Source of the DNA: Roseibacillus sp.
Lineage (GTDB): Bacteria; Verrucomicrobiota; Verrucomicrobiia; Verrucomicrobiales; Akkermansiaceae
Reading direction: 5' to 3'
DNA length: 64,000 bases
Assembly: GCA_051251855.1 (NCBI GenBank)
Contig: JBPOGI010000001.1
Coordinates: forward strand, 1,600,001 to 1,664,000
Shown here: positions 1-64,000 of the stretch, in pieces
Layout of the letters: every line of letters begins with the position of its first letter
Position numbering within the stretch: position 1 is the first letter of the stretch
Made by a program: the position numbers and the translations under genes
Notes under the pieces: generated by a model
Told to the model about the DNA's origin: nothing
Seen by the model: the letters and a program-made list of their open reading frames with translations, nothing else
Database searches by the model: none

Positions 1-1848
1 CGCTCCCATGAGGGCGCGGTTGGCATCATCGTGCTCGAGGAAAGGAATCATTCCGGCCGCAACTGAAACGAGCTGCTTGGGAGAAACGTCCATGTAATGA
101 GTCTCGGAAGGAAGAACCTCTAGGAACTCACCACGCTCACGAGCGGTGATGCGCTCGGTGGTGAAGCCGCCTTTGTCGTCGATGGGGTTACTCGCCTGGG
201 CGATGAGATAACCTTCTTCTTGGTCGGCGGTGAGATACTCGATGTTCTTGGTCACCTTGCCGTTTTTAACTTGGCGATAAGGAGTCTCGATGAATCCGAA
301 CTCGTTGATACGAGCGTAGGTGCACATCGAGTTAATGAGACCAATATTGGGACCCTCAGGAGTCTCAATCGGGCAAATGCGTCCGTAGTGAGACGGGTGA
401 ACGTCACGAACTTCGAAACCAGCACGATCACGGTTCAGTCCACCAGGTCCAAGAGCCGAAAGACGGCGCTTGTGGGTGAGCTCGGCGAGCGGGTTGGTTT
501 GGTCCATGAACTGGGACAACTGGGAACGACCGAAGAAGTCACGAACGACGGCGCTGAGCGCTTTCGGGTTGATGAGTTTCTGTGGCGTCATGCCCTCGAT
601 GTTCACGTCGAACAAAGTCATGCGCTCTTTCACCAAACGCTCGGTGCGGGCAAGACCCACGCGGCACTGGTTGGCGAGCAATTCACCGACCGCACGGACG
701 CGGCGTGAACCAAGGTGATCGATATCGTCGAGGACACCTTCCCCTTTTTTAAGCTTGAGAAGATACTTCACGGCCGCGAGGAAATCCTCGGAAACCATGA
801 TGCGCTCATTGGGGTCAACTCCCACTTGGAGCTTCTGGTTGATCTTGTAACGACCGACGCGAGTGAGGTCATACTTCTTAGGATCAAAGAAGAGACGCTT
901 GAGCAATGCACGGGCATTGGCTGCAGTTGGCGGGTCGCCGGGGCGGAGCTTCTTGTAGATATCCTTGAGCGCGGACTCTTCGTCGTGCGCGGGGTCTTTG
1001 CGAAGGGACTTGAGAAGAATCTCGTCTTCGGTGGAGTCGATGACTTCAAGAGACTTGACGCCGAGAGCGAGAAGCTGGTTCACAACTCCGATAGTCATGG
1101 GCTCGTAAGCACGAGCGACCACGATTTCGCCATCGTGAATGTCCTCGAAAGGAACCTTCGAAGCGAGGAGGTCCTCGTCCATGCTGGCTGAAAGCTTGAG
1201 CTTCTGGACGGTGTAGAAGTTCTCCACGATGTCCCGGTCGGTCGGGAATCCGAGGGCACGCAAGAAGGTCGTGGCGAGGAACTTTCTTCTCCGGCGACGA
1301 CGGTCAAGATAGACGTAAAGAAGGTCGTTGGTGTCGAACTGGGTCTCCAACCAGGAACCACGGTCCGGAATGATGCGGAAAGAGTGAAGAATCTTACCAT
1401 TCAAGTGAATGGAAGTCTCGAAACAGATACCAGGTGAGCGGTGAAGCTGGGCGACAATCACGCGCTCAGCACCGTTGATCACGAATGTGCCACGACGAGT
1501 CATCATCGGAAGCTCACCCATATAAACACGCTCTTTCTTGGTCGCGCTTTCGTCTTTCAACTTGAACGTCACATAGAGAGCCGAGCTGAAGGTCTCGCTG
1601 GACCGCAAAGACTCGAGAGAGCTCATTTTGGGTGCTTCAATGTCGTAAGCGACAAAATCGAGCTCGACGGTGTCGTCATAGCTCTTGATCGGGAAGACCT
1701 CTTTAAAGACCGCTTGCAGGCCGGTGTCGGCCCGCTGCGATGGAGGAATGTCCTGTTGCAAAAAGTCCTCATAGGACTTGCTTTGGACCTCGATCAGGTT
1801 TGGTGGTTCAATGACCTCTTTGATTGTTCCGAAGTAACGGCGTTCCAT
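1..1848 (-). CDS. rpoB: DNA-directed RNA polymerase subunit beta, N-terminal 616 codons (runs off the window)
   Basis: Not in the ORF track. Minus strand begins [22 protein letters not shown] at ATG 1848 and ends at the edge with [19 protein letters not shown], a conserved RpoB motif, in the same frame. Follows rplL. Confidence 0.98.
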
Positions 1849-2016
1849 CTTAGGTAGTATTAGTTAGTTTGGCGGTGGCGTGAGCGAACCGCGGGCGGTT
1901 GAATAAGGGCGGGAAAGGATTTCCCTATGTGAAAATTTTCGGACGGTTTTTGGACTGTCCGGCTTCTAATATCAGGGCGATTTTCGTGGAAAAACCCTTC
2001 CTGATACCAGAAGCCG

Positions 2017-2049
2017 AAAAGTCCGAGGAGGCGCAAAGGCCCCCTCGGA
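2017..2049 (-). terminator. Intrinsic terminator/attenuator between rplL and rpoB
   Basis: mRNA UCCGAGGGGGC-CUUUGC-GCCUCCUCGGA followed by CUUUU, 20 nt after the rplL stop. Confidence 0.6.
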
Positions 2050-2068
2050 TTTAAAAGAAATAAGGTAA

Positions 2069-2446
2069 TTACTTAAGCTCGACTTTGGCGCCAGCCTCTT
2101 CAAGAGCCTTTTTGGCCTCTTCGGCAGCATCCTTAGCCGCGCCTTCAACGAGGACGACAGGAGCACTCTCGACGAGCTTCTTAGCATCCGCAAGTCCGAG
2201 TCCAGACACAACACCACGCACTGCCTTAATGACAGCGATCTTGTTGCCTCCAGCTTCGGCGAGGAATACGTCAAAGTCAGTTTTTTCTTCTGCAGCTTCA
2301 CCTCCGCCAGCAGCGGGGGCTGCGGCAGCAGCTACGGGAGCAGCAGCGCTAACGCCCCACTCTTCTTCCAATTTCTTCACAAGTTCTGCCGCTTCAAGTA
2401 CGGTGAGCTTGCCCAATTCTTCTGCAATGTTGCTAATGTCAGCCAT
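2069..2446 (-). CDS. rplL: 50S ribosomal protein L7/L12
   Basis: [36 protein letters not shown]...KIAVIKAVR...GAKVELK. Start moved to ATG 2446. Confidence 0.98.
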
Positions 2447-2475
2447 TTTTTTGTTTTTCTGGTTGGTGTCGTCGC

Positions 2476-2570
2476 GGACCGGAAGCCTCCAGTCCATTTC
2501 AGTTCTCACAGCCGTGAGTCCCGACTAGGGACCATTCCCTTTGCAGCTGCGGAATGCGAAAACCCGCAGC
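2476..2570 (-). promoter_or_regulatory. Structured rplJ-rplL intergenic RNA (four hairpins)
   Basis: Stems at 2546-2570, 2518-2532, 2505-2518 and 2476-2495 in a 141-nt spacer. Confidence 0.45.
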
Positions 2571-2587
2571 ATCTGTTCTAAATTCGT

Positions 2588-3100
2588 TTATTCTCCGTCT
2601 GGATATTTTGCTTTGATGACGCGTGCAAGCGCCGACCCTGGCTCGTTGATGGTGCGCACCAGCTGGGAAGCAGGAGCGTTGATGACCGCCAAAAGCTGTG
2701 CGAGAAGCTGATCGCGAGACGGAAGGTCTGCGAGAGCTTGCACCTGTGAGGGCTCAAGAAGGGCTCCATCAAGGATACCACTCTTAATCTCAGGCTTCTT
2801 GAACTCCTTATTGAAGTTCTTGATAACCTTCGCTGCACCACAAACGTCATCAGCACCTGTGACGAAGGCGGTCTGCCCTTTGAGCTCGTCACCGAGGCTC
2901 GGAAGACCGGCTTCCTCGATAGCGATGCGCATGTAGCGGTTTTTTCCAACGTGGACTTCAGAACCAGCCTCAGAGAGACGGTTACGAAGTTCGCTGAACT
3001 CAGGCACGGTCATGCCGTTGTAGTCCACGACGAGGAGGAAAGGAGAGCCATTTACTCTTTCGAGAAGCTCGTCGACGATGATTTTTTTATCTGGATTCAT
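2588..3100 (-). CDS. rplJ: 50S ribosomal protein L10
   Basis: VDYNGMTVPEFSELRNRL, KN motif, LADLPSRDQLLAQL; operon position. Confidence 0.97.
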   Translation of the reverse strand: MNPDKKIIVDELLERVNGSPFLLVVDYNGMTVPEFSELRNRLSEAGSEVHVGKNRYMRIAIEEAGLPSLGDELKGQTAFVTGADDVCGAAKVIKNFNKEFKKPEIKSGILDGALLEPSQVQALADLPSRDQLLAQLLAVINAPASQLVRTINEPGSALARVIKAKYPDGE

Positions 3101-3118
3101 AATCGGTGTTTCTCGGGA

Positions 3119-3823
3119 TTACTGGTTGATAACGTAAAGTGATTGCTCAAGCGCGATGCCGGGCAACATGGATGAAGCAAGGGTCGCGGACTGGATGAAG
3201 TCCCCTTTTGCAGATGCAGGCTTAGATTTAACAAGGCTCTCAAGGAGAGAAGCGGCGTTCTCCACCAATTTTGCCTCGTCAAAAGAAACTTTTCCAACAG
3301 CTGCTGCGACACAGCCGTTCTTGTCGACCTTGTAGTCGATCTTACCAGCCTTCACCGCGTTGATCGCCTTAGCTGTATCATCGGTGACAGTGCCAGTCTT
3401 GGGGTTAGGCATCAGACCACGCGGTCCAAGAACCCGAGCAATCTTACGAACCTCCTTCATCGCGTCCGGAGTAGCGATAGCAGCGTCGAAGTCGAGGAAA
3501 CCATCGGAAACCTTCTTGATGAGGTCGTCCATGCCCACGATGTCTGCGCCTGCATCTTCGGCAGCCTTGGCGGCGTCACCGGTGGCAAAGACAATCACGC
3601 GAACCGTCTTACCCGTGCCGTGTGGCAAAGAGACAGAACCGCGAACCATCTGGTCGCTTTTACGAGGGTCGATGCCCAACTTGAACGAAAGAGTGACGGT
3701 TCCGTCAAACTTAGGTGCAGGGAGAGCCTTGAGGAGTGTTACCGCCTCAGCGAGGGGGTAACCTTTTCCAGCTTCGATTTTCTCGACAGCTTGGAGGTAA
3801 CGTTTGCTTGGTTTGTTAGCCAT
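3119..3823 (-). CDS. rplA: 50S ribosomal protein L1
   Basis: LGIDPRKSDQMVRGSVSLPHGTGK, LGPRGLMPNPKTGTV. Start moved to ATG 3823 (MANKPSK). Confidence 0.98.
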   Translation of the reverse strand: MANKPSKRYLQAVEKIEAGKGYPLAEAVTLLKALPAPKFDGTVTLSFKLGIDPRKSDQMVRGSVSLPHGTGKTVRVIVFATGDAAKAAEDAGADIVGMDDLIKKVSDGFLDFDAAIATPDAMKEVRKIARVLGPRGLMPNPKTGTVTDDTAKAINAVKAGKIDYKVDKNGCVAAAVGKVSFDEAKLVENAASLLESLVKSKPASAKGDFIQSATLASSMLPGIALEQSLYVINQ

Positions 3824-3834
3824 TTTATTTGTTT

Positions 3835-3875
3835 GTAGTGCGGGCAAGCCCAGCGAAATTGCCGGGCTCTCCTAC
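3835..3875 (-). promoter_or_regulatory. Putative L1-binding autoregulatory RNA upstream of rplA
   Basis: mRNA GUAG-GAG-AGCCCGGC-AAUUUC-GCUGGGCU-UGCCCGCA-CUAC: two helices with an asymmetric GAG internal loop, resembling L1 operator sites. Confidence 0.55.
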
Positions 3876-3914
3876 GTTTTATGCGGGCCCTTCCGAAGAA
3901 CGACCCAAGATTGA

Positions 3915-4343
3915 TTACATGCCCTCGATTTCGAGGCCCATTTGACGAGCGGTGCCTGCGAGAATCTTCGCAGCTTGCTCGGGGTCGTTGGTGTTAAGGT
4001 CAGCGATCTTAGCCTTCACGACTTCCATCAACTTCTCTTTGGTGATGCTGCCTACCTTAGTGGTGTGCGGCTCGCCAGAACCAGAAGCGATGTTCGCTGC
4101 CTTCTTCAACAAAACAGCCGCAGGTGGCTGCTTGGTGATGAAAGTGAAGGAACTATCCTTGAAGACCGTAATCACGGTCGGCAAAAGATCGCCTGACTGC
4201 GCCTGCGTCTTGGCGTTGAAATCCTTACAGAACTGCATGATGTTCACGCCTGCCTGACCGAGTGCTGGACCAACTGGAGGAGAGGGGTTTGCCTGTCCTG
4301 CGTTAATCTGCAGCTTTAATATTGCTTTTACTTCCTTAGCCAT
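3915..4343 (-). CDS. rplK: 50S ribosomal protein L11
   Basis: [32 protein letters not shown]. Confidence 0.98.
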
Positions 4344-4368
4344 CTGAGTGTTGCTTAAATATTATAAA

Positions 4369-4938
4369 TTAGGCGCTTTCCACCTGCCAGGTCTCCAACT
4401 CAACAGGAGTTGAACGACCAAAAATTGTAACGGAAACACGAAGTTTGCCGCGCTCGTGATCGATTTCCTCAACCACGCCATTCTGAGATTCGAAAGGACC
4501 ATCGGCCACCAAAACGGTGTCGCCCACTTCGAAAGCGATGGACGGACGAACCGAATCCTCACGCTCTTTGATCTGGGCCAACATGCTCTCAACCTCACGC
4601 GCTCGCATGGGGATGGGCTTGTCCTTGGTGCCAGCGAAACCGATGACACCGTCCATTTCCTTCACGAAATACCAGGACTGATCCATCAGCTCCTTGTTTT
4701 CGTCGAAGAGATACATATTCACGATGATGTAGCCGGGGAAGAATTTCTTCTTTAACTCGACCTTCTTCCCCTTGCGGTTTTCCTCGACCATCTCGGTAGG
4801 AACCAACACCTCAAAGATGTAGTCGCCCAGCTCTTCGCGCTCCACGCCACGGCGGATTCGCTTGGCTACACTGTTTTCCTGTCCGGAAAGCACGTGAACC
4901 ACATACCACTGGTCTTTGGCCTTGGGAATATTCGGCAT
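4369..4938 (-). CDS. nusG: Transcription termination/antitermination factor NusG
   Basis: WYVVHVLSGQE, FFPGYI, KOW domain DGPF...VTIFGRSTPVEL. Confidence 0.97.
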   Translation of the reverse strand: MPNIPKAKDQWYVVHVLSGQENSVAKRIRRGVEREELGDYIFEVLVPTEMVEENRKGKKVELKKKFFPGYIIVNMYLFDENKELMDQSWYFVKEMDGVIGFAGTKDKPIPMRAREVESMLAQIKEREDSVRPSIAFEVGDTVLVADGPFESQNGVVEEIDHERGKLRVSVTIFGRSTPVELETWQVESA

Positions 4939-4988
4939 CGTTGTATCGAAATCGTAAAAAAGTTATAAAATTCAGGGAGTTGTATCCC

Positions 4989-5216
4989 CTATCCCACACC
5001 GAGTCCGGTGAGGAAATCAACCACATTGCGGTGAATGAAGTCCCAAAAGGCAACAAACCCCGCGAGGAGGAGCATTGCAATAATCACTACCACAGTAGAA
5101 TCAATCAATTCCTTGAACTTTTTAAAGCCCTTGACCTTTGGATCGGGATCCCAGGGCCACGCGGCCTTGCGGAGTTCGCTTTTGACCTCGCCGATAAATG
5201 TAAACGCTTTGCGCAT
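4989..5216 (-). CDS. secE: Preprotein translocase subunit SecE
   Basis: ELRKAAWP motif plus one TM helix; lies between tRNA-Trp and nusG. Confidence 0.92.
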   Translation of the reverse strand: MRKAFTFIGEVKSELRKAAWPWDPDPKVKGFKKFKELIDSTVVVIIAMLLLAGFVAFWDFIHRNVVDFLTGLGVG

Positions 5217-5261
5217 GAAATTGGTTGATTTGAACCGAGTGAAATTGAAATTTGAGAAGAG

Positions 5262-5337
5262 TGGCAGGACAGATAGGACTCGAACCTACAACCCTCGGTT
5301 TTGGAAACCGATGCTCTACCAATTGAGCTACTGTCCT
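5262..5337 (-). tRNA. tRNA-Trp(CCA)
   Basis: AGGACAGTAGCTCAATTGGTAGAGCATCGGTTTCCAAAACCGAGGGTTGTAGGTTCGAGTCCTATCTGTCCTGCCA, 76 nt, anticodon CCA. Confidence 0.97.
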
Positions 5338-5350
5338 GTTGAGGCGACTT

Positions 5351-5380
5351 GGGGCATTCCGGTTTTACCCGGAATGCCCC
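5351..5380. other. Perfect 12-bp hairpin between tuf and tRNA-Trp
   Basis: GGGGCATTCCGG-TTTTAC-CCGGAATGCCCC; no U-tract on the transcribed strand. Confidence 0.6.
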
Positions 5381-5428
5381 GCAAAATATCGCCAACCGAA
5401 TACTTGCGCACTCAGTGGATTTGTAAAT

Positions 5429-6613
5429 TTAGTCAAGAATGTCGCCGACACGACCAGCTCCAACGGTGCGACCACCTTCGCGAATCGCGAAACGCATGGT
5501 CTTCTCCATTGCAATTGGCTGAATCAACTCAACTTCGAGCTCAACATTGTCACCAGGCATAACCATCTCAACTCCATCAGGAAGTGCGATGCTACCAGTA
5601 ACGTCCGTTGTGCGGAAGTAAAACTGAGGACGGTAATTGCTGAAGAATGGAGTGTGACGTCCACCCTCGTCCTTAGAAAGGACGTAGATCTCAGCTTTAA
5701 ACTTCTTGTGAGGAGTGACTGAACCAGGCTTCACAATAACCTGGCCACGCTCGAGGTCGTCTTTCTTAAGACCACGCACGAGAAGACCCACGTTGTCACC
5801 TGCACGACCTTCGTCGAGAAGCTTACGGAACATCTCAATGTCAGTAATTGTAGTGGTCTGAGTGTCGCGGATTCCCACGATCTCAACTTCACCCATCTTT
5901 TTGATGATACCACGCTCAACACGACCAGTAGCAACAGTTCCACGACCTTCGATAGAGAACACGTCCTCAATAGGCATGAGGAAGTCTTGGTCAATGGGGC
6001 GCTCTGGCTCGGGCACATAAGAATCGACAGCCTCCATGAGCTTGAGAATCGCTTCCTTATGGGCAGGATCGCCTTCAAGAGCCTTCAATGCAGAACCCTT
6101 AACGATTGGGATATCGTCACCAGGGAATTCATACATGCTGAGAAGCTCACGGACTTCCATCTCAACGAGTTCGAGGAGTTCCTCGTCGTCAACTTGGTCA
6201 GTCTTGTTCAAAAACACGACCAATGCGGGAACACCAACCTGACGAGCAAGAAGGATGTGCTCACGGGTCTGTGGCATCGGGCCGTCTGCTGCAGAAACAA
6301 CGAGGATACCACCGTCCATTTGTGCGGCACCTGTAATCATGTTCTTAACGTAGTCAGCGTGACCGGGACAATCAACGTGAGCGTAGTGACGATTTTCAGT
6401 CTCATACTCAACGTGTGCGGTAGAGATAGTAATACCGCGTGCTTTTTCCTCGGGAGCCGCATCGATCTGGTCGTATGCCTTAGCCTCACCGCCACCTGCT
6501 TCAGCCAACACAGTCGTGATAGCTGCAGTCAAAGTAGTTTTACCATGATCAACGTGCCCAATCGTTCCAATGTTAACGTGGGGCTTGTTTCTTTCGAATT
6601 GTTCTTTCGCCAT
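5429..6613 (-). CDS. tuf: Elongation factor Tu
   Basis: [33 protein letters not shown]; 394 aa. Confidence 0.99.
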
Positions 6614-6649
6614 TTCCTTTAATTTTTTGCGGATTTTTCTCCCGGGACC

Positions 6650-6724
6650 TGGAGCTTATGGTGGGAATTGAACCCACGACCTCATCCTTACCAAGGATGT
6701 GCTCTACCCCTGAGCTACATAAGC
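6650..6724 (-). tRNA. tRNA-Thr(GGT)
   Basis: GCTTATGTAGCTCAGGGGTAGAGCACATCCTTGGTAAGGATGAGGTCGTGGGTTCAATTCCCACCATAAGCTCCA, anticodon GGT. Confidence 0.97.
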
Positions 6725-6829
6725 GATTTGTCCGGTCGCCTGACGAGTGGCAGTGACTCAGTTTGAACTGAAAAGCAATAGAAACTTGCAACAGTTTAAA
6801 CGAAGGCCGCCCCGCGAAAAGCGGGCGGG

Positions 6830-6857
6830 AAGTTAGCAGTGACTCGCAAGCTGTCAA
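6830..6857 (-). promoter_or_regulatory. Putative sigma70 promoter of the tRNA-Thr-tuf operon
   Basis: TTGACA-N16-TAACTT with TGn extension, followed by a GC-rich discriminator CCCGCCCGC. Confidence 0.6.
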
Positions 6858-7116
6858 AATCAAACTAAACAATTAGTAAAAAACTCCTTGAGGCTTGTTC
6901 CACAGCCTGTTCTTCAACTCTCGCTCACTCGGGGCAAGTAACCACAATGCAAATCAGCTGTAAAATCGATAACTGCTGATGATTTGTATGTGCGAAGGAG
7001 TCCTTTTTTCGTGGATTCATGACACAATGCCAATCTAGTTTGCCCCTCAATTTCACCTCAACAACGCTCGTTCAAATCTTAGGCGCGGAGAAATTGAAGA
7101 CTGCAAGACTACTTCC

Positions 7117-7692
7117 ATGCCCGAAACCAAGTTCAACCCCTCTCAACAAGTCGAACGTATTCGCGAAATCCTCGTGGGACGAGAAATGGGCCGCATTGAG
7201 CGCCGCCTCGTCGAACTCGAGACTTCGACGACCGAAACCACCCCATTCCGGCGCGAACCCGAAGTGGAAAACCGGATGGCCTCCACCCAGCAAACACTGC
7301 TGCGTGAGACCCAGGAACTCAAAATCCGCGTTCAAAAGGAATCTGCCGCTCGCCAACAACAGTTTGCCCAACTATCGCAAAAGCTTGTCCGCAGCGGCAC
7401 AGGAACTCCTATGAGCTTGGCTGAGCAGGGCTCAATCGAGCGCCACGTCAGCGAACGGATGGAACGCGTAGCTGCCGAGATGACCTCTCTTATCGATGCA
7501 CGCACTCGCGAAATCCTTCATCATTTGCAAAACGAAATTCTCCAGTGGAAGAACCAGATGGATCGGGATCTTCAAAGCATTCGTGATGTAAAAGCCGATA
7601 AAAAAGAGATAACGAGCCGTTTTGCCCGCTTGGCTTCCGCAGCTATGGAGGAAGACAGTAACCTTGAGACCCCAGAAGGATACCTTCTCTAA
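7117..7692 (+). CDS. Hypothetical coiled-coil protein
   Basis: 191-aa ORF; N-terminal QVERIREILVG...IERRLVELE, helical composition. Confidence 0.75.
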   Translation: MPETKFNPSQQVERIREILVGREMGRIERRLVELETSTTETTPFRREPEVENRMASTQQTLLRETQELKIRVQKESAARQQQFAQLSQKLVRSGTGTPMSLAEQGSIERHVSERMERVAAEMTSLIDARTREILHHLQNEILQWKNQMDRDLQSIRDVKADKKEITSRFARLASAAMEEDSNLETPEGYLL

Positions 7693-7721
7693 CCTAACCA
7701 AATTAGACGCAGCTTATCGAC

Positions 7722-8714
7722 ATGACGATTCAATCTCCGTTCCCTGAACTCAAGCCTTTTGAGACCCCTCCTCGGTTGCCATCTCTTCAAAGCCTGTTAG
7801 CGGCGCTCCCAAGTGGTCAATCCGAAGCGGGCAAAGAAGCTTCTGCAAGGCAACCTCAACATTTTCCCTCCTTCCCGATGGAGAACGCAACTTTGCCCAA
7901 GCATACTCCAACCAAGACTCTCAACGACCCCCTCCCTCCCCCCTCCGAGTCTCAATCTACAGGCAAGCCACCCTCCACCGTCCCGACCGCACCGATGCCA
8001 ACTTCAATGGCCTCAACAGTCTCCCGAGCCATGGAGGATGAGGAAACCCCGCCGGCTACCGATGACGACCTCCGCAGAGCTTTTGAGCCGATTGTTGAAA
8101 AATCTCTTGAGCGAGTCCTTTATGCTCCCGACAAGGGATTACACACCTACCTCGAACCAATGCTGCGTAGCACAGTTCGCAGGGCCATTGCAGAACAAAT
8201 TGACGCCGCTGTTCAGTTCCGCTCGACAGGCACTGTCGATCGCTTGGGTTGGCGTCTCAAAGCCTTAATAACGAGCCGAAGCTACGACGAGGTCGTCTTC
8301 CGCTCCACACGGCGCTATCAAGTTGAAGAAGCATTTCTTCTGCGCCGCGAGGACTACTCTTTAGTCTCTTTCGCTTCCCATGATCCTGCTCGCCATGCTT
8401 CTGAGAAGCGTGTCGCCAACACCATCAAAAAACTCATTCGTCGCCTGGCCGACGACGAGGGGAGACTCCGGAAGACCTTCGATTACAGCGAGGACCAAAT
8501 GGCCATCATTCGACAGGGCAAACATACTCTACTTGTCGCCTTGGTGAGAGGACGCTCAAACGCTTTGGTTCGCGCCGACCTCGATTACGTTCTTCGCCAA
8601 GCGGAAGACCGGTTCGGCGAACGACTCGAAGACGAAACAGACGCCTTTCTTCACGTCCTACAACCCATTCTCGAGGGCTGCCTACTTATTCAGTCACCAG
8701 CTCCACCCACCTAA
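7722..8714 (+). CDS. Hypothetical protein: Pro-rich N-terminus plus a domain like the N-terminal part of some OmpA-family proteins
   Basis: 330-aa ORF 29 nt after the previous gene; WRLKALITSRSYDEVV..YQVEEAFLL and IIRQGKHTLLVALVRG motifs. Confidence 0.7.
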   Translation: MTIQSPFPELKPFETPPRLPSLQSLLAALPSGQSEAGKEASARQPQHFPSFPMENATLPKHTPTKTLNDPLPPPSESQSTGKPPSTVPTAPMPTSMASTVSRAMEDEETPPATDDDLRRAFEPIVEKSLERVLYAPDKGLHTYLEPMLRSTVRRAIAEQIDAAVQFRSTGTVDRLGWRLKALITSRSYDEVVFRSTRRYQVEEAFLLRREDYSLVSFASHDPARHASEKRVANTIKKLIRRLADDEGRLRKTFDYSEDQMAIIRQGKHTLLVALVRGRSNALVRADLDYVLRQAEDRFGERLEDETDAFLHVLQPILEGCLLIQSPAPPT

Positions 8715-8963
8715 CTAGTTCTAGTAAGCCTCAGCCTCAAACTCTCCACCAGACTCTAGGAAGCGCCCAATCACAGCCACTCCATGCACTGAGATATCGG
8801 CTACGCAGCCCTCTCCGTCTTCGAGACGCTCACCAAGACCAAACAAGTCGGAACACATAGAACCCGCCATGCATTCGGCTTCTCAGAGAAAACGAACTAT
8901 CCGTAGCTTCGATAGAAGTCCACGGGAACGTGGATAGCCTTCCAAAATCCGCCTATTCTCGCC

Positions 8964-10388
8964 CTAGCACTCCAGCAAAAGCCTTGCCGGATTCTCGAGA
9001 CTATCTTTGATGCTGATCAAGAAGGTTACCGCCTCTTTACCGTCGACGATGCGATGGTCGTAACTTAGCGCGAGATACATCATGGGACGAATCTCGACCT
9101 TGCCATCAACCGCCACGGGACGCTGCTGAATGGTGTGCATGCCCAAAATTCCACTCTGGGGCGGATTCAGAATCGGCGTGCTCAGCAAGGAGCCGTAGAC
9201 TCCTCCATTTGAAATCGTGAAGACCCCACCCTGCAAATCTTCGATCTGCATGGTGCCGTCCTTTGCTTTTCCAGCCGCCTCTGCAATGGCTTTCTCGATC
9301 TCGGCAAAGTTCTTCTGATCGCAGTCCCGAATGACCGGAACGACGAGCCCCTTCTCCGTTCCCACCGCTACGCCAATATCGTAAAAATCATTCTCAATCA
9401 CCTCATTACCATCAATGAAAGAACGAATACCCGGAGTCTCCTTCAGAGCATGGACGACCGCCTTCGTGAAGAGAGACATGAAACCCAGTTTCACACCGTG
9501 TTTGCCGACAAATTCTTCCTGAACCTCTTTCCGAAGCTTCATAATCGCACTCATATCGACCTCGTTGAAGGTCGACAGAATCGCGGCGGTCTGCTGTGCG
9601 TTGACCAAATGTTGAGCAATCTTACGTCGCAGCATGCTCATCTTCTTACGGGTCGAACGCCCATCCTCCGCCGGGGAGGCTGCAGGAGTGGAAGACGAAG
9701 GTGGCGCGGTAGCACCAAGGCTCGGCTTAATACGGGCCGATTCCGCAGCTGCGGCGGCAAGTGCCGACTTCACTTTTTCGGGTGCAGCCTCGGCCTTCTT
9801 GGATGGCTGAGGTGTCGCAGGAGACGCCGCTGGAGCACCAGCTCCTTCCGTCAATTTAGCGATCACAGTTCCGATCTCCATCTCTTCCCCTTCTTCCACC
9901 AAAATCTCAATCGTCCCGGAGTAATCAGCATCGAGCTCCTGAGAAACCTTGTCGCTCTCCAACGTGATCAGCGTCTGCCCCTTAGAGACGGCTTCACCAC
10001 TTTTCACCTTCCATTCCGCCAAGCTGGCGGTGTTGATGGAATCTCCAAAAGGAGGAATCTTAATATCATGGACTTCACCATCAGAAGCCGAACTTTCAGC
10101 CACCTCACCAGCAGAACTCGGAGCACTCTCCAACGTACCGCTGGAACCTGCCGCAGAGGTGTCGATTTCCGCAATCACGGCTCCGACCTCAACCTCTTCA
10201 TCCTCGCCCACAAGAATCTTCAAGACCCCATCGAACTCAGCTTCAAGGTCCTGCGAAACCTTGTCGGTCTCCAAAGAAACCAAGGTTTCCCCCTTCTTCA
10301 CAAAGTCACCATCCGCTTTTTGCCAACGCGAAACATTCGCGGTGGTAATCGACTCGCCAAAAGGCGGTATTTTCACTTCCTCTGCCAT
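8964..10388 (-). CDS. sucB: 2-oxoglutarate dehydrogenase E2 (dihydrolipoamide succinyltransferase) with two lipoyl domains
   Basis: Lipoyl motifs ETDKV and ESDKV; catalytic [10 protein letters not shown]; follows sucA. Confidence 0.95.
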
Positions 10389-10400
10389 CTCTTTAATTCT

Positions 10401-13208
10401 TTAAACTTCGAATGCACCTTCCACGAGCATTGCTTGCTCCCGTTTATGCATCGCCTTTGATCCTGCTGCAGGACTTGATGCTCGGTCGCGGCCCGAATAA
10501 CGGATCCGACTATCAAATGTGTCTTCTAGTCGCGGTCCCACGAAGGTCCAAGCCCCCATATTGAGCGGCTCCTCCTGACACCAAATCCACTTGGTATTGT
10601 TCGTGTAAGGCTTCGTTGCTGCTAAAACAGACTCTTCGTCGTAAGGATAAACCTGCTCCACCCGCACAATAGCAGCGTTATCGATACTGTTCGCTTTGCG
10701 ATACTCGATGAGGTCGTAGTAAACCTTTCCAGAGCAGAAGATCACCCGCTCCACCTCCTCTGGCTTTTGCTCCATTTCGGCATCACCAATCACTTCTTGG
10801 AAAGAAGTCTCCCCGCTTAAATCAGCCAGAGTCGAGACTGCTTCCGGCTTGGTCAAAAGACTCTTAGGAGTCATCAAGATCAGCGGTTTGCGGAAATTAC
10901 GAAGCTTCTGACGTCGAAGAGCATGGAAATACTGTGCTGGAGTCGTGAAGTTACCAACAATCATATTCTTCTCCGCACACAACTGCAGAAAGCGTTCCAT
11001 ACGAGCACTCGAGTGCTCAGGCCCCATCCCCTCATAGCCGTGAGGAAGCAACATCACGAGGTCCGTCGGCGTCTGCCACTTCGACTCTGCCGAAGCAATA
11101 AACTGGTCAATAATCACCTGAGCTCCATTGCCAAAGTCACCGAATTGCGCCTCCCACATGATGAGCATGTTGTCACAGCCCAGCGAGTAACCATAATCGA
11201 AACCAAGCACGGCCGCTTCCGATAAAAGACTGTTATAGACACAGAATTTCGCCTGATCCTCCCCAAGATTCTTGAGCGGCGTGTAGCGCTCTCGAGTATT
11301 GTGATCGTAGAAAAATGCGTGCCTTTGACTAAAGGTGCCACGACGACAATCTTGGCCCGACAGCCTCACCGGATAACCTTCTAACAGTAGACTTCCCCAT
11401 GCCAGCGATTCCGCAAGCGCCCAATCAATGCCCTCCCCTTCGGCCATCGCTTGCGCACGCCGCGGGACAAAGCGCTTTTTGAGAGTCGGGTGAAGATTGA
11501 AATCAGCGGGAATATCCGTCAGCACGCTTCCCACCTTCTTCAGAACCTCTTCCGAGACCCCCGAAGTCACGGTGTCGTGCTTGTAAGCCTCCTGCTCAAT
11601 CGCAGTCGAACCACTGAACACCGTGCGCTCCCCCTCTTCCTCCAAGCGACGCATCTCCTCGTAACCCGCCTCTAAGCGAGCCCAAATCTTCTTATGCAGT
11701 TCGTCGGCACGCTCCAAAGTCACGGACCCAACCCCCGCCAACTCATCACGGTAGAGCTGACCCGCGGTTTTGCGCTCATCCAACTTGCGATAAATATGTG
11801 GCTGTGTGAAAGCGGCCTGATCCGTCTCGTTGTGGCCTTGGCGACGATAGCAATACATGTCGATCACGATATCGCGCCCCCACTTCTGGCGGAACTCCAA
11901 GGCAAACTCAGCCGCCCACCAAAGCTCCTCCGGCTTCTCACCATTCACGTGCAAAATGGGAGCTTCAATCATCTTGGCCACATCCGTCGCATAACTCGAT
12001 GAACGCGCGTCCGCCGGCATGGTAGTGAAGCCAATTTGATTGTTAATAATAAGGTGAATCGTTCCTCCCGTGCGATAGCCGGGAAGCTGCGAAAGGTTCA
12101 AAACCTCCGCCACCGAACCCTGTCCCGCAAAGGCAGCATCTCCATGAAGAAGGAGTGGCAAGACCTGCTTGCGGTCCGTCTTCACACCATCATCGCCAAT
12201 CACCCGCTGACGTGCGCGTGCTTTTCCTTCAACAACGGCATTAACGGCCTCCAAGTGACTAGGATTTGCCGCCAAATTCACGCGAATCTTACCATCCTTG
12301 ACCTCACGAACACTTTCGTAGCCCAAGTGATACTTCACATCTCCGTCACCAGCGACCAAGTCAGGCACATAGTTAGGAGTAAACTCATAGAGCAGAGTGC
12401 GAATCTTCTTCCGTAAAAAGTTGGCCAGAATGTTAAGACGCCCTCGGTGAGCCATTCCCATCTCGATCTCCTTGACGTCGCTTGACGGACAAAGCTGCAA
12501 AATCCGGTTCAAAAGCACCATCACCCCTTCGCCACCCTCCAGAGAAAATCGCTTTTCCCCCAAAAATCGCTTCCCGACAAACTGCTCGAAAATCTCGGCC
12601 TCAAACAACCAGCGCAAAGCCTGAGATTGCTGCTCCTCGTTCATGACTTTTCGCTCACCGCGATGCTCCACCCTCTCCCGAATCCAGTTCCGGACCTCGG
12701 TATTGTGAATATGCATGAACTCAAAACCAATCGATCCCGAGTAGGTCTCCTTCAGAGCTTCCACCATGTCGCGAAGAGTCATCCCCTCGCCTTTGCGGAA
12801 AAACTGAGTCGCAGCAGGCCTATCAAGGTCTTCCTCCGTGATTCCAAAGCGGCTCAACTCCAAACGAGGATTCACGGGGGCCTCATCCTCCAGCGGATTG
12901 ATATGGGCCTGAGTATGACCCAGCGTCCGATAGTTATAAACGAGGCTCACCACCCGTCCTAAGAAGTTCAGGTTGTGGTCGCTATCAAGGTCCGCACCCA
13001 AAGTCGCCGCACCCGAGGAGGGACTCGACTTACTTTGTGCTTGGCCAGACGCAGCCTCACTCTTCGGCTTAGCCTGCACCACCCCCAGCTCAAAACCTTC
13101 GAAAAAAGCGGCCCAAGTGCCATCGACAGACCGAGGGTCAGCGAGCCAGCGCTCGTAGTTTTCATCTAGCAAATTCGCATTTAAGCGTGCCGAAACGGAG
13201 GAACTCAT
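10401..13208 (-). CDS. sucA: 2-oxoglutarate dehydrogenase E1
   Basis: GMAHRGRLN, GDVKYHLG, HGDAAFAGQG, WEAQFGDF, GPEHSSAR. Start moved to ATG 13208. Confidence 0.97.
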   Translation of the reverse strand: MSSSVSARLNANLLDENYERWLADPRSVDGTWAAFFEGFELGVVQAKPKSEAASGQAQSKSSPSSGAATLGADLDSDHNLNFLGRVVSLVYNYRTLGHTQAHINPLEDEAPVNPRLELSRFGITEEDLDRPAATQFFRKGEGMTLRDMVEALKETYSGSIGFEFMHIHNTEVRNWIRERVEHRGERKVMNEEQQSQALRWLFEAEIFEQFVGKRFLGEKRFSLEGGEGVMVLLNRILQLCPSSDVKEIEMGMAHRGRLNILANFLRKKIRTLLYEFTPNYVPDLVAGDGDVKYHLGYESVREVKDGKIRVNLAANPSHLEAVNAVVEGKARARQRVIGDDGVKTDRKQVLPLLLHGDAAFAGQGSVAEVLNLSQLPGYRTGGTIHLIINNQIGFTTMPADARSSSYATDVAKMIEAPILHVNGEKPEELWWAAEFALEFRQKWGRDIVIDMYCYRRQGHNETDQAAFTQPHIYRKLDERKTAGQLYRDELAGVGSVTLERADELHKKIWARLEAGYEEMRRLEEEGERTVFSGSTAIEQEAYKHDTVTSGVSEEVLKKVGSVLTDIPADFNLHPTLKKRFVPRRAQAMAEGEGIDWALAESLAWGSLLLEGYPVRLSGQDCRRGTFSQRHAFFYDHNTRERYTPLKNLGEDQAKFCVYNSLLSEAAVLGFDYGYSLGCDNMLIMWEAQFGDFGNGAQVIIDQFIASAESKWQTPTDLVMLLPHGYEGMGPEHSSARMERFLQLCAEKNMIVGNFTTPAQYFHALRRQKLRNFRKPLILMTPKSLLTKPEAVSTLADLSGETSFQEVIGDAEMEQKPEEVERVIFCSGKVYYDLIEYRKANSIDNAAIVRVEQVYPYDEESVLAATKPYTNNTKWIWCQEEPLNMGAWTFVGPRLEDTFDSRIRYSGRDRASSPAAGSKAMHKREQAMLVEGAFEV

Positions 13209-13354
13209 GAGTGGGTGAAAGTAGTCTTCGCTCCCTGCTAGGATTGACCTTGCTTGGAACCGCCAAGGCGTATGCGCCAATTGGCCTTTAGTCAATCACG
13301 CTCCTAACCTTCTGCGACTGCAAACCACATTCCCCGATCTCGACCAATCGTCCT

Positions 13355-13648
13355 CTACAAAGGATAGCGACCGTCCTCGTCTTCCCCCTCCCAGCCGAGC
13401 CCTCGAAACGCTCGGATAATTCCGACCTCCAAATCATCCTCACCCTCCGCCGCCTCAATCACCGCCGAACGAGCCAATCCTCGCTGAGATTCGATAGAAA
13501 CCACCGTCTCCTTGCCTTCAAAAACAATCCAGTCTCCCCAGCTTTGCTTATCGTGCTTCGCCGGAATCTTCTGACCCTCCAAAGCCAGCACCACCTCCTT
13601 AATCGAAGCTGGAGGCTCTCCCTCGCGTACCATAACACGTGTTTCCAT
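13355..13648 (-). CDS. Hypothetical protein (97 aa)
   Basis: C-terminal part of track ORF 13355..13996 from ATG 13648 (METRVMVREG...); does not overlap msrA. Confidence 0.65.
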   Translation of the reverse strand: METRVMVREGEPPASIKEVVLALEGQKIPAKHDKQSWGDWIVFEGKETVVSIESQRGLARSAVIEAAEGEDDLEVGIIRAFRGLGWEGEDEDGRYPL

Positions 13649-13747
13649 CCCCCGTTCCTTGGCTAAAGAGATTGCAGCCGCAAGAAGATTTCGAAAAATC
13701 ACTTTCTCTCGGGAATTTACGGCGTAACTTTCAACTCTTATCTCTGT

Positions 13748-14398
13748 ATGAAAACTCTTCTCACCCAACTTTTGGTTTGCTTTGGATTGCTCACCGCAGC
13801 GTCCTGCGAACCGAACACCCAAACCGCAACCCCACCCAAAAACGTCAAATTGAAAGAAAACATCGACGACAAAGAAGGAGTCCCAGAAGGCTATCAAATC
13901 ATCACTCTCGGTGGAGGCTGCTACTGGTGCGTCGAAGCCGTCTTCCAACAACTCGAAGGCGTCCACTCTGTTGTCTCCGGCTTCACAGGTGGGCACATCG
14001 CCTCCCCAACTTACGAAGAAGTCTGCAGCAAGCAGTCAGGCCACATCGAAGTCATCAAGGTCGTCTACGACCCCAAAAAGCTCCCACTCGGCGATGCTCT
14101 CGCTTGGTTCTGGTCATCCCATGACCCCACCACAAAAGACCGTCAAGGCAACGACGTCGGCCCACAATACGCTTCTGCTATCTTCTATCACAACGAAGAG
14201 GACAAAGCCGTCATCGACGCTTCCATCGAGAACGCTCAGAAGGAATTCGACAAACCTATCGTCACCGTCGTACGCAAGGCTGAAAAATTCTACGAGGCTC
14301 CTGCCGACCACCAAGATTACTACTTCCAGAATAAGAACGCGGGCTACTGCCAATACGTCATCAAGCCCAAGCTCGAAAAGCTCAAGCTGAAGAAGTAA
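13748..14398 (+). CDS. msrA: Peptide-methionine (S)-S-oxide reductase, probable lipoprotein
   Basis: GGGCYWCVE active site, HDPT..RQGNDVGPQYAS, HQDYY..GYC; signal peptide ending LTAASC. Confidence 0.95.
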   Translation: MKTLLTQLLVCFGLLTAASCEPNTQTATPPKNVKLKENIDDKEGVPEGYQIITLGGGCYWCVEAVFQQLEGVHSVVSGFTGGHIASPTYEEVCSKQSGHIEVIKVVYDPKKLPLGDALAWFWSSHDPTTKDRQGNDVGPQYASAIFYHNEEDKAVIDASIENAQKEFDKPIVTVVRKAEKFYEAPADHQDYYFQNKNAGYCQYVIKPKLEKLKLKK

Positions 14399-14405
14399 AA
14401 GGCGC

Positions 14406-14680
14406 GTCGACTTCAGTCGAATGGCACTGCGTTAAGCCATATTGTCGTATCGGGCTCAGAGAATTGGGAGCGCGGTCTTTCCAAGCCGCTACCTAAAAAC
14501 CTACAGAGTTGAAGGTAGGCCCGTAGGTTCCCGAATCGATTGCTCCGATGATGACTGAACCGGCCTCCTGCGATCGATATCAACCCCAGCAGCTTAAAAA
14601 GCCACTCTCCCGAGCCTACGGCCACCGTCTTTTTGTCTCCCGGCTTTTCTCTTAACACATGCCATTCGACTCAAGTCGAC
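14406..14680. repeat. REPIN/BIME-like element: terminal inverted repeats enclosing a REP copy
   Basis: GTCGACTTCAGTCGAATGGCA (14406-14426) matches the reverse complement of 14660-14680 at 20/21; internal GGAGCGCGGTCTTTCCAAGCCGC at 14467-14489. Confidence 0.7.
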
Positions 14681-14718
14681 CCTTCAGGCAGCCGAGACAA
14701 CCTCCGCAAACGGATGTA

Positions 14719-16119
14719 CTAGAACTCCACCGTCTTCCCAAGCTCACCGACCTCGACATCGCCGTCATGAATCTCACGCAGCGCATCGCACAAGGCCTCC
14801 GAGCGAGACTGCTCCCCGTGAATCAGCCAGACCTTACTCTTCGGCCCCGTCGTCGCTTGAAAGTAATCTAACAACTCCGAGTGGTCGGCGTGACCCGAGA
14901 AGGAATCCACCATATCGATGCGCGCCTTCACCGCATATTCATCGCCAAAAATCTTCACCTTGTCCCAGCCCTCTCGCAGCTTCCAACCGAGGGTCTGCTC
15001 CGCACAATAACCCACAAAGAAAACGGTATTGCGCGGATTGCCCACCCCATTCTTAAGGTGGTGCAAAATCCGACCAGCCTCGCACATTCCTGAGGCAGAA
15101 ATAATAATGCACTGCTCCTCACTCGCATTGAGAGCCTTCGACTTGTCCACCGAACGAATCAGCGTCAGCCCATTGAATCCAAAGGGATCGCGCTTTTCGT
15201 GCAAGAACTCATAGACCTCATCGTTAAAGCACTCCGGATGAAGCCGGAAAATCTCGGTCGCATTCGTCGCCAAAGGACTATCCACATAAACGGGCACTTT
15301 CGGAATCCGGCCATCTTCAAAAAGTTGATGCAGCACAAAGAGAATTTGCTGAGTCCGCTCCACCGCGAAGCAAGGGATAATCACCTTCCCGCCTTTTTTC
15401 AACGCCTGCTTGAGAACCGCAGCCACCTCATCATCGGCCCCCGTTCCCAACTCGTGCTCGCGGCCCCCGTAAGTGCTCTCCATCAACATGAAGTCGATGT
15501 CCTTACCCGGAACCGGATCGCGCAAAATATCGTTATCACCTCGACCAACATCTCCTGAGAAAAGGAAGCGCTTCGTCTTCCCGTCTTCTTCATCCTTCAC
15601 TTCTAACAGCACCTGAGCACTTCCCAAAATATGTCCCGCATCGAGGAACGTCAGCGTCACCCCGTTCGCAATCAACATCGGACGATTGTAGCCAAGGTTT
15701 ACGAACTGACGGAGGCACTTCTCGGCATCGATCTCATCGTAGAGCGGTTCAATCGGCGGCAAGTCTTCTTTCTTACGACGCTTGTTCATCCACTTGGCAT
15801 CACTGGTCTGAATCCGTGCCGAATCCGGCAACATGATCGCGCACAAGTCACGCGTTGCGAAGGTCGCAAAGATATTTCCAGCAAAACCCTTCTTCGAAAG
15901 ATTGGGAAGGTTCCCCGCATGGTCAATGTGCGCATGGGAAAGCACCACCGAATCAATCGTCGCCGGGTCAAAATGCGGAAAGCAGCAATTGATCTCATGA
16001 GCATCATTCCTCCGCCCCTGATACAATCCACAATCCAGCAAAATGCGCTGACCATTCACCTCCAACAAGTGCTGAGAACCAGTCGTCGTTCCCGCCGCTC
16101 CACAAAAAGTTAACTTCAT
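14719..16119 (-). CDS. MBL-fold beta-CASP ribonuclease
   Basis: SHAHIDHAG, AGHILGS, FSGDVG, ESTYG, ASGMCEAGR, SGHADH, IHGE. Start ATG 16119. Confidence 0.92.
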   Translation of the reverse strand: MKLTFCGAAGTTTGSQHLLEVNGQRILLDCGLYQGRRNDAHEINCCFPHFDPATIDSVVLSHAHIDHAGNLPNLSKKGFAGNIFATFATRDLCAIMLPDSARIQTSDAKWMNKRRKKEDLPPIEPLYDEIDAEKCLRQFVNLGYNRPMLIANGVTLTFLDAGHILGSAQVLLEVKDEEDGKTKRFLFSGDVGRGDNDILRDPVPGKDIDFMLMESTYGGREHELGTGADDEVAAVLKQALKKGGKVIIPCFAVERTQQILFVLHQLFEDGRIPKVPVYVDSPLATNATEIFRLHPECFNDEVYEFLHEKRDPFGFNGLTLIRSVDKSKALNASEEQCIIISASGMCEAGRILHHLKNGVGNPRNTVFFVGYCAEQTLGWKLREGWDKVKIFGDEYAVKARIDMVDSFSGHADHSELLDYFQATTGPKSKVWLIHGEQSRSEALCDALREIHDGDVEVGELGKTVEF

Positions 16120-16254
16120 CGCTCTCAAGCTAACACCTCCCCCTTTCCCTCCAAGGGGAAAAACAGTGCGTAAGCGTAAGTTCCTCCCTCAATTCAGCGG
16201 ACATTCACCGGACATCTTCTTCACAAGAGACCTTCCCCTCAACATACTCATGGG

Positions 16255-18048
16255 ATGAAGGCCTGCTTCTCATTTCTACTCTTCCTTTGCCTACCACTCG
16301 CTGCCGCGCCAAAAATCTCGGGCGAGCTCCAGCAATGGCACAAAGTCACCCTCACTTTCGACGGTCCCCAAACTTCGGAAACAGCCTCCCCCAACCCCTT
16401 CACCGACTTCCGCCTCGACCTCACCTTCACCCAGGGCAAAAGAAGCCTCCTCGTCCCCGGCTACTTTGCGGCCGACGGAGACGCCGCCAACACCTCTGCC
16501 ACCGAGGGCAACAAATGGCGCGTCCACTTCTCCCCACCCACCACCGGTGAATGGACCTGGCGATCCTCCTTTCGAACCGGTGAACAAATTGCGGTCACCG
16601 AAGCTCCCTCTGCAGGTTCACCCACCTCGTTTGATGGCACTACCGGAACCCTCACCATCGCACCCAGCAACAAAGTCGCCCCTGATTTCCGCGCCCTAGG
16701 CCATCTCGTCTACGACGGCACCCGCTACCCCAAAACCCTCGGGACCAATAAAACCTTCCTCAAAGCCGGGTCCGACGCCCCCGAAAACTTTCTTTCCTAC
16801 GCCGACTTCGATGGCGACTTCGCCAGCGACGGCATCAAGGACCATCTCGTCAAAACCTGGCAACCCCACCTCCGCGACTGGAACGAAGGCGATCCCGTGT
16901 GGCAGAAAGAAAAAGGCAAAGGCATGATTGGAGCCCTCAACTATCTTTCATCCAAAGGCATGAACGCCTTCTCCTTCCTCACCATGAACATCGGCGGCGA
17001 CGACGCCAACGTCTTCCCCTACCTCGATAGCAAGCAACTCGACCGCCTCGACGTCTCACGTCTCGCCCAATGGGAAATCGTCTTCAGTCACGCCACCAGC
17101 AAAGGCCTCTTTCTTCACTTCAAAACCCAAGAAACCGAGAACGAGCTCCTTCTCGACAACGGCGACCTCGGCCCTCAACGCCGCCTTTACTACCGCGAAC
17201 TCATCGCCCGCTTCGCTCACCATCCCGGACTCAACTGGAACATGGGCGAAGAAAATGGCCGATGGAAAAACAAGCCCGAAAAGCCCTTCCAAACCACCGA
17301 ACAAAGACTCGCCATGGGTCGTTTTATGCAAAAGAACGACCCCTACCAACACCCCATCGTCATCCACAATGGCCAATGGTATGACGACCTCTACGGACCC
17401 GACTCCCCCTACAACGGAGCCTCCCTTCAAACCGCAAACCCCGAATTCAAAAACGTTCACCGCGCCACCCACGGTATCTTGCAAGCCAGCGCCAAGAAGG
17501 GAAAACAATGGATGGTCGCCTGTGACGAACCCGGCGACGCCCAGCACTCTCTCGTTCCCGATTCCGTCGACCCCGAACACAACAACGCACGCACAGGCGC
17601 TCTCTGGGGAAACTTCCTCGCCGGCGGCTGGGGCATCGAGTGGTATTTCGGCTACGCTCACCCCCACTCTGACCTCACCTGCCAAGACTACCGCAGCCGC
17701 GACCTCATGTGGGACCAATCCCGCCACGCCCTCGAATTTTTCAAAGCTCACAACCTCCCCCTCGGTGAAATGGAAAACAACAACAGCCTGCTCTCTCACA
17801 AAGGCGACTTCTGCCTCACCAAGCCCGGCAACACCTATCTACTTCTCTTAAAAAACGCCTCCCAACCCACCCAACTCGACCTCGCCAAACATGAAGCCGA
17901 ATACACCGTTCGTTGGTTCAACCCTCGCAACGGTGGCCCTCTTCAAACAGGCTCCAAAGCCACCATTTCCGGCCACAACAAACAAGACCTCGGCGCCCCT
18001 CCCGCCGACCCAGAAAAAGACTGGGTCGTCCTTATCACTCGCAACTAA
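16255..18048 (+). CDS. Secreted DUF5060-domain protein (putative glycoside hydrolase-like)
   Basis: Signal peptide; GELQQWHKVTLTFDGP, VPGYFAADG..KWRVHFSP, WNMGEEN, VACDEPG, C-terminal WFNPRNG..DWVVLI. Confidence 0.75.
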   Translation: MKACFSFLLFLCLPLAAAPKISGELQQWHKVTLTFDGPQTSETASPNPFTDFRLDLTFTQGKRSLLVPGYFAADGDAANTSATEGNKWRVHFSPPTTGEWTWRSSFRTGEQIAVTEAPSAGSPTSFDGTTGTLTIAPSNKVAPDFRALGHLVYDGTRYPKTLGTNKTFLKAGSDAPENFLSYADFDGDFASDGIKDHLVKTWQPHLRDWNEGDPVWQKEKGKGMIGALNYLSSKGMNAFSFLTMNIGGDDANVFPYLDSKQLDRLDVSRLAQWEIVFSHATSKGLFLHFKTQETENELLLDNGDLGPQRRLYYRELIARFAHHPGLNWNMGEENGRWKNKPEKPFQTTEQRLAMGRFMQKNDPYQHPIVIHNGQWYDDLYGPDSPYNGASLQTANPEFKNVHRATHGILQASAKKGKQWMVACDEPGDAQHSLVPDSVDPEHNNARTGALWGNFLAGGWGIEWYFGYAHPHSDLTCQDYRSRDLMWDQSRHALEFFKAHNLPLGEMENNNSLLSHKGDFCLTKPGNTYLLLLKNASQPTQLDLAKHEAEYTVRWFNPRNGGPLQTGSKATISGHNKQDLGAPPADPEKDWVVLITRN

Positions 18049-18054
18049 CTTCCC

Positions 18055-19557
18055 ATGAAAACAACCCTTTTCACCGCCACACTATTAACTACATCACTTT
18101 TGTTATCTGCCAATGAGCGACCCAACATCGTTTTCATCATGGCCGATGACTTGGGCCTGGGAGACGTCGCCTTCCATCGCAAAAATTTCCAGCAGAAGGA
18201 CATCATCGTCCCCACCCCCAATATCGACGCCCTCGCCGAGCAGGCGCTTTGGTTCACCGATGGCCACTCCTCCACCGCCTTATGTTCTCCCACGCGCTAT
18301 TGCGCTATGACCGGCAATCACAACTACCGCAGCTATGCCCCCTGGGGCGTCTGGGGAGCCTTCCGTGAATCTCCCATTAAGAAAGACGATGCCACCCTCG
18401 GCACCGTTACCCGCGATGCCGGCTACACCACCGCCTTCATCGGCAAGTGGCACCTCGGAGGCGACTTTTACACCCAAGGCACTCAAGAAATCTACCGCAG
18501 CACCGAACGCGGCAACCCCGATTTCAAAGTCGATGTCAGCCAATGGATAGGCGGCAATCCCAAATCCTTCGGTTTCGACTACGACTTCACTCTTCCTTGC
18601 GGCATTCAAGGCCCCGTCTACACCGCCTACGAGAACGGCACTTGGGCCCCCTTCTCCTCAGACTCCACCATCGTCTTCCTCAACAAAGACAACGCCCTCG
18701 ACCCTCGCTTCATCTCCGACAAAGGCCCCGGTCCCGGAGACTCCCATTGGAACACCAAAGAGGTCGGCCCTCTCCTCGCCAACAAAGCCGCCGCCTTCAT
18801 CAAAAAGCAATCCCGCGAACAACCCTTCTTCCTCTGCTACTGGAGCCCCAACGTGCATCTCCCACACTGTCCACCCGAAGAAATCAACGGCGTCAAAATT
18901 GCCGGCCAAACTCCCACCGCTCACCTCGACACCATCCTCGACCTCGACCAACAGGTCAAAACCATCACCGACGCCCTCAAAAAATCGGGAGCCTTCGAGA
19001 ACACCCTCCTCATCTTCACTTCCGACAACGGCGGCCTCAACGACGGCCCCGCGCAAAAAGCTGGCCACGCATCGAACGGTGGCTTTCGCGGAACCAAAAA
19101 CGCTCCCCACGAAGGCGGCCACCGCGTCCCCTTTTTCGCAACCTGGCCCGGTATCATCCAGCCCGGCACCAGCGACGCCGTTGTCACCACCCACGACGTT
19201 CTCGCCACCATTGCCGCAGCGGCCGGAAAACCCGTCACCAACGAGCAAGCTCCCGACTCCCTCAACTTTCTCCACATCTTAAAAGGCAAAAGCAAGAACA
19301 CCGGCCGCAAGGAAGTCCTCCTCCAAGGGGGCAGCAAAAACGAGCTCATCTTCCGCCAAGGCCAGTGGAAACTCATCATCCAAAGTAATCACAAGCTCTC
19401 CAAATTCGAGCCCACTGGCCTCTTCAACCTCTCTGACAACGTTAAAGAGCTCGAAAAAGACAATCTCATCCAATCCCCCGAGTACCAATCCCGCGTCCAA
19501 ACCATGCTCACCCGCTACCTCGACCTCCGAAAAACCAAAGCCCCCACCGCCCAATAA
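18055..19557 (+). CDS. Arylsulfatase-family (formylglycine-dependent) sulfatase
   Basis: PNIVFIMADDLG, CSPTR, GKWHLG, SDNG, EGGHRVPF; signal peptide. Confidence 0.93.
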   Translation: MKTTLFTATLLTTSLLLSANERPNIVFIMADDLGLGDVAFHRKNFQQKDIIVPTPNIDALAEQALWFTDGHSSTALCSPTRYCAMTGNHNYRSYAPWGVWGAFRESPIKKDDATLGTVTRDAGYTTAFIGKWHLGGDFYTQGTQEIYRSTERGNPDFKVDVSQWIGGNPKSFGFDYDFTLPCGIQGPVYTAYENGTWAPFSSDSTIVFLNKDNALDPRFISDKGPGPGDSHWNTKEVGPLLANKAAAFIKKQSREQPFFLCYWSPNVHLPHCPPEEINGVKIAGQTPTAHLDTILDLDQQVKTITDALKKSGAFENTLLIFTSDNGGLNDGPAQKAGHASNGGFRGTKNAPHEGGHRVPFFATWPGIIQPGTSDAVVTTHDVLATIAAAAGKPVTNEQAPDSLNFLHILKGKSKNTGRKEVLLQGGSKNELIFRQGQWKLIIQSNHKLSKFEPTGLFNLSDNVKELEKDNLIQSPEYQSRVQTMLTRYLDLRKTKAPTAQ

Positions 19558-19563
19558 TCTCAA

Positions 19564-19657
19564 GGAGATTCGGCTTCAGCCGTCCCCACCAAGGACCGAA
19601 CAGGAGCGCGGTCTTTCCAAGCCGCCACCTTGAGATGTTGGCTGTTCAGGGTAGGCC
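19564..19657 (+). repeat. Composite REP-like repeat related to 14401-14521
   Basis: GGAGATTCGGCTTCAGCCG (19564-19582), then GGAGCGCGGTCTTTCCAAGCCGC (19603-19625, identical to 14467-14489), then GGTAGGCC at the same offset as in the other copy. Confidence 0.75.
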
Positions 19658-19833
19658 TACCAGCCTTCGGATCCTTATATTCGAGTTCAAATACCCACCG
19701 ACCCGAAAACTGAACTATCTCAGCGGCATTCAATACCGCGGAAGCCTTTGGCTTCTTCATCGCTCAACTCCAATTTTCGACCACCCTGCCCAAATCACCC
19801 CAGAAACGACCAAAATTAGTCCAAGATTCCTTC

Positions 19834-19862
19834 TTGCCATCCCCCCGCAAAGCCCCTAGGTT
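19834..19862 (+). promoter_or_regulatory. Putative sigma70 promoter of the small basic protein gene
   Basis: TTGCCA-N17-TAGGTT followed by CCCGCCCCC. Confidence 0.55.
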
Positions 19863-19889
19863 CCCGCCCCCGAACGACCCGAAATTCTC

Positions 19890-20045
19890 ATGTCTAAGCA
19901 TAACAGTCTCAAAGCAGCCAGCACCGCAGGTGGAAAGCGTTCCGTAATGAAGCGTTTCGAACGCATCAAAGTCTTGCGCGAGCGCGGCCAATGGAAAGAG
20001 GGCCAGAGCCCTATCGGCCTCCCCAAGACCAAAGGCGAAGCTTAA
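19890..20045 (+). CDS. PVC superphylum small basic (signature) protein, 51 aa
   Basis: Below the ORF-track cutoff: MSKHNSLKAASTAGGKRSVMKRFERIKVLRERGQWKEGQSPIGLPKTKGEA; matches the MSxHxSL...RxVxKRxERI...GLPK pattern of this family. Confidence 0.9.
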   Translation: MSKHNSLKAASTAGGKRSVMKRFERIKVLRERGQWKEGQSPIGLPKTKGEA

Positions 20046-20074
20046 TTCCCCTTTCTTGATTTAATCACATTTCG

Positions 20075-20127
20075 AGCGGAACCCCACGCGTCGCCCTCTG
20101 GCTTCGCCGAAAAGGTTCCGCTTTTTT
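20075..20127 (+). terminator. Terminator-like stem with large loop
   Basis: AGCGGAACC (20075-20083) pairs with GGTTCCGCT (20114-20122), followed by a T-run. Confidence 0.5.
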
Positions 20128-20151
20128 GTCGCCACACTTAGCGCCACCCCG

Positions 20152-20886
20152 ATGGAAGAAATTCGCCTCAACAAATTCATTGCCTCTTGCACCGAGCTTT
20201 CCCGTCGGGAAGCTGATCGCAAGATTCAAGAAGGCGAAGTCAGCGTCAACGGCTCCATCTGCGAGACCCCCGCCATCCGCGTCACCGACGACGACACCGT
20301 CCGACTCGGGCGCAAAGTCCTGACCCGACGCAGCATCCTCGTCGTCGCCTTCAACAAACCCCGCGGCGTGGTTTGCTCCAAAAGCGACGAGCGCAATCGC
20401 GAGACTATCTATCATCGGCTCCCCTACAAATATCACCACCTCAAGCATGTCGGCCGTCTCGACCTCGACTCCGAAGGCCTTCTCATCCTTACCAACGATG
20501 GCGACCTCGCCCAAAAGCTGACTCACCCTTCCAAAAAGCTGGAAAAGGAATACCAAGTCACCGTCGACCAAAACTACGAGCCCAAAGTCCTTCTTCAGCT
20601 CGTCAAAGGCGTCCACATCCCCGAAGTCGGCCAAGCGCGCGCCAAATACTGCAAGCGCGTCTCCTCCCGCCGCCTCACCATCGTTCTCGAATCCGGCCTC
20701 AAGCGCCAAATCCGTCTCATGCTCGAGACCCTCGGCCTGCGCGTCACCAAGCTCGTTCGAACCCGAGTCGGCTCCCTAACGATGGATAAACTTCCCGTCG
20801 GCGCCACCGAAGAACTGCGCAAAGAAGACATCGCGCACCTTCTCACCAACCCCACCCCGCCCAAGCCCAAGGAAGAGGCATCCTAG
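20152..20886 (+). CDS. rRNA pseudouridine synthase (RsuA/RluB/RluF family)
   Basis: S4 domain RLNKFIAS..SRREAD; NKPRG; catalytic VGRLDLDSEGLLILTNDG. Confidence 0.93.
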   Translation: MEEIRLNKFIASCTELSRREADRKIQEGEVSVNGSICETPAIRVTDDDTVRLGRKVLTRRSILVVAFNKPRGVVCSKSDERNRETIYHRLPYKYHHLKHVGRLDLDSEGLLILTNDGDLAQKLTHPSKKLEKEYQVTVDQNYEPKVLLQLVKGVHIPEVGQARAKYCKRVSSRRLTIVLESGLKRQIRLMLETLGLRVTKLVRTRVGSLTMDKLPVGATEELRKEDIAHLLTNPTPPKPKEEAS

Positions 20887-21026
20887 GCTTCAATCCCTCC
20901 ACCGGAAATCCGGTCGTCCTCAATCATCTTTTGAAACATGGCCCAGCCACGTTTTCATCCTTCCTTCGCAATTTTCAGCATTGTCTCATCGTGCTCTCTC
21001 CGCTTGCATAGTCGGCAACACTTTCC

Positions 21027-22985
21027 ATGAGCAAAAACATCGAGACTCACCTTCACGAAAAACGCATTTTCAAACCCAGCAAGGAGTTTTCAAAGCAGGC
21101 CCGCGTGTCCTCCATGGCAGAATACAAGCGCCTCTATCAAGAGTCCATCGACAAGCCCAACACCTTCTGGGCTCGCGAAGCGAAAGAACTCTCTTGGCAG
21201 AAGAAGTGGACCAAAGTTCTCAATTGGAAAGCCCCCTACGCGGAATGGTTTGTGGGCGGCAAGCTCAACGTCAGCGAAACCTGTCTCGACCAACACCTCA
21301 CCACTCATCGTCGCAACAAAGCCGCCATCATCTGGGAAGGCGAGCCCGGCGAAACTCGGACCCTAACCTACCTCCAACTCCATCGCGAAGTCTGCCTCTT
21401 CTCCAACGTCCTGCTCAACCAAGGCATCAAGTCCAAGGACCGCGTCATCATCTACATGCCCATGGTCCCCGAAGCAGCCATCGCCATGCTCGCCTGCGCA
21501 CGCATCGGAGCCGTTCATTCAGTCGTCTTCGGAGGCTTCTCGGCCGACTCCATTGCCGACCGCATCGAAGACTCCGGAGCCACTGCCGTCATCACCGCCG
21601 ATGGAGGTTACCGTCGCGGAAAAATCGTCCCTCTCAAAGCCAGTGTCGATGCCGCTCTTAAGAAGCAAAAAGGCATCAAGACCGTCATTGTCCACCAACG
21701 CACCGGTGAAGATGTCGCTATGAAAAAAGGACGCGACGTCTTCTGGCACGAGGAAGCCGCCAAAGCATCCCCCGAGCACCAAGCCAAAGCCTTCGACTCC
21801 GAGCACCCTCTCTTCATTCTCTACACCTCCGGCTCCACCGGTAAACCCAAAGGCATCCTGCACACCAGCGCAGGCTATCTCACCGGAGCCTACACCACCT
21901 GCAAATACATCTTCGACATGCGCGACGACGACGTCTACTGGTGCACCGCAGATGTCGGTTGGATCACTGGGCACACCTACATCGTCTACGGCCCCCTCGC
22001 AAACGGCGTCACCCAAGTGATGTATGAGGGCGCGCCCAACCATCCCGACTTCGGTCGCTTCTGGGACATGGTCGAGCGCCACAAAGTCTCCATCTTCTAC
22101 ACCGCTCCCACCGCCATCCGCGCCTTCATCAAGGCCGGCGACCACTTCCCCGAGAAACACGACCTCTCCTCCCTCCGTCTCCTCGGAACCGTCGGCGAAC
22201 CCATCAATCCGGAAGCTTGGATGTGGTATCACGAAAAGATCGGCGGCGAGCGCTGCCCCATCGTTGACACTTGGTGGCAAACCGAAACCGGAGCGATCAT
22301 GATTTCCCCTCTCCCCGGAGTCACCCCCACCGTCCCCGGAACCGCCACTCTACCTTTCTTCGGCATCGACGCCGCCATCCTCGATGAAAACGGCAACGAG
22401 TGCGCACCCAATGAAGGAGGCAAACTCGTCATTCGCAAGCCATGGCCTTCCATGACCCGCACCATCTACAAGGACAAGCCCCGCTACCGCAAAACCTATT
22501 GGGGTGACTACCCCGGCAAATACACCGCCGGCGACGGAGCCTTCCGCGACAAGAAAGGTAACTTCTGGATCGTCGGTCGCCTCGACGACGTTCTCAACGT
22601 CTCCGGCCATCGCCTCGGCACCGCCGAAGTCGAGTCCGCCCTCGTCGAACACAAAGCCGTCGCCGAAGCCGCGGTCGTTCCTCGTCCCCACGAAATCAAG
22701 GGCCAAGGCGTCGTCGCCTTCGTCACCTTAAAAGAAGGCGTCCTCGACAGCGCCAAGCTCAACCAAGAACTACGCTCTCACGTCGCCAACGCCATTGGAG
22801 CAATTGCCCGCCCCGACGAAATCCACTTCGCGCCCTCCCTTCCCAAAACCCGTTCCGGTAAAATCATGCGCCGCCTCCTTAAAGAGCTCGTCTCAACGGG
22901 AACCGTCTCTGGCAACATCACTACCTTAGAGGACGTCCAAGTCATTGAAACCTTGCAAAAAAGCATCGCCCAAGCCAAATCCTAA
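21027..22985 (+). CDS. acs: Acetyl-CoA synthetase
   Basis: [43 protein letters not shown]. Confidence 0.97.
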
Positions 22986-22988
22986 TCA

Positions 22989-23858
22989 ATGACCCGCTCA
23001 GCCTACATCGTCGCAAGAGTGTTCTCGACCTTCGGACTTGCTCCTCTCGAGAAATTTCGTACTGCGGCTGCTTTTGAAGCCCACCTTCTGCGAGATGCCG
23101 AAACCATCATGGGCGAGTTAGCTTGGGACAGCCTCGAAGAGATGGAAGAGGTTTCCTCCGAATATTGGCAACTTCGTAAGATCACCAAAGCACGCGACGA
23201 ACTCGAGGTGAAGATTTCAGCTCTCAACGAAGAACTGGAAGAAGCACAGGAAGCTCGCGTCAGAGCCCTCGAAGAAGTCGCCGAAGTCACCAAGGATAAA
23301 GTTGATGCTCGCGACAAAGCTGCAGAAAAAATCGACCGACTGCATCAGGAACGAGACGATATTCAGCGCGATGGTCGGACCATTAAAAGAGTTCACTCCG
23401 GACTCAAAACAAAGCTCGAAGTCCTCCTGGAAGAATTTGATAACGAAGAGAGTCCCGACATCTCCAAGACTCGCGAAGAGCTAAAATTAAAACGCCTTCA
23501 GTTTGAAAAAATCAAAGAGAGGCACCGCACGATCGACAAACGTATCGCAGAGCTTCAAGAAGAACTCTCAGAACTCAACCAAGTGATTGAGAAAGAAAAC
23601 GATACCATTCGAGAAAAAGCCGAAAAGCAATTCAGCACGATTGGAAAGACAAACAAGGAGCTCACTGACCTTGGAAATAAAGTAGGAGTCATAGATGTAG
23701 AACGATCGGCACTTTTCGCCGAAGTTGGTCGCCACGTCCTTCAAAACTCAAAGGATCCAACGATTCGCAAAGCTGCACAGAAGCAACGAGGACTTTTGTC
23801 TCTCATCGATGAGATTCGCGCTTCATCCAATCGTCACCGACGCCTTATTGGCAACTAA
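22989..23858 (+). CDS. Hypothetical long coiled-coil protein
   Basis: 289-aa E/K/L-rich ORF starting 3 nt after acs. Confidence 0.75.
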   Translation: MTRSAYIVARVFSTFGLAPLEKFRTAAAFEAHLLRDAETIMGELAWDSLEEMEEVSSEYWQLRKITKARDELEVKISALNEELEEAQEARVRALEEVAEVTKDKVDARDKAAEKIDRLHQERDDIQRDGRTIKRVHSGLKTKLEVLLEEFDNEESPDISKTREELKLKRLQFEKIKERHRTIDKRIAELQEELSELNQVIEKENDTIREKAEKQFSTIGKTNKELTDLGNKVGVIDVERSALFAEVGRHVLQNSKDPTIRKAAQKQRGLLSLIDEIRASSNRHRRLIGN

Positions 23859-23911
23859 AAGTGCTTTGGTCTCCCTCCACCCCTTCCTCGAAAGCTTCGC
23901 GGACCAAACCG

Positions 23912-23961
23912 TAAGTGTAATAAACACACCTTTCCCTTGTTAAGTGCCAATAGAACACTAA
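23912..23961 (+). promoter_or_regulatory. Two tandem NrtR operators
   Basis: TAAGTGT-AATAAAC-ACAC (23912-23929) and TAAGTGC-CAATAGA-ACACTAA (23941-23961) fit the NrtR GT-N7-AC palindrome. Confidence 0.8.
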
Positions 23962-23970
23962 GGTGGGGTC

Positions 23971-24657
23971 ATGCCCACATACGAATACGCTCGCCCCGCC
24001 CTCACCACCGACTGCGTCGTCTTCGGCCTCGATGACGAGGATCTCAAAGTCCTCCTCATCAAACGTGGCCTCGCTCCCTTCAAGGGAAAGTGGGCTCTCC
24101 CTGGCGGATTCGTCCGAGTTGGCGAAGACCTCGAAGCCAGCGCCCGACGCGAACTCCAAGAAGAAACCGGCCTCAAGAAAGTCTTCCTCGAACAACTCTA
24201 CAGCTTCGGCCACCCCAAACGCGACCCGCGCGAGCACATCATCACCGTCTCCTACTACGCCCTCGTCAATCTCAACGAGCATCCCCCCACCGCCGACACC
24301 GATGCCGATGAGGCCGCTTGGTTCCCCTTCGACGACCTTCCCAAACTCGCCTTCGACCACAGCGAAATCCTAGCCACCGCCCAAGAACGCATCCGCTCCA
24401 AGCTCCGGCACACCCCTATCGGATTCGAACTCCTCCCTCGCAAGTTCACCCTCACCCAGCTGCAAAGTCTCTACGAACGCATCCTTGGAAAACCCCTCGA
24501 TAAACGCAACTTCCGCAAAAAACTCCTCAAGCTCGAAATCCTCGAAGAAACCGACGAAATCGAACAAGACGTCGCTCACCGTGCCGCCCGACTCTACCGC
24601 TTCGACCGCAATGCATACGAGAAAAAGACCAAGGCTGGCCTCAATCTAGAAATCTAA
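23971..24657 (+). CDS. nrtR: NrtR family regulator (NUDIX + wHTH)
   Basis: [53 protein letters not shown]. Confidence 0.92.
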
Positions 24658-24666
24658 CAACCACTC

Positions 24667-25287
24667 ATGAAAGCTCTCCTCATAGTAGACCTTCAAAACG
24701 ACTTCCTCCCCGGCGGAGCCCTCGGCGTCAACGGTGGCGACGAACTCGTTCCTCATATCAACGAACTTCTCCCCCACTACGACCTCGTTGTCGCCACCCA
24801 GGACTGGCACCCCGCCGACCACGGCAGTTTTGCCAGTAATCATCCCGGCAAGGAAATCGGCGACACCATCAAACTCGCCGGCCTTCCCCAAATCCTCTGG
24901 CCCACCCACTGCGTGCAAGGAACCACCGGAGCCAACTTCGCCCCCGGACTCGACACTGGCCGAATCGACACCGTCTTTCGCAAAGGCATCGACCCCGCCA
25001 TCGACAGCTACAGCGGCTTTTACGACAATGGCCATCGCAACAGCACTGGGCTCGCCGACTACCTCCGCGACAAAGGAGTCTCCAACCTCCACGTCTGCGG
25101 CATCGCCACCGACTACTGCGTCAAATTCACCGTCCTCGACGCCCTCAAAGAAAATTTTCCCACCACCCTTCTCACCGACGCCTGCCGCGGAGTCGACCTC
25201 ACCCTTGGCGACATTGAGCGAGCCCTTCAGGAGATGAAAGCCGCAGGAGCAGAAACCCATGAAGAGGCGGCCTTTACTGCAGCCTAA
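24667..25287 (+). CDS. pncA: Nicotinamidase/pyrazinamidase
   Basis: VDLQNDFLPGGAL, QDWHP, WPTHCVQGT, DSYSGF, GIATDYCV. Confidence 0.95.
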   Translation: MKALLIVDLQNDFLPGGALGVNGGDELVPHINELLPHYDLVVATQDWHPADHGSFASNHPGKEIGDTIKLAGLPQILWPTHCVQGTTGANFAPGLDTGRIDTVFRKGIDPAIDSYSGFYDNGHRNSTGLADYLRDKGVSNLHVCGIATDYCVKFTVLDALKENFPTTLLTDACRGVDLTLGDIERALQEMKAAGAETHEEAAFTAA

Positions 25288-25334
25288 ACTACAAAATCGG
25301 TGGCAAACCTACTCAAACCCGCTATCTTTCCCTC

Positions 25335-25715
25335 ATGATTACTCTTTCTCCCAAGGCGGCCATCGCCCTCAAGGACCTCCTAGCCAAGAAGGAGGCTCCC
25401 CCTTCCGCAGGCCTGCGTCTCGCCATTGAGCGTGGAGGCTGCGCAGGCCTCGCCTATACCATGCGTGTTTCTGAGCCTCAAGAAGGAGACACCATCGTCG
25501 AACTCGATGGCGCTCGAGTCCTCGTCGCCGCCGACTCCATGGAAAACCTCTCAGGCTCGGTGCTCGACTACTCCGACAGCCTCTCCGACGCCGGATTCAA
25601 GATCACCAACCCCAATGCCGCTCGCTCCTGTGGTTGCGGCACCTCCTTCGAACCTGCCGAAGAAGGCAAAAAACCTGAATACGACCCCGCCCTCGACGGC
25701 ACCGCCTGCCGTTAA
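25335..25715 (+). CDS. A-type Fe-S cluster carrier (IscA/ErpA/HesB family)
   Basis: GGCAGLAY and NPNAARSCGCGTSF. Confidence 0.93.
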   Translation: MITLSPKAAIALKDLLAKKEAPPSAGLRLAIERGGCAGLAYTMRVSEPQEGDTIVELDGARVLVAADSMENLSGSVLDYSDSLSDAGFKITNPNAARSCGCGTSFEPAEEGKKPEYDPALDGTACR

Positions 25716-25716
25716 T

Positions 25717-25808
25717 TGGGAGCGCCGGTTTTCAACCGGCCCCAGCGGTTGATGGCCACTATCCGGAGGAGTCGAACCGACGGAGCCGGTCGAAGACCAG
25801 CGCTCCCA
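25717..25808. repeat. Inverted REP pair (REPIN-like) between convergent genes
   Basis: TGGGAGCGCCGGTTTTCAACCGGC (25717-25740) vs reverse complement of 25785-25808, 21/24 identical. Confidence 0.8.
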
Positions 25809-25816
25809 GTGGCTCA

Positions 25817-26380
25817 CTAGCTCTTCAAAAAGTTCGCCAACAGATTCTTCCCCTCCGCCGTCAAAATCGACTCCGGATGAAACTGCACCCCATGAATCTC
25901 GTGCTCCTTATGCTTGAGCCCCATGATTTCTCCCTCTTCGGTCCAAGCAGTCACCTCCAAGCACTCAGGCAAAGTATCCTTCTTCACAATCAGTGAATGA
26001 TATCTTGTCGCCACAAAAGGCTGAGGAAGACCTTTGAAGACACTCGCCCCCTCATGCTGCATCATGGAAGTCTTTCCATGCATCAAACGGTCCGCTCTCA
26101 CCACATCCCCACCGAAGGCCTGCGCAATTGATTGGTGTCCGAGACAGACTCCCAGAATCGGCACTTTGCCACCAAACCTCTTCACAACCTCAACACTGAC
26201 CCCCGCTTCATTCGGGCTACAGGGGCCAGGCGAAATCACGATCTTATCAGGCTTGAGCGCCTCGATTTCATCAATCGTCAATTCGTCATTACGAATCACT
26301 TTCATGTCTGCACCTAACTCCCCAAAGTATTGCACTAGATTGTAGGTAAAAGAATCGTAGTTATCGATAACAAGCAGCAT
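25817..26380 (-). CDS. trpG: Anthranilate synthase component II (glutamine amidotransferase)
   Basis: [33 protein letters not shown]; directly after trpE. Confidence 0.9.
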
Positions 26381-26382
26381 GA

Positions 26383-27915
26383 CTAAGAAGTAGTTTCAGG
26401 TTTTAAAAGGGTTTTCGCTAGACCAATGGCGCGCATCATTCCTGCCGCCTTGTTAGCCGTTTCTTCAAACTCAGAGGCCGGCACACTATCAGCAACCACC
26501 CCCGCGCCCGCCTGCACATAAGCTTTCCCGTCTTTCAACAGGACCGTGCGCAGCGCAATACAGGAGTCGTGACTCCCATCCCAACCAAAGTAACCCACCG
26601 CCCCCGAGTAAGCTCCACGCTTCGTCGTTTCAAGCTCATTGATAATTTGCATAGCCCGAATCTTAGGCGCGCCACTTACCGTTCCCGCTGGGAAAGTCGA
26701 CCGCAAAACATCGTAACTACTATGAGTATCGTCGAGTCTTCCGCTCACATTAGAAACTATGTGCATCACGTGGCTGTAGCGCTCCACAATCATGAAGTCA
26801 TCCACCGAAACACTGCCATGCTGTGAGATACGCCCGACATCGTTGCGCGCCAAGTCCACCAACATGAGATGCTCCGCGCACTCCTTCTTGTCAGCCAACA
26901 AGTCCGCCGCCAAAGCATCATCTTCCGCCTCCGTCTTCCCCCTCCAACGCGTTCCCGCAATAGGACGAATATCAATCCGCCCCTCAATAGCGCGCACATG
27001 AACCTCCGGTGAACTGCCCACCAGAGAAAAACCATCTAACTCGAGGATAAACAAATACGGGGAAGGATTTACATGCCGCAAAGCCCGATAGAGGTCCGTC
27101 GCACCACCCTCAAAGTCTGTCTCGAATCGCTGACTCGGCACGATTTGAAAAGCATCTCCGGCTCCAATGTATTCCTGAGCTTTGCGCACATTATCCTCAT
27201 AGCGCTCGCGGGTGACATTGCTCTTCGTCACCGGCGTCTCATAATCCACCAATCCGTTCAACGCGGGAACCTGCAGCGGCCGTTCCAGCATCTCCTCCAA
27301 CGCCGCAATTCTCCCACGCGCATCAGCCCATGCATCTTCGGGAGTGTCGTGCTCGTCCAAAAAGGCATTCGCCACCACCAAAAGGCGTCTCAGCTTGTGG
27401 TCAAAGATGAGAACCTCCCCCGAAATCATAAACAATGACTCCGGCAAGCCCAAATCATCCTCAGGCGTCGTCTTGATGCTCGGCTCAAAGGTCCTGACCG
27501 CATCATATCCCAAATAGCCCACTGCTCCGCCGAAAAACGGCGGCGCGTCTCCATGCTCCACCACCTTGTAGCGGCCCATCACCTTTTCCAGCTCAGCCAA
27601 AGGATCGCCCTCCAACTGCTCTGTCTCTTTACCATCCCAAGCCACCGAACACTTCGTGCCATCGGAACGAAAGACTCCCCGCGGACTTGTGCCCACCAAC
27701 GACCAACGTCCGCTGGCATCCGTGCTTTCCGCGCTCTCTAGGAGAAATCCCCACTGACCATCACGAATCTTCAAGTAGGCCGATAACGGGGTCTCAAAGT
27801 CTGCCGCCAACTGGGCATAGACCGGCACCACGTTTCCCTGCTTTGCCAACTCGCAAAACTCTTCTATTTTCGGTTGAACCGCCACCTCTCGCACGTGCGA
27901 AACCCTAGCGACCAT
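26383..27915 (-). CDS. trpE: Anthranilate synthase component I
   Basis: [46 protein letters not shown] 27885 is a possible alternative start. Confidence 0.93.
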
Positions 27916-28034
27916 TTCGCGAAGTCCAATCCTTGATTTTTAGGGCGACAGAACTTTTTTTGCTCAATTACGCGACCTTTTCTTGCCCTAAGCACAAAGT
28001 TTCTCCATCTTCGCCGCTCGACGCTGAAATCCCC

Positions 28035-28122
28035 GGAGGGGTGGCAGAGTGGTCGAATGCACTGGTCTTGAAAACCAGCGTAGGGAAACCTACCGTGGGT
28101 TCGAATCCCACCCCCTCCGCCA
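28035..28122 (+). tRNA. tRNA-Ser(TGA)
   Basis: GGAGGGGTGGCAGAGTGGTCGAATGCACTGGTCTTGAAAACCAGCGTAGGGAAACCTACCGTGGGTTCGAATCCCACCCCCTCCGCCA; 88 nt, long variable arm. Confidence 0.97.
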
Positions 28123-28284
28123 GCTTCCTTTTTTCCCCGCAATCAGGAGCCTCCGATAACGGTTCCCAGTTGCCGTTCTCTTTCCAAGCTCAACAACAGC
28201 ATCCCTCGTCTTTTCGCGGAAAATCACTGTTTCCAAACTGAGAAATCCAGCTTTCATTCCAAGATGGGCTAGTTCACGGAAAAC

Positions 28285-28333
28285 TTTAAAGTGGCCATAA
28301 GTCTGTTTTCTGGGCACTTATGGCCACTTATAG
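28285..28333. repeat. Left palindromic end of the ATPase cassette
   Basis: AAGTGGCCATAAGT-CTGTTTTCTGGGC-ACTTATGGCCACTT (perfect 14-bp arms, 28289-28329); the 49-bp unit ends 3 nt before the ATG. Confidence 0.9.
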
Positions 28334-28336
28334 AAA

Positions 28337-29761
28337 ATGAAACTGACGGGTCGGGAACAGGAAATCAAGAAGCTCAACCTGCTGCTGAAGAGCAAGGAAG
28401 CTGAATTCCTAGCCCTTTATGGACGACGACGGATCGGTAAGACTTTTCTCATTGAGCAACACTTCAAGAAAGAGCTTTGCTTCCAATTGAACGGCCAGAA
28501 GGACGGCACTCTGAAGGAACAGCTCGGAAATTTTCATAGCACGCTCAGTGACCGGAGTCGGAAGAAGCGGAACTGCCCGGGGTCTTGGCAGGAAGCCTTT
28601 CAGCAACTCACCGCCCACCTCAAAACACTGCGGGGAAAGGGCAAGTATGTCGTCTTCCTCGATGAGTTGCCCTGGTTGGCGAGCCCACGTTCGCGCTTCC
28701 TGCAGGCTCTCGATTACTTTTGGAACAGCTTTCTCAGCAAAGACCCGCGCTTCATTCTCGTCATCTGCGGTTCGGCCGCCTCGTGGATGATTGCCAAGGT
28801 CATTGATCACAAAGGCGGTCTTCACAATCGAGTGACCGCTCGCATCAAACTCAATCCCTTCACCCTGGCGGAAAGTGCTCAATTTCTGCGTTCACGCGGG
28901 GTCAAACTCACTCCCTACGATCAGCTCACACTGGCGATGGTGATGGGCGGAGTCCCCCACTATCTCAAGGAAGTCCAAGCCGGCCAATCGGCCGTGCAGG
29001 CTATTGATGCCAGCTGCTTTCATCCTTCCGGCCTTCTCCACGACGAGTTCAATCGCCTCTACACCTCCCTCTTTGATAGCTCGGACCGTCATGTCGAACT
29101 GGTGCGTGAACTGGCGAAGCATCCGCAAGGATTGACCCGCAAGGACCTCACCAGCGCCTACAAGTCAGGCGGGCGACTGACGCACACTCTCACCGAACTC
29201 GAAGAGGCAGGTTTCATCAGCATTCAGAATCCTTTTGAGAAAACCAACCGCGACGCCCTCTACCGCTTGGCCGACGAGTTCTCCCTCTTCTTTCTCAAGT
29301 GGATGGATGGAAAGCGAAGCACTGGGAGCTTTGCCAAAAAATTCAAAACACCTGCTTGGCATGCCTGGAGTGGTTACGCTCTTGAGTCCATCGCCCACAA
29401 GCACATCGCACATATCAAGACCGAGATCGGAATCGCGCAAATCGAGACCGAACATTGTTGCTGGGTTCATCGTGCTAACAAGACTTGGCCGCAAGGAGCA
29501 CAAGTGGATCTCCTCATCGACCGCGCGGATCGCAGCATCAACTTAGTCGAAATCAAATTCTCGCAAGGCCCCTTCACCATCAAGAAGAGCTATGCCGCCG
29601 AGCTCCGTCGCAAAGTGCAGGTCTTCCGCGAAGTGACCGGCACTCCCAAAAACGTCTTCCTGACCTTCCTCACCACCAACGGGCTCACCGAAAACGCGTA
29701 CGCGAGCGAGCTGGTAGACACCGCCATCACCACTGAATCACTCTTCAAGGAAATCCTATAA
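28337..29761 (+). CDS. AAA ATPase (ATPase_2-like) with wHTH and C-terminal PD-(D/E)XK-like domain
   Basis: Walker A YGRRRIGKT, Walker B VVFLDE, ICGS, GGVPHYL, LTELEEAGFI, QVDLLIDRAD..LVEIKF. Confidence 0.88.
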   Translation: MKLTGREQEIKKLNLLLKSKEAEFLALYGRRRIGKTFLIEQHFKKELCFQLNGQKDGTLKEQLGNFHSTLSDRSRKKRNCPGSWQEAFQQLTAHLKTLRGKGKYVVFLDELPWLASPRSRFLQALDYFWNSFLSKDPRFILVICGSAASWMIAKVIDHKGGLHNRVTARIKLNPFTLAESAQFLRSRGVKLTPYDQLTLAMVMGGVPHYLKEVQAGQSAVQAIDASCFHPSGLLHDEFNRLYTSLFDSSDRHVELVRELAKHPQGLTRKDLTSAYKSGGRLTHTLTELEEAGFISIQNPFEKTNRDALYRLADEFSLFFLKWMDGKRSTGSFAKKFKTPAWHAWSGYALESIAHKHIAHIKTEIGIAQIETEHCCWVHRANKTWPQGAQVDLLIDRADRSINLVEIKFSQGPFTIKKSYAAELRRKVQVFREVTGTPKNVFLTFLTTNGLTENAYASELVDTAITTESLFKEIL

Positions 29762-29804
29762 GTGGCCATAAGTCCTCAAAAAACAGACTTATGGCCACTT
29801 ATAG
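29756..29804. repeat. Right palindromic end of the ATPase cassette
   Basis: CTATAAGTGGCCATAAGTC-CTCAAAAAACA-GACTTATGGCCACTTATAG (perfect 19-bp arms); contains the stop codon TAA 29759-29761. Confidence 0.9.
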
Positions 29805-30034
29805 CGAAAACCCTTCTCCGGATTTTTAGGAACAGAGTCCTTCAATCGCCTCAGACTCACCCTGAATTCAGGCTGAAAAAACAAGGATGAGAGAGACCGC
29901 GAAAACAGCGAAATGAGCGAAAAAGAATCAGGCCGAAATTGGACTTCGTTCTTTGAGCAAGTTTCGCCCCTCCCCCGCGCTCCAAACGATTCCTCTCTGT
30001 CTCGTTGTCGTCGGACTTCTTTTCCTCACATCCT

Positions 30035-30118
30035 CCAGACGGAGCGCGGATCTTTAGTCCGCCCCACTGCCATGATGACGGATCGTTGGGGCAGGCTAAA
30101 GACCCGCGTTCCATCAGG
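30035..30118. repeat. Inverted REP pair (REPIN-like)
   Basis: CCAGACGGAGCGCGGATCTTTAGTCCGCCCC and GGGGCAGGCTAAAGACCCGCGTTCCATCAGG form an imperfect inverted repeat. Confidence 0.75.
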
Positions 30119-30262
30119 TCGACCTAGACTGTAGCCATAGTGGTAAGGCATGAGCCTCAAGATTTGGTCTCGAGCGCTTTCATCTCTTCCAAACTGATCC
30201 GGCGATCACTCACCTTCTTTTTCGTAAATCTTCTAGGAGTACCATCAGGGCGATGACTTACG

Positions 30263-31441
30263 CTATTCCTCTTCTTGGATGGTCGCCAAGACCTCAGAAA
30301 TACGACTCTCAGGCACGTCCCATTCTCGGAGGGCGCTGGCCACCATTCCGGGTTGAGAAAACCCGCGAAGAGCACTCAACTCTTCGATTCTCGCTTCGTT
30401 GTCCGGGAGGTCGTTGAGTAATTCTTGAGACATCATAAAACCTGTTGGGGGCCGGCTAGAGAGGGCTGCGAGGCGGAGCTGTCGTGCGGGTTCCTCTTCC
30501 ATCAGGGGAAGAATCTTCCGTGTCCTAGGGCTGTTGTTCACGAAGTCGGAATTCTCGACAAGCTTATCGAATTGGTTACGAGAGAGTGCTGATAGACGCT
30601 CTGCCATTACGGTATGGCTTTCGATGCTACCAATTTTCTTTTCAAGACCGTAAAGAGCCATCGAGAAGCTCACTCTTTTTCCGTCCAAAGAACGGTCAAG
30701 GGCATAGTCGATAGCAGCATCAGGATCTCTTTCAACCCATTCTTTGAGCGGAGAAGTGGAGATTGCGGCTCTCGGCACTTCATCTCTCATGCCATCGAGA
30801 AGTCGCTCAAAATCGAAGTCTTCGGGGTAATCCATCCCCACCCCTTGACCCTGATTGGTATCATTTTTTGGAAGGCGTTTCATGGTGGCTAGTAAAGCTT
30901 CCGCTCCTTCCGCAGCCGATTGAAGGAAGGCCTTTCGAACCGTTCCGGCGAGTGGGCTAATGAAGGCTCCCACAGAATGCTTTTCGCATTCACAATAGAG
31001 CTCAAAGGCGAGCTCGGGTTCGCTGCGAGCGAGAACCGAGGCCACGGAGCACAAGGCCACTTCTTGCTTCTTGCCTTTCTGGCTGCGGACCCAGGCAATA
31101 CAGCCCTCTTGGTCTCTTTTGAGCCACTCTCCGAAAAGCCGTTGCAGAAGACGGACATCATCACGCCCCATCCCACCCCACATTCCGCCCATCGCTTCGT
31201 TCACAAGAAACGGAAGTTCATCGTCGTCCGCCTCTTTTGCGACCGAGGGGCCTTCACTCTCCAAACGGCTGATGAGCTGGGTCAGCCTACTGGCGGACTT
31301 GGCTTCGCTCGTATTGGATTTCATTCCCTGCGCACTCTTGGTGGGAGCGGCCTTCACGAGGGGAGTTTTCTCAGGTTTAACGAGCCAGCCAAGAGTGAAA
31401 CCAATGAGCAAAGTTCCAAAAGCAATCACACTAGTCTTCAT
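30263..31441 (-). CDS. Hypothetical membrane-anchored helical-repeat protein
   Basis: N-terminal TM (IGFTLGWL); WLKRDQEGCIAW and WVERDPDAAIDY repeats. Confidence 0.75.
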   Translation of the reverse strand: MKTSVIAFGTLLIGFTLGWLVKPEKTPLVKAAPTKSAQGMKSNTSEAKSASRLTQLISRLESEGPSVAKEADDDELPFLVNEAMGGMWGGMGRDDVRLLQRLFGEWLKRDQEGCIAWVRSQKGKKQEVALCSVASVLARSEPELAFELYCECEKHSVGAFISPLAGTVRKAFLQSAAEGAEALLATMKRLPKNDTNQGQGVGMDYPEDFDFERLLDGMRDEVPRAAISTSPLKEWVERDPDAAIDYALDRSLDGKRVSFSMALYGLEKKIGSIESHTVMAERLSALSRNQFDKLVENSDFVNNSPRTRKILPLMEEEPARQLRLAALSSRPPTGFMMSQELLNDLPDNEARIEELSALRGFSQPGMVASALREWDVPESRISEVLATIQEEE

Positions 31442-31585
31442 TCCTTCTAGAGCGTTCTCTAGTGGCCTTTTTTTGTCGATATCTCTTTTAGAGAGAAAAT
31501 TCTTTTGACCAGAACCCTAACCCTTACCCTTACCTCCGCCTGCTGGACTGGAGACTCCGCTTGGCAAGCCACCGGGAAAGGATAG

Positions 31586-31630
31586 TCCAGACGGAGCGCG
31601 GTTCTTCAGTCCGCCCCACTGCCTCATGAC
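31586..31630 (+). repeat. REP-like copy, direct repeat of 30034-30079
   Basis: TCCAGACGGAGCGCGGTTCTTCAGTCCGCCCCACTGCC vs TCCAGACGGAGCGCGGATCTTTAGTCCGCCCCACTGCC (2 mismatches in 38). Confidence 0.8.
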
Positions 31631-31665
31631 AGGAGCAATGGAGGCAGCCCTCGCATCTAAAAATT

Positions 31666-32349
31666 TTAGCAACACGCACGCATCATGGGGCAATCTTTGC
31701 TCCCTTGCTGGCCTGAGCTGCGATAATTCTGCAATAAGCGTCGAGACTCTTTGGCCAGCATGCGGCGCACCTCGCGGCGGGCTCCTTTTTCGCGAGGGAT
31801 GGTCATGTGATCATAAGCGGTCGTTTGATGGCGCATCCAGGCGATCACTGCCGATTCGGCGCGCTGCTCGATGGGGATTCGCTGCGTGCGAGCCACGGTG
31901 CCACTCCCGACCGGAACGGCGTGCTCGGCCACCGCTTTTGCCATCTTGTTTGCCAGCTCCAGATGTTCCTGATGGAAAGCGAGAAACTGAAACACCGCCT
32001 GTTCAAACTCCTCCGCATAGGCCTCCTCCGCCTTCGCGCGGCGTGAGCGACCGGCATCGAGCTTCTTGAGATATTTGGGATCGTTTTTCTCTGCTTCGCG
32101 CTCTGCTTTCAGTCGCTCAATTCGATCCGCGGGCGCCAGAATCCCGTGTGAGAATTTCTTGCGCCGCTTGAACTCCACCACGGTCCAACTCGGCCCCTCC
32201 ATTTTCACCCTCCGGCTCAAAGCGGCATCGCCCGGTGGCAAGCGCGCCCAATCAGTAGGAATCTTCATCGGCTCCCCCTCCATACTGGACACGAAGCCCT
32301 CCTTCTCGCCCAAGCGAACCTCAATCGCCTCTTCATTACTCTTACTCAT
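31666..32349 (-). CDS. DUF2293 domain-containing protein
   Basis: LPPGDAALSRRVK, PVGSGTVART, AVIAWMRHQTTAYD. Start ATG 32349. Confidence 0.8.
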   Translation of the reverse strand: MSKSNEEAIEVRLGEKEGFVSSMEGEPMKIPTDWARLPPGDAALSRRVKMEGPSWTVVEFKRRKKFSHGILAPADRIERLKAEREAEKNDPKYLKKLDAGRSRRAKAEEAYAEEFEQAVFQFLAFHQEHLELANKMAKAVAEHAVPVGSGTVARTQRIPIEQRAESAVIAWMRHQTTAYDHMTIPREKGARREVRRMLAKESRRLLQNYRSSGQQGSKDCPMMRACC

Positions 32350-32465
32350 CGCAGACTCCAACAGGAACCTCCCCTACCGCCGAGCGCAAGGCCAGCCTTC
32401 AACATCCTGTCATCCCAAGGAAAAAGGGTCAAAAAAAGCAAAGATCGAGACTCAACACCCTGATT

Positions 32466-32494
32466 TTGACATTCTGTTTGGGAGAATGTAGTAT
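32466..32494 (+). promoter_or_regulatory. Sigma70 promoter with embedded operator palindrome for the TA-like operon
   Basis: TTGACA-N17-TAGTAT; ACATTCT-N7-AGAATGT (32469-32489) spans the spacer. Confidence 0.75.
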
Positions 32495-32504
32495 TCGCCT
32501 TGTT

Positions 32505-32783
32505 ATGGCCGAAGAGTCGCTCGATATTCCGATTTCAGAACTGCCTTTTGAGGCGGGGCAAGGGTTCTCGGCGACTGTTTCCGAGGATGGCATTGCTCAC
32601 ATCACGGTCTTGCTAGCGAAAACCCAGGAACGAACTGAAAGCGCTCACTCTCAAGAGGCAGCCACCGCGTTTCTGAGAAAATGGGGAGGCTCTCTTGCGA
32701 GTTCTGATTCCTTTCGGAAAGACCTCCACTCTGATGATCCTAGAATGCTTCACTACATCGAAAAATTCGGTTTGGACGCATGA
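32505..32783 (+). CDS. Putative antitoxin (hypothetical, 92 aa)
   Basis: Small acidic ORF overlapping the PIN gene by ATGA; start moved to ATG 32505. Confidence 0.65.
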   Translation: MAEESLDIPISELPFEAGQGFSATVSEDGIAHITVLLAKTQERTESAHSQEAATAFLRKWGGSLASSDSFRKDLHSDDPRMLHYIEKFGLDA

Positions 32784-33199
32784 GGCTCTTTCTCGATACC
32801 AACATCCTGCTCGATGTCGCTCAAGGACGGGAATCGTTCTATGAGGCTTCTTCCAAAATTGTACAGTTCGCTCATCGAGACGAGAACGAGGCCTTTCTCT
32901 CGTGGCATTCGATGGCGACTCTTTTCTACATTCTCAGCAAACCGTGGGGCGAATCGAAAACAAGAGAATACCTAACCGATATTCTTTCTTGGGCTGAATT
33001 GGCCCCAACGAGTCAAGGATACGCGCTCAAAGCGCTTGCGATGGACGGCAAAGACTTCGAGGACGATCTCCAAAGTCAATGCGCGGTGGCGGCGAACTGC
33101 GATTACATCATTACCCGCAACACGAAGGACTTTGCCAGTTCCTCCATCGGGGCTCTCACTCCAAGCGACTTTTGGGAGCGATTTGGCTCGGAGGAGTAA
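32780..33199 (+). CDS. PIN-domain protein (VapC-like putative toxin)
   Basis: LFLDTNILLD, DFEDDLQ, IITRNTKDF. Confidence 0.88.
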   Translation: MRLFLDTNILLDVAQGRESFYEASSKIVQFAHRDENEAFLSWHSMATLFYILSKPWGESKTREYLTDILSWAELAPTSQGYALKALAMDGKDFEDDLQSQCAVAANCDYIITRNTKDFASSSIGALTPSDFWERFGSEE

Positions 33200-33307
33200 T
33201 GGGGTCGCCTCTGGTCTTCATCCTCACACTCGAACGTCTTCCACCAAAGGCACGGTTTCCTCGTTACAAGAGAGGAAGAATGGGACATTTTTGACCAAAG
33301 AAGTCCC

Positions 33308-35008
33308 ATGAATGACACCGCGCGAACCTCTCCCTTCTCCGACTACACCACACCCCAGCCAGATCTCGAAGAGTGTCGCGGACGATACGAGGTCTTCCAT
33401 CAGAGACTAAATGACGCCTCTTCCTTGGATGACTGCTTGAAAGTGATTGCCGATTGGGACGCGCTGCTGATGACCATTAAGGAGTGGAGCAGTCTGACTG
33501 AGATTCGCTTCAATCAGGACACTCAGAACAAGGCCTTCATCAAAGAGAAAGAGGAACTCGATGAGAGCTATTCGAAGTTCGTGGATCTCGAAACCACCTT
33601 CAAACAGGCGCTGTTAGACTCCCCGTTTCGCAGTGAACTGGCTGCGGCAACTTCCCCTCACCTCTTTGCGCTCTGGGAGTGCAATACGCGCAGCTTTTCT
33701 CCCGCAATCGAAGCGGATGTTTCTGCAGAGGCCAAGCTCGCTTCAGAATACACTTCGCTGACCGCGGGGGCGGAGATTGAATTCCGAGGCGAGACCTTCA
33801 CCCTCTCGGAGCTCGACAAATTTGCCGACGATTCTGACCGAACGATTCGCGAGGAAGCTTGTCGAGCGAGTTCGCAATGGTATGCCGACAACGCACCGGA
33901 CCTCGATCGCATCTACCATGGCATGGTCGAGCTTCGCCACGGAATGGCTCTCAAGCTGGGCTACGACAACTTCGTGGAAATGGGCTACCAGAGAATGAGA
34001 CGCATTGGTTACGGGTCAGAAGACGTGAACGTCTTTCGGGAAGAAGTGCAACGGGAAGTGGTTCCTTTCGTCACCGAGATGGCCAAGAAACAGGCGCAAA
34101 CCCTTGGGATTGAGAGCCTGAAGTTCTGGGACAATGCAGTTTTCTCGCCCCATGGAAACCCCGCTCCGCGGGGAGATCACGATTGGATGATCGAGCGGGC
34201 AACGGAGATGTTCTCAGCCATGGGACATGGTCTTCCCGAGTTCTTCGAAGAGATGAAATCTCGCGGCGTGATGGACCTGAAATCACGGAAAGGAAAAGCA
34301 GGAGGAGGGTTTTGCGACTACCTCCCCCTCTGCGAATTCCCCTTTATTTTCGCCAACTTCAACGGCACCCGAGCCGACGTGGATGTCTTCACCCACGAAA
34401 TGGGTCATGCCTTTCAGGCCTACTCAGGCCGCAAGCAAGCGATGAGCGATCTGGTGTGGCCGACGACGGAAGCCTGTGAAATCCATTCCATGGCCTTGGA
34501 GTTCCTGACTTGGCCCTCCATGGACTTGTTTTATGGCGAAGAGGCTGCCGACGAGCTTCGCAGAATTCATCTCACGGGCTATCTCATGTTTCTGCCCTAT
34601 GGAGTGGCGGTCGATCACTTTCAACATCTCGTCTACGAGCAACCAGACGCCACCCCCGAACGCAATGCGATGTGGCAGGAAATGGAGCAGCGCTACCTCC
34701 CCTGGTATCAATATGACGACCTGCCCAGCGAGAGTTCCGGACGTCTCTGGCAAGCCAAGCAGCACATTTACGGAGCTCCTTTTTACTACATCGACTACTG
34801 CTTGGCACAGACGGGCGCGATGCAGTTTTGGACCAAATCGCGCAGTGATCGGGAGGGAACGCTCCAGGCCTATACCGACCTTTGCCGTCTAGGCGGAAGC
34901 AGGAATTATAGCGATTTGTTAGAGTTTGCAGGTCTCAAGTCACCGTTTCAAAAGGGCTGTTTGAAGGACGTGATGGCAGATGCAAAAACGTTTCTGAACG
35001 CCTCATAA
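33308..35008 (+). CDS. M3 family oligoendopeptidase
   Basis: GKAGGGFC, FIFANFNG, HEMGH, EIHS, PFYYIDY. Confidence 0.92.
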   Translation: MNDTARTSPFSDYTTPQPDLEECRGRYEVFHQRLNDASSLDDCLKVIADWDALLMTIKEWSSLTEIRFNQDTQNKAFIKEKEELDESYSKFVDLETTFKQALLDSPFRSELAAATSPHLFALWECNTRSFSPAIEADVSAEAKLASEYTSLTAGAEIEFRGETFTLSELDKFADDSDRTIREEACRASSQWYADNAPDLDRIYHGMVELRHGMALKLGYDNFVEMGYQRMRRIGYGSEDVNVFREEVQREVVPFVTEMAKKQAQTLGIESLKFWDNAVFSPHGNPAPRGDHDWMIERATEMFSAMGHGLPEFFEEMKSRGVMDLKSRKGKAGGGFCDYLPLCEFPFIFANFNGTRADVDVFTHEMGHAFQAYSGRKQAMSDLVWPTTEACEIHSMALEFLTWPSMDLFYGEEAADELRRIHLTGYLMFLPYGVAVDHFQHLVYEQPDATPERNAMWQEMEQRYLPWYQYDDLPSESSGRLWQAKQHIYGAPFYYIDYCLAQTGAMQFWTKSRSDREGTLQAYTDLCRLGGSRNYSDLLEFAGLKSPFQKGCLKDVMADAKTFLNAS

Positions 35009-35011
35009 ACA

Positions 35012-35893
35012 ATGGACCGCCGACATCCCATTTCAGAATTCAAGGCTGAGCGATTCAGAGACTTCTTTGGAAGTCAGACAAGCCCTCTTGAAACCCAGTT
35101 GCTAAGCGGCGGAGCCTGCAACAGCAACTACTCGGTGCGCACACCCAAGGGCGAACGCTTCGTGTGCCGAATCCACAACCGAGGCAATCCTCAGGCGGAA
35201 AAAGCCATCGTTGCCCTTCTCGATGAGGCCATCCTTACCCCCGAATATCTGTGGGCTGGTGACGGAGTTTCGGTGATGTCTTTTGTGGAAGGCACTCATT
35301 TTCGCCCCACCAAAAAATTGGTCCGCGAAGCAGGCCAGATGATAGCGAGACTGAAGACCATCACCTTCCAAAGCTCTGGGCAAATCCTCCCCAGCGGTGA
35401 CGTCATCCCCTTTCCAGGCTGGCCCACTTTCAAGACCGGTATTCTGGGGCAGTTGGCCAAGGATTCAGTGCGGGACTATCTGGGAAAAGAAACGCTCGTT
35501 GCGGTGGAGAACCTCGTGAAGCAGCATCAGGACCTCTTTCACTCCTTCGATAGCTGCCACAATCTCGTGCATGGCGATTTCAGGCCCGATAACATTCTCG
35601 TCTCCGACGATTCCATCACCGGAATTTTGGATTGGGAGTTCGCTCACTCGGGGTGCTCCTGCATGGATATCGGAAACCTGCTGCGCCACCTTCCCTCAGA
35701 ATGGGAGCAAGACCTCGCTTGGGGACTGCAAAGCGAAGGCTTCGAATTACCCGGTAATTGGAGATTCCGTTCCCTCCTCATCGACTTGGTAAGCCATCTG
35801 GAGTTTCTCACTTCAAACCACTCAGATACTTTCAAAAGGAGCTGTGTCGCGAGAATCACTGCCCTGATCAAACAAAGCGCCGCGCTGGCCTGA
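35012..35893 (+). CDS. Aminoglycoside phosphotransferase-family kinase
   Basis: GGACNSNY, HGDFRPDNIL, ILDWE. Confidence 0.85.
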   Translation: MDRRHPISEFKAERFRDFFGSQTSPLETQLLSGGACNSNYSVRTPKGERFVCRIHNRGNPQAEKAIVALLDEAILTPEYLWAGDGVSVMSFVEGTHFRPTKKLVREAGQMIARLKTITFQSSGQILPSGDVIPFPGWPTFKTGILGQLAKDSVRDYLGKETLVAVENLVKQHQDLFHSFDSCHNLVHGDFRPDNILVSDDSITGILDWEFAHSGCSCMDIGNLLRHLPSEWEQDLAWGLQSEGFELPGNWRFRSLLIDLVSHLEFLTSNHSDTFKRSCVARITALIKQSAALA

Positions 35894-35981
35894 TTTCCTT
35901 TCCCCAGCCTTAATCGCTCGGCCCCCTCTCTACTTCATTTTTTTCTGGAAGCGCGCTCTTCTCTCGGCAACACCTTTTCTC

Positions 35982-36767
35982 GTGACCGAGTCCTTCCTTT
36001 CGCGCTTTTCTGGCATTGCCCGTCTTTATGGTCGGGACGCCTTGGAGCGTTTTCAGCAATCACATGTTACCATCGTTGGGGTCGGGGGCGTCGGTTGTTG
36101 GGTCGCGGAGGCACTCGCTCGCTCGGGAGTCGGCAAGCTCACTCTCATCGACCTCGATGACTTATGCGTCACGAATACGAATCGTCAGCTTCACGCCACC
36201 AGCGAGACCATTGGGCAGTCCAAAGCCCAGGTGATGGCCGACCGCCTGCGCAGCATCAACCCCGAGATTGAGGTCGTGATGCGGCAAGAATTTTTCAGCG
36301 AAAGCAGCGCCGAAAGTATTCTAACAGACTCGGGAGATTTTCTGGTGGACGCCATTGACTCCATTAAAGCGAAGTGCCTCCTTCTAGCTCTTTGTCGGGA
36401 GAAAGAGATTCCGGTCATCACCTCAGGAGGCGCGGGTGGACGCATTCGAACCGACAAAATCGAAATCACCGATCTCTCGCGCACTCATGGCTGCGCCCTT
36501 CTCTTGCAAGTGAGGAAGAATCTGCGATCGGACTACCGCTTTCCCCGTGGCGGAAAGAAGGCCAAGAAGTTTGGGATTCAAGCGGTCTTCTCTTCCGAGC
36601 AACCCCGCTATCCCACTGCGGATGGTTGTGTGAGCATCGAGCGCCCCGATGACGTTGACCCCGGCATTCGGTGTGATGCCGGCTATGGCACTTCCACTCC
36701 AATTATCGGCAGCTTCGGACTCGCGATTGCAGGAGCCATTCTCGAACAGCTGGCAGAGGAGAAATAG
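35982..36767 (+). CDS. tcdA: tRNA threonylcarbamoyladenosine dehydratase (ThiF family)
   Basis: RFSGIARLYG, GVGGVG, TNTNRQ, DAID, GGAGG, VFSSE. Confidence 0.88.
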   Translation: MTESFLSRFSGIARLYGRDALERFQQSHVTIVGVGGVGCWVAEALARSGVGKLTLIDLDDLCVTNTNRQLHATSETIGQSKAQVMADRLRSINPEIEVVMRQEFFSESSAESILTDSGDFLVDAIDSIKAKCLLLALCREKEIPVITSGGAGGRIRTDKIEITDLSRTHGCALLLQVRKNLRSDYRFPRGGKKAKKFGIQAVFSSEQPRYPTADGCVSIERPDDVDPGIRCDAGYGTSTPIIGSFGLAIAGAILEQLAEEK

Positions 36768-36800
36768 AAGGTTTGGCTTTTGACGATTGCAGCGGAAAGG

Positions 36801-36822
36801 GCGGCAGTAAAGGCCGCCCCTC
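36801..36822. repeat. REP-like copy between convergent genes
   Basis: GCGGCAGTAAAGGCCGCCCCTC is the exact reverse complement of 54918-54939. Confidence 0.75.
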
Positions 36823-36827
36823 AGTGC

Positions 36828-37163
36828 TCACTCCTTCGGCTTCGCGGCCCTAGCTTCGATGAGTTCTTTGTTCGGATCTTCGAAATCAGCTTCGTAGCCT
36901 TTGGCGTAGCTAAAGAGATGCTTCCAGCCATACTCAAAGTAGGCCTCTTTTTCCTCGTCAGAGAACCCGTGCCAGATGGTGACGTTGAAAGCACGGGTGA
37001 CTTTCATCATCATCTTGAGGGTCAAACGACGGCCTTTGCGAGCACGTTGAACCTGCTTGTGAGTCAACTGCTCGGTAGAGATTTCCACCAAGTGATGATT
37101 CGAAAGCCCCCAGTCATCCATAAGCTGATCGAGAGGCTGAGGTCCAAGGTCCATTTCTTCCAT
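36828..37163 (-). CDS. Hypothetical protein, possible HTH fold
   Basis: 111-aa ORF, PLDQLMDDWGLSNHHLV..LTHKQVQRARKGRRLT; TATCCT 7 nt before the ATG. Confidence 0.75.
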   Translation of the reverse strand: MEEMDLGPQPLDQLMDDWGLSNHHLVEISTEQLTHKQVQRARKGRRLTLKMMMKVTRAFNVTIWHGFSDEEKEAYFEYGWKHLFSYAKGYEADFEDPNKELIEARAAKPKE

Positions 37164-37216
37164 GACAGGCAGGATAGTTAAATTTTCACTAAGCTAAAGC
37201 CGAAAACGGAAGGTCT

Positions 37217-38740
37217 CTATTCCCACTCGATACTCGCTGGTGGCTTGGTCGAGACATCGTAGAGAACCCGGTTCACTCCCGGAACATCATTCAAAATACG
37301 GTGACTCGTCTCACGGAGAATTTCGTAGGGCAACTCCACCCAATCGGCAGTCATAGCGTCCTCGCTAATCACCGCGCGTAGGCCAACTGCCCATTCGTAG
37401 CTTCGCTCGTCCCCTTTCACTCCCACCGTCTTCACAGGGATGAGACAGGCATAGGCTTGCCAAGTCTTGTTATACCAACCGTGCTCGTGGAGCTTGCCAA
37501 TGAAGATGGCATCCGCCTCTTGAATAATCCGAATCCGATCGCGGTCCACGACGCCAGGACAACGAACAGCCAGACCAGGCCCAGGAAAAGGGTGGCGATT
37601 CACGATGTCGGGCTGAATTCCTAATGAAATCCCCAACTCGCGCACTTCATCCTTAAAAAGCTCTGCCAGCGGCTCGAGCACTTTGCCCTGCTTCTGCAGT
37701 TCAAGAATTCGATCCACACGGTTGTGATGAGTCTTAATTTTGGATGCTTTCGAACCTTCGTTGGAAGCGCTCTCGATAACGTCAGGATAGAGCGTTCCCT
37801 GCGCTAAAAGTTCAGCGTTACCAACCGCGTCCCAAAAGACATCCACGAAAAGATTACCAATAATTTCCCGCTTCTTCTCGGGCTCCGCCACGCCTTCTAA
37901 CTTCCCAAGGAAGAGGTCACTAGCATCCACGGTCTCGATAGGAACGCCCATGCGTTCGAAATTCTTCCGAACCTCAATCCCCTCATCTTTTCGCATCAAG
38001 CCATGATCCACAAAGATAGCGCGCATGTTGATTCCAGCTTCCTTCAACAGCACCGCTAAGACCGTACTGTCCACTCCACCACTGACGCCGCAGACCACTT
38101 GCTTATCCCCGACAGTCTCCTTAATCTCGGCCAAGAGATCACGCTTCATGTCCTCGATATGAAACTCGGCTAAGCCTTCCGCCAAATTTAAAAAGTTACG
38201 TAAAACCTGAGTCCCTTCGTGGCTGTGCGTCACCTCAGGGTGAAACTGAATCCCGTAATAGCGGTCTCCCCATCCCAAGCTAACCGGAGTGCCATGCTGA
38301 TTGACGGCCAACACGGTCGTCTCTCCCGAGAGCCCCTTTACAGTATCAGAGTGGCTCATCCAAATCTGGGAACGCTCTGACAAATCAGCGAAGAGTCCCT
38401 CCTTCACCTCCGGAATCAACTCAGCAGGACCATACTCACGCTTGTCGCTGGGCTCCACGGTGCCGCCGAACTTTAAGTTCAAAAGCTGCATCCCGTAACA
38501 TACTCCCAACACCGGAACTCCAAAGGCATCCAGAGTATCAAAGTCGATATCAGGCGCATCCGCATCCGCAGTGCTCTTTGGGCCTCCAGACAGAATCACG
38601 GCCCCGGGCTGCCCCAGACGTGACAAATCTTCGGGACGATAGAGCTTAGCAAAATAGCCAAGCTCGCGCACACGGCGAACAATGAGTTGAGTATACTGCG
38701 AGCCAAAATCGAGCACCGCAACGTGGTTTACTTCTTCCAT
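37217..38740 (-). CDS. guaA: GMP synthase (glutamine-hydrolyzing)
   Basis: DFGSQYTQLI, GVCYGMQ, SGGVDS, IKTHHN, HPFPGPGL, KPPASIEWE. Confidence 0.97.
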   Translation of the reverse strand: MEEVNHVAVLDFGSQYTQLIVRRVRELGYFAKLYRPEDLSRLGQPGAVILSGGPKSTADADAPDIDFDTLDAFGVPVLGVCYGMQLLNLKFGGTVEPSDKREYGPAELIPEVKEGLFADLSERSQIWMSHSDTVKGLSGETTVLAVNQHGTPVSLGWGDRYYGIQFHPEVTHSHEGTQVLRNFLNLAEGLAEFHIEDMKRDLLAEIKETVGDKQVVCGVSGGVDSTVLAVLLKEAGINMRAIFVDHGLMRKDEGIEVRKNFERMGVPIETVDASDLFLGKLEGVAEPEKKREIIGNLFVDVFWDAVGNAELLAQGTLYPDVIESASNEGSKASKIKTHHNRVDRILELQKQGKVLEPLAELFKDEVRELGISLGIQPDIVNRHPFPGPGLAVRCPGVVDRDRIRIIQEADAIFIGKLHEHGWYNKTWQAYACLIPVKTVGVKGDERSYEWAVGLRAVISEDAMTADWVELPYEILRETSHRILNDVPGVNRVLYDVSTKPPASIEWE

Positions 38741-38758
38741 AAAAAAATTCTGTTAGAA

Positions 38759-40216
38759 CTAGCTCCCCAAAGGTTGATAGTTGGTAGGCTCTTCGGTAAT
38801 GGTCACATCGTGCGCATGACTTTCGCGCAAACCTCCCGGAGTAATTCGCACGAACTCAGAAAAATCTCTTAACTCTGCCAGATTGTTCGCGCCTACATAC
38901 CCCATTCCTGAGCGTAGGCCTCCCATCAGTTGAAAAAGCACATCCGCCAAAGGTCCTTTGTAAGCCACTCGACCCTCCACGCCTTCCGCAACGAGCTTGC
39001 CGCTACTATTCTGACTGTAGCGATCGCTGGCTCCCTTCTTCATCGCTCCCAATGATCCCATCCCGCGATAGGTCTTAAAGCGACGTCCCTGATAGTGAAC
39101 CGTAGCGCCGGGACTCTCACGCGTCCCTGCTAACAGAGACCCGAGCATCACCAAATCTGCCCCCGCAGCCAAAGCCTTGACCACATCTCCCGAGTAACGA
39201 ATGCCACCATCAGCAATCACCCGCACCCCTGCTTCGCGTGCGACTTCGGCCACATTGCGAATGGCCGTAAATTGAGGCATCCCCACTCCAGCGATCACCC
39301 GTGTGGTGCAGATGGAACCCGGCCCCACGCCCACCTTGATGGCACTTGCACCAGCAGCAATCAGATCCTTCGCGCCCTGCGCAGTCACCACGTTTCCGGC
39401 GACTACAGGTAGATTCCCCAAAGAACGCAATTCCGTGATGACGTCCATCACCCGATCAGTATGTCCGGTTGCAGCATCGATGAAGAGTGCATCCGCTCCT
39501 GCTTCAATAAGCGCTTGTCCCCTCTCTTTAAAATCTGGGCCCACGCCCACGGCGGCTCCACAGCGGAGGCGCCCATCGGGATCCTTCGCAGCACTGGTAT
39601 AGGTGATTCGCTTCTCGATATCAGCCCCCGTAATCAGACCCACAAGCTTTCCGTCGCCCTCAACCAAAGGCAGCTTCTCGATACGATTTTCGTAAAGAAT
39701 ACGTCGCGCAGCTTCCATCCCAGTGTCTGGTCCACCCGTAACAAGACGCTCGCGTGGAGTCATTACTTCGGAGACTTTCTCGGTATCACCATCAAAGTAA
39801 CGCAGGTCGCGGCCAGTCACCATTCCCTCGAGGATCCCCTCGGCACTTACCACCGGAAACCCCGAGAACCCTCGCTCCTCCACCAAATCCCGCACTTGGC
39901 CCACCGTCATTTCTTTGGTGACGATTTCAGGACGATGAATCACCGCATTCTCAGAACGCTTGACTCGAGACACCATCACCACCTGCTCCTCAATGGAACA
40001 AGCTCGATGAATGACTCCAATACCTCCCTCGCGAGCCAGCGCGATGGCGAGTTCTGATTCCGAAACGGTATCCATTGCTGCCGAAACAACGGGAGAAGTC
40101 AGTTCAATATCGCTTGTCAAGGTGCTCCCTAGACTCACCAAATTAGGAAGCACACTGCTTCGCTGGGGAACTAAGAGAACGTCGTCGAAAGAAAGGCCTA
40201 GAATGGGCTCTGCCAT
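38759..40216 (-). CDS. guaB: IMP dehydrogenase (with CBS pair)
   Basis: [34 protein letters not shown]. Confidence 0.97.
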
Positions 40217-40286
40217 GGGCGAATGAATGGAAGTGCGAGCCGATGTTCAAGCCCGAAGTGCAATCAAATTGGCATGATGTCCATAT

Positions 40287-40880
40287 TTAGACCACATGCA
40301 TGGGAACTGGAACCGCCACCACCTGCATTCCCGCAAGTTGTGCCGATACGATACCAGGTGCGGCATCCTCGAAGGCCACGCACTTCGTGGGGTCCACCCC
40401 AATACGCTCAGCGGCCAACAAAAATACCTCAGGGTCTGGCTTCCCAACTTTCACGTCGTCCGCGGTCACCACTTCATCGAAAAGATCAGAAAGACCGAGA
40501 ATCTGGAGAGTCCTCTCAGCGACCATCCGTGAGCCACCCGTCGCAATCGCCATGGGCACTTTTCCTCGCCAAGATTTCGCATACTCCACCACTTCTTCGT
40601 TCAAAGTCACCTTATCCAGACGCTTCATGAACGCTTCCTTCTTTGCGAAAGCGACCGTATTTGGATCAAGATTAAGACCATATTCCTCGTTCAACTGAAC
40701 CACGATATCCTTAGTCGGGCGGCCTCCCATGGCATAAAAAACGTCTTCCTTAAAAACCCCCGCAGCCCCGACCTGAGCAAGGGCCTCGCACCACGCCTCA
40801 AAATGGGCCGGCATGGAATCCACTAGGGTTCCATCCAAATCAAAAACTAATCCTTCAAAGCCGTCTGTGGGAAAATCCAT
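40287..40880 (-). CDS. HAD family phosphatase (YqaB-like)
   Basis: FDLDGTLVDS, GKPDPEVF, FEDA. Start ATG 40880. Confidence 0.9.
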   Translation of the reverse strand: MDFPTDGFEGLVFDLDGTLVDSMPAHFEAWCEALAQVGAAGVFKEDVFYAMGGRPTKDIVVQLNEEYGLNLDPNTVAFAKKEAFMKRLDKVTLNEEVVEYAKSWRGKVPMAIATGGSRMVAERTLQILGLSDLFDEVVTADDVKVGKPDPEVFLLAAERIGVDPTKCVAFEDAAPGIVSAQLAGMQVVAVPVPMHVV

Positions 40881-41025
40881 ATCTCGCAACCGCAATGGCC
40901 CAAAAGACACCAACACTTCAAGCGGATATTCAAAATTTTAGGTAACAACTTCGTCACCCCGCTCACTTTATAGAAAAAGAGAGCTCGGCCGGTGGAGTTC
41001 GGCTATTCGCAACCGTGACACTAAC

Positions 41026-42081
41026 TTAGCGCCCGAAGTCCACTTTCTGAAGCTCTCCACTAACCGCCTTCCGCTGGCCAACCCAACGAGTACGTCCTCC
41101 GGTTGGTTTCTTCTCCAAAATCCAGAAGGCCAGCACCTTACCTTCCTCGCCTGGCTCAAGTTCGCGCAGAAAGAGCTTCCCTTGGGAATAGTTATGCCCC
41201 TCTAGAAGAAACTCTCCCCGTTTCCCTCGGACAAAACGAGTATCGTGCCACTCTAGCCCCACGGACAACTCCTCAGTACCGACTAAACCCGAGTAGCTTG
41301 TCAAAGCCACATTGTAAGAAACCGGAGCAGGCTGCTTGCGAAGCTTCAGAACGATTGCCGACTCTCTCCGTCTGTCATCAAAGAAACGGCCTCGCAGGTC
41401 ACCATCTTCATCACGAACAAAACCTCGTCCGATACGTGTTCCTTCCTGCCAAGCTTCGAAGACCATACCACCCCGCTCCATCTTTCCTCCATAAAGAACA
41501 ATCGCGTCACCACGCTCGGCAAGAAAGACGCCTCTCCAAAGTTCCTCCCCTCTCCACTGACCAGCCAAGACCCCCGAAACCCCTTCGATTTCGGCCTCAA
41601 AGAGCTCAATAGGATCGGTGGTCGAGCTGTCTCCAACCTCGGACTTCCAATCACGCGCCGAACTACTTTCGGAGGCTGAACTTTCTCCCTTCTCGGCTAG
41701 GGCAGCTGCTCCTCGTCCCCCAATGCTCTCCGCTTCCAAGCGGGAGAGACAACCTTCCAAAATCCGGGTCCGATATCGTGTCAGCTCTCGCATCGTTTGA
41801 AAATAAGATTGCGGATACTTGGCTTCCCCACTGACCCCGTCCGCATCCGCTTTGGCCTGCTCTTTCACATATTGGATCCATTCATTCTGGGCCTTTCTGA
41901 ACATCTTGCCGCGCTCAGAATCTTTCCCAACGACCTTCAGTATCTCACCAAGAGTCGCCTCCATAATTTTTCTTTCAGCTTCCGCTGAGGTCGCCGCCTG
42001 CTCGTTAGGATTACTATCAGCCTGCGCCAAGAGAAGAACACTGCTTGCCAGCAAGTTAAGGAGAAGCACTTTAAAAATCAC
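41026..42081 (-). CDS. Secreted protein with N-terminal LprI/DUF1311-like domain
   Basis: Signal peptide; KAQNEWIQY...LTRYRTRIL resembles the LprI AQxxW..Y pattern. Confidence 0.6.
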   Translation of the reverse strand: MIFKVLLLNLLASSVLLLAQADSNPNEQAATSAEAERKIMEATLGEILKVVGKDSERGKMFRKAQNEWIQYVKEQAKADADGVSGEAKYPQSYFQTMRELTRYRTRILEGCLSRLEAESIGGRGAAALAEKGESSASESSSARDWKSEVGDSSTTDPIELFEAEIEGVSGVLAGQWRGEELWRGVFLAERGDAIVLYGGKMERGGMVFEAWQEGTRIGRGFVRDEDGDLRGRFFDDRRRESAIVLKLRKQPAPVSYNVALTSYSGLVGTEELSVGLEWHDTRFVRGKRGEFLLEGHNYSQGKLFLRELEPGEEGKVLAFWILEKKPTGGRTRWVGQRKAVSGELQKVDFGR

Positions 42082-42184
42082 GCTGTAGTCTTTGCGGGGA
42101 TTAATAATCAGTCAAGACCTCGCCCTGTTCGAACTTCTAAACCTCTCAACAAGATCGCCACTCCCATTCTTCATCGAAAGCGAC

Positions 42185-43165
42185 CTAACGACCGCTACGC
42201 TTATCCTTCTGGGCCTGCAACCATTGCTGGTCGGTCCTTGAGAGGTTCGACTCTTTGGTGACATAACGGGCCCCATTGGGAGCAATGAGCAGGAGTTCAC
42301 CGTTTTGATACTTTGCCAATCGGGCCAAAATCTTGAGATCATTGTTCCCTGTCCAGCGGCGGTAACCCTTCTTTTCCAGCCGCGCTTCCACTTTTTTCTG
42401 TCGCTCAGAACTCAGCACCACCCCCGTTTTCAAGAGCCCCCAGGTATACTCTGCCGACCCATTGCGATATCCTCGTACATGCTGGACTATCGAGCCATCC
42501 GCAGCGACAACGATCAGCGCAGGCGAACCGCCCACCTTGTATTGCTTTCTCAACGACTCGATATAACTTGCCTTCCTCAGGGCCAGACTCTTCTTATCCT
42601 TATCGACTGATCTCCGGTCTTTAAAATTACGATCAAGCTTGAGCCGAATAAGATTCTCTTTCGCCCATTCAGCAAAGTCCGTGCGTGCAAAGAGCTCCTT
42701 CTCCAAAACCGCCGAAGCGAGACTTCCGCCATTCCTCCCACCAGGAGTGTCCGCAAAGAAAATCAAAAGAGGTTTTGACTCCATCAAGGCTCGGTTCTTC
42801 GCCACCGTATGACTCGAATACCAATCCTTCTTCTCTTCGCCAAACAAACCTTGAATCGCAGCCTCAGAAGCCTCGACATCATCGGGATCGGTGAAAATGA
42901 TGTCTGACTCGGGCGTGAGCCCAACGACACCGCCTTGCTCAGTGCTCAGAGAGGCCGGATCCACGTCTGCATCCACCATGATATCCGCAGCGGGTTGAAT
43001 CGTCACGTTCGCGCTCCCTCCCGCCCTCAAATGACCAGGAATCTTGGGCACTTTTCCAAAAGAATCATCCTCTTTGCCTGGCTTCAGCTTCGACACGAGG
43101 CCACCCATCTGCCCACAGGAGACGAGTAAAGAGAGAGGCGCAAAGAGCAGAAAGAATCGAACCAT
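42185..43165 (-). CDS. Thioredoxin-like lipoprotein with C-terminal SHD1 domain
   Basis: Lipobox LVSC; KPLLIFF, FAEWAKENLI, YKVGGSPALIVV; RRWTGNN...LSRTDQQWL. Start ATG 43165. Confidence 0.75.
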   Translation of the reverse strand: MVRFFLLFAPLSLLVSCGQMGGLVSKLKPGKEDDSFGKVPKIPGHLRAGGSANVTIQPAADIMVDADVDPASLSTEQGGVVGLTPESDIIFTDPDDVEASEAAIQGLFGEEKKDWYSSHTVAKNRALMESKPLLIFFADTPGGRNGGSLASAVLEKELFARTDFAEWAKENLIRLKLDRNFKDRRSVDKDKKSLALRKASYIESLRKQYKVGGSPALIVVAADGSIVQHVRGYRNGSAEYTWGLLKTGVVLSSERQKKVEARLEKKGYRRWTGNNDLKILARLAKYQNGELLLIAPNGARYVTKESNLSRTDQQWLQAQKDKRSGR

Positions 43166-43294
43166 CGCGCAGAAGGCTAGCTTGCTTTCCACCCCTTGAC
43201 AATCCTGCCTCAGCCTAACTTTTCCTGTCCTCAAGACTTGGTTTCGCTTGCCTAGTCCGGCTCTTCGCGCCATGTCTCCCCCAGTATTCAAGCC

Positions 43295-44977
43295 ATGTCC
43301 GCTCTATCGCGTCTCTTCCTTCTTCTCTCCGTTGTTCTGCTCCCGACCTCACTTTCCGCTGCTGGGGGAGGACATGGCGTCGAACCCTTCTACCCCGAAG
43401 ATAAAGAACTCCACCGTGGCGCTCAATACGCAGAATTCCCTGTCCCCACCTACAAACTTCCTTCAGTGAAGAATGAAGAAGGCGTCGTGGAGGTCGGTCC
43501 CACTTTAGCTGCGCGCATCAAGGCCGATCCATTCAACCTTGTTGCCACGCTCATTTTCCTCTTCGCCATTGCCCACACCTTTATGGCGGGATGGTTCAAC
43601 AAACTCGCTCACCAAGCCGAGGTCGAGCACCATGAAAAAATCCACAAGCTCGGACTGACAGGAGCAGCGAAACCCCAAGACGACGCCCAAGACGATGTGT
43701 CATTCAAAGCGACCATGCTGCACTTCTTCGGTGAAGTAGAAGCTATCTTCGGCATCTGGATTATTGCCTTAGCAGCCGCTGCCATCGGTTTCTATGACTG
43801 GGAAGCCTTCAAGCTCTACGTCGGCCACGACCGCCAGTTCATCGAACCGGCCTTCGTCGTCATTATTATGGCCATCGCAGCCTCTCGCCCCGTTCTCCGT
43901 GCCTCAGAAAAAGTGATGGCTGCAGCCGCCAAACTAGGCCACGGCTCACCGGCAGCCTGGTGGCTCTCGGTCATGACCATTGCCCCCATTCTTGGTTCTT
44001 TCATTACCGAACCTGCAGCGATGACCATCGGGGCCCTCCTTCTTGCCAAGAAAATCTACAAGCACAAGCCCAAGGCAATCTTCGCCTACGCCACCCTCGG
44101 TCTTCTCTTCGTCAACGTTTCAGTAGGCGGAACCCTCACCCATTTTGCCGCCCCACCCGTTCTCATGGTGGCCAGCACTTGGGATTGGGACATGCCCTTC
44201 ATGTTCACCCACTTCGGCTACAAGGCCGTCATCGCCATCATCCTCGCCAACCTTCTTTTCTTCTTCAAATTCCGAGGCGAACTCACCCGACTGGCTGACT
44301 CCGCCGACGGAATCGAGGACGGCATCCAGCACCCCATCGCTTGGCACGAGCGCGAAGACCCCATCCCGGGTTGGGTCATCGGCACCCACGTATTCTTCCT
44401 CGCTTGGACTGTCTTCAACGCTCACGACCCCATTCTCTTCATCGGTGGATTCCTCTTCTTCCTCGCTTTTATCGCCGCAACCCAACATCACCAAAATGCA
44501 GTCTCCATGAAGGGGCCTCTTCTCGTCGGCTTCTTCTTGGGTGCTCTGATTATTCACGGCGGTTGTCAGGCTTGGTGGATCGAACCCATTATCGTCTCAC
44601 TCAACGACTCTCCTGGGCTGCTCATGCTAGGCTCCACCATTCTCACCGCGTTCAATGACAACGCAGCCATCACCTACCTAGCGTCGCAGGTCTCCGACAT
44701 CAGCTTTGGGGCCAAAGAAGCGGTCGTTGCAGGTGCAGTCGTCGGTGGCGGACTCACCGTCATCGCCAACGCACCCAACCCCGCTGGACAATCGATACTC
44801 TCCAAGCATTTCGAGGGAGGCATCTCTCCTCTTAAGTTACTGGCAGGCGCCATCGTCCCAACCATCATCTGCTATCTTTGCATGAGCTTCCTCCCCTCAT
44901 TGGGTGGCAGCGCAAAATATGCACCTAGCAAGCCCGTCGAGCATCACTCGAACGAGAAGGCTACCGAACCTCACTAA
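43295..44977 (+). CDS. Putative Na+/H+ antiporter family membrane protein
   Basis: Many TM helices; LGSFITEPAAMT, NVSVGGTLTHFAAPPVLMVA, GGGLTVIANAPNPAG. Confidence 0.8.
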   Translation: MSALSRLFLLLSVVLLPTSLSAAGGGHGVEPFYPEDKELHRGAQYAEFPVPTYKLPSVKNEEGVVEVGPTLAARIKADPFNLVATLIFLFAIAHTFMAGWFNKLAHQAEVEHHEKIHKLGLTGAAKPQDDAQDDVSFKATMLHFFGEVEAIFGIWIIALAAAAIGFYDWEAFKLYVGHDRQFIEPAFVVIIMAIAASRPVLRASEKVMAAAAKLGHGSPAAWWLSVMTIAPILGSFITEPAAMTIGALLLAKKIYKHKPKAIFAYATLGLLFVNVSVGGTLTHFAAPPVLMVASTWDWDMPFMFTHFGYKAVIAIILANLLFFFKFRGELTRLADSADGIEDGIQHPIAWHEREDPIPGWVIGTHVFFLAWTVFNAHDPILFIGGFLFFLAFIAATQHHQNAVSMKGPLLVGFFLGALIIHGGCQAWWIEPIIVSLNDSPGLLMLGSTILTAFNDNAAITYLASQVSDISFGAKEAVVAGAVVGGGLTVIANAPNPAGQSILSKHFEGGISPLKLLAGAIVPTIICYLCMSFLPSLGGSAKYAPSKPVEHHSNEKATEPH

Positions 44978-44981
44978 TTCT

Positions 44982-45590
44982 ATGTTTACCGGTCTCGTTG
45001 AAGCAGTTGGCATGGTCTCTAGCCTTGTCGAAAAAGGTGAACAAGCACGCCTCACTGTCAACCTCCCCTTTGCCAGCGAGCTCACTCTCGGGGACTCCGT
45101 CGCCATCAACGGCTGCTGCCTCACCGTCACTCAAGTCTCCATCTTCGAAGCCTCCTTCGACATTCTCGCTCAGACCCTCAAGGTTACCTCGCTAGGCCAA
45201 CTCGAGGAAGGCTCGCAAGTCAACCTCGAGCGCGCGCTGCGCGTCGGTGACCGCTTGGGTGGACACTTCGTTCAAGGCCATGTCGACGCCGTGGGCGAGA
45301 TTCTCGACTGGTCCCAGCACGGTCAAGACCACCGCCTCGAAGTCAGCCTCCCAGCCGACCTTCATTCTCTTTGCATCCCCAAGGGCTCTCTCGCCATCGA
45401 CGGCATCTCCCTGACCCTGGCCGAATTAAACGCGCAATCGGCGGTTTGTTGGATCACTCCTCACACCGCTGTCGCCACCCATCTCGAAACCGCCAAAGTC
45501 GGCCAGAAGGTAAACTTAGAGGCCGACTTGCTGGCAAAATATGTCCGCCAGCAGCTGCCATCGCTTCCATCGACTAAAACGACGAAGTAG
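44982..45590 (+). CDS. ribE: Riboflavin synthase (alpha chain)
   Basis: MFTGLVE start, GDSVAINGCCLTV, VNLERAL, GGHFVQGHVD. Confidence 0.95.
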   Translation: MFTGLVEAVGMVSSLVEKGEQARLTVNLPFASELTLGDSVAINGCCLTVTQVSIFEASFDILAQTLKVTSLGQLEEGSQVNLERALRVGDRLGGHFVQGHVDAVGEILDWSQHGQDHRLEVSLPADLHSLCIPKGSLAIDGISLTLAELNAQSAVCWITPHTAVATHLETAKVGQKVNLEADLLAKYVRQQLPSLPSTKTTK

Positions 45591-45642
45591 TCAAAAAAAT
45601 CGATTCGCCCTTTTGCCCAAGCCTGCCTTTAATAGGGCTTAC

Positions 45643-47796
45643 ATGAGCACCGCCAACGTCGAAATCATAGGAGCAGATCGATTGCCTTCTACCGGAACTA
45701 TCCTCATTCCGGGCAGCCTCAATCTCCCTCAGCTCCTCGCCCTGGAATCAAAGCTTTCCGACCGGAACGTCACCTTCTTGGCGGAGGAATCTCTCACCCT
45801 CGACCCCGAGGTCCAAAAGTACTTGGACCGACCTAAGGTCAGCGGCGCCGCTTTCTCACGCACCGACAACCCCGCGTCCGTCAAAGGCGCACTCGCACAA
45901 GGACTCGCTGATAATGGAATCGTCCTCTTCGTGCCCGGAGTCGCCAACGCCCGCCCTGGCACCCCCACCCTCGTTCCTTCCGACATCCTCAAATTTCTCT
46001 GTCAATTGGACCTCGGCGTCACCCCCGTTGCCATCCACGTTCCCGCCGAATGCAAGCTCAGCATCGAATCCGCTAGCTCACTCCCCGATGCCATTCTCAC
46101 CTTCGGCGTCCCCATGGCCGCGGGCGAAGCCAGTTTAGCGGCCTATCAAGAGTCACTTTTCGAAGCCTCGGAAGCAGCCTTCTCCAGCAGAGAGTTCCTC
46201 AATGGCTCTCTCTCCGTCGCACTTCTCAAAGGCCTCAAGCGCCACGCCAATACCACCGTCTTGCACGACGGAACCGACGACTCCGAACTTCCCTTCTCCA
46301 AAATTCTCGGAGTCTCAATCGCTCTCTCCAAAGAAATCACGAAAGCAACCAAAAAGAAGCGCGTCGGCATCCTACTCCCTCCCGGCAAAGGAGGCATGAT
46401 TGCCAACCTCGCCGTCCTTTTCGCCAACAAAGTCCCCGTCAACCTCAACTTCACCGCCTCTCAGGAGGCAGTAAAGTCCTCCATCAAGCAGGCTGACATC
46501 GACAAATTTATCACTGCCGACCCCTTTGTTAGAAAAGTCTCCTCCTTTCCTTGGCCACCCAATCGCGACCTCATCTTTATCGAGCGGACTCTCCCCCTCA
46601 TCAAGAAGCACATCATCAAGTGGGTTCTTCTTTCCAAAGTCCTCCCCGCAGAAGCACTCATCAAGATGCTCGGTCTCGGGCAGGAATGCGGCGACGACGA
46701 AGCCATCCTTCTCTTCACCTCTGGTTCATCTGGCGAGCCCAAAGGCGTCCCCCTCTCGCATCGCAACCTCTTAGGCAACGTCTGCCAATTCTCCAGTCGC
46801 ATCAGCATTCCTAGCGACTCCAAAATTCTCGGCTGCCTCCCTCTCTTTCATTCATTTGGCTGCACCGTCACCCTCTGGTATCCCGTCATCGAAGGACTCA
46901 ACCTCGTCACCTACCCTTCCCCTCTCGAAACCAAGAGACTTGCCGAGCTCATTCACGATCACAACATTCCCCTCTTTCTCTCCACCCCCACCTTCCTGCG
47001 AGGCTACCTCAGGCGCATCAAACCCGAGCAACTCGCCCCTCTCAAACTCGTCATTACCGGCGCCGAGAAACTCCCCGAGTCCCTTGCCGACTCTTTCGAG
47101 GAAAAATTCGGCATCCGTCCCCTCGAAGGTTACGGCCTCACCGAAACTTCCCCCGCCACCAACGTCAACCTTCCGCCATTGGAAGATCGCGAAGGTCTCA
47201 CTCCAGTTACCAGCAGCCGAGGAGGCTCAGTCGGACATCTCCTCCCCGGCATCGCCGCGCGCATTACAGACCCTTCCACCGGCGCTCCATTGCCTCTCGA
47301 TCAATCAGGAATTCTCTGGCTGCGCGGCCCCAACATCTTCCCCGGCTACCTCAATCGTGACGATCTCACCGAAAGCGTCTTTGAGGAAGGTTGGTTCAAG
47401 ACCAACGACGTCGCCCGCTTCGACGAAGACGGCTTCCTTTACATCGAAGGCCGCATGTCCCGCTTCTCCAAGATTGCCGGCGAAATGGTTCCCCATGAAG
47501 TCGTAGAGGCAGCCGTCGACAAGGCTCTTGGCTACGATAAAGAAGACACTCGCAAAGTCGCTGTCGTTAGCATCCCCGACGAGGCCAAGGGCGAAGGCAT
47601 CGGCCTCCTCTCCACCGTCGCGAGCGACATGCTCGAACAAGACGTCATCGACCTTCGCTACAAGCTCCTCGACGCCGGACTCCCCTCACTCTGGTGCCCC
47701 AAAGTCATCATTCCCGTCCCCGAGATTCCCGTCCTCGCCTCCGGCAAACTTGACCTCAAAGCCTGCCAAGCCATTGGACAGGCTCACAAGAGTTAA
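45643..47796 (+). CDS. Aas-like acyl-ACP synthetase (AMP-binding) with degenerate acyltransferase N-domain
   Basis: FTSGSSGEPKGV, LPLFHSFG, EGYGLTE, RFSKIAGEMV, LASGKLD. Start ATG 45643. Confidence 0.85.
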   Translation: MSTANVEIIGADRLPSTGTILIPGSLNLPQLLALESKLSDRNVTFLAEESLTLDPEVQKYLDRPKVSGAAFSRTDNPASVKGALAQGLADNGIVLFVPGVANARPGTPTLVPSDILKFLCQLDLGVTPVAIHVPAECKLSIESASSLPDAILTFGVPMAAGEASLAAYQESLFEASEAAFSSREFLNGSLSVALLKGLKRHANTTVLHDGTDDSELPFSKILGVSIALSKEITKATKKKRVGILLPPGKGGMIANLAVLFANKVPVNLNFTASQEAVKSSIKQADIDKFITADPFVRKVSSFPWPPNRDLIFIERTLPLIKKHIIKWVLLSKVLPAEALIKMLGLGQECGDDEAILLFTSGSSGEPKGVPLSHRNLLGNVCQFSSRISIPSDSKILGCLPLFHSFGCTVTLWYPVIEGLNLVTYPSPLETKRLAELIHDHNIPLFLSTPTFLRGYLRRIKPEQLAPLKLVITGAEKLPESLADSFEEKFGIRPLEGYGLTETSPATNVNLPPLEDREGLTPVTSSRGGSVGHLLPGIAARITDPSTGAPLPLDQSGILWLRGPNIFPGYLNRDDLTESVFEEGWFKTNDVARFDEDGFLYIEGRMSRFSKIAGEMVPHEVVEAAVDKALGYDKEDTRKVAVVSIPDEAKGEGIGLLSTVASDMLEQDVIDLRYKLLDAGLPSLWCPKVIIPVPEIPVLASGKLDLKACQAIGQAHKS

Positions 47797-48725
47797 TGAC
47801 CCGCTTCGACCGTTTCATGCAAGCCGCCCTCTATCATCCCGAGCGCGGCTACTACACGTCCCGCATTAAGGCGGTCGGCACGCGAGGCGACTTCACCACC
47901 ACTCCTCAACTCTCCGACATCCTCGGCAAGGCAATCGCACATTCCTTCCTTGAATCAGGGCTACGTCACCTCATCGAAATCGGCCCTGGCACGGGCCTCC
48001 TTGCCAAGCAAGTTTGCCAGCGACTCCCTTTCCTAACAAAACTTAAGACCCAACAACACCTCGTCGAAGTCTCCCCTCCGTTGCGTATCCTTCAGAAGGA
48101 GAACAACCCCAAAGCGCACCATCACGAGTCCATCCAAGACGCCCTCAAAGCAGCGAAGGGAGAGGCCTTCATCTACTCCAACGAACTCGTCGACGCCTTT
48201 CCGGCCCGTATTTTTCGCAAAGACAAATCAGGCTGGTCCGAACTGCACCTCTCCGGTGCACAACCTCACCTTGAAGAACACTTTCTTCCCGTCGAAAGCC
48301 TCCCCGACTCCCAGCTCTTTCAAGAAGACCACCCCCTCCACCAAAGAATCGAAATCCACGAAAGCTACCACCAGTGGCTCAGCACCTGGCTTCCAGATCT
48401 CACCAAAGGACAACTTCTCACTGTCGACTATATGGCCCCTACTCCACGTCTCCTGTCTGGAACCCTCCGCGGCTACTTTCTACAAGACCGTCTCACGGGT
48501 CCCAATCTTTACCAAAACGCAGGACACATCGACCTCACCACCGACGTCCACTTCGACGACCTCGAGCACTGGGGAAAGGCACTTGGCCTTGCCACCCTCA
48601 CCCGAACCAACCAACACGAATTCCTCACCCCCTTCTCAAACAAATCACACCCGGAAAACTACCTCACCGAACCCAGCGGAGCAGGCAACGCTTTCGGAGT
48701 CCTCCTCCAATCCCATTCCAAATAA
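47796..48725 (+). CDS. SAM-dependent methyltransferase, MidA/NDUFAF7 family
   Basis: FMQAALYHPERGYY, GDFTT, EIGPGTG, SNELVDAFP, DLTTDVHF. Confidence 0.88.
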   Translation: MTRFDRFMQAALYHPERGYYTSRIKAVGTRGDFTTTPQLSDILGKAIAHSFLESGLRHLIEIGPGTGLLAKQVCQRLPFLTKLKTQQHLVEVSPPLRILQKENNPKAHHHESIQDALKAAKGEAFIYSNELVDAFPARIFRKDKSGWSELHLSGAQPHLEEHFLPVESLPDSQLFQEDHPLHQRIEIHESYHQWLSTWLPDLTKGQLLTVDYMAPTPRLLSGTLRGYFLQDRLTGPNLYQNAGHIDLTTDVHFDDLEHWGKALGLATLTRTNQHEFLTPFSNKSHPENYLTEPSGAGNAFGVLLQSHSK

Positions 48726-48773
48726 GGAATAACAACCCGCTGTCTAAATCCCCAACCCCTCCAAACCTCACCA

Positions 48774-49493
48774 ATGAAAACTCTCCTTCTCATTCTTCTC
48801 TCTGCCCTTCCAACCCTGGCCTTCGAACTTCCCAAAGACTCCACCCAAGCCATCGTTGGCATCGCCAGTGGTTGGGACTCATCTCACGTCACCCTTCATC
48901 GCTATGAAAAAGACGCCCAAGGAGCCTGGCACCTTGTCTCTCAGCCTTGGAAAGGCCGCCTCGGCTCCAGCGGAATAGCTTGGGGCCGCGGACTTCATCC
49001 GGTTCCCACCGGAGCAAAAATGAAAAAGGAAGGCGACCGCCGAGCACCCGCCGGGGTCTATACTCTCGGCGGAGCTTGGGCCTACAACGCCGCGATACCC
49101 CACCATCCCAACCTGCCCTTCAGCAAGATCACCACTCGTGACCTATGGGTCGAAGACGTCACTTCGAAGTATTACAACCAGCACGTTCGTCTCGATCACG
49201 AGCCCTCCGCGGCATGGGAAAAAAAAGCCCAGATGCGCCAAAACGACCAAGCGCATTCCATCAAGCTCTTCATCAATCACAACGCACCTAAAGTCGTCCC
49301 CGGCGGCGGGTCTTCAATCTTCTTCCACATATGGCGCGGCGGCGGGTCCAAAGCCACCTTCGGCTGCACCACCATGCATGAGAACGAACTCAAAGCCCTC
49401 ATCAAGTGGGTAGACCCCAAACGGAACCCCGTCTACATCCTCCTCCCCCAAAGCGAATACATGGCCAAGCGCCTCCAGTGGAAACTACCCTAA
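48774..49493 (+). CDS. L,D-transpeptidase (YkuD) family protein
   Basis: Signal peptide; KKEGDRRAPAG, GSSIFFHIW..TFGC. Confidence 0.85.
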   Translation: MKTLLLILLSALPTLAFELPKDSTQAIVGIASGWDSSHVTLHRYEKDAQGAWHLVSQPWKGRLGSSGIAWGRGLHPVPTGAKMKKEGDRRAPAGVYTLGGAWAYNAAIPHHPNLPFSKITTRDLWVEDVTSKYYNQHVRLDHEPSAAWEKKAQMRQNDQAHSIKLFINHNAPKVVPGGGSSIFFHIWRGGGSKATFGCTTMHENELKALIKWVDPKRNPVYILLPQSEYMAKRLQWKLP

Positions 49494-50704
49494 GCCCCTG
49501 CCAACATCCGTTGTTGCCACCACTCCCCCGCGCTCATTTCAGGCGGAGTACAAAGACGCTCCAGACAAGCGTGCCACTCATCCTCTCCCTCAATAATCTC
49601 CACTTCAATCCTGAGGAAGTAGAGCGGCACACTATCTTCCGTCGGACGAGGAAACCGAACCGCATCCTTCTCAGTGGTCACAATGAAATCAACATCACGC
49701 TTCAGCGCTCGCTCAAAAACCGCATCGACATCCTTTTGCGGAAAAACCTGATGGTCTCCAAAAGTGCGGTGAAACATCACCTCCGCTCCCAACTCCGTGA
49801 GTAAACGTTCAAAACTCTCGGGCACCGCAATGCCACTCATTGCCGCCACATACTTTCCCTTCAACTCCGAAAGCTCCATCCGCTCTCCTGTCTCAAAAAC
49901 CTTTTCCAAGTGCTGCGGCGCATGGCGTGTCTGAATAATGGGTGCCGTCTTGTTGTGCTTTTGTAAGCGAGTAATCTGAGCCTCACTCAAAGGCTGAGCA
50001 CAACGCGTCACAAAGATGTAATTCGCCCGACTCAGATTCGAGGGCGGCTCCCGCAACGTCCCGCGAGGAATCAATGCCTCCGTTCCGAAAGGCCGCTCCG
50101 CATCCACCAGCACCACATCGATGGCATGGTCCAACTTCAAATACTGCAACCCGTCATCTAACAGCAAGATATCAGCCTCCAATTCCTTCACCGCAAAACG
50201 CCCCCCCTTCACCCGATCTCGATCCACCACCACTCCCACCCCTGGCAAAAGATTTTTCGCCAACATGTAGGGTTCATCCCCCGCATACTCCACCGGCAGC
50301 CGTAAGCGCTCGCCATCACTCACCACCTTCGGAAAATCTCCCGGCTCCTCCTCGCGCTGCCCTCGCCAAACCTGCCGCTCCTCCAGCTTTCGACTCTTAT
50401 ACCCTCGACTCAAAATCACCGGATTGCGCCCTCGCTCGCGCAATGCCTTGCAAAAAAACTCCACCACCGGCGTCTTCCCCGTCCCACCCATCGTCAAATT
50501 GCCGATACTCACCACCTTCACCCCCAGCAAAGCCTGCTTCTTCAGTCCGGCCCGAAACAAGAGAAGCCGCGCCCTCACCACCAAAGCAAAAATCCACGAA
50601 ATGCCCCGAAACACCAAGCGAGCCACCCCCGCCCAAAATCCCCTCTCACGCCCAAAAATGACGTCAGCTCCCCACTTCTCTAAATCTTGCCCAAGGCTCG
50701 ACAC
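49490..50704 (-). CDS. lpxK: Tetraacyldisaccharide 4'-kinase
   Basis: SIGNLTMGGTGKTP, SRGY, GDEP, LDDGLQ, LREP, TTEKDAV. Start uncertain (track 50773; GTG 50704 chosen). Confidence 0.92.
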   Translation of the reverse strand: MSSLGQDLEKWGADVIFGRERGFWAGVARLVFRGISWIFALVVRARLLLFRAGLKKQALLGVKVVSIGNLTMGGTGKTPVVEFFCKALRERGRNPVILSRGYKSRKLEERQVWRGQREEEPGDFPKVVSDGERLRLPVEYAGDEPYMLAKNLLPGVGVVVDRDRVKGGRFAVKELEADILLLDDGLQYLKLDHAIDVVLVDAERPFGTEALIPRGTLREPPSNLSRANYIFVTRCAQPLSEAQITRLQKHNKTAPIIQTRHAPQHLEKVFETGERMELSELKGKYVAAMSGIAVPESFERLLTELGAEVMFHRTFGDHQVFPQKDVDAVFERALKRDVDFIVTTEKDAVRFPRPTEDSVPLYFLRIEVEIIEGEDEWHACLERLCTPPEMSAGEWWQQRMLAGA

Positions 50705-50892
50705 CCCAATAGCAAACACAGGAAAGCCCCCCAACGGAACTCTCAATTCTGACCGCCAAGTAACAACCCACACAATTCATAGCCATTTTGGGCCTCCTTT
50801 TCCCATCCCAGAATGCGACTTTGAGAGCTGCCGCCCCCCCCAATCGTTTTCTCTTGTCTGAATTCCCCAAAACTTAACACTTAGATTAGCTT

Positions 50893-52881
50893 ATGAATCT
50901 GTTCTTCGTCCTGTTTTTTGGAACAGTGCTCACCGTATTGTCCAATCCATCTCCGGTGATAGTGACGACGTTTGAAGACGAAGACGATGGCGCGCTCTCT
51001 CTCACCCAACTCGAGGATATTTCCCTGCGCGAAGCCATCCTCTACTCCGAAGAAGGGGCGACCATCTCCTTTGCAGACGAATCCAGCGCAGGGCTGCCTC
51101 TTAACGCCATCATCACTCTCGAAAGTCCTCTCGTTATCGAACGCAGCCTCAACATCGACGCGTCCGCCCGCCAGAGCGGAATCATCATTGATGGACGTGG
51201 AAACGGAGACGACGCTCTTGATTTTGAGGAAGACCCGCAGTCAGTCGGGAGTTCAGTGACCTTTCACGAAAACCGTTGCTTGATGATTCTAGGAAATAGC
51301 GGGAACAAGCCAGAGGTCCTATTGGACAATCTGACGGTTCAAAATGGAACCGCCTTTCATTGCGGTGGTAATATTTTCGCCTATTTCACCAACCTTACCG
51401 TGAAAAACTGCTCAATTAAAGAGGGCCGCGCCTTGTCTCTACGCCTATTCTACGATCCAAATTTCCCATCGTCCCATCTCTCTTTTGACCGATATTATGG
51501 CGGAGGCGGGCTCTACTGCTATGGCTGCGATGTTGCCTTAGAAGATTCCGTTTTTGAAAGCAATCGCCTCAACGTTCATCAGGGAACATCCTTTCTTGAA
51601 AATCGAGATACCGACTTCAGTCATGTAGAGCCAAGGTTGGCTGGAGCAGGGGTTAATTTATCTAATAGCACCGTTCAAATGACCGGCTGTCGCATCATCT
51701 CCAATCATGCAGAGGGCACTTCGCTTGAACACTCTTCCGACCACATTTACGGAGGCGGGGTCGCCGTTCTCCGGAACTCTACTGCTACAATCGACCAATG
51801 CCTCGTTGAAGACAACTCATCCCACGGTAGTCAATCTGATGGCGGTGGAATCTTTACGAGCCAGAGCCAATTAACTCTGACAAACAGCTCAATCATTAAC
51901 AACCGCACGGAAGGAGGCTCTTCGGACGGAGCTGGCGTTCTTCTCACAGCCAATCGGGTTGGCCTCAACATTATCGAAAATTGCACCCTCGCCGACAACC
52001 ACAACGCAGACGCTCATGGCGGTGGCATTAGCTGCTGGAGTTCTCCCCTCCTTATTTCTCACTGTACAATAGTCGATAACTTTGCTCCCGAAGGCCATGG
52101 AGGAGGGGTCTTCGCGGCCTACACCGGTTCGTCTCGTGAGGTCTTCCTCCAAAATTCGATCGTCGCCGCAAACTCACAGCAACAAATTGCATTTTGGAAT
52201 GAAACCGAAAAAATTTCGAGCATAGGAGGCAATGTCTTTGGCTCAAATTTAGTGGAACCTGATAGCGGAATTCTAACTCTTTCACCCCTTGACCATCTAT
52301 CGGTAGCCGACCCCCTCCTTCTTCCTCTAGGACTTTATGGAGGCTTTGGCCCCACTCGCCCCCCAGCGCCGGTTTCCCCTGCCCTCAACGCCGGCGTTTT
52401 CTCATTAACCGCTCACGACCAACACCAGAATTCTCGCTTCCACGGATTTCCCGATAGCGGATCGGTCGAACATGTTTCGACCGAAGATTGGGACTCAGTG
52501 CGAGACGAAGATTGGGACGGAGATGGACTCAGTCTCAGCACCGAACTAGCGATCGGAAGCGATCCCTATTCCGCTGACAGCCTTTCGAGGTTATCCCCCT
52601 TCGATATGAGAGTCTCCGATGGCGAAGCGCTTTTTTCAGCCCCTTATTCTAACGAAGCGTTCCTCGGCACGCGCTGGCAAGTGAGCCGCTCCCCCGATCT
52701 CGTTGGCGAATTCGACCCCATATTCATCTACGAATACGGCACCGGTCTAATTCTAGGTGATTTTTCATCCTTTTTTAGGACCAGTGACGACCTGTTCCAA
52801 ATTGAAGATCCCAATCCTGCCGAAGAAAAAGCGTTCTATCGCCTCGAGGTAATTGACGCAGGCAATGCCCCCTCTGATTAG
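50893..52881 (+). CDS. Secreted parallel beta-helix protein with choice-of-anchor Q-like region
   Basis: SLREAI, repeated GGG+hydrophobic and NxxxxxN motifs, DPLLLPLGLYGG..T..P..SPALNAG, DWDGDG, C-terminal AFYRL. Confidence 0.75.
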   Translation: MNLFFVLFFGTVLTVLSNPSPVIVTTFEDEDDGALSLTQLEDISLREAILYSEEGATISFADESSAGLPLNAIITLESPLVIERSLNIDASARQSGIIIDGRGNGDDALDFEEDPQSVGSSVTFHENRCLMILGNSGNKPEVLLDNLTVQNGTAFHCGGNIFAYFTNLTVKNCSIKEGRALSLRLFYDPNFPSSHLSFDRYYGGGGLYCYGCDVALEDSVFESNRLNVHQGTSFLENRDTDFSHVEPRLAGAGVNLSNSTVQMTGCRIISNHAEGTSLEHSSDHIYGGGVAVLRNSTATIDQCLVEDNSSHGSQSDGGGIFTSQSQLTLTNSSIINNRTEGGSSDGAGVLLTANRVGLNIIENCTLADNHNADAHGGGISCWSSPLLISHCTIVDNFAPEGHGGGVFAAYTGSSREVFLQNSIVAANSQQQIAFWNETEKISSIGGNVFGSNLVEPDSGILTLSPLDHLSVADPLLLPLGLYGGFGPTRPPAPVSPALNAGVFSLTAHDQHQNSRFHGFPDSGSVEHVSTEDWDSVRDEDWDGDGLSLSTELAIGSDPYSADSLSRLSPFDMRVSDGEALFSAPYSNEAFLGTRWQVSRSPDLVGEFDPIFIYEYGTGLILGDFSSFFRTSDDLFQIEDPNPAEEKAFYRLEVIDAGNAPSD

Positions 52882-52998
52882 TGTTGTCCGTGTCGTGCGA
52901 TGCAATTCACCCAAACACATTGGGCGGACATGAATCAGTCCAAATAATTACATTCTCCTGACACATCACCTAGTTTCGGCATGCTATCGTTCAGCGTC

Positions 52999-53496
52999 AT
53001 GAAAAAGATACTCCTTACCTTATCCCTCCTCATTGCATCGCTTCAGCTGTCCTTTGCCGGAGGCAGCACCTCGCTTGTGAAACTCCATAAGATGACCTCG
53101 ATCAAGATCGAGGCAGAAAGAATCATCATTGTGGGTAGCGGCATGCTGCAAAAGCGGGTCATGAGCGATGCGGAACACGGCGATAGCACGGCCTTGGGTC
53201 AGCCGACCCAATGGCTTCACGCCAAAGTAACCGATTGTGATTTCGAGATCGTCCCCTACTTCACCCAAAGTGATACGGCGGAAGTTTCCGGGCCCGACTC
53301 CGAGAAAATCGCTCTGGAAATGAAGACGAAAAGTAAAGAGTGGTGGGCGGCAACTCTGGCGAGAGCAAAAAAGTTCAAGGTCGGCGATGCTATTTCAATC
53401 GGCTACCAGAGCGAAAAAATGACCCTCACGAACTTCTCTGTCACCAAAATCGTAGGTGCAGGTACCATCCAAACTCGCGAGGTTGAGAAGGAATAG
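52999..53496 (+). CDS. Hypothetical secreted protein
   Basis: Signal peptide MKKILLTLSLLIASLQLSFA; extended -10 TGCTATCGT 8 nt upstream. Confidence 0.7.
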   Translation: MKKILLTLSLLIASLQLSFAGGSTSLVKLHKMTSIKIEAERIIIVGSGMLQKRVMSDAEHGDSTALGQPTQWLHAKVTDCDFEIVPYFTQSDTAEVSGPDSEKIALEMKTKSKEWWAATLARAKKFKVGDAISIGYQSEKMTLTNFSVTKIVGAGTIQTREVEKE

Positions 53497-53601
53497 CTCT
53501 CCCAAATTTCATTTTAGGCGCCCAAGCCCCGTCCATTGATTTGCACTTTATTCGACGCAAAAAAATGGACCTTCGCGCGGTTCTCAGCCAAGTTCCCTCT
53601 G

Positions 53602-54888
53602 ATGTCAGTTGGACCCCTTTCTCAGAAGATTTTTGCCCGCGCTAAGACCCTGATCCCAGGTGGAGTCAATTCCCCCGTGCGTGCCTTTAAGAACGTCGAT
53701 GGCGACCCCTTCTTTGTGCGCCGCGCCAAGGGCTCTCGCATTGAGGACATCGACGGCAAGCACTACATCGATTACGTCGGTTCATGGGGCCCCAACATCC
53801 TCGGCCACGCGCCCATCCCCGTCACCAATGCTATTCACGAAGCAGCCAAAGACGGCGTCTCCTACGGCATTCCTCACGTCGGCGAAGTCGAGATGGCGCA
53901 AAAAATCGTCGATTGGGTTCCCTCCGTCGAGAAGGTTCGCATGACGAACTCCGGCACCGAAGCCACCATGTCTTGCGTGCGTCTCGCTCGCGGCTTCACG
54001 GGTCGAGACAAGATCATCAAGTTCGAAGGCCACTACCACGGCCATGTCGACTCCCTCCTCGTCGCGGCCGGTTCCGGAGCCCTTACCTTCGGCGAACCCG
54101 ATTCAGCAGGCATCCCCAAAAGCTTCGCAGCCGAAACCATCACCCTGCCCTACAACGACCCCGAACGACTCGAAGAAGCCTTTGCCAAATTCGGCGACCA
54201 AATCGCTGCCGTCATCACCGAGTCCTATCCTGCCAACGCCGGACTCATCTTTCCGCGCCCCGGCTTTCTCCAACTCATGCGCGACCTCACTACAAAGCAT
54301 GGCTCACTTCTTATCTTTGACGAAGTCATGACCGGCTTCCGCCTCGCAAAAGGTGGCGTGCAAGAACTCGAAAACTTCACCGCCGATCTCGTCGCAATGG
54401 GCAAAGTCATTGGCGGCGGCCTTCCTGTCGGAGCCTTTGGAGGCCGTGCCGACATCATGGAGCACCTCGCGCCCAACGGTCCCGTTTACCAAGCTGGCAC
54501 CCTCTCCGGAAACCCCCTCGCTATGGTCGCGGGACTCACCCAGCTCCGCGAACTCGAACATAACAGCGGCTACCGCAGACTCGACGAACTCGGAGGCCGC
54601 TTCGCCGATGGCCTTCGCAAAGTCCTCACCGAAAAAGGCATTCCCCACCGCCTCAACCAAGTCGGCTCCATGTTCTGTCTCTACTTCCTCGACGAAGACA
54701 TCATCAACGTCGATACCGTTACCAAACAAGACTTCGACATCTTTAAAAAGCTCTTCTGGTCCTGCCTCGACGAAGGCGTCTACCTCGCCCCCAGCCCCTA
54801 CGAAACCGGCTTCATCTCCATGGCCCATACCAACGACGACATCGACGAGACTCTCGAAGTCATCGAAAAAACGGTTTCGGGTTGGTAA
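53602..54888 (+). CDS. hemL: Glutamate-1-semialdehyde 2,1-aminomutase
   Basis: PGGVNSPVRAF, NSGTEATM, FDEVMTGFR, GKVIGGGLP, YQAGTLSGNP. Start ATG 53602. Confidence 0.97.
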   Translation: MSVGPLSQKIFARAKTLIPGGVNSPVRAFKNVDGDPFFVRRAKGSRIEDIDGKHYIDYVGSWGPNILGHAPIPVTNAIHEAAKDGVSYGIPHVGEVEMAQKIVDWVPSVEKVRMTNSGTEATMSCVRLARGFTGRDKIIKFEGHYHGHVDSLLVAAGSGALTFGEPDSAGIPKSFAAETITLPYNDPERLEEAFAKFGDQIAAVITESYPANAGLIFPRPGFLQLMRDLTTKHGSLLIFDEVMTGFRLAKGGVQELENFTADLVAMGKVIGGGLPVGAFGGRADIMEHLAPNGPVYQAGTLSGNPLAMVAGLTQLRELEHNSGYRRLDELGGRFADGLRKVLTEKGIPHRLNQVGSMFCLYFLDEDIINVDTVTKQDFDIFKKLFWSCLDEGVYLAPSPYETGFISMAHTNDDIDETLEVIEKTVSGW

Positions 54889-54916
54889 CCGAAAGGAGCG
54901 CTCAAGACTCCTTCAC

Positions 54917-54992
54917 GGAGGGGCGGCCTTTACTGCCGCACACCACTGCAATCGTCCTACCAGCACCCAGCGGCAATAAAGGCCTCCGCTCC
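54917..54992. repeat. Inverted REP pair between convergent hemL and asnS
   Basis: GGAGGGGCGGCCTTTACTGCCGC / GCGGCAATAAAGGCCTCCGCTCC; ends in CCATCAGGTC as at 30111-30120. Confidence 0.75.
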
Positions 54993-55041
54993 ATCAGGTC
55001 TACAACCCTGCTCTAAACGACCCCAGACCTACATCTTCCAG

Positions 55042-56406
55042 CTAAAACTCGCAATTCCCCGGCGTCCTTGGGAACGGGATCACGTCCCGAATGTTCGCCA
55101 CTCCCGTCACGAACATAATCAAGCGCTCGAACCCAAGGCCAAAACCAGCATGAGGAACCGAACCATACTTGCGTAGGTCCAGATACCATTCATAACCCTC
55201 GCTCAACCCTTCGGCATCCATCTCAGCCTTCAATAACTCATAGCGCTCTTCCCTCTGACTCCCGCCAATCAACTCCCCAATCCCGGGCACTAACAAGTCC
55301 ATGGCCGCGACCGTCTTACCATCCTCATTCTGACGCATATAGAACGGCTTAATCTCCTTAGGATAGTTGTAGACGGTCACCGGAGCCTTAAAGTGCTTCT
55401 CGGTCAAATAGCGTTCATGCTCACTTTGCAAATTCTCCCCCCAAGATACGGGATAATCGAAGGTCGCTCCGCTCTTCTCAAGAATTTCCACCGCTTCGGT
55501 ATAACTCACCCGCACAAACGGCTTCTCTAACACCTGTCTCAGTCTCGGCTCCAACTCCTTGTCCACGAACTTGGAAAAGAGCGCAAAATCCTCCGGCATC
55601 TCCTCAACGACCACCCGCACCATCTCGCGCACGAACTCTTCTGCCAGCGCCATATCGCCTTCTAAATCACAAAACGCCACCTCCGGCTCAATCATCCAAA
55701 ACTCCGCCGCATGCCTTGACGTATGCGAGTTCTCCGCCCGAAAGGTGGGCCCAAAGGTATAAATATTCGAGAGAGCACACGCAAAGGTCTCTCCCTCCAA
55801 CTGACCACTGACCGTCAAATAAGCCGCCTTCTCGAAAAAGTCCTCCTCTGGCTTCCCGCCGCCCTTCATGGGGTCATGTATCGTGGCTCGAAACATCTCT
55901 CCTGCTCCTTCGCAATCACTTGCCGTCAAAATCGGGGTATGCACATTCACAAAATCCCGCTCCGCGAAAAAGCGATGCACCGCCTGCGTCAACCCACTGC
56001 GCACCCGAAAAATCGCCCCATACAAATTCGCCCGCGGACGCAAATGAGCAATCTCCCGCATGAACTCTGCAGAATGCCGCTTCTTCTGCAGCGGATAATC
56101 CTCCGGAGCCTCACCCACCAGCGCAACCGTCGTCGCCCGCATCTCCCACGCCTGCCCTTTCGCTGGCGAAGCCACCAGATCTCCCGTCACCTGCACCGAA
56201 GCCCCCGTCAACATGCGCTTCACATCTTCCGACCCTGGAATCCCCTCATCCACCACCACCTGCAAGCTCCCCAGACAGGAACCATCGTTCACTTCTAGAA
56301 ACGAAAACCCCTTTGCATCCCGCCGTGTCCGCACCCATCCCGCCACCGTCACCCCAGACCGTTCTTCCGAACTTTCCAAAACCCGTCGAATCAACTCACG
56401 CTTCAT
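55042..56406 (-). CDS. asnS: Asparagine--tRNA ligase
   Basis: [43 protein letters not shown]. Start ATG 56406. Confidence 0.97.
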
Positions 56407-56560
56407 CGCCCACTTTTCGCGGAGAAAGACCTCAAACTCAAGCACTGCCTCTGACCGAACACACAAAAAGAACCTCGCGAGCGACCCTCCATTGAGCCTT
56501 GGCAAACTCGGAAGGTTTCTGATAACAGTCCTTAAAGAGCCTCTTCGAAGGCCGTAGTCC

Positions 56561-59500
56561 ATGATTGTTAGACAACTCCAGATTCTGCCCCTCCTTCTTC
56601 TGGCTCCCTACCTCCTTGGCGAAACACCTCTTTTTCAACTCGTTCCAGCGAGCGAATCGGGTATCGACCACCAAAACGAATGGAGCGCTCCCGCCGACGA
56701 CCCTTACAGTTTCAATTCCTATGCCCCTTTGAGCGGAGTGGCTTTGGCCGATATCGACCAGGACGGCGACCTCGACCTCTTTCTCGGCAACCAACAAGAA
56801 GGCGGAAATCTCTATCGCAACTTGGGCGGCTTTAAGTTCAAAAACGTCACCAAAGAGGTCGGCCTAAAGATTCATGGAAAATGGTCAACTGGGGTGACTT
56901 TTGCCGATGTCAATAACGACGGTTTTCCCGACCTCTACCTTTGCCGCTACAAGGAGCCCAACGCTCTTTTTCTCAATCAAGGCGACGGAACATTTCAAGA
57001 CGCTTCCGCCGCCTCAGGTCTCAACTTTCAGGGAGCCTCCACCATGGCCGCCTTTGCTGATTTTGACCGCGATGGTGACCTTGACTGCTACCTACTCACC
57101 AATCGTATCGCGGCCCCTGAAGGCCTGAAAGCCGACGCAACCACTGTCGACGGAAAGCTTACTCTACCCGAAGAAGCTCAGGAGTTCAAAAACATCGTCT
57201 ACGACAAGGATGGCCAGTATCACATTATCGAATCGGGACAGCGGGACTATCTCTTTCAAAATGATGGCAAAGGAGGGTTCACGGACATCACCAAGTCAGC
57301 CGGCCTCTACGACTCAACCGCACCAGGCCTTTCTGCCACGTGGTGGGATGCCAACAACGACTTCTGGCCTGACCTCTATGTCGCCAGTGACTTCTATCAA
57401 AGCGATCATCTGTGGCTCAACGACGAGGGAAAGCAATTCGTCGATCAGCACCGCCAACAAATGCCCCATCAGCCTTGGTTCTCGATGGGCTCTGACTTTG
57501 CTGACCTCAATGGAGACGGACACTTCGATTACATTGCCACTGATATGTCTCCCAGTTCTCACTTTCGCTCCAAGCTGACCATGGGCGACATGTCGGTAGA
57601 GTCTTGGTTCCTCGATTCATCCGACCCGCCCCAAATGATGCGCAATGCCGTCTATCTCAATGGCGGCAATGGTCATTTTATGGAAATGGCCCACCAGCTT
57701 GATTTGGATTCCACAGACTGGACTTGGGCGGTTCGTGCGACGGACCTCAATTGCGATGGCCATCAGGACCTCTTCTTCTCCACGGGAATGATCCGCGATA
57801 TTGAAAACAGTGACCTCAACATCGAGCTTCAAGCCCTTCTCTCCAAAATCCCCGCCTCCGACCGAGCGACTCGCACCAGAATCAGCGTTGACTTCTGGAA
57901 TAAGCTTCTGCCCCAAAAAGAACACAACTTCGCCTTTCGCAACACTGGCGACCTTGCCTTTGAAGACCAGACTCAAGCCTGGGGACTCGACGGCAAAGCA
58001 GTCAGCAGCGGAGTCGCCACCGGTGATCTCGATAACGACGGTGACCCCGACCTTATCGTCATGAACTTTCAGGAGGCTCCCTCCATTTATCGCAACAACA
58101 GCGAGAACGGGCGCCTCAAAGTCCGGCTTCAAGGTGAGACAAGTAATCGTGAAGGTATCGGCTCCCGCCTCATTCTCACTCGACCTGATGGCACCGAGGA
58201 CCACCGTTTTATTTCCCTCTCTCGCGGCTTCCTCTCATCCAGCGGACCGGAAGAGATTTTCGGACTAGGCAGTCAGAGTGGTGATTCGTCGCTGCGTGTC
58301 ATCTGGCCGTCGGGCAAAGAACAAACACTCACCAAAATCGCCCCCGGCTCCACCATCGAAGTTCGCGAACAAGAATCTGGACCAGCGACGACCAAGCCCG
58401 TCGTCCCCACCCCCTCCCCCCTCTTCTCCTCGAGTGATCTACTCTCCACCTTCGCTCATCGCGAAAACACCGACTACGACGAATTCCTCGCCGAACCCCT
58501 CCTTCCGCAGCGAGTCTCACAACTCGGTCCCGGCCTCGCGGTCGGCGACCTCAACCAAGATGGCTGGGACGACCTTCTGCTATCGGGTTCCTCTGGGCAT
58601 CACACTTTTCTCGCCTTCCTCACCCCCAACGGACTCGCTTCCATGGCTCCCTCGCAAGAGACCCTCAATAGCCTGCAGGAAACCGAAGTTCTCGCGCCCC
58701 TGCTCTTCGATGCTGACCGCGACGGCGACCTCGATCTCTTTCTCGCCGCCGGAGGCTCCGAAGCAAAGAACGGCGAACCGCCCCTGCAGGACCGCCTCCT
58801 CATCAACGTGGGCAAAGGCATTCTCAAGCCAGCCCCCACCGACGCCCTCCCCGACCTTCGTTTTAGCAGTGGTCCGGCCGCCGCTGCCGACTACGACCGC
58901 GATGGCGACCTCGACCTCTTTGTCGGAGGACGCATCAATCCGAGCAATTACCCAACCAGTCCACGATCGGCTCTCCTTCGCAACGACTCTGAGCCTCGAA
59001 AGCCCCTCTTTACTGACCTCACGAAAAAAGCCGGCCTCGAAAACCTTGGCATGGTCACTTCCGCTCTTTGGTCGGACGTCAACGATGACGGATGGCCCGA
59101 CCTCTTACTCGCTCTCGACTGGGGCTCCATCACTCTTTTCATCAACAACAAGGGAACTCTAGAAAACGCGACCGCCTCTTCAGGACTCGCTACCTACACG
59201 GGTTGGTTCAATAGTATTTCCGGTGGCGACATCGACCATGATGGCGACCTCGACTACGTTGTTGGCAACTTCGGCCGCAATACCAAATACCACCCCACTC
59301 CCGCCGCACCGACGCGCATTTACTACGGCGACTTCGATGACTCCGGCAAAGGCCAAATTGTGGAGGCGGCCATCAAGAAAGGCGAACTCCTCCCTATTCG
59401 AGGAAAAAGCTGCTCCCAAAACGCGATGCCTTTCCTCGAGAAAAAATTTCCTACCTACCAATCCTTCGCCGTTAAGGGCCTCACCGATATTTACTCCGAA

Positions 59501-60190
59501 GACAAACTCGCCACCTCCCTTACCTTCGAGGCCAACACCCTCGATTCACTCCTTCTCATCAATGACGGCAACGGAAAATTCACCATTCGCTCTTTGCCCA
59601 CCCTTGCTCAAGTCGCGCCCACCTTTGGAACCACCATTGCGGACCTCAATGGCGACACCCATCCCGACCTCGTTCTCGCCCAAAACTTCTACGGACCTCA
59701 GCGTGAGACCGGCCGCTTCGATGGCGGACTGAGCTTGCTCCTTCTTGGCGACGGCAGCGGAAATTTCAATCCCGTCTGGCCCAACGAAAGCGGCATCTCT
59801 GTCAAAGGCGACGCCACCGCCCTCGTCGTATCCGACTTCAACCAAGACCAAAAGCCCGACCTCGCCATCGCGACCAACAACGGCCCCACTCACACCTTTC
59901 TCAATCAGGAAAAGAGCAACACTTTCCGCACCCTGAAGCTGAAAGGGCCTCCGGGTAATCCCACCGCTGTCGGCAGTCGCGTCACCCTCCAATACGGCCT
60001 CAACGAGCAACGCATCTTCGAAGTCAGCTGCGGCGGCGGCTATCTTTCCCAATCCTCTGCGACCCACTTCATCGGTGAACCCGCCGACCTCAAGTTAAAC
60101 GGAATGAAAATTCGTTGGCCCAACGGCAAAACTCAATCGATCACGCCTCCCTCTTCCGGCCCAATCCTCGTGGAACAAGAATCTCCGTGA
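56561..60190 (+). CDS. Secreted FG-GAP/VCBS repeat protein with two ASPIC/UnbV-like domains (CRTAC1-like)
   Basis: Many DxDxDGxxDL repeats; [17 protein letters not shown] and [18 protein letters not shown]. Confidence 0.88.
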
Positions 60191-61800
60191 CCCTTCGCCT
60201 CCTTCTCCTCTCCTCCCTCTTTCTTCTCATCTCTTGCAAAGAGGCACCACCCAACACGGACTCAGAACGTCCCAACCGTGAAGCTATCCAAAAGCGACTC
60301 GTCACCCAAAAGCCATCACTCGCATTTGGTAATGACCGAGCTTCGCAACTCGTCAAAGCCCATTGCTCCCGCTGCCATCATCTTCCCGCTCCTACTACCT
60401 TCTCCCAACAAATCTGGGTGAATCAAATCCTGCCGGAGATGGGCTGCTACTTGGGTCTTCATCACCTCATTCCCCAATACGGCGACTATCTCGAGTCCGG
60501 CTCAACCCCGGAAGAGAAAAAGCTCTACGCTGAACGCAACCTTTACCCCTCCCAACCACTCATCTCCCAAGCGGACTGGGACCAAATTGTTCTTTGGTTC
60601 CTTCAAAACAGCCCCAAGGAGATGCCCGCCAGTAGCAATCCCATCTACCCTGAACTCCCCGCAGGAAAATTCGAAGTCTCTTTCATTGGACCACCCAACC
60701 CCACCCCGCAAACCACCTACCTTCAAATCGACTCCGCCAACGCCCGCTTTTTCGCATCCGACTCCTCGGATAACAGCCTCTCTCTCTATGACGCCTCGGG
60801 TCAGCTTCAAAAGCGCAACGCAAGCCTCGCCACCTTCACGGCAGGTCAACTTTCGGACAGCGGCTCTCCCTCCCATTTTCTCGCCGTAGGCACTCTCATC
60901 CCCAACGACCAAACCACCGGAGCCATTTTCACCGGTTCAGATTCCAACAACCCCACCGACCTCTCGCCTTCTCCCATCAAGAACCTCAAGCGTCCCGTCT
61001 CGGCCGTCTGGACCGACCTCGATAACGATGGTCGCGACGAAGTAGTGGTTGCCGAGTATGGCAACAAAACCGGCCAACTCTCCCTCTACCATGAAGACTC
61101 CTCTGGAAGCCTCACGAGGAGAACTCTCAACCAAACTTCGGGAAACGTCTCCGTCAAAAGCGCCGACATGAACCAAGACGGATGGCAAGACATCATCGTC
61201 TTACGCGCTCAAGAATTGGAAGAAGTGGTCATCTACTACAATTTAGGTGATCTCAAATTCGCAGCCTCAACCGTCCTCAAATTTCATGCCGCCTGGGGAA
61301 GCAACGGGCTCGAACTTGCCGACCTCAACAACGATGGCCATCTCGACCTTCTTCTCGCCAACGGAGACAACGCCGACCTCACTCCCGTCCTCAAAAATTA
61401 CCACGGACTTCATCTCTACCTCAATGACGGCAAAGGCCGTTTCACTCTCAACCAATCCTTCCCCATCCACGGTTGCTACGGTGTCCGAGCCTTTGATGCC
61501 GACCTCGATGGCGACCTTGACCTCATCGCCTTCTCCTCCTTTGCAGATTTCGCAAACGACCAAGCGTCCGTCATCTTCTTCGAACATCAGGACGCACTTT
61601 CGTTTCAACCCTATCGCATTCCGCAATCAACTCAGTCGCGTTGGATCGTGATGGATTGCGGCGACTTGGATAACGATGGGGACGCCGACGTCGTCTTCGG
61701 AGCAAACCTTCCAGGCCCTTCCCCAATCCCCTCAACGCTCCTCGAAAGAGGCAGAGTTTTGCCCGGTCCTTTTCTTCTCCTGCGCAACCTTGCTCAGTGA
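60187..61800 (+). CDS. VCBS/FG-GAP repeat lipoprotein with c-type heme motif
   Basis: GTG overlaps the upstream TGA; lipobox LISC; CSRCH, later LPEM; DLDNDG-type repeats. Confidence 0.85.
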   Translation: MTLRLLLLSSLFLLISCKEAPPNTDSERPNREAIQKRLVTQKPSLAFGNDRASQLVKAHCSRCHHLPAPTTFSQQIWVNQILPEMGCYLGLHHLIPQYGDYLESGSTPEEKKLYAERNLYPSQPLISQADWDQIVLWFLQNSPKEMPASSNPIYPELPAGKFEVSFIGPPNPTPQTTYLQIDSANARFFASDSSDNSLSLYDASGQLQKRNASLATFTAGQLSDSGSPSHFLAVGTLIPNDQTTGAIFTGSDSNNPTDLSPSPIKNLKRPVSAVWTDLDNDGRDEVVVAEYGNKTGQLSLYHEDSSGSLTRRTLNQTSGNVSVKSADMNQDGWQDIIVLRAQELEEVVIYYNLGDLKFAASTVLKFHAAWGSNGLELADLNNDGHLDLLLANGDNADLTPVLKNYHGLHLYLNDGKGRFTLNQSFPIHGCYGVRAFDADLDGDLDLIAFSSFADFANDQASVIFFEHQDALSFQPYRIPQSTQSRWIVMDCGDLDNDGDADVVFGANLPGPSPIPSTLLERGRVLPGPFLLLRNLAQ

Positions 61801-61951
61801 CTTTCAATTTTTTGTCGAAAAGTTTGCACAAAAACCTTCCTTCAAGACATGCAAAATTTAAAGATATCTTTATATCGACAAGCTCTCTCTGATTTCTAGA
61901 ATCTTGTTAATCGACCCTATTTTTGGTCGGAAAATCGGCAATAAAACCTCT

Positions 61952-64000
61952 ATGAAATCAGAATTCATTACCCTCCTAGGGTCAGTGGCTCTTGCTCTCC
62001 CAGCATTCGGCCTCACGACCCACATTGGAGGCACAATCCTAAACGGCGACCTCGAGGCAGCGACTCTCGGTGACTTCGCTGGTAACCACGGCGGCACCAT
62101 CTCTACCGTTCAGAACCACACCACGGGCGGAGCTCAATCGGTGGCAGTCGACCTCACGGCTAACAACGGAGAGGGCCAATGGAAAGCCCTCTGCGACACG
62201 AACAATACTGGTCAATCTCAAATCGATATTGCGATCACTGATGATACTGAAGTGATCAGCCACTCGGTTTGGGTCTATATCCCTGCCGCAACCACCTTCG
62301 GCGGTAACACCGCTTTGAATATTGGGATCGAGGCTTCCAGTAACGGAACCGCTGGCCCTTACCCCAATGTCCCCAGCTCAGGAAGCAACCTCGAACTCAG
62401 CACCGCAGTCCGAAACACTTGGATCAAAGTAGAGAGAACAGACATCCCCATCCCTGCGGGAACGACCAACATACGCACCCGCTCTTACAACATCGCCACC
62501 GTCCAAACCCTCGCCGGCGGAACGATCAATGCATCCAACACCGATTCCTTTGGAGGAACAGGACTTCCCATGGCGGTTCCTGGCGATTGGATTGCTGATG
62601 GTTGGAGTGGAGTGGTCTACCTTGATGACTTCGAACTCACCACCGACACCGCACCTCCACCACCCGACCCCAACATTCTCATCTGTGAAGACGTTAATAA
62701 TGGCGATTTCGAAGCGGCCTCTTTGACTCCTTGGAACCCACGTCAAAGCACCGGTTTCATCGAAACCACTGTTGTTCATACGGGGCTTCAGTCCATGAAG
62801 ATTGACCTACAGCCCGCGAACGGCAACCAATGGAAATCACTGGGCCTCACCGGAGCCAACCAAATTAACGGCCCTGCCGTTGCCGGTGATCGTATCGAAG
62901 GCTCGGCTTGGATCTACATTCCAGCAGCCACTCAATTTGGCCCCAGCGGTTCGGAGGTCGCCAAACTAAACTTTGAAATAAGGAGCGACCGCAATATGCC
63001 AGCAACAGCAGGCAACGGTAATATCTTCGACGGATCTCTGACTGCAGACCTAACGACCTACGCCCGGGACACTTGGGTCAAACACGAGTTTCAAATTGTC
63101 GCAACTGATGGCGACCAAGCAATCACCACCATCAATACCAGCGGATGGAACCTCGAAACAGTGGCAGCTCCTGCTACAGATTACGTTGGAGAGATTTACA
63201 TCGATGACGTCACCCTCAAAAATATCGGTCCCGCTCCCGAAGGCGTCTTGGTCGATGATTCCACTCTGAATGGGGACATGGAAGGATTTGGATTGTCCCC
63301 ATGGACCTTCTCCGGAGCCGCTTCTACCTCCACAGACCAAAACCACACCGTTGGAGGCTCCCAGTCGCTCTCAGTTGACCTGACCGCCAACAATGGAAAC
63401 GCGCAATGGAAAGGAATAAAATCAGGAACCACTGCTCAAGATATCATCGCCCTTGGCCATGACAGAGCTGATATCAGCGCTTGGGTATACATCCCGGCTG
63501 CCACCACTTTTGGAGATACTGCGCGCATCAATCTTGTCGCTTGGGATGGCTCCGGCTTTGGAAATGGGTCCGCCAACCTCGACCTCACCACCGCGCCTCG
63601 TGACCAGTGGGTCGAAATTAGTTCCACCGAAATCGACATCAGTGGCTTCACCACCAACTTCGCCATCAACAACTGGAACCTACAAACCGTGACAATGGTA
63701 GGGGCAGCAGCGGATGTCCCAGCAGACGATCCTACCACCACTCCTCAGGACTGGATCGATGCCGGCTATGAAGGAGTCATCTATTTTGACGACGTCTTCG
63801 TGAGAACTTATTCCACGACCCCTGGGGTCGGCCCGATTTCCATCAATTCCTGCTCCTACGATCCTACAGGTGGAACGTCGGGAACGGGAGCAATGACCAT
63901 CAACTACAACACCTCTTTTGACTTCGGAGTAGATGTTTACTCAACTGTCGATTTCATCACTTGGGATGACGAGAGTTTTGTGGATGGAGCAGGCACTAAC
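61952..64000 (+). CDS. Secreted protein with three CBM-like beta-sandwich repeats (runs off the window)
   Basis: Not in the ORF track; open for 683 codons from MKSEFITLLGSVALALPAFG; three units NGD.E...QS...DL...QWK...W.YIPAAT.FG...R..W...Y.DD. Confidence 0.85.
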   Translation, partial: MKSEFITLLGSVALALPAFGLTTHIGGTILNGDLEAATLGDFAGNHGGTISTVQNHTTGGAQSVAVDLTANNGEGQWKALCDTNNTGQSQIDIAITDDTEVISHSVWVYIPAATTFGGNTALNIGIEASSNGTAGPYPNVPSSGSNLELSTAVRNTWIKVERTDIPIPAGTTNIRTRSYNIATVQTLAGGTINASNTDSFGGTGLPMAVPGDWIADGWSGVVYLDDFELTTDTAPPPPDPNILICEDVNNGDFEAASLTPWNPRQSTGFIETTVVHTGLQSMKIDLQPANGNQWKSLGLTGANQINGPAVAGDRIEGSAWIYIPAATQFGPSGSEVAKLNFEIRSDRNMPATAGNGNIFDGSLTADLTTYARDTWVKHEFQIVATDGDQAITTINTSGWNLETVAAPATDYVGEIYIDDVTLKNIGPAPEGVLVDDSTLNGDMEGFGLSPWTFSGAASTSTDQNHTVGGSQSLSVDLTANNGNAQWKGIKSGTTAQDIIALGHDRADISAWVYIPAATTFGDTARINLVAWDGSGFGNGSANLDLTTAPRDQWVEISSTEIDISGFTTNFAINNWNLQTVTMVGAAADVPADDPTTTPQDWIDAGYEGVIYFDDVFVRTYSTTPGVGPISINSCSYDPTGGTSGTGAMTINYNTSFDFGVDVYSTVDFITWDDESFVDGAGTN

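Follow-up and report, generated by a model that had tools for sequence, protein, structure and literature searches.

Within the window, by which we mean the whole analysed stretch of 64,000 nucleotides, one gene coding for a PDC-S27-type protein, an anti-phage candidate judging from its sequence, is bracketed by two 49-bp palindromes. We lean towards regarding it as a horizontally exchanged and self-regulated single-gene cassette of a defence candidate with its operator duplicated at both ends, and most likely the bracketing palindromes are copies of the predicted cognate site of the encoded protein itself. Observed directly were the anatomy of the unit, the uniqueness of its sites and their co-variation with the protein across the family, a homology limited to the unit and its presence as a single copy.

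The open reading frame (28337..29761, forward strand) codes for 474 amino acids. The left palindrome (28285..28333) consists of two perfect 14-mer arms (28289-28302 and 28316-28329) around a 13-nt spacer with a T run (28303-28315) and ends 3 nt before the ATG (28337); it is a probable operator and perhaps also a promoter. The right palindrome (29756..29804), which we propose as a second binding site, has perfect arms of 18–19 nt and a spacer with an A run, and the TAA stop codon (29759-29761) lies inside of it. Both palindromes, the distance of 3 nt to the ATG and the stop codon within the right copy had been described in an earlier note on this DNA, and its coordinates and sequences were confirmed, as was the statement that the two are inverted copies. 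The left palindrome agrees with the reverse complement of the right one at 43 of 49 positions versus 34 of 49 when both are read directly, and thus the spacer is inverted between them. This inverted orientation of the spacer, also pointed out earlier, is not conserved among both-ended relatives. Directly outside of the palindromes GGAAAAC (28278-28284) and CGAAAAC (29805-29811) are indeed present. The former is included in the 12 nt TTCACGGAAAAC (28273..28284, forward strand), which are kept in the copy of the unit in the congeneric genome G004 and repeat the last codons of the gene, TTCAAGGAAATC at 29744-29755, with 10 of the 12 outer bases matching; a direct repeat (D3, 31 nt, 84%) starts at the same position 28273. 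The latter is included in a 14-nt tail (29805..29818, forward strand) that in G004 is the leader directly before the hsdM start. The whole cassette common to G004, made up of 12-nt remnant, left palindrome, open reading frame, right palindrome and tail, spans 28273..29818 on the forward strand.

According to profile matches and a structure model the 474-aa protein is a predicted DNA-binding AAA+ ATPase of the archaeal-ATPase/Orc1-Cdc6/STAND kind carrying a winged helix and a PD-(D/E)XK-like domain, all encoded on the forward strand. Its ATPase part (residues 1-215, 28337-28981) matches Pfam ATPase_2 (PF01637) with an E-value of 3.8e-15 and 56.7 bits versus a cutoff of 33.2, and the Walker A motif G29-x4-GKT36 (28421-28444) and the Walker B motif D109-E110 (28661-28666) are invariant in 29 sequences. 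The match to the PADLOC profile PDC-S27 (PDLC04984) is full-length, with residues 2-470 on profile positions 3-473 of 474 (E 1.8e-179). Foldseek with the AF2 model (pLDDT 90.6) found archaeal ATPases (2qen and 2fna on top), DNA-bound Orc1/Cdc6 and NB-ARC proteins. Three helices (250-260, 268-274, 281-290) and a wing (strands 294-297 and 308-311) form the modelled winged helix at about residues 250-311 (29084-29269), for which the sequence gives a weak match to MarR-type regulators (E 0.5); truncated homologs are annotated as 'ArsR family regulator' by their sources, and PF12840 is found in some homologs. In the C-terminal PD-(D/E)XK-like domain at about residues 339-470 (29351-29746) the model contains helix 339-364, strands 371-378, 388-396 and 400-407, helix 417-434 and strand 439-446. 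A PD-(D/E)XK core would have the order alpha-beta-beta-beta-alpha-beta, with D on strand 2 and E-x-K on strand 3. D391, E405 and K407 (E405-x-K407) are invariant among the aligned homologs, and no Pfam nuclease family matched the 474-aa protein. A transposase family was not found either; Pfam, NCBIfam and PADLOC gave ATPase and PDC-S27 matches alone, and a match to TnsC (E 1.7e-5) is confined to the generic AAA+ core.

When up to 2 mismatches are allowed, the window contains the 14-mer half-site four times, with 0.20 occurrences expected by chance and none of 100 shuffles reaching four. Throughout the 4,958,744 bases of the Roseibacillus sp. source genome (G000) these four half-sites are the only ones at up to 1 mismatch (control hits: 0). 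With the half-site confined to the unit in this way, a genome-wide REP is rejected and the reservation of the earlier note on this point falls away. The same restriction to the unit's own ends is seen in G556, G557 and G558, three further genomes with both-ended units. In the 201 genomes of the order that were searched, perfect palindromes adjoin the gene or its remnants only and solo palindromes were not found; for this pattern search hits with 0–1 mismatches were used, as 2 mismatches gave noise with similar control counts. A second copy of the unit, a solo palindrome or a MITE-like copy was not found in G000, and the gene-less copies that the earlier note suggested looking for thus did not turn up in these searches.

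We extended the analysis to a survey of 112 homologous loci, with the short fragment L133 excluded from every count, and to a protein tree from which 12 of the 112 were left out because of internal stops or short length (L042, L055, L077, L081, L084, L099, L112, L119, L121, L126, L127 and L129). Sites were found by palindrome and half-site searches with a minimum arm length of 12 nt in the script; L110, with an arm of 11 nt, was scored as both-ended by eye. An upstream palindrome is present in 90 of the 101 loci that are testable by having at least 120 nt of upstream flank, and windows scoring 10 or higher account for 86 of 97 real (89%) versus 64 of 1337 control windows (4.8%). Its architecture is a TATA..GCCAAA arm, a spacer of 8–29 nt (mostly 11–19 nt, often with an A/T run) and the inverted arm, with arm sequences that vary by locus and track the protein tree across phyla. 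Within the genes of the 90 loci no arm match was found, and the ±3-kb flanks of 66 loci from the genome collection contain a single exact arm match away from the two gene ends, which lies 1444 nt upstream in L102. The co-variation of palindrome and protein, for which the earlier note had proposed a collection of homologs, therefore exists. Because of it we take the palindrome as the family's own predicted site, and as it precedes the gene, is retained together with the protein and is near-absent elsewhere, the upstream copy is probably the operator. The co-variation also fits binding by the encoded winged-helix protein.

As single strands both palindromes are predicted to fold into strong hairpins (left -13.8 kcal/mol, z -5.25; right -19.6 kcal/mol, z -11.6). 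One could thus think of a role at the RNA level that is independent of the protein, with the right copy as terminator or 3'-end stabiliser and the left copy as insulator from upstream transcription. The position of the right copy at the stop codon, between convergent genes in G000, L060, L095, L110, L113 and L119, would agree with this, as would a copy in G437 that follows 11 nt after the hsdM stop. Such a role is nevertheless improbable, as no T run follows either hairpin, a scan for intrinsic terminators gave nothing at either palindrome and no Rfam family matched there, and since structure alone needs neither co-variation with a protein nor a GCCAAA-type arm nor an A/T-tract spacer.

A copy at the 3' end of the gene was found in 21 of 86 loci belonging to at least eight separate lineages. 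Of these copies 19 are clear, while L066 (2 mismatches per half-site, 219 nt downstream) and L102 (one half-site) are weak. The other 65 of the 86 loci carry the upstream palindrome only, an outcome that the earlier note had listed beforehand as one that would refute its reading. The both-ended arrangement nevertheless stands for the gene's own clade, where it is present in all ten complete units (G000, G004, L103, L104, L105/L106, L110, G394, G466, G481 and G487) at protein identities of 56–89%. Downstream copies score about the same as upstream copies and their arms are equally intact. The distance from the left palindrome to the ATG is mostly 3–15 nt (median 13) in both-ended loci versus a median of 46 nt in upstream-only loci. 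Spacers with a T run, an A run or neither amount to 41:22:33 upstream and 5:10:4 downstream, a bias that weakly fits a direction-sensitive role for the upstream copy only. Convergent downstream neighbours in the six loci named above led us to reject the right palindrome as the operator of the next gene as a general rule. A site is also located just before a methylase gene in G004, L104, L105/L106 and L112, and where hsdM follows, such an operator function is possible. Among decayed copies, G437, G439 and L112 retain the 3' end with the right palindrome and L108 retains the 5' end. The copy in G437 is internally deleted and reads palindrome, last 79 codons, palindrome, with both ends kept. Counting against an operator pair are the 65 loci that lack a downstream copy, and the decayed copies that retain the 3' end.

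The right palindrome could also be a neutral scar left by a tandem duplication of operator and gene after loss of the second gene, functionless and kept similar by gene conversion that now and then copies the selected upstream site onto it. The flanks, which form direct repeats and in G000 take in the final 12 nt of the gene, point in this direction. We still consider a scar quite unlikely, since the right copy is retained in ten of ten complete units of the clade down to 56% identity with surrounding non-coding DNA that is unalignable, recurs in at least eight lineages and has arms as intact as those upstream.

For the duplicated operator, which we prefer, we infer binding by the protein, repression and a role of the right copy. 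Two protomers would bind head to head, one per arm, across the A/T-tract spacer. The left copy would serve as operator, and probably as promoter, in the autorepression of a potentially toxic nuclease, and the right copy, which overlaps the stop codon, would be a lineage-conserved duplicate acting as second binding site, maybe for cooperative looping over the 1.4-kb gene or for insulation from neighbouring transcription. The cassette would transfer as a unit and in relatives would have become embedded at the 5' end of hsdM by recombination-based insertion. What counts against this model is that a left palindrome 3–15 nt from the ATG in most both-ended loci leaves little room for an ordinary downstream promoter. 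A sigma-70 promoter scan gave nothing at either palindrome. Also, the direct repeat extends beyond the palindrome into the gene's 3' end, by 12 nt in G000 and by some 78 nt in L119, so that a pure second operator is not sufficient as an explanation.

In a blastn comparison of G000 with G004 the match is limited to 28277-29818 (85.1% over 1544 columns) with unrelated flanks, and between these unrelated loci the homology reaches no further than 8–12 nt past the left palindrome and 14 nt past the right one; in the genus comparison flanking core genes are 75–79% identical. On the nucleotide level the gene and both palindromes thus present themselves as a discrete unit that moves between genomes and loci. 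A homology break 8–14 nt from both palindromes is tighter than random recombination predicts, and this counts against our preferred reading. Within the class, close homologs were found in 3 of 401 genomes. G000, G004, G556, G557 and G558 each have a single copy of the unit, and the PDC-S27-type family is rare on plasmids (10 of 72,556 records) and phages (7 of 50,697 records). In G004 the unit belongs to a type I R-M locus with the order hsdR-hsdS-3 ORFs-unit-hsdM, and nucleotides 1-196 of hsdM are repeated at 88% in a repeat that ends 85 nt upstream of the unit. A similar repeat is found in G466, G487 and L104, so that in these four cases direct repeats of the hsdM 5' end of 100–345 nt surround the unit, which fits a recombination-based insertion. 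In G000, hsdM homology is missing and the palindromes are the only long flanking repeats. The earlier note had taken GAAAAC as a candidate target-site duplication. As GGAAAAC and CGAAAAC lie inside the segment shared with G004, where they are conserved at a different locus, they are part of the unit and this duplication is rejected. By eye no common short flanking repeat was seen at L103, L104, L105 and L110.

The G000 unit lies in about 7.85 kb of G000-specific mosaic DNA (28123..35975) that, according to genus synteny, extends from tRNA-Ser (anticodon tga; 28035..28122, forward strand; ARAGORN, Rfam tRNA 63.8 bits), its left border, to a ThiF-family gene. A Pfam scan of this segment revealed, besides the unit, a hypothetical 392-aa gene, DUF2293, a PIN toxin pair, peptidase M3 and an APH kinase, and no integrase or recombinase gene. 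A repeat of the tRNA 3' end was not found across the segment either, and a classical tRNA-island integration is therefore rejected. In G001, G003, G004 and G005 the ThiF-family gene follows about 14–40 nt after the tRNA. What these relatives lack is the whole 7.85-kb segment rather than the unit by itself, so that the empty site with a single GAAAAC after tRNA-Ser, as predicted earlier, was not recovered, and no unit-sized empty site was found in the genus relatives compared. A contig of a source-like sequencing run covers 28093-30900, and no inversion or excision joints at the unit were seen in contigs of this run, from which rare variants drop out. Two further metagenomes contain relatives of the gene with 90–97% identity as short pieces without the G000 flanks.

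From all this the cassette does not behave as an insertion sequence. Of the mobile cassette put forward in the earlier note, the discrete unit at unrelated loci of two congeneric genomes stands, but the target duplication and a unit-sized empty site do not. A modified form of that idea, doubtful in our view but possible, is a self-mobilising or homing cassette, for which palindrome-bound dimers would cut just outside of the sites with the PD-(D/E)XK domain and ATP. The gene would be excised, or copied into a cut solo palindrome, and the palindrome-sized direct repeats would be the footprint, in which the site itself would have served as a long duplicated target. This would account for the tight borders, the repeats into the gene's 3' end, the recurrent both-ended origin in at least eight lineages and the embedding in defence operons. 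It would also agree with flanks in which the palindrome and a few adjoining bases are directly repeated, with the invariant D391, E405-x-K407 and Walker motifs and with the internally deleted copy in G437 that keeps both ends, and transposase-free R-M units with unique long inverted repeats are on record in the part of PMC2853133 that deals with them. Against it speak the single copy in each of the five genomes named above, the lack of solo palindromes in the 201 genomes of the order, the missing target-site duplication and unit-sized empty site, the lack of joints in contigs (which drop rare variants), and the one-ended state of 65 of 86 homologs together with the variable spacer orientation. 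The paired identical sites on either side of the gene might instead be used by a recombinase acting in trans and make the cassette invertible or excisable. This is very improbable: no recombinase or integrase gene was found in the 7.85-kb segment or among the scanned neighbours of the G004 unit, the site differs with each protein variant, a variation that one common host recombinase could not accommodate, and inversion joints are missing from the contigs, the latter being a weak argument.

In this locus and its relatives a presumed cognate palindromic site travels together with the gene across phyla and brackets it in some lineages, and the exchange of the unit between loci includes its embedding at the hsdM start, with a repeat of this start on either side. 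If the right copy is a second operator, the cassette would be a compact design that silences the nuclease wherever it lands. If the nuclease cuts its own sites, this would be a new route for the movement of defence genes.

Controller (C) proteins of type II R-M systems are small HTH proteins with palindromic C-box operators and without ATPase or nuclease domains. The unit resembles them in the palindromic operator before its own defence-linked gene and in the additional site before the methylase gene in the four loci mentioned above; to our knowledge C proteins do not have a second operator at the stop codon of their own gene. Orc1/Cdc6 initiators bind inverted origin-recognition boxes next to their own gene. 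They share with our protein the AAA+ and winged-helix fold and with our locus the inverted sites around an A/T-rich stretch beside the gene, but here the spacer has only 13 nt, a nuclease domain is present and there is no evidence for a replication function. With insertion sequences and MITEs the unit has in common terminal inverted repeats (43 of 49) that abut a single ORF and a patchy distribution, and it differs in having no transposase match, target duplication, multiple copies or gene-less copies. An integron gene cassette was rejected on account of two identical variant-specific sites per gene and no integrase among the scanned neighbours. Nobusato et al. (2000) reportedly described the insertion of R-M genes with a long target duplication. 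The position of the unit between direct repeats of the hsdM 5' end in G004, G466, G487 and L104 is similar to this, whereas the unit in G000 has neither hsdM homology nor a long repeat besides the palindromes.

Insertion of R-M genes with a long target duplication is also covered in part of PMC2853133. PDC-S27 appears in the relevant part of PMC12988326 as an ATPase fused to a PD-(D/E)XK domain, a candidate without experimental validation that is counted as one of the ten commonest defence systems of prokaryotes, and PADLOC candidates derive from a 'guilt by embedding' approach (10.1101/2024.01.29.577857). Our gene resembles this system in the full-length HMM match, the domain order and, in G004, the type I R-M locus that surrounds it. 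The main text of that preprint says nothing of palindromic sites, of their co-variation with the protein or of a both-ended arrangement, and palindrom*, inverted repeat, direct repeat and duplication have 0 occurrences there. Closest to the arrangement described here in their repeats are units treated in part of the work of Furuta, Abe and Kobayashi (2010, PMC2853133), R-M units with long unit-unique inverted repeats and no working transposase. As described in that part, they are likewise defence-type units with inverted repeats (26–65 bp there versus 49 bp here) that are absent elsewhere in the genome and without a linked transposase. An 8-bp target duplication, in two cases with an empty site, is given for them and neither was found here, whereas the repeats of our unit are both palindromic in themselves and co-vary with the predicted DNA-binding protein that it encodes.

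Re-examination of the 474-aa ATPase-wHTH-nuclease gene of the Roseibacillus sp. genome (G000) bore out how the earlier note had described its palindromes, their positions and the placement of start and stop codon. In the left palindrome (28285-28333), whose end lies 3 nt before the ATG at 28337, a 13-nt spacer separates two perfect arms of 14 nt; the right one (29756-29804) encloses the TAA stop and has perfect arms of 18-19 nt. Compared as inverted copies they are identical at 43/49 positions, read directly at 34/49. The window contains four instances of the 14-nt half-site (one palindrome arm), where 0.20 would be expected, a count reached in 0/100 shuffles. As the whole 4.96-Mb genome holds it at these four positions only, the palindrome is not a REP, an identity that could be ruled out. 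Both palindromes fold strongly as single strands (z-scores -5.25 for the left, -11.6 for the right), and an Rfam search at both found no family.

The encoded protein matches Pfam ATPase_2 and, over its full length, the PADLOC profile PDC-S27 (E 1.8e-179). According to the accessible part of the source this family is a 'phage defence candidate' that joins an ATPase to a PD-(D/E)XK domain, and such candidates come from a 'guilt by embedding' approach, validation being pending for most (PMC12988326). In an alignment of 29 homologues (50-100% identity) Walker A (G29..GKT36), Walker B (D109, E110), D391, E405 and K407 are invariant. The AlphaFold model (pLDDT 90.6) divides into an AAA+ core, a winged helix spanning roughly residues 250-311 and a C-terminal alpha-beta-beta-beta-alpha-beta unit, on which D391 and E405-x-K407 sit. 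Among PDB structures, Foldseek ranked the archaeal ATPases 2qen and 2fna, Orc1/Cdc6 (DNA complexes included), NB-ARC/STAND proteins and RuvB highest; by sequence, only TnsC matched in the PDB, through its generic AAA+ core (E 1.7e-5).

This is a very large family, with at least 7154 proteins at E 1e-10 or better among 8000 scored. We compiled 112 loci, namely 80 on genome contigs (35-48% identity, spread over many phyla), 30 usable ones from metagenome contigs (fragment L133 excluded) and those of G000 and the congeneric genome G004. A palindrome scoring at least 10 within 250 nt of the start was present in 90 of the 101 loci offering at least 120 nt upstream, and in a control this score was reached in 86/97 real upstream windows vs 64/1337 windows elsewhere in the same loci. 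The architecture is constant, a TATA....GCCAAA-type arm being followed by a spacer of 8-29 nt (mostly 11-19), frequently with an A/T run, and the inverted arm; tandem pairs are frequent, and the arm sequence varies between loci, tracking the protein tree. No half-site was found inside the genes of the 90 loci, and the 3-kb flanks on both sides of 66 loci held one exact match apart from those at the ends of the gene itself (L102, 1444 nt upstream). The upstream palindrome would thus look like the expected cognate operator of the encoded winged-helix protein. In a Pedobacter locus (L066) the family member is followed directly (+987) by a second, distant ATPase_2-like gene, placing paralogues side by side.

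The same half-sites recur at the 3' end in 21 of the 90 loci (20 found by script and L110 by eye, with L066 and L102 as weak cases), 65 are upstream-only and the remaining four have a downstream flank too short to score. Of the paired palindromes co-varying with the protein that the earlier note proposed to seek in homologues, the upstream member is widespread and the downstream one present in a minority of loci. The both-ended state appears in at least eight separate lineages in a tree of 100 of the proteins, from which the both-ended L055, L084, L119 and L121 are absent. Within the clade of the G000 gene (56-89% protein identity) every one of the ten complete units whose two flanks can be seen is both-ended (G000, G004, L103, L104, L105 (=L106), L110, G394, G466, G481, G487), and the right copy is also present in four further loci with an unscorable left end, three cut by one contig end (L107, L109, L111) and L112, which lacks the 5' part of the gene. 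The left palindrome ends at a median distance of 13 nt from the ATG in both-ended vs 46 nt in upstream-only loci. The inverted spacer orientation noted in G000 was seen by eye also in G004, L105, L118, L119 and L062, but it is no rule among relatives, as the spacers are direct in L103, L095, L055, L068 and L121; the ratio T-run:A-run:neither is 41:22:33 for upstream palindromes and 5:10:4 for downstream copies.

A role of the right copy as operator of the next gene was rejected as a general rule, because the gene that follows has convergent orientation in G000, L060, L095, L110, L113 and L119, although it could act in this way where the type I R-M gene hsdM follows. A canonical terminator was likewise rejected on sequence and terminator scan. 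The right copy is conserved across a clade whose surrounding non-coding DNA is unalignable, which together with its repeated origin argues for a function or a recurring mechanism. Most likely it represents a putative second binding site, which would serve in looping or insulation.

The main rival reading assigns the nuclease a role in self-mobilisation or homing. The G004 copy shows 89% protein and 85.1% nucleotide identity to that of G000, the homology being confined to 28277-29818 with unrelated flanks, and the two genomes share 75-79% identity in core genes adjacent to the G000 site. These values would fit a transfer of the unit after the two split, with unequal gene constraint as an alternative. 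Close homologues occur in 1/8 other genomes of the genus and in 3/401 of the class, G000 included. The unit is present once in G000, and in 201 genomes of the order palindromes with 0-1 mismatch lie solely beside the gene or its remnants (2-mismatch matches were as frequent as in the control); in three other genomes with both-ended units cognate half-sites (0-1 mismatch) are found at the unit's own ends only. The extra or gene-less MITE-like copies that the earlier note proposed to look for were not encountered in these searches, and the genomes examined give no sign of what would be IS-like proliferation.

Decayed copies do exist. In G481 the gene is broken with both palindromes retained, L112 lacks the first 104 codons and L108 the 3' end. 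G439 (L175, G439:C99, locus positions 1869-2118) keeps the last 70 codons and the right palindrome, and in G437 (L179, G437:C39, locus positions 2408-2725) a palindrome-bounded relic of about 320 bp directly after hsdM consists of the last 79 codons between two palindromes, the first fused 4 nt before codon 396. The G437 and G439 remnants are independent, and both retain the last 70-79 codons and the right palindrome. Many of the close homologues P0001-P0060 lie on assembly contigs of only 1.65-2.0 kb, about unit size, and the flanking palindromes may be points at which assemblies break.

In G000 the left palindrome is preceded by 12 nt (TTCACGGAAAAC) that duplicate the final codons of the gene in front of the right palindrome (TTCAAGGAAATC) with 10/12 bases identical and are part of direct repeat D3; the left GGAAAAC belongs to this remnant of the gene's 3' end. 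Such direct repeats take in about 78 nt of the gene's 3' end in L119 and about 25 nt in L055. For the outer 12 nt of ten units the mean match is 4.5 within vs 3.4 between loci (permutation p 0.0017), mainly due to G000. Since GGAAAAC and the right CGAAAAC are both kept in G004 at an unrelated locus, they are unit-borne, and the GAAAAC target-site duplication suggested previously falls away. Judged from sequence, the flanks are direct repeats and not a target duplication.

A ThiF-family gene follows tRNA-Ser after about 14-40 nt in four congeners (G001, G003, G004, G005) and stands at 35982 in G000, which therefore carries a specific segment of 7.85 kb (28123-35975) between both genes, with the unit at its left edge. 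Relatives lack the whole segment, so that the sole empty site found is segment-sized and not the one predicted for the unit alone. Neither an integrase nor an att-like repeat of the tRNA end was found in the segment. Homologues of its genes are scattered at other loci in congeners, its DUF2293 gene being 85% identical to G004:C2:319077-319809, and a small ORF overlapping a PIN_3-domain gene (32466-33199) resembles a toxin-antitoxin pair. An imperfect 32-nt inverted repeat (30034-30118), pieces of which occur in many contigs of G000 and congeners (query 2735-2815), looks like a genus-wide REP-like element unrelated to the unit's palindromes.

The G004 locus runs hsdR, hsdS, three ORFs, unit, hsdM, and hsdM starts 15 nt past the end of the segment shared with G000. 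A repeat of the first 196 nt of hsdM (88% identity) stops 85 nt short of the unit on its upstream side. In G466, G487 (two to three copies) and L104 the unit is likewise bordered by repeated hsdM 5' ends, and in G039 such repeats separate other small ORFs. Viewed together, L178 (G039:C43:44000-51500), L177 (G487:C70), L137 (G466:C37) and L010 (G004:C10) show the first 70-345 nt of hsdM two to three times upstream of the intact gene; the stretches between these copies hold small ORFs or the ATPase unit, like an array of embedded cassettes. No hsdM homology was found in G000, where all that remains is the 14-nt tail lying in front of hsdM in G004. The pattern is that of insertion with long target duplication, as described in the accessible part of PMC2853133; it would also arise by homologous integration of a circle carrying a piece of hsdM.

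Surrounding palindromes were not mentioned in the accessible literature on PDC-S27 or ATPase_2/DUF234 genes, which included a bioRxiv preprint by its main text. The closest published anatomical precedent for the unit, as far as the available part of that paper goes, are the RM units with unique long inverted repeats and no working transposase (PMC2853133). They differ in that 8-bp target duplications accompany them in both cases with a comparable empty site, whereas our unit lacks a target duplication.
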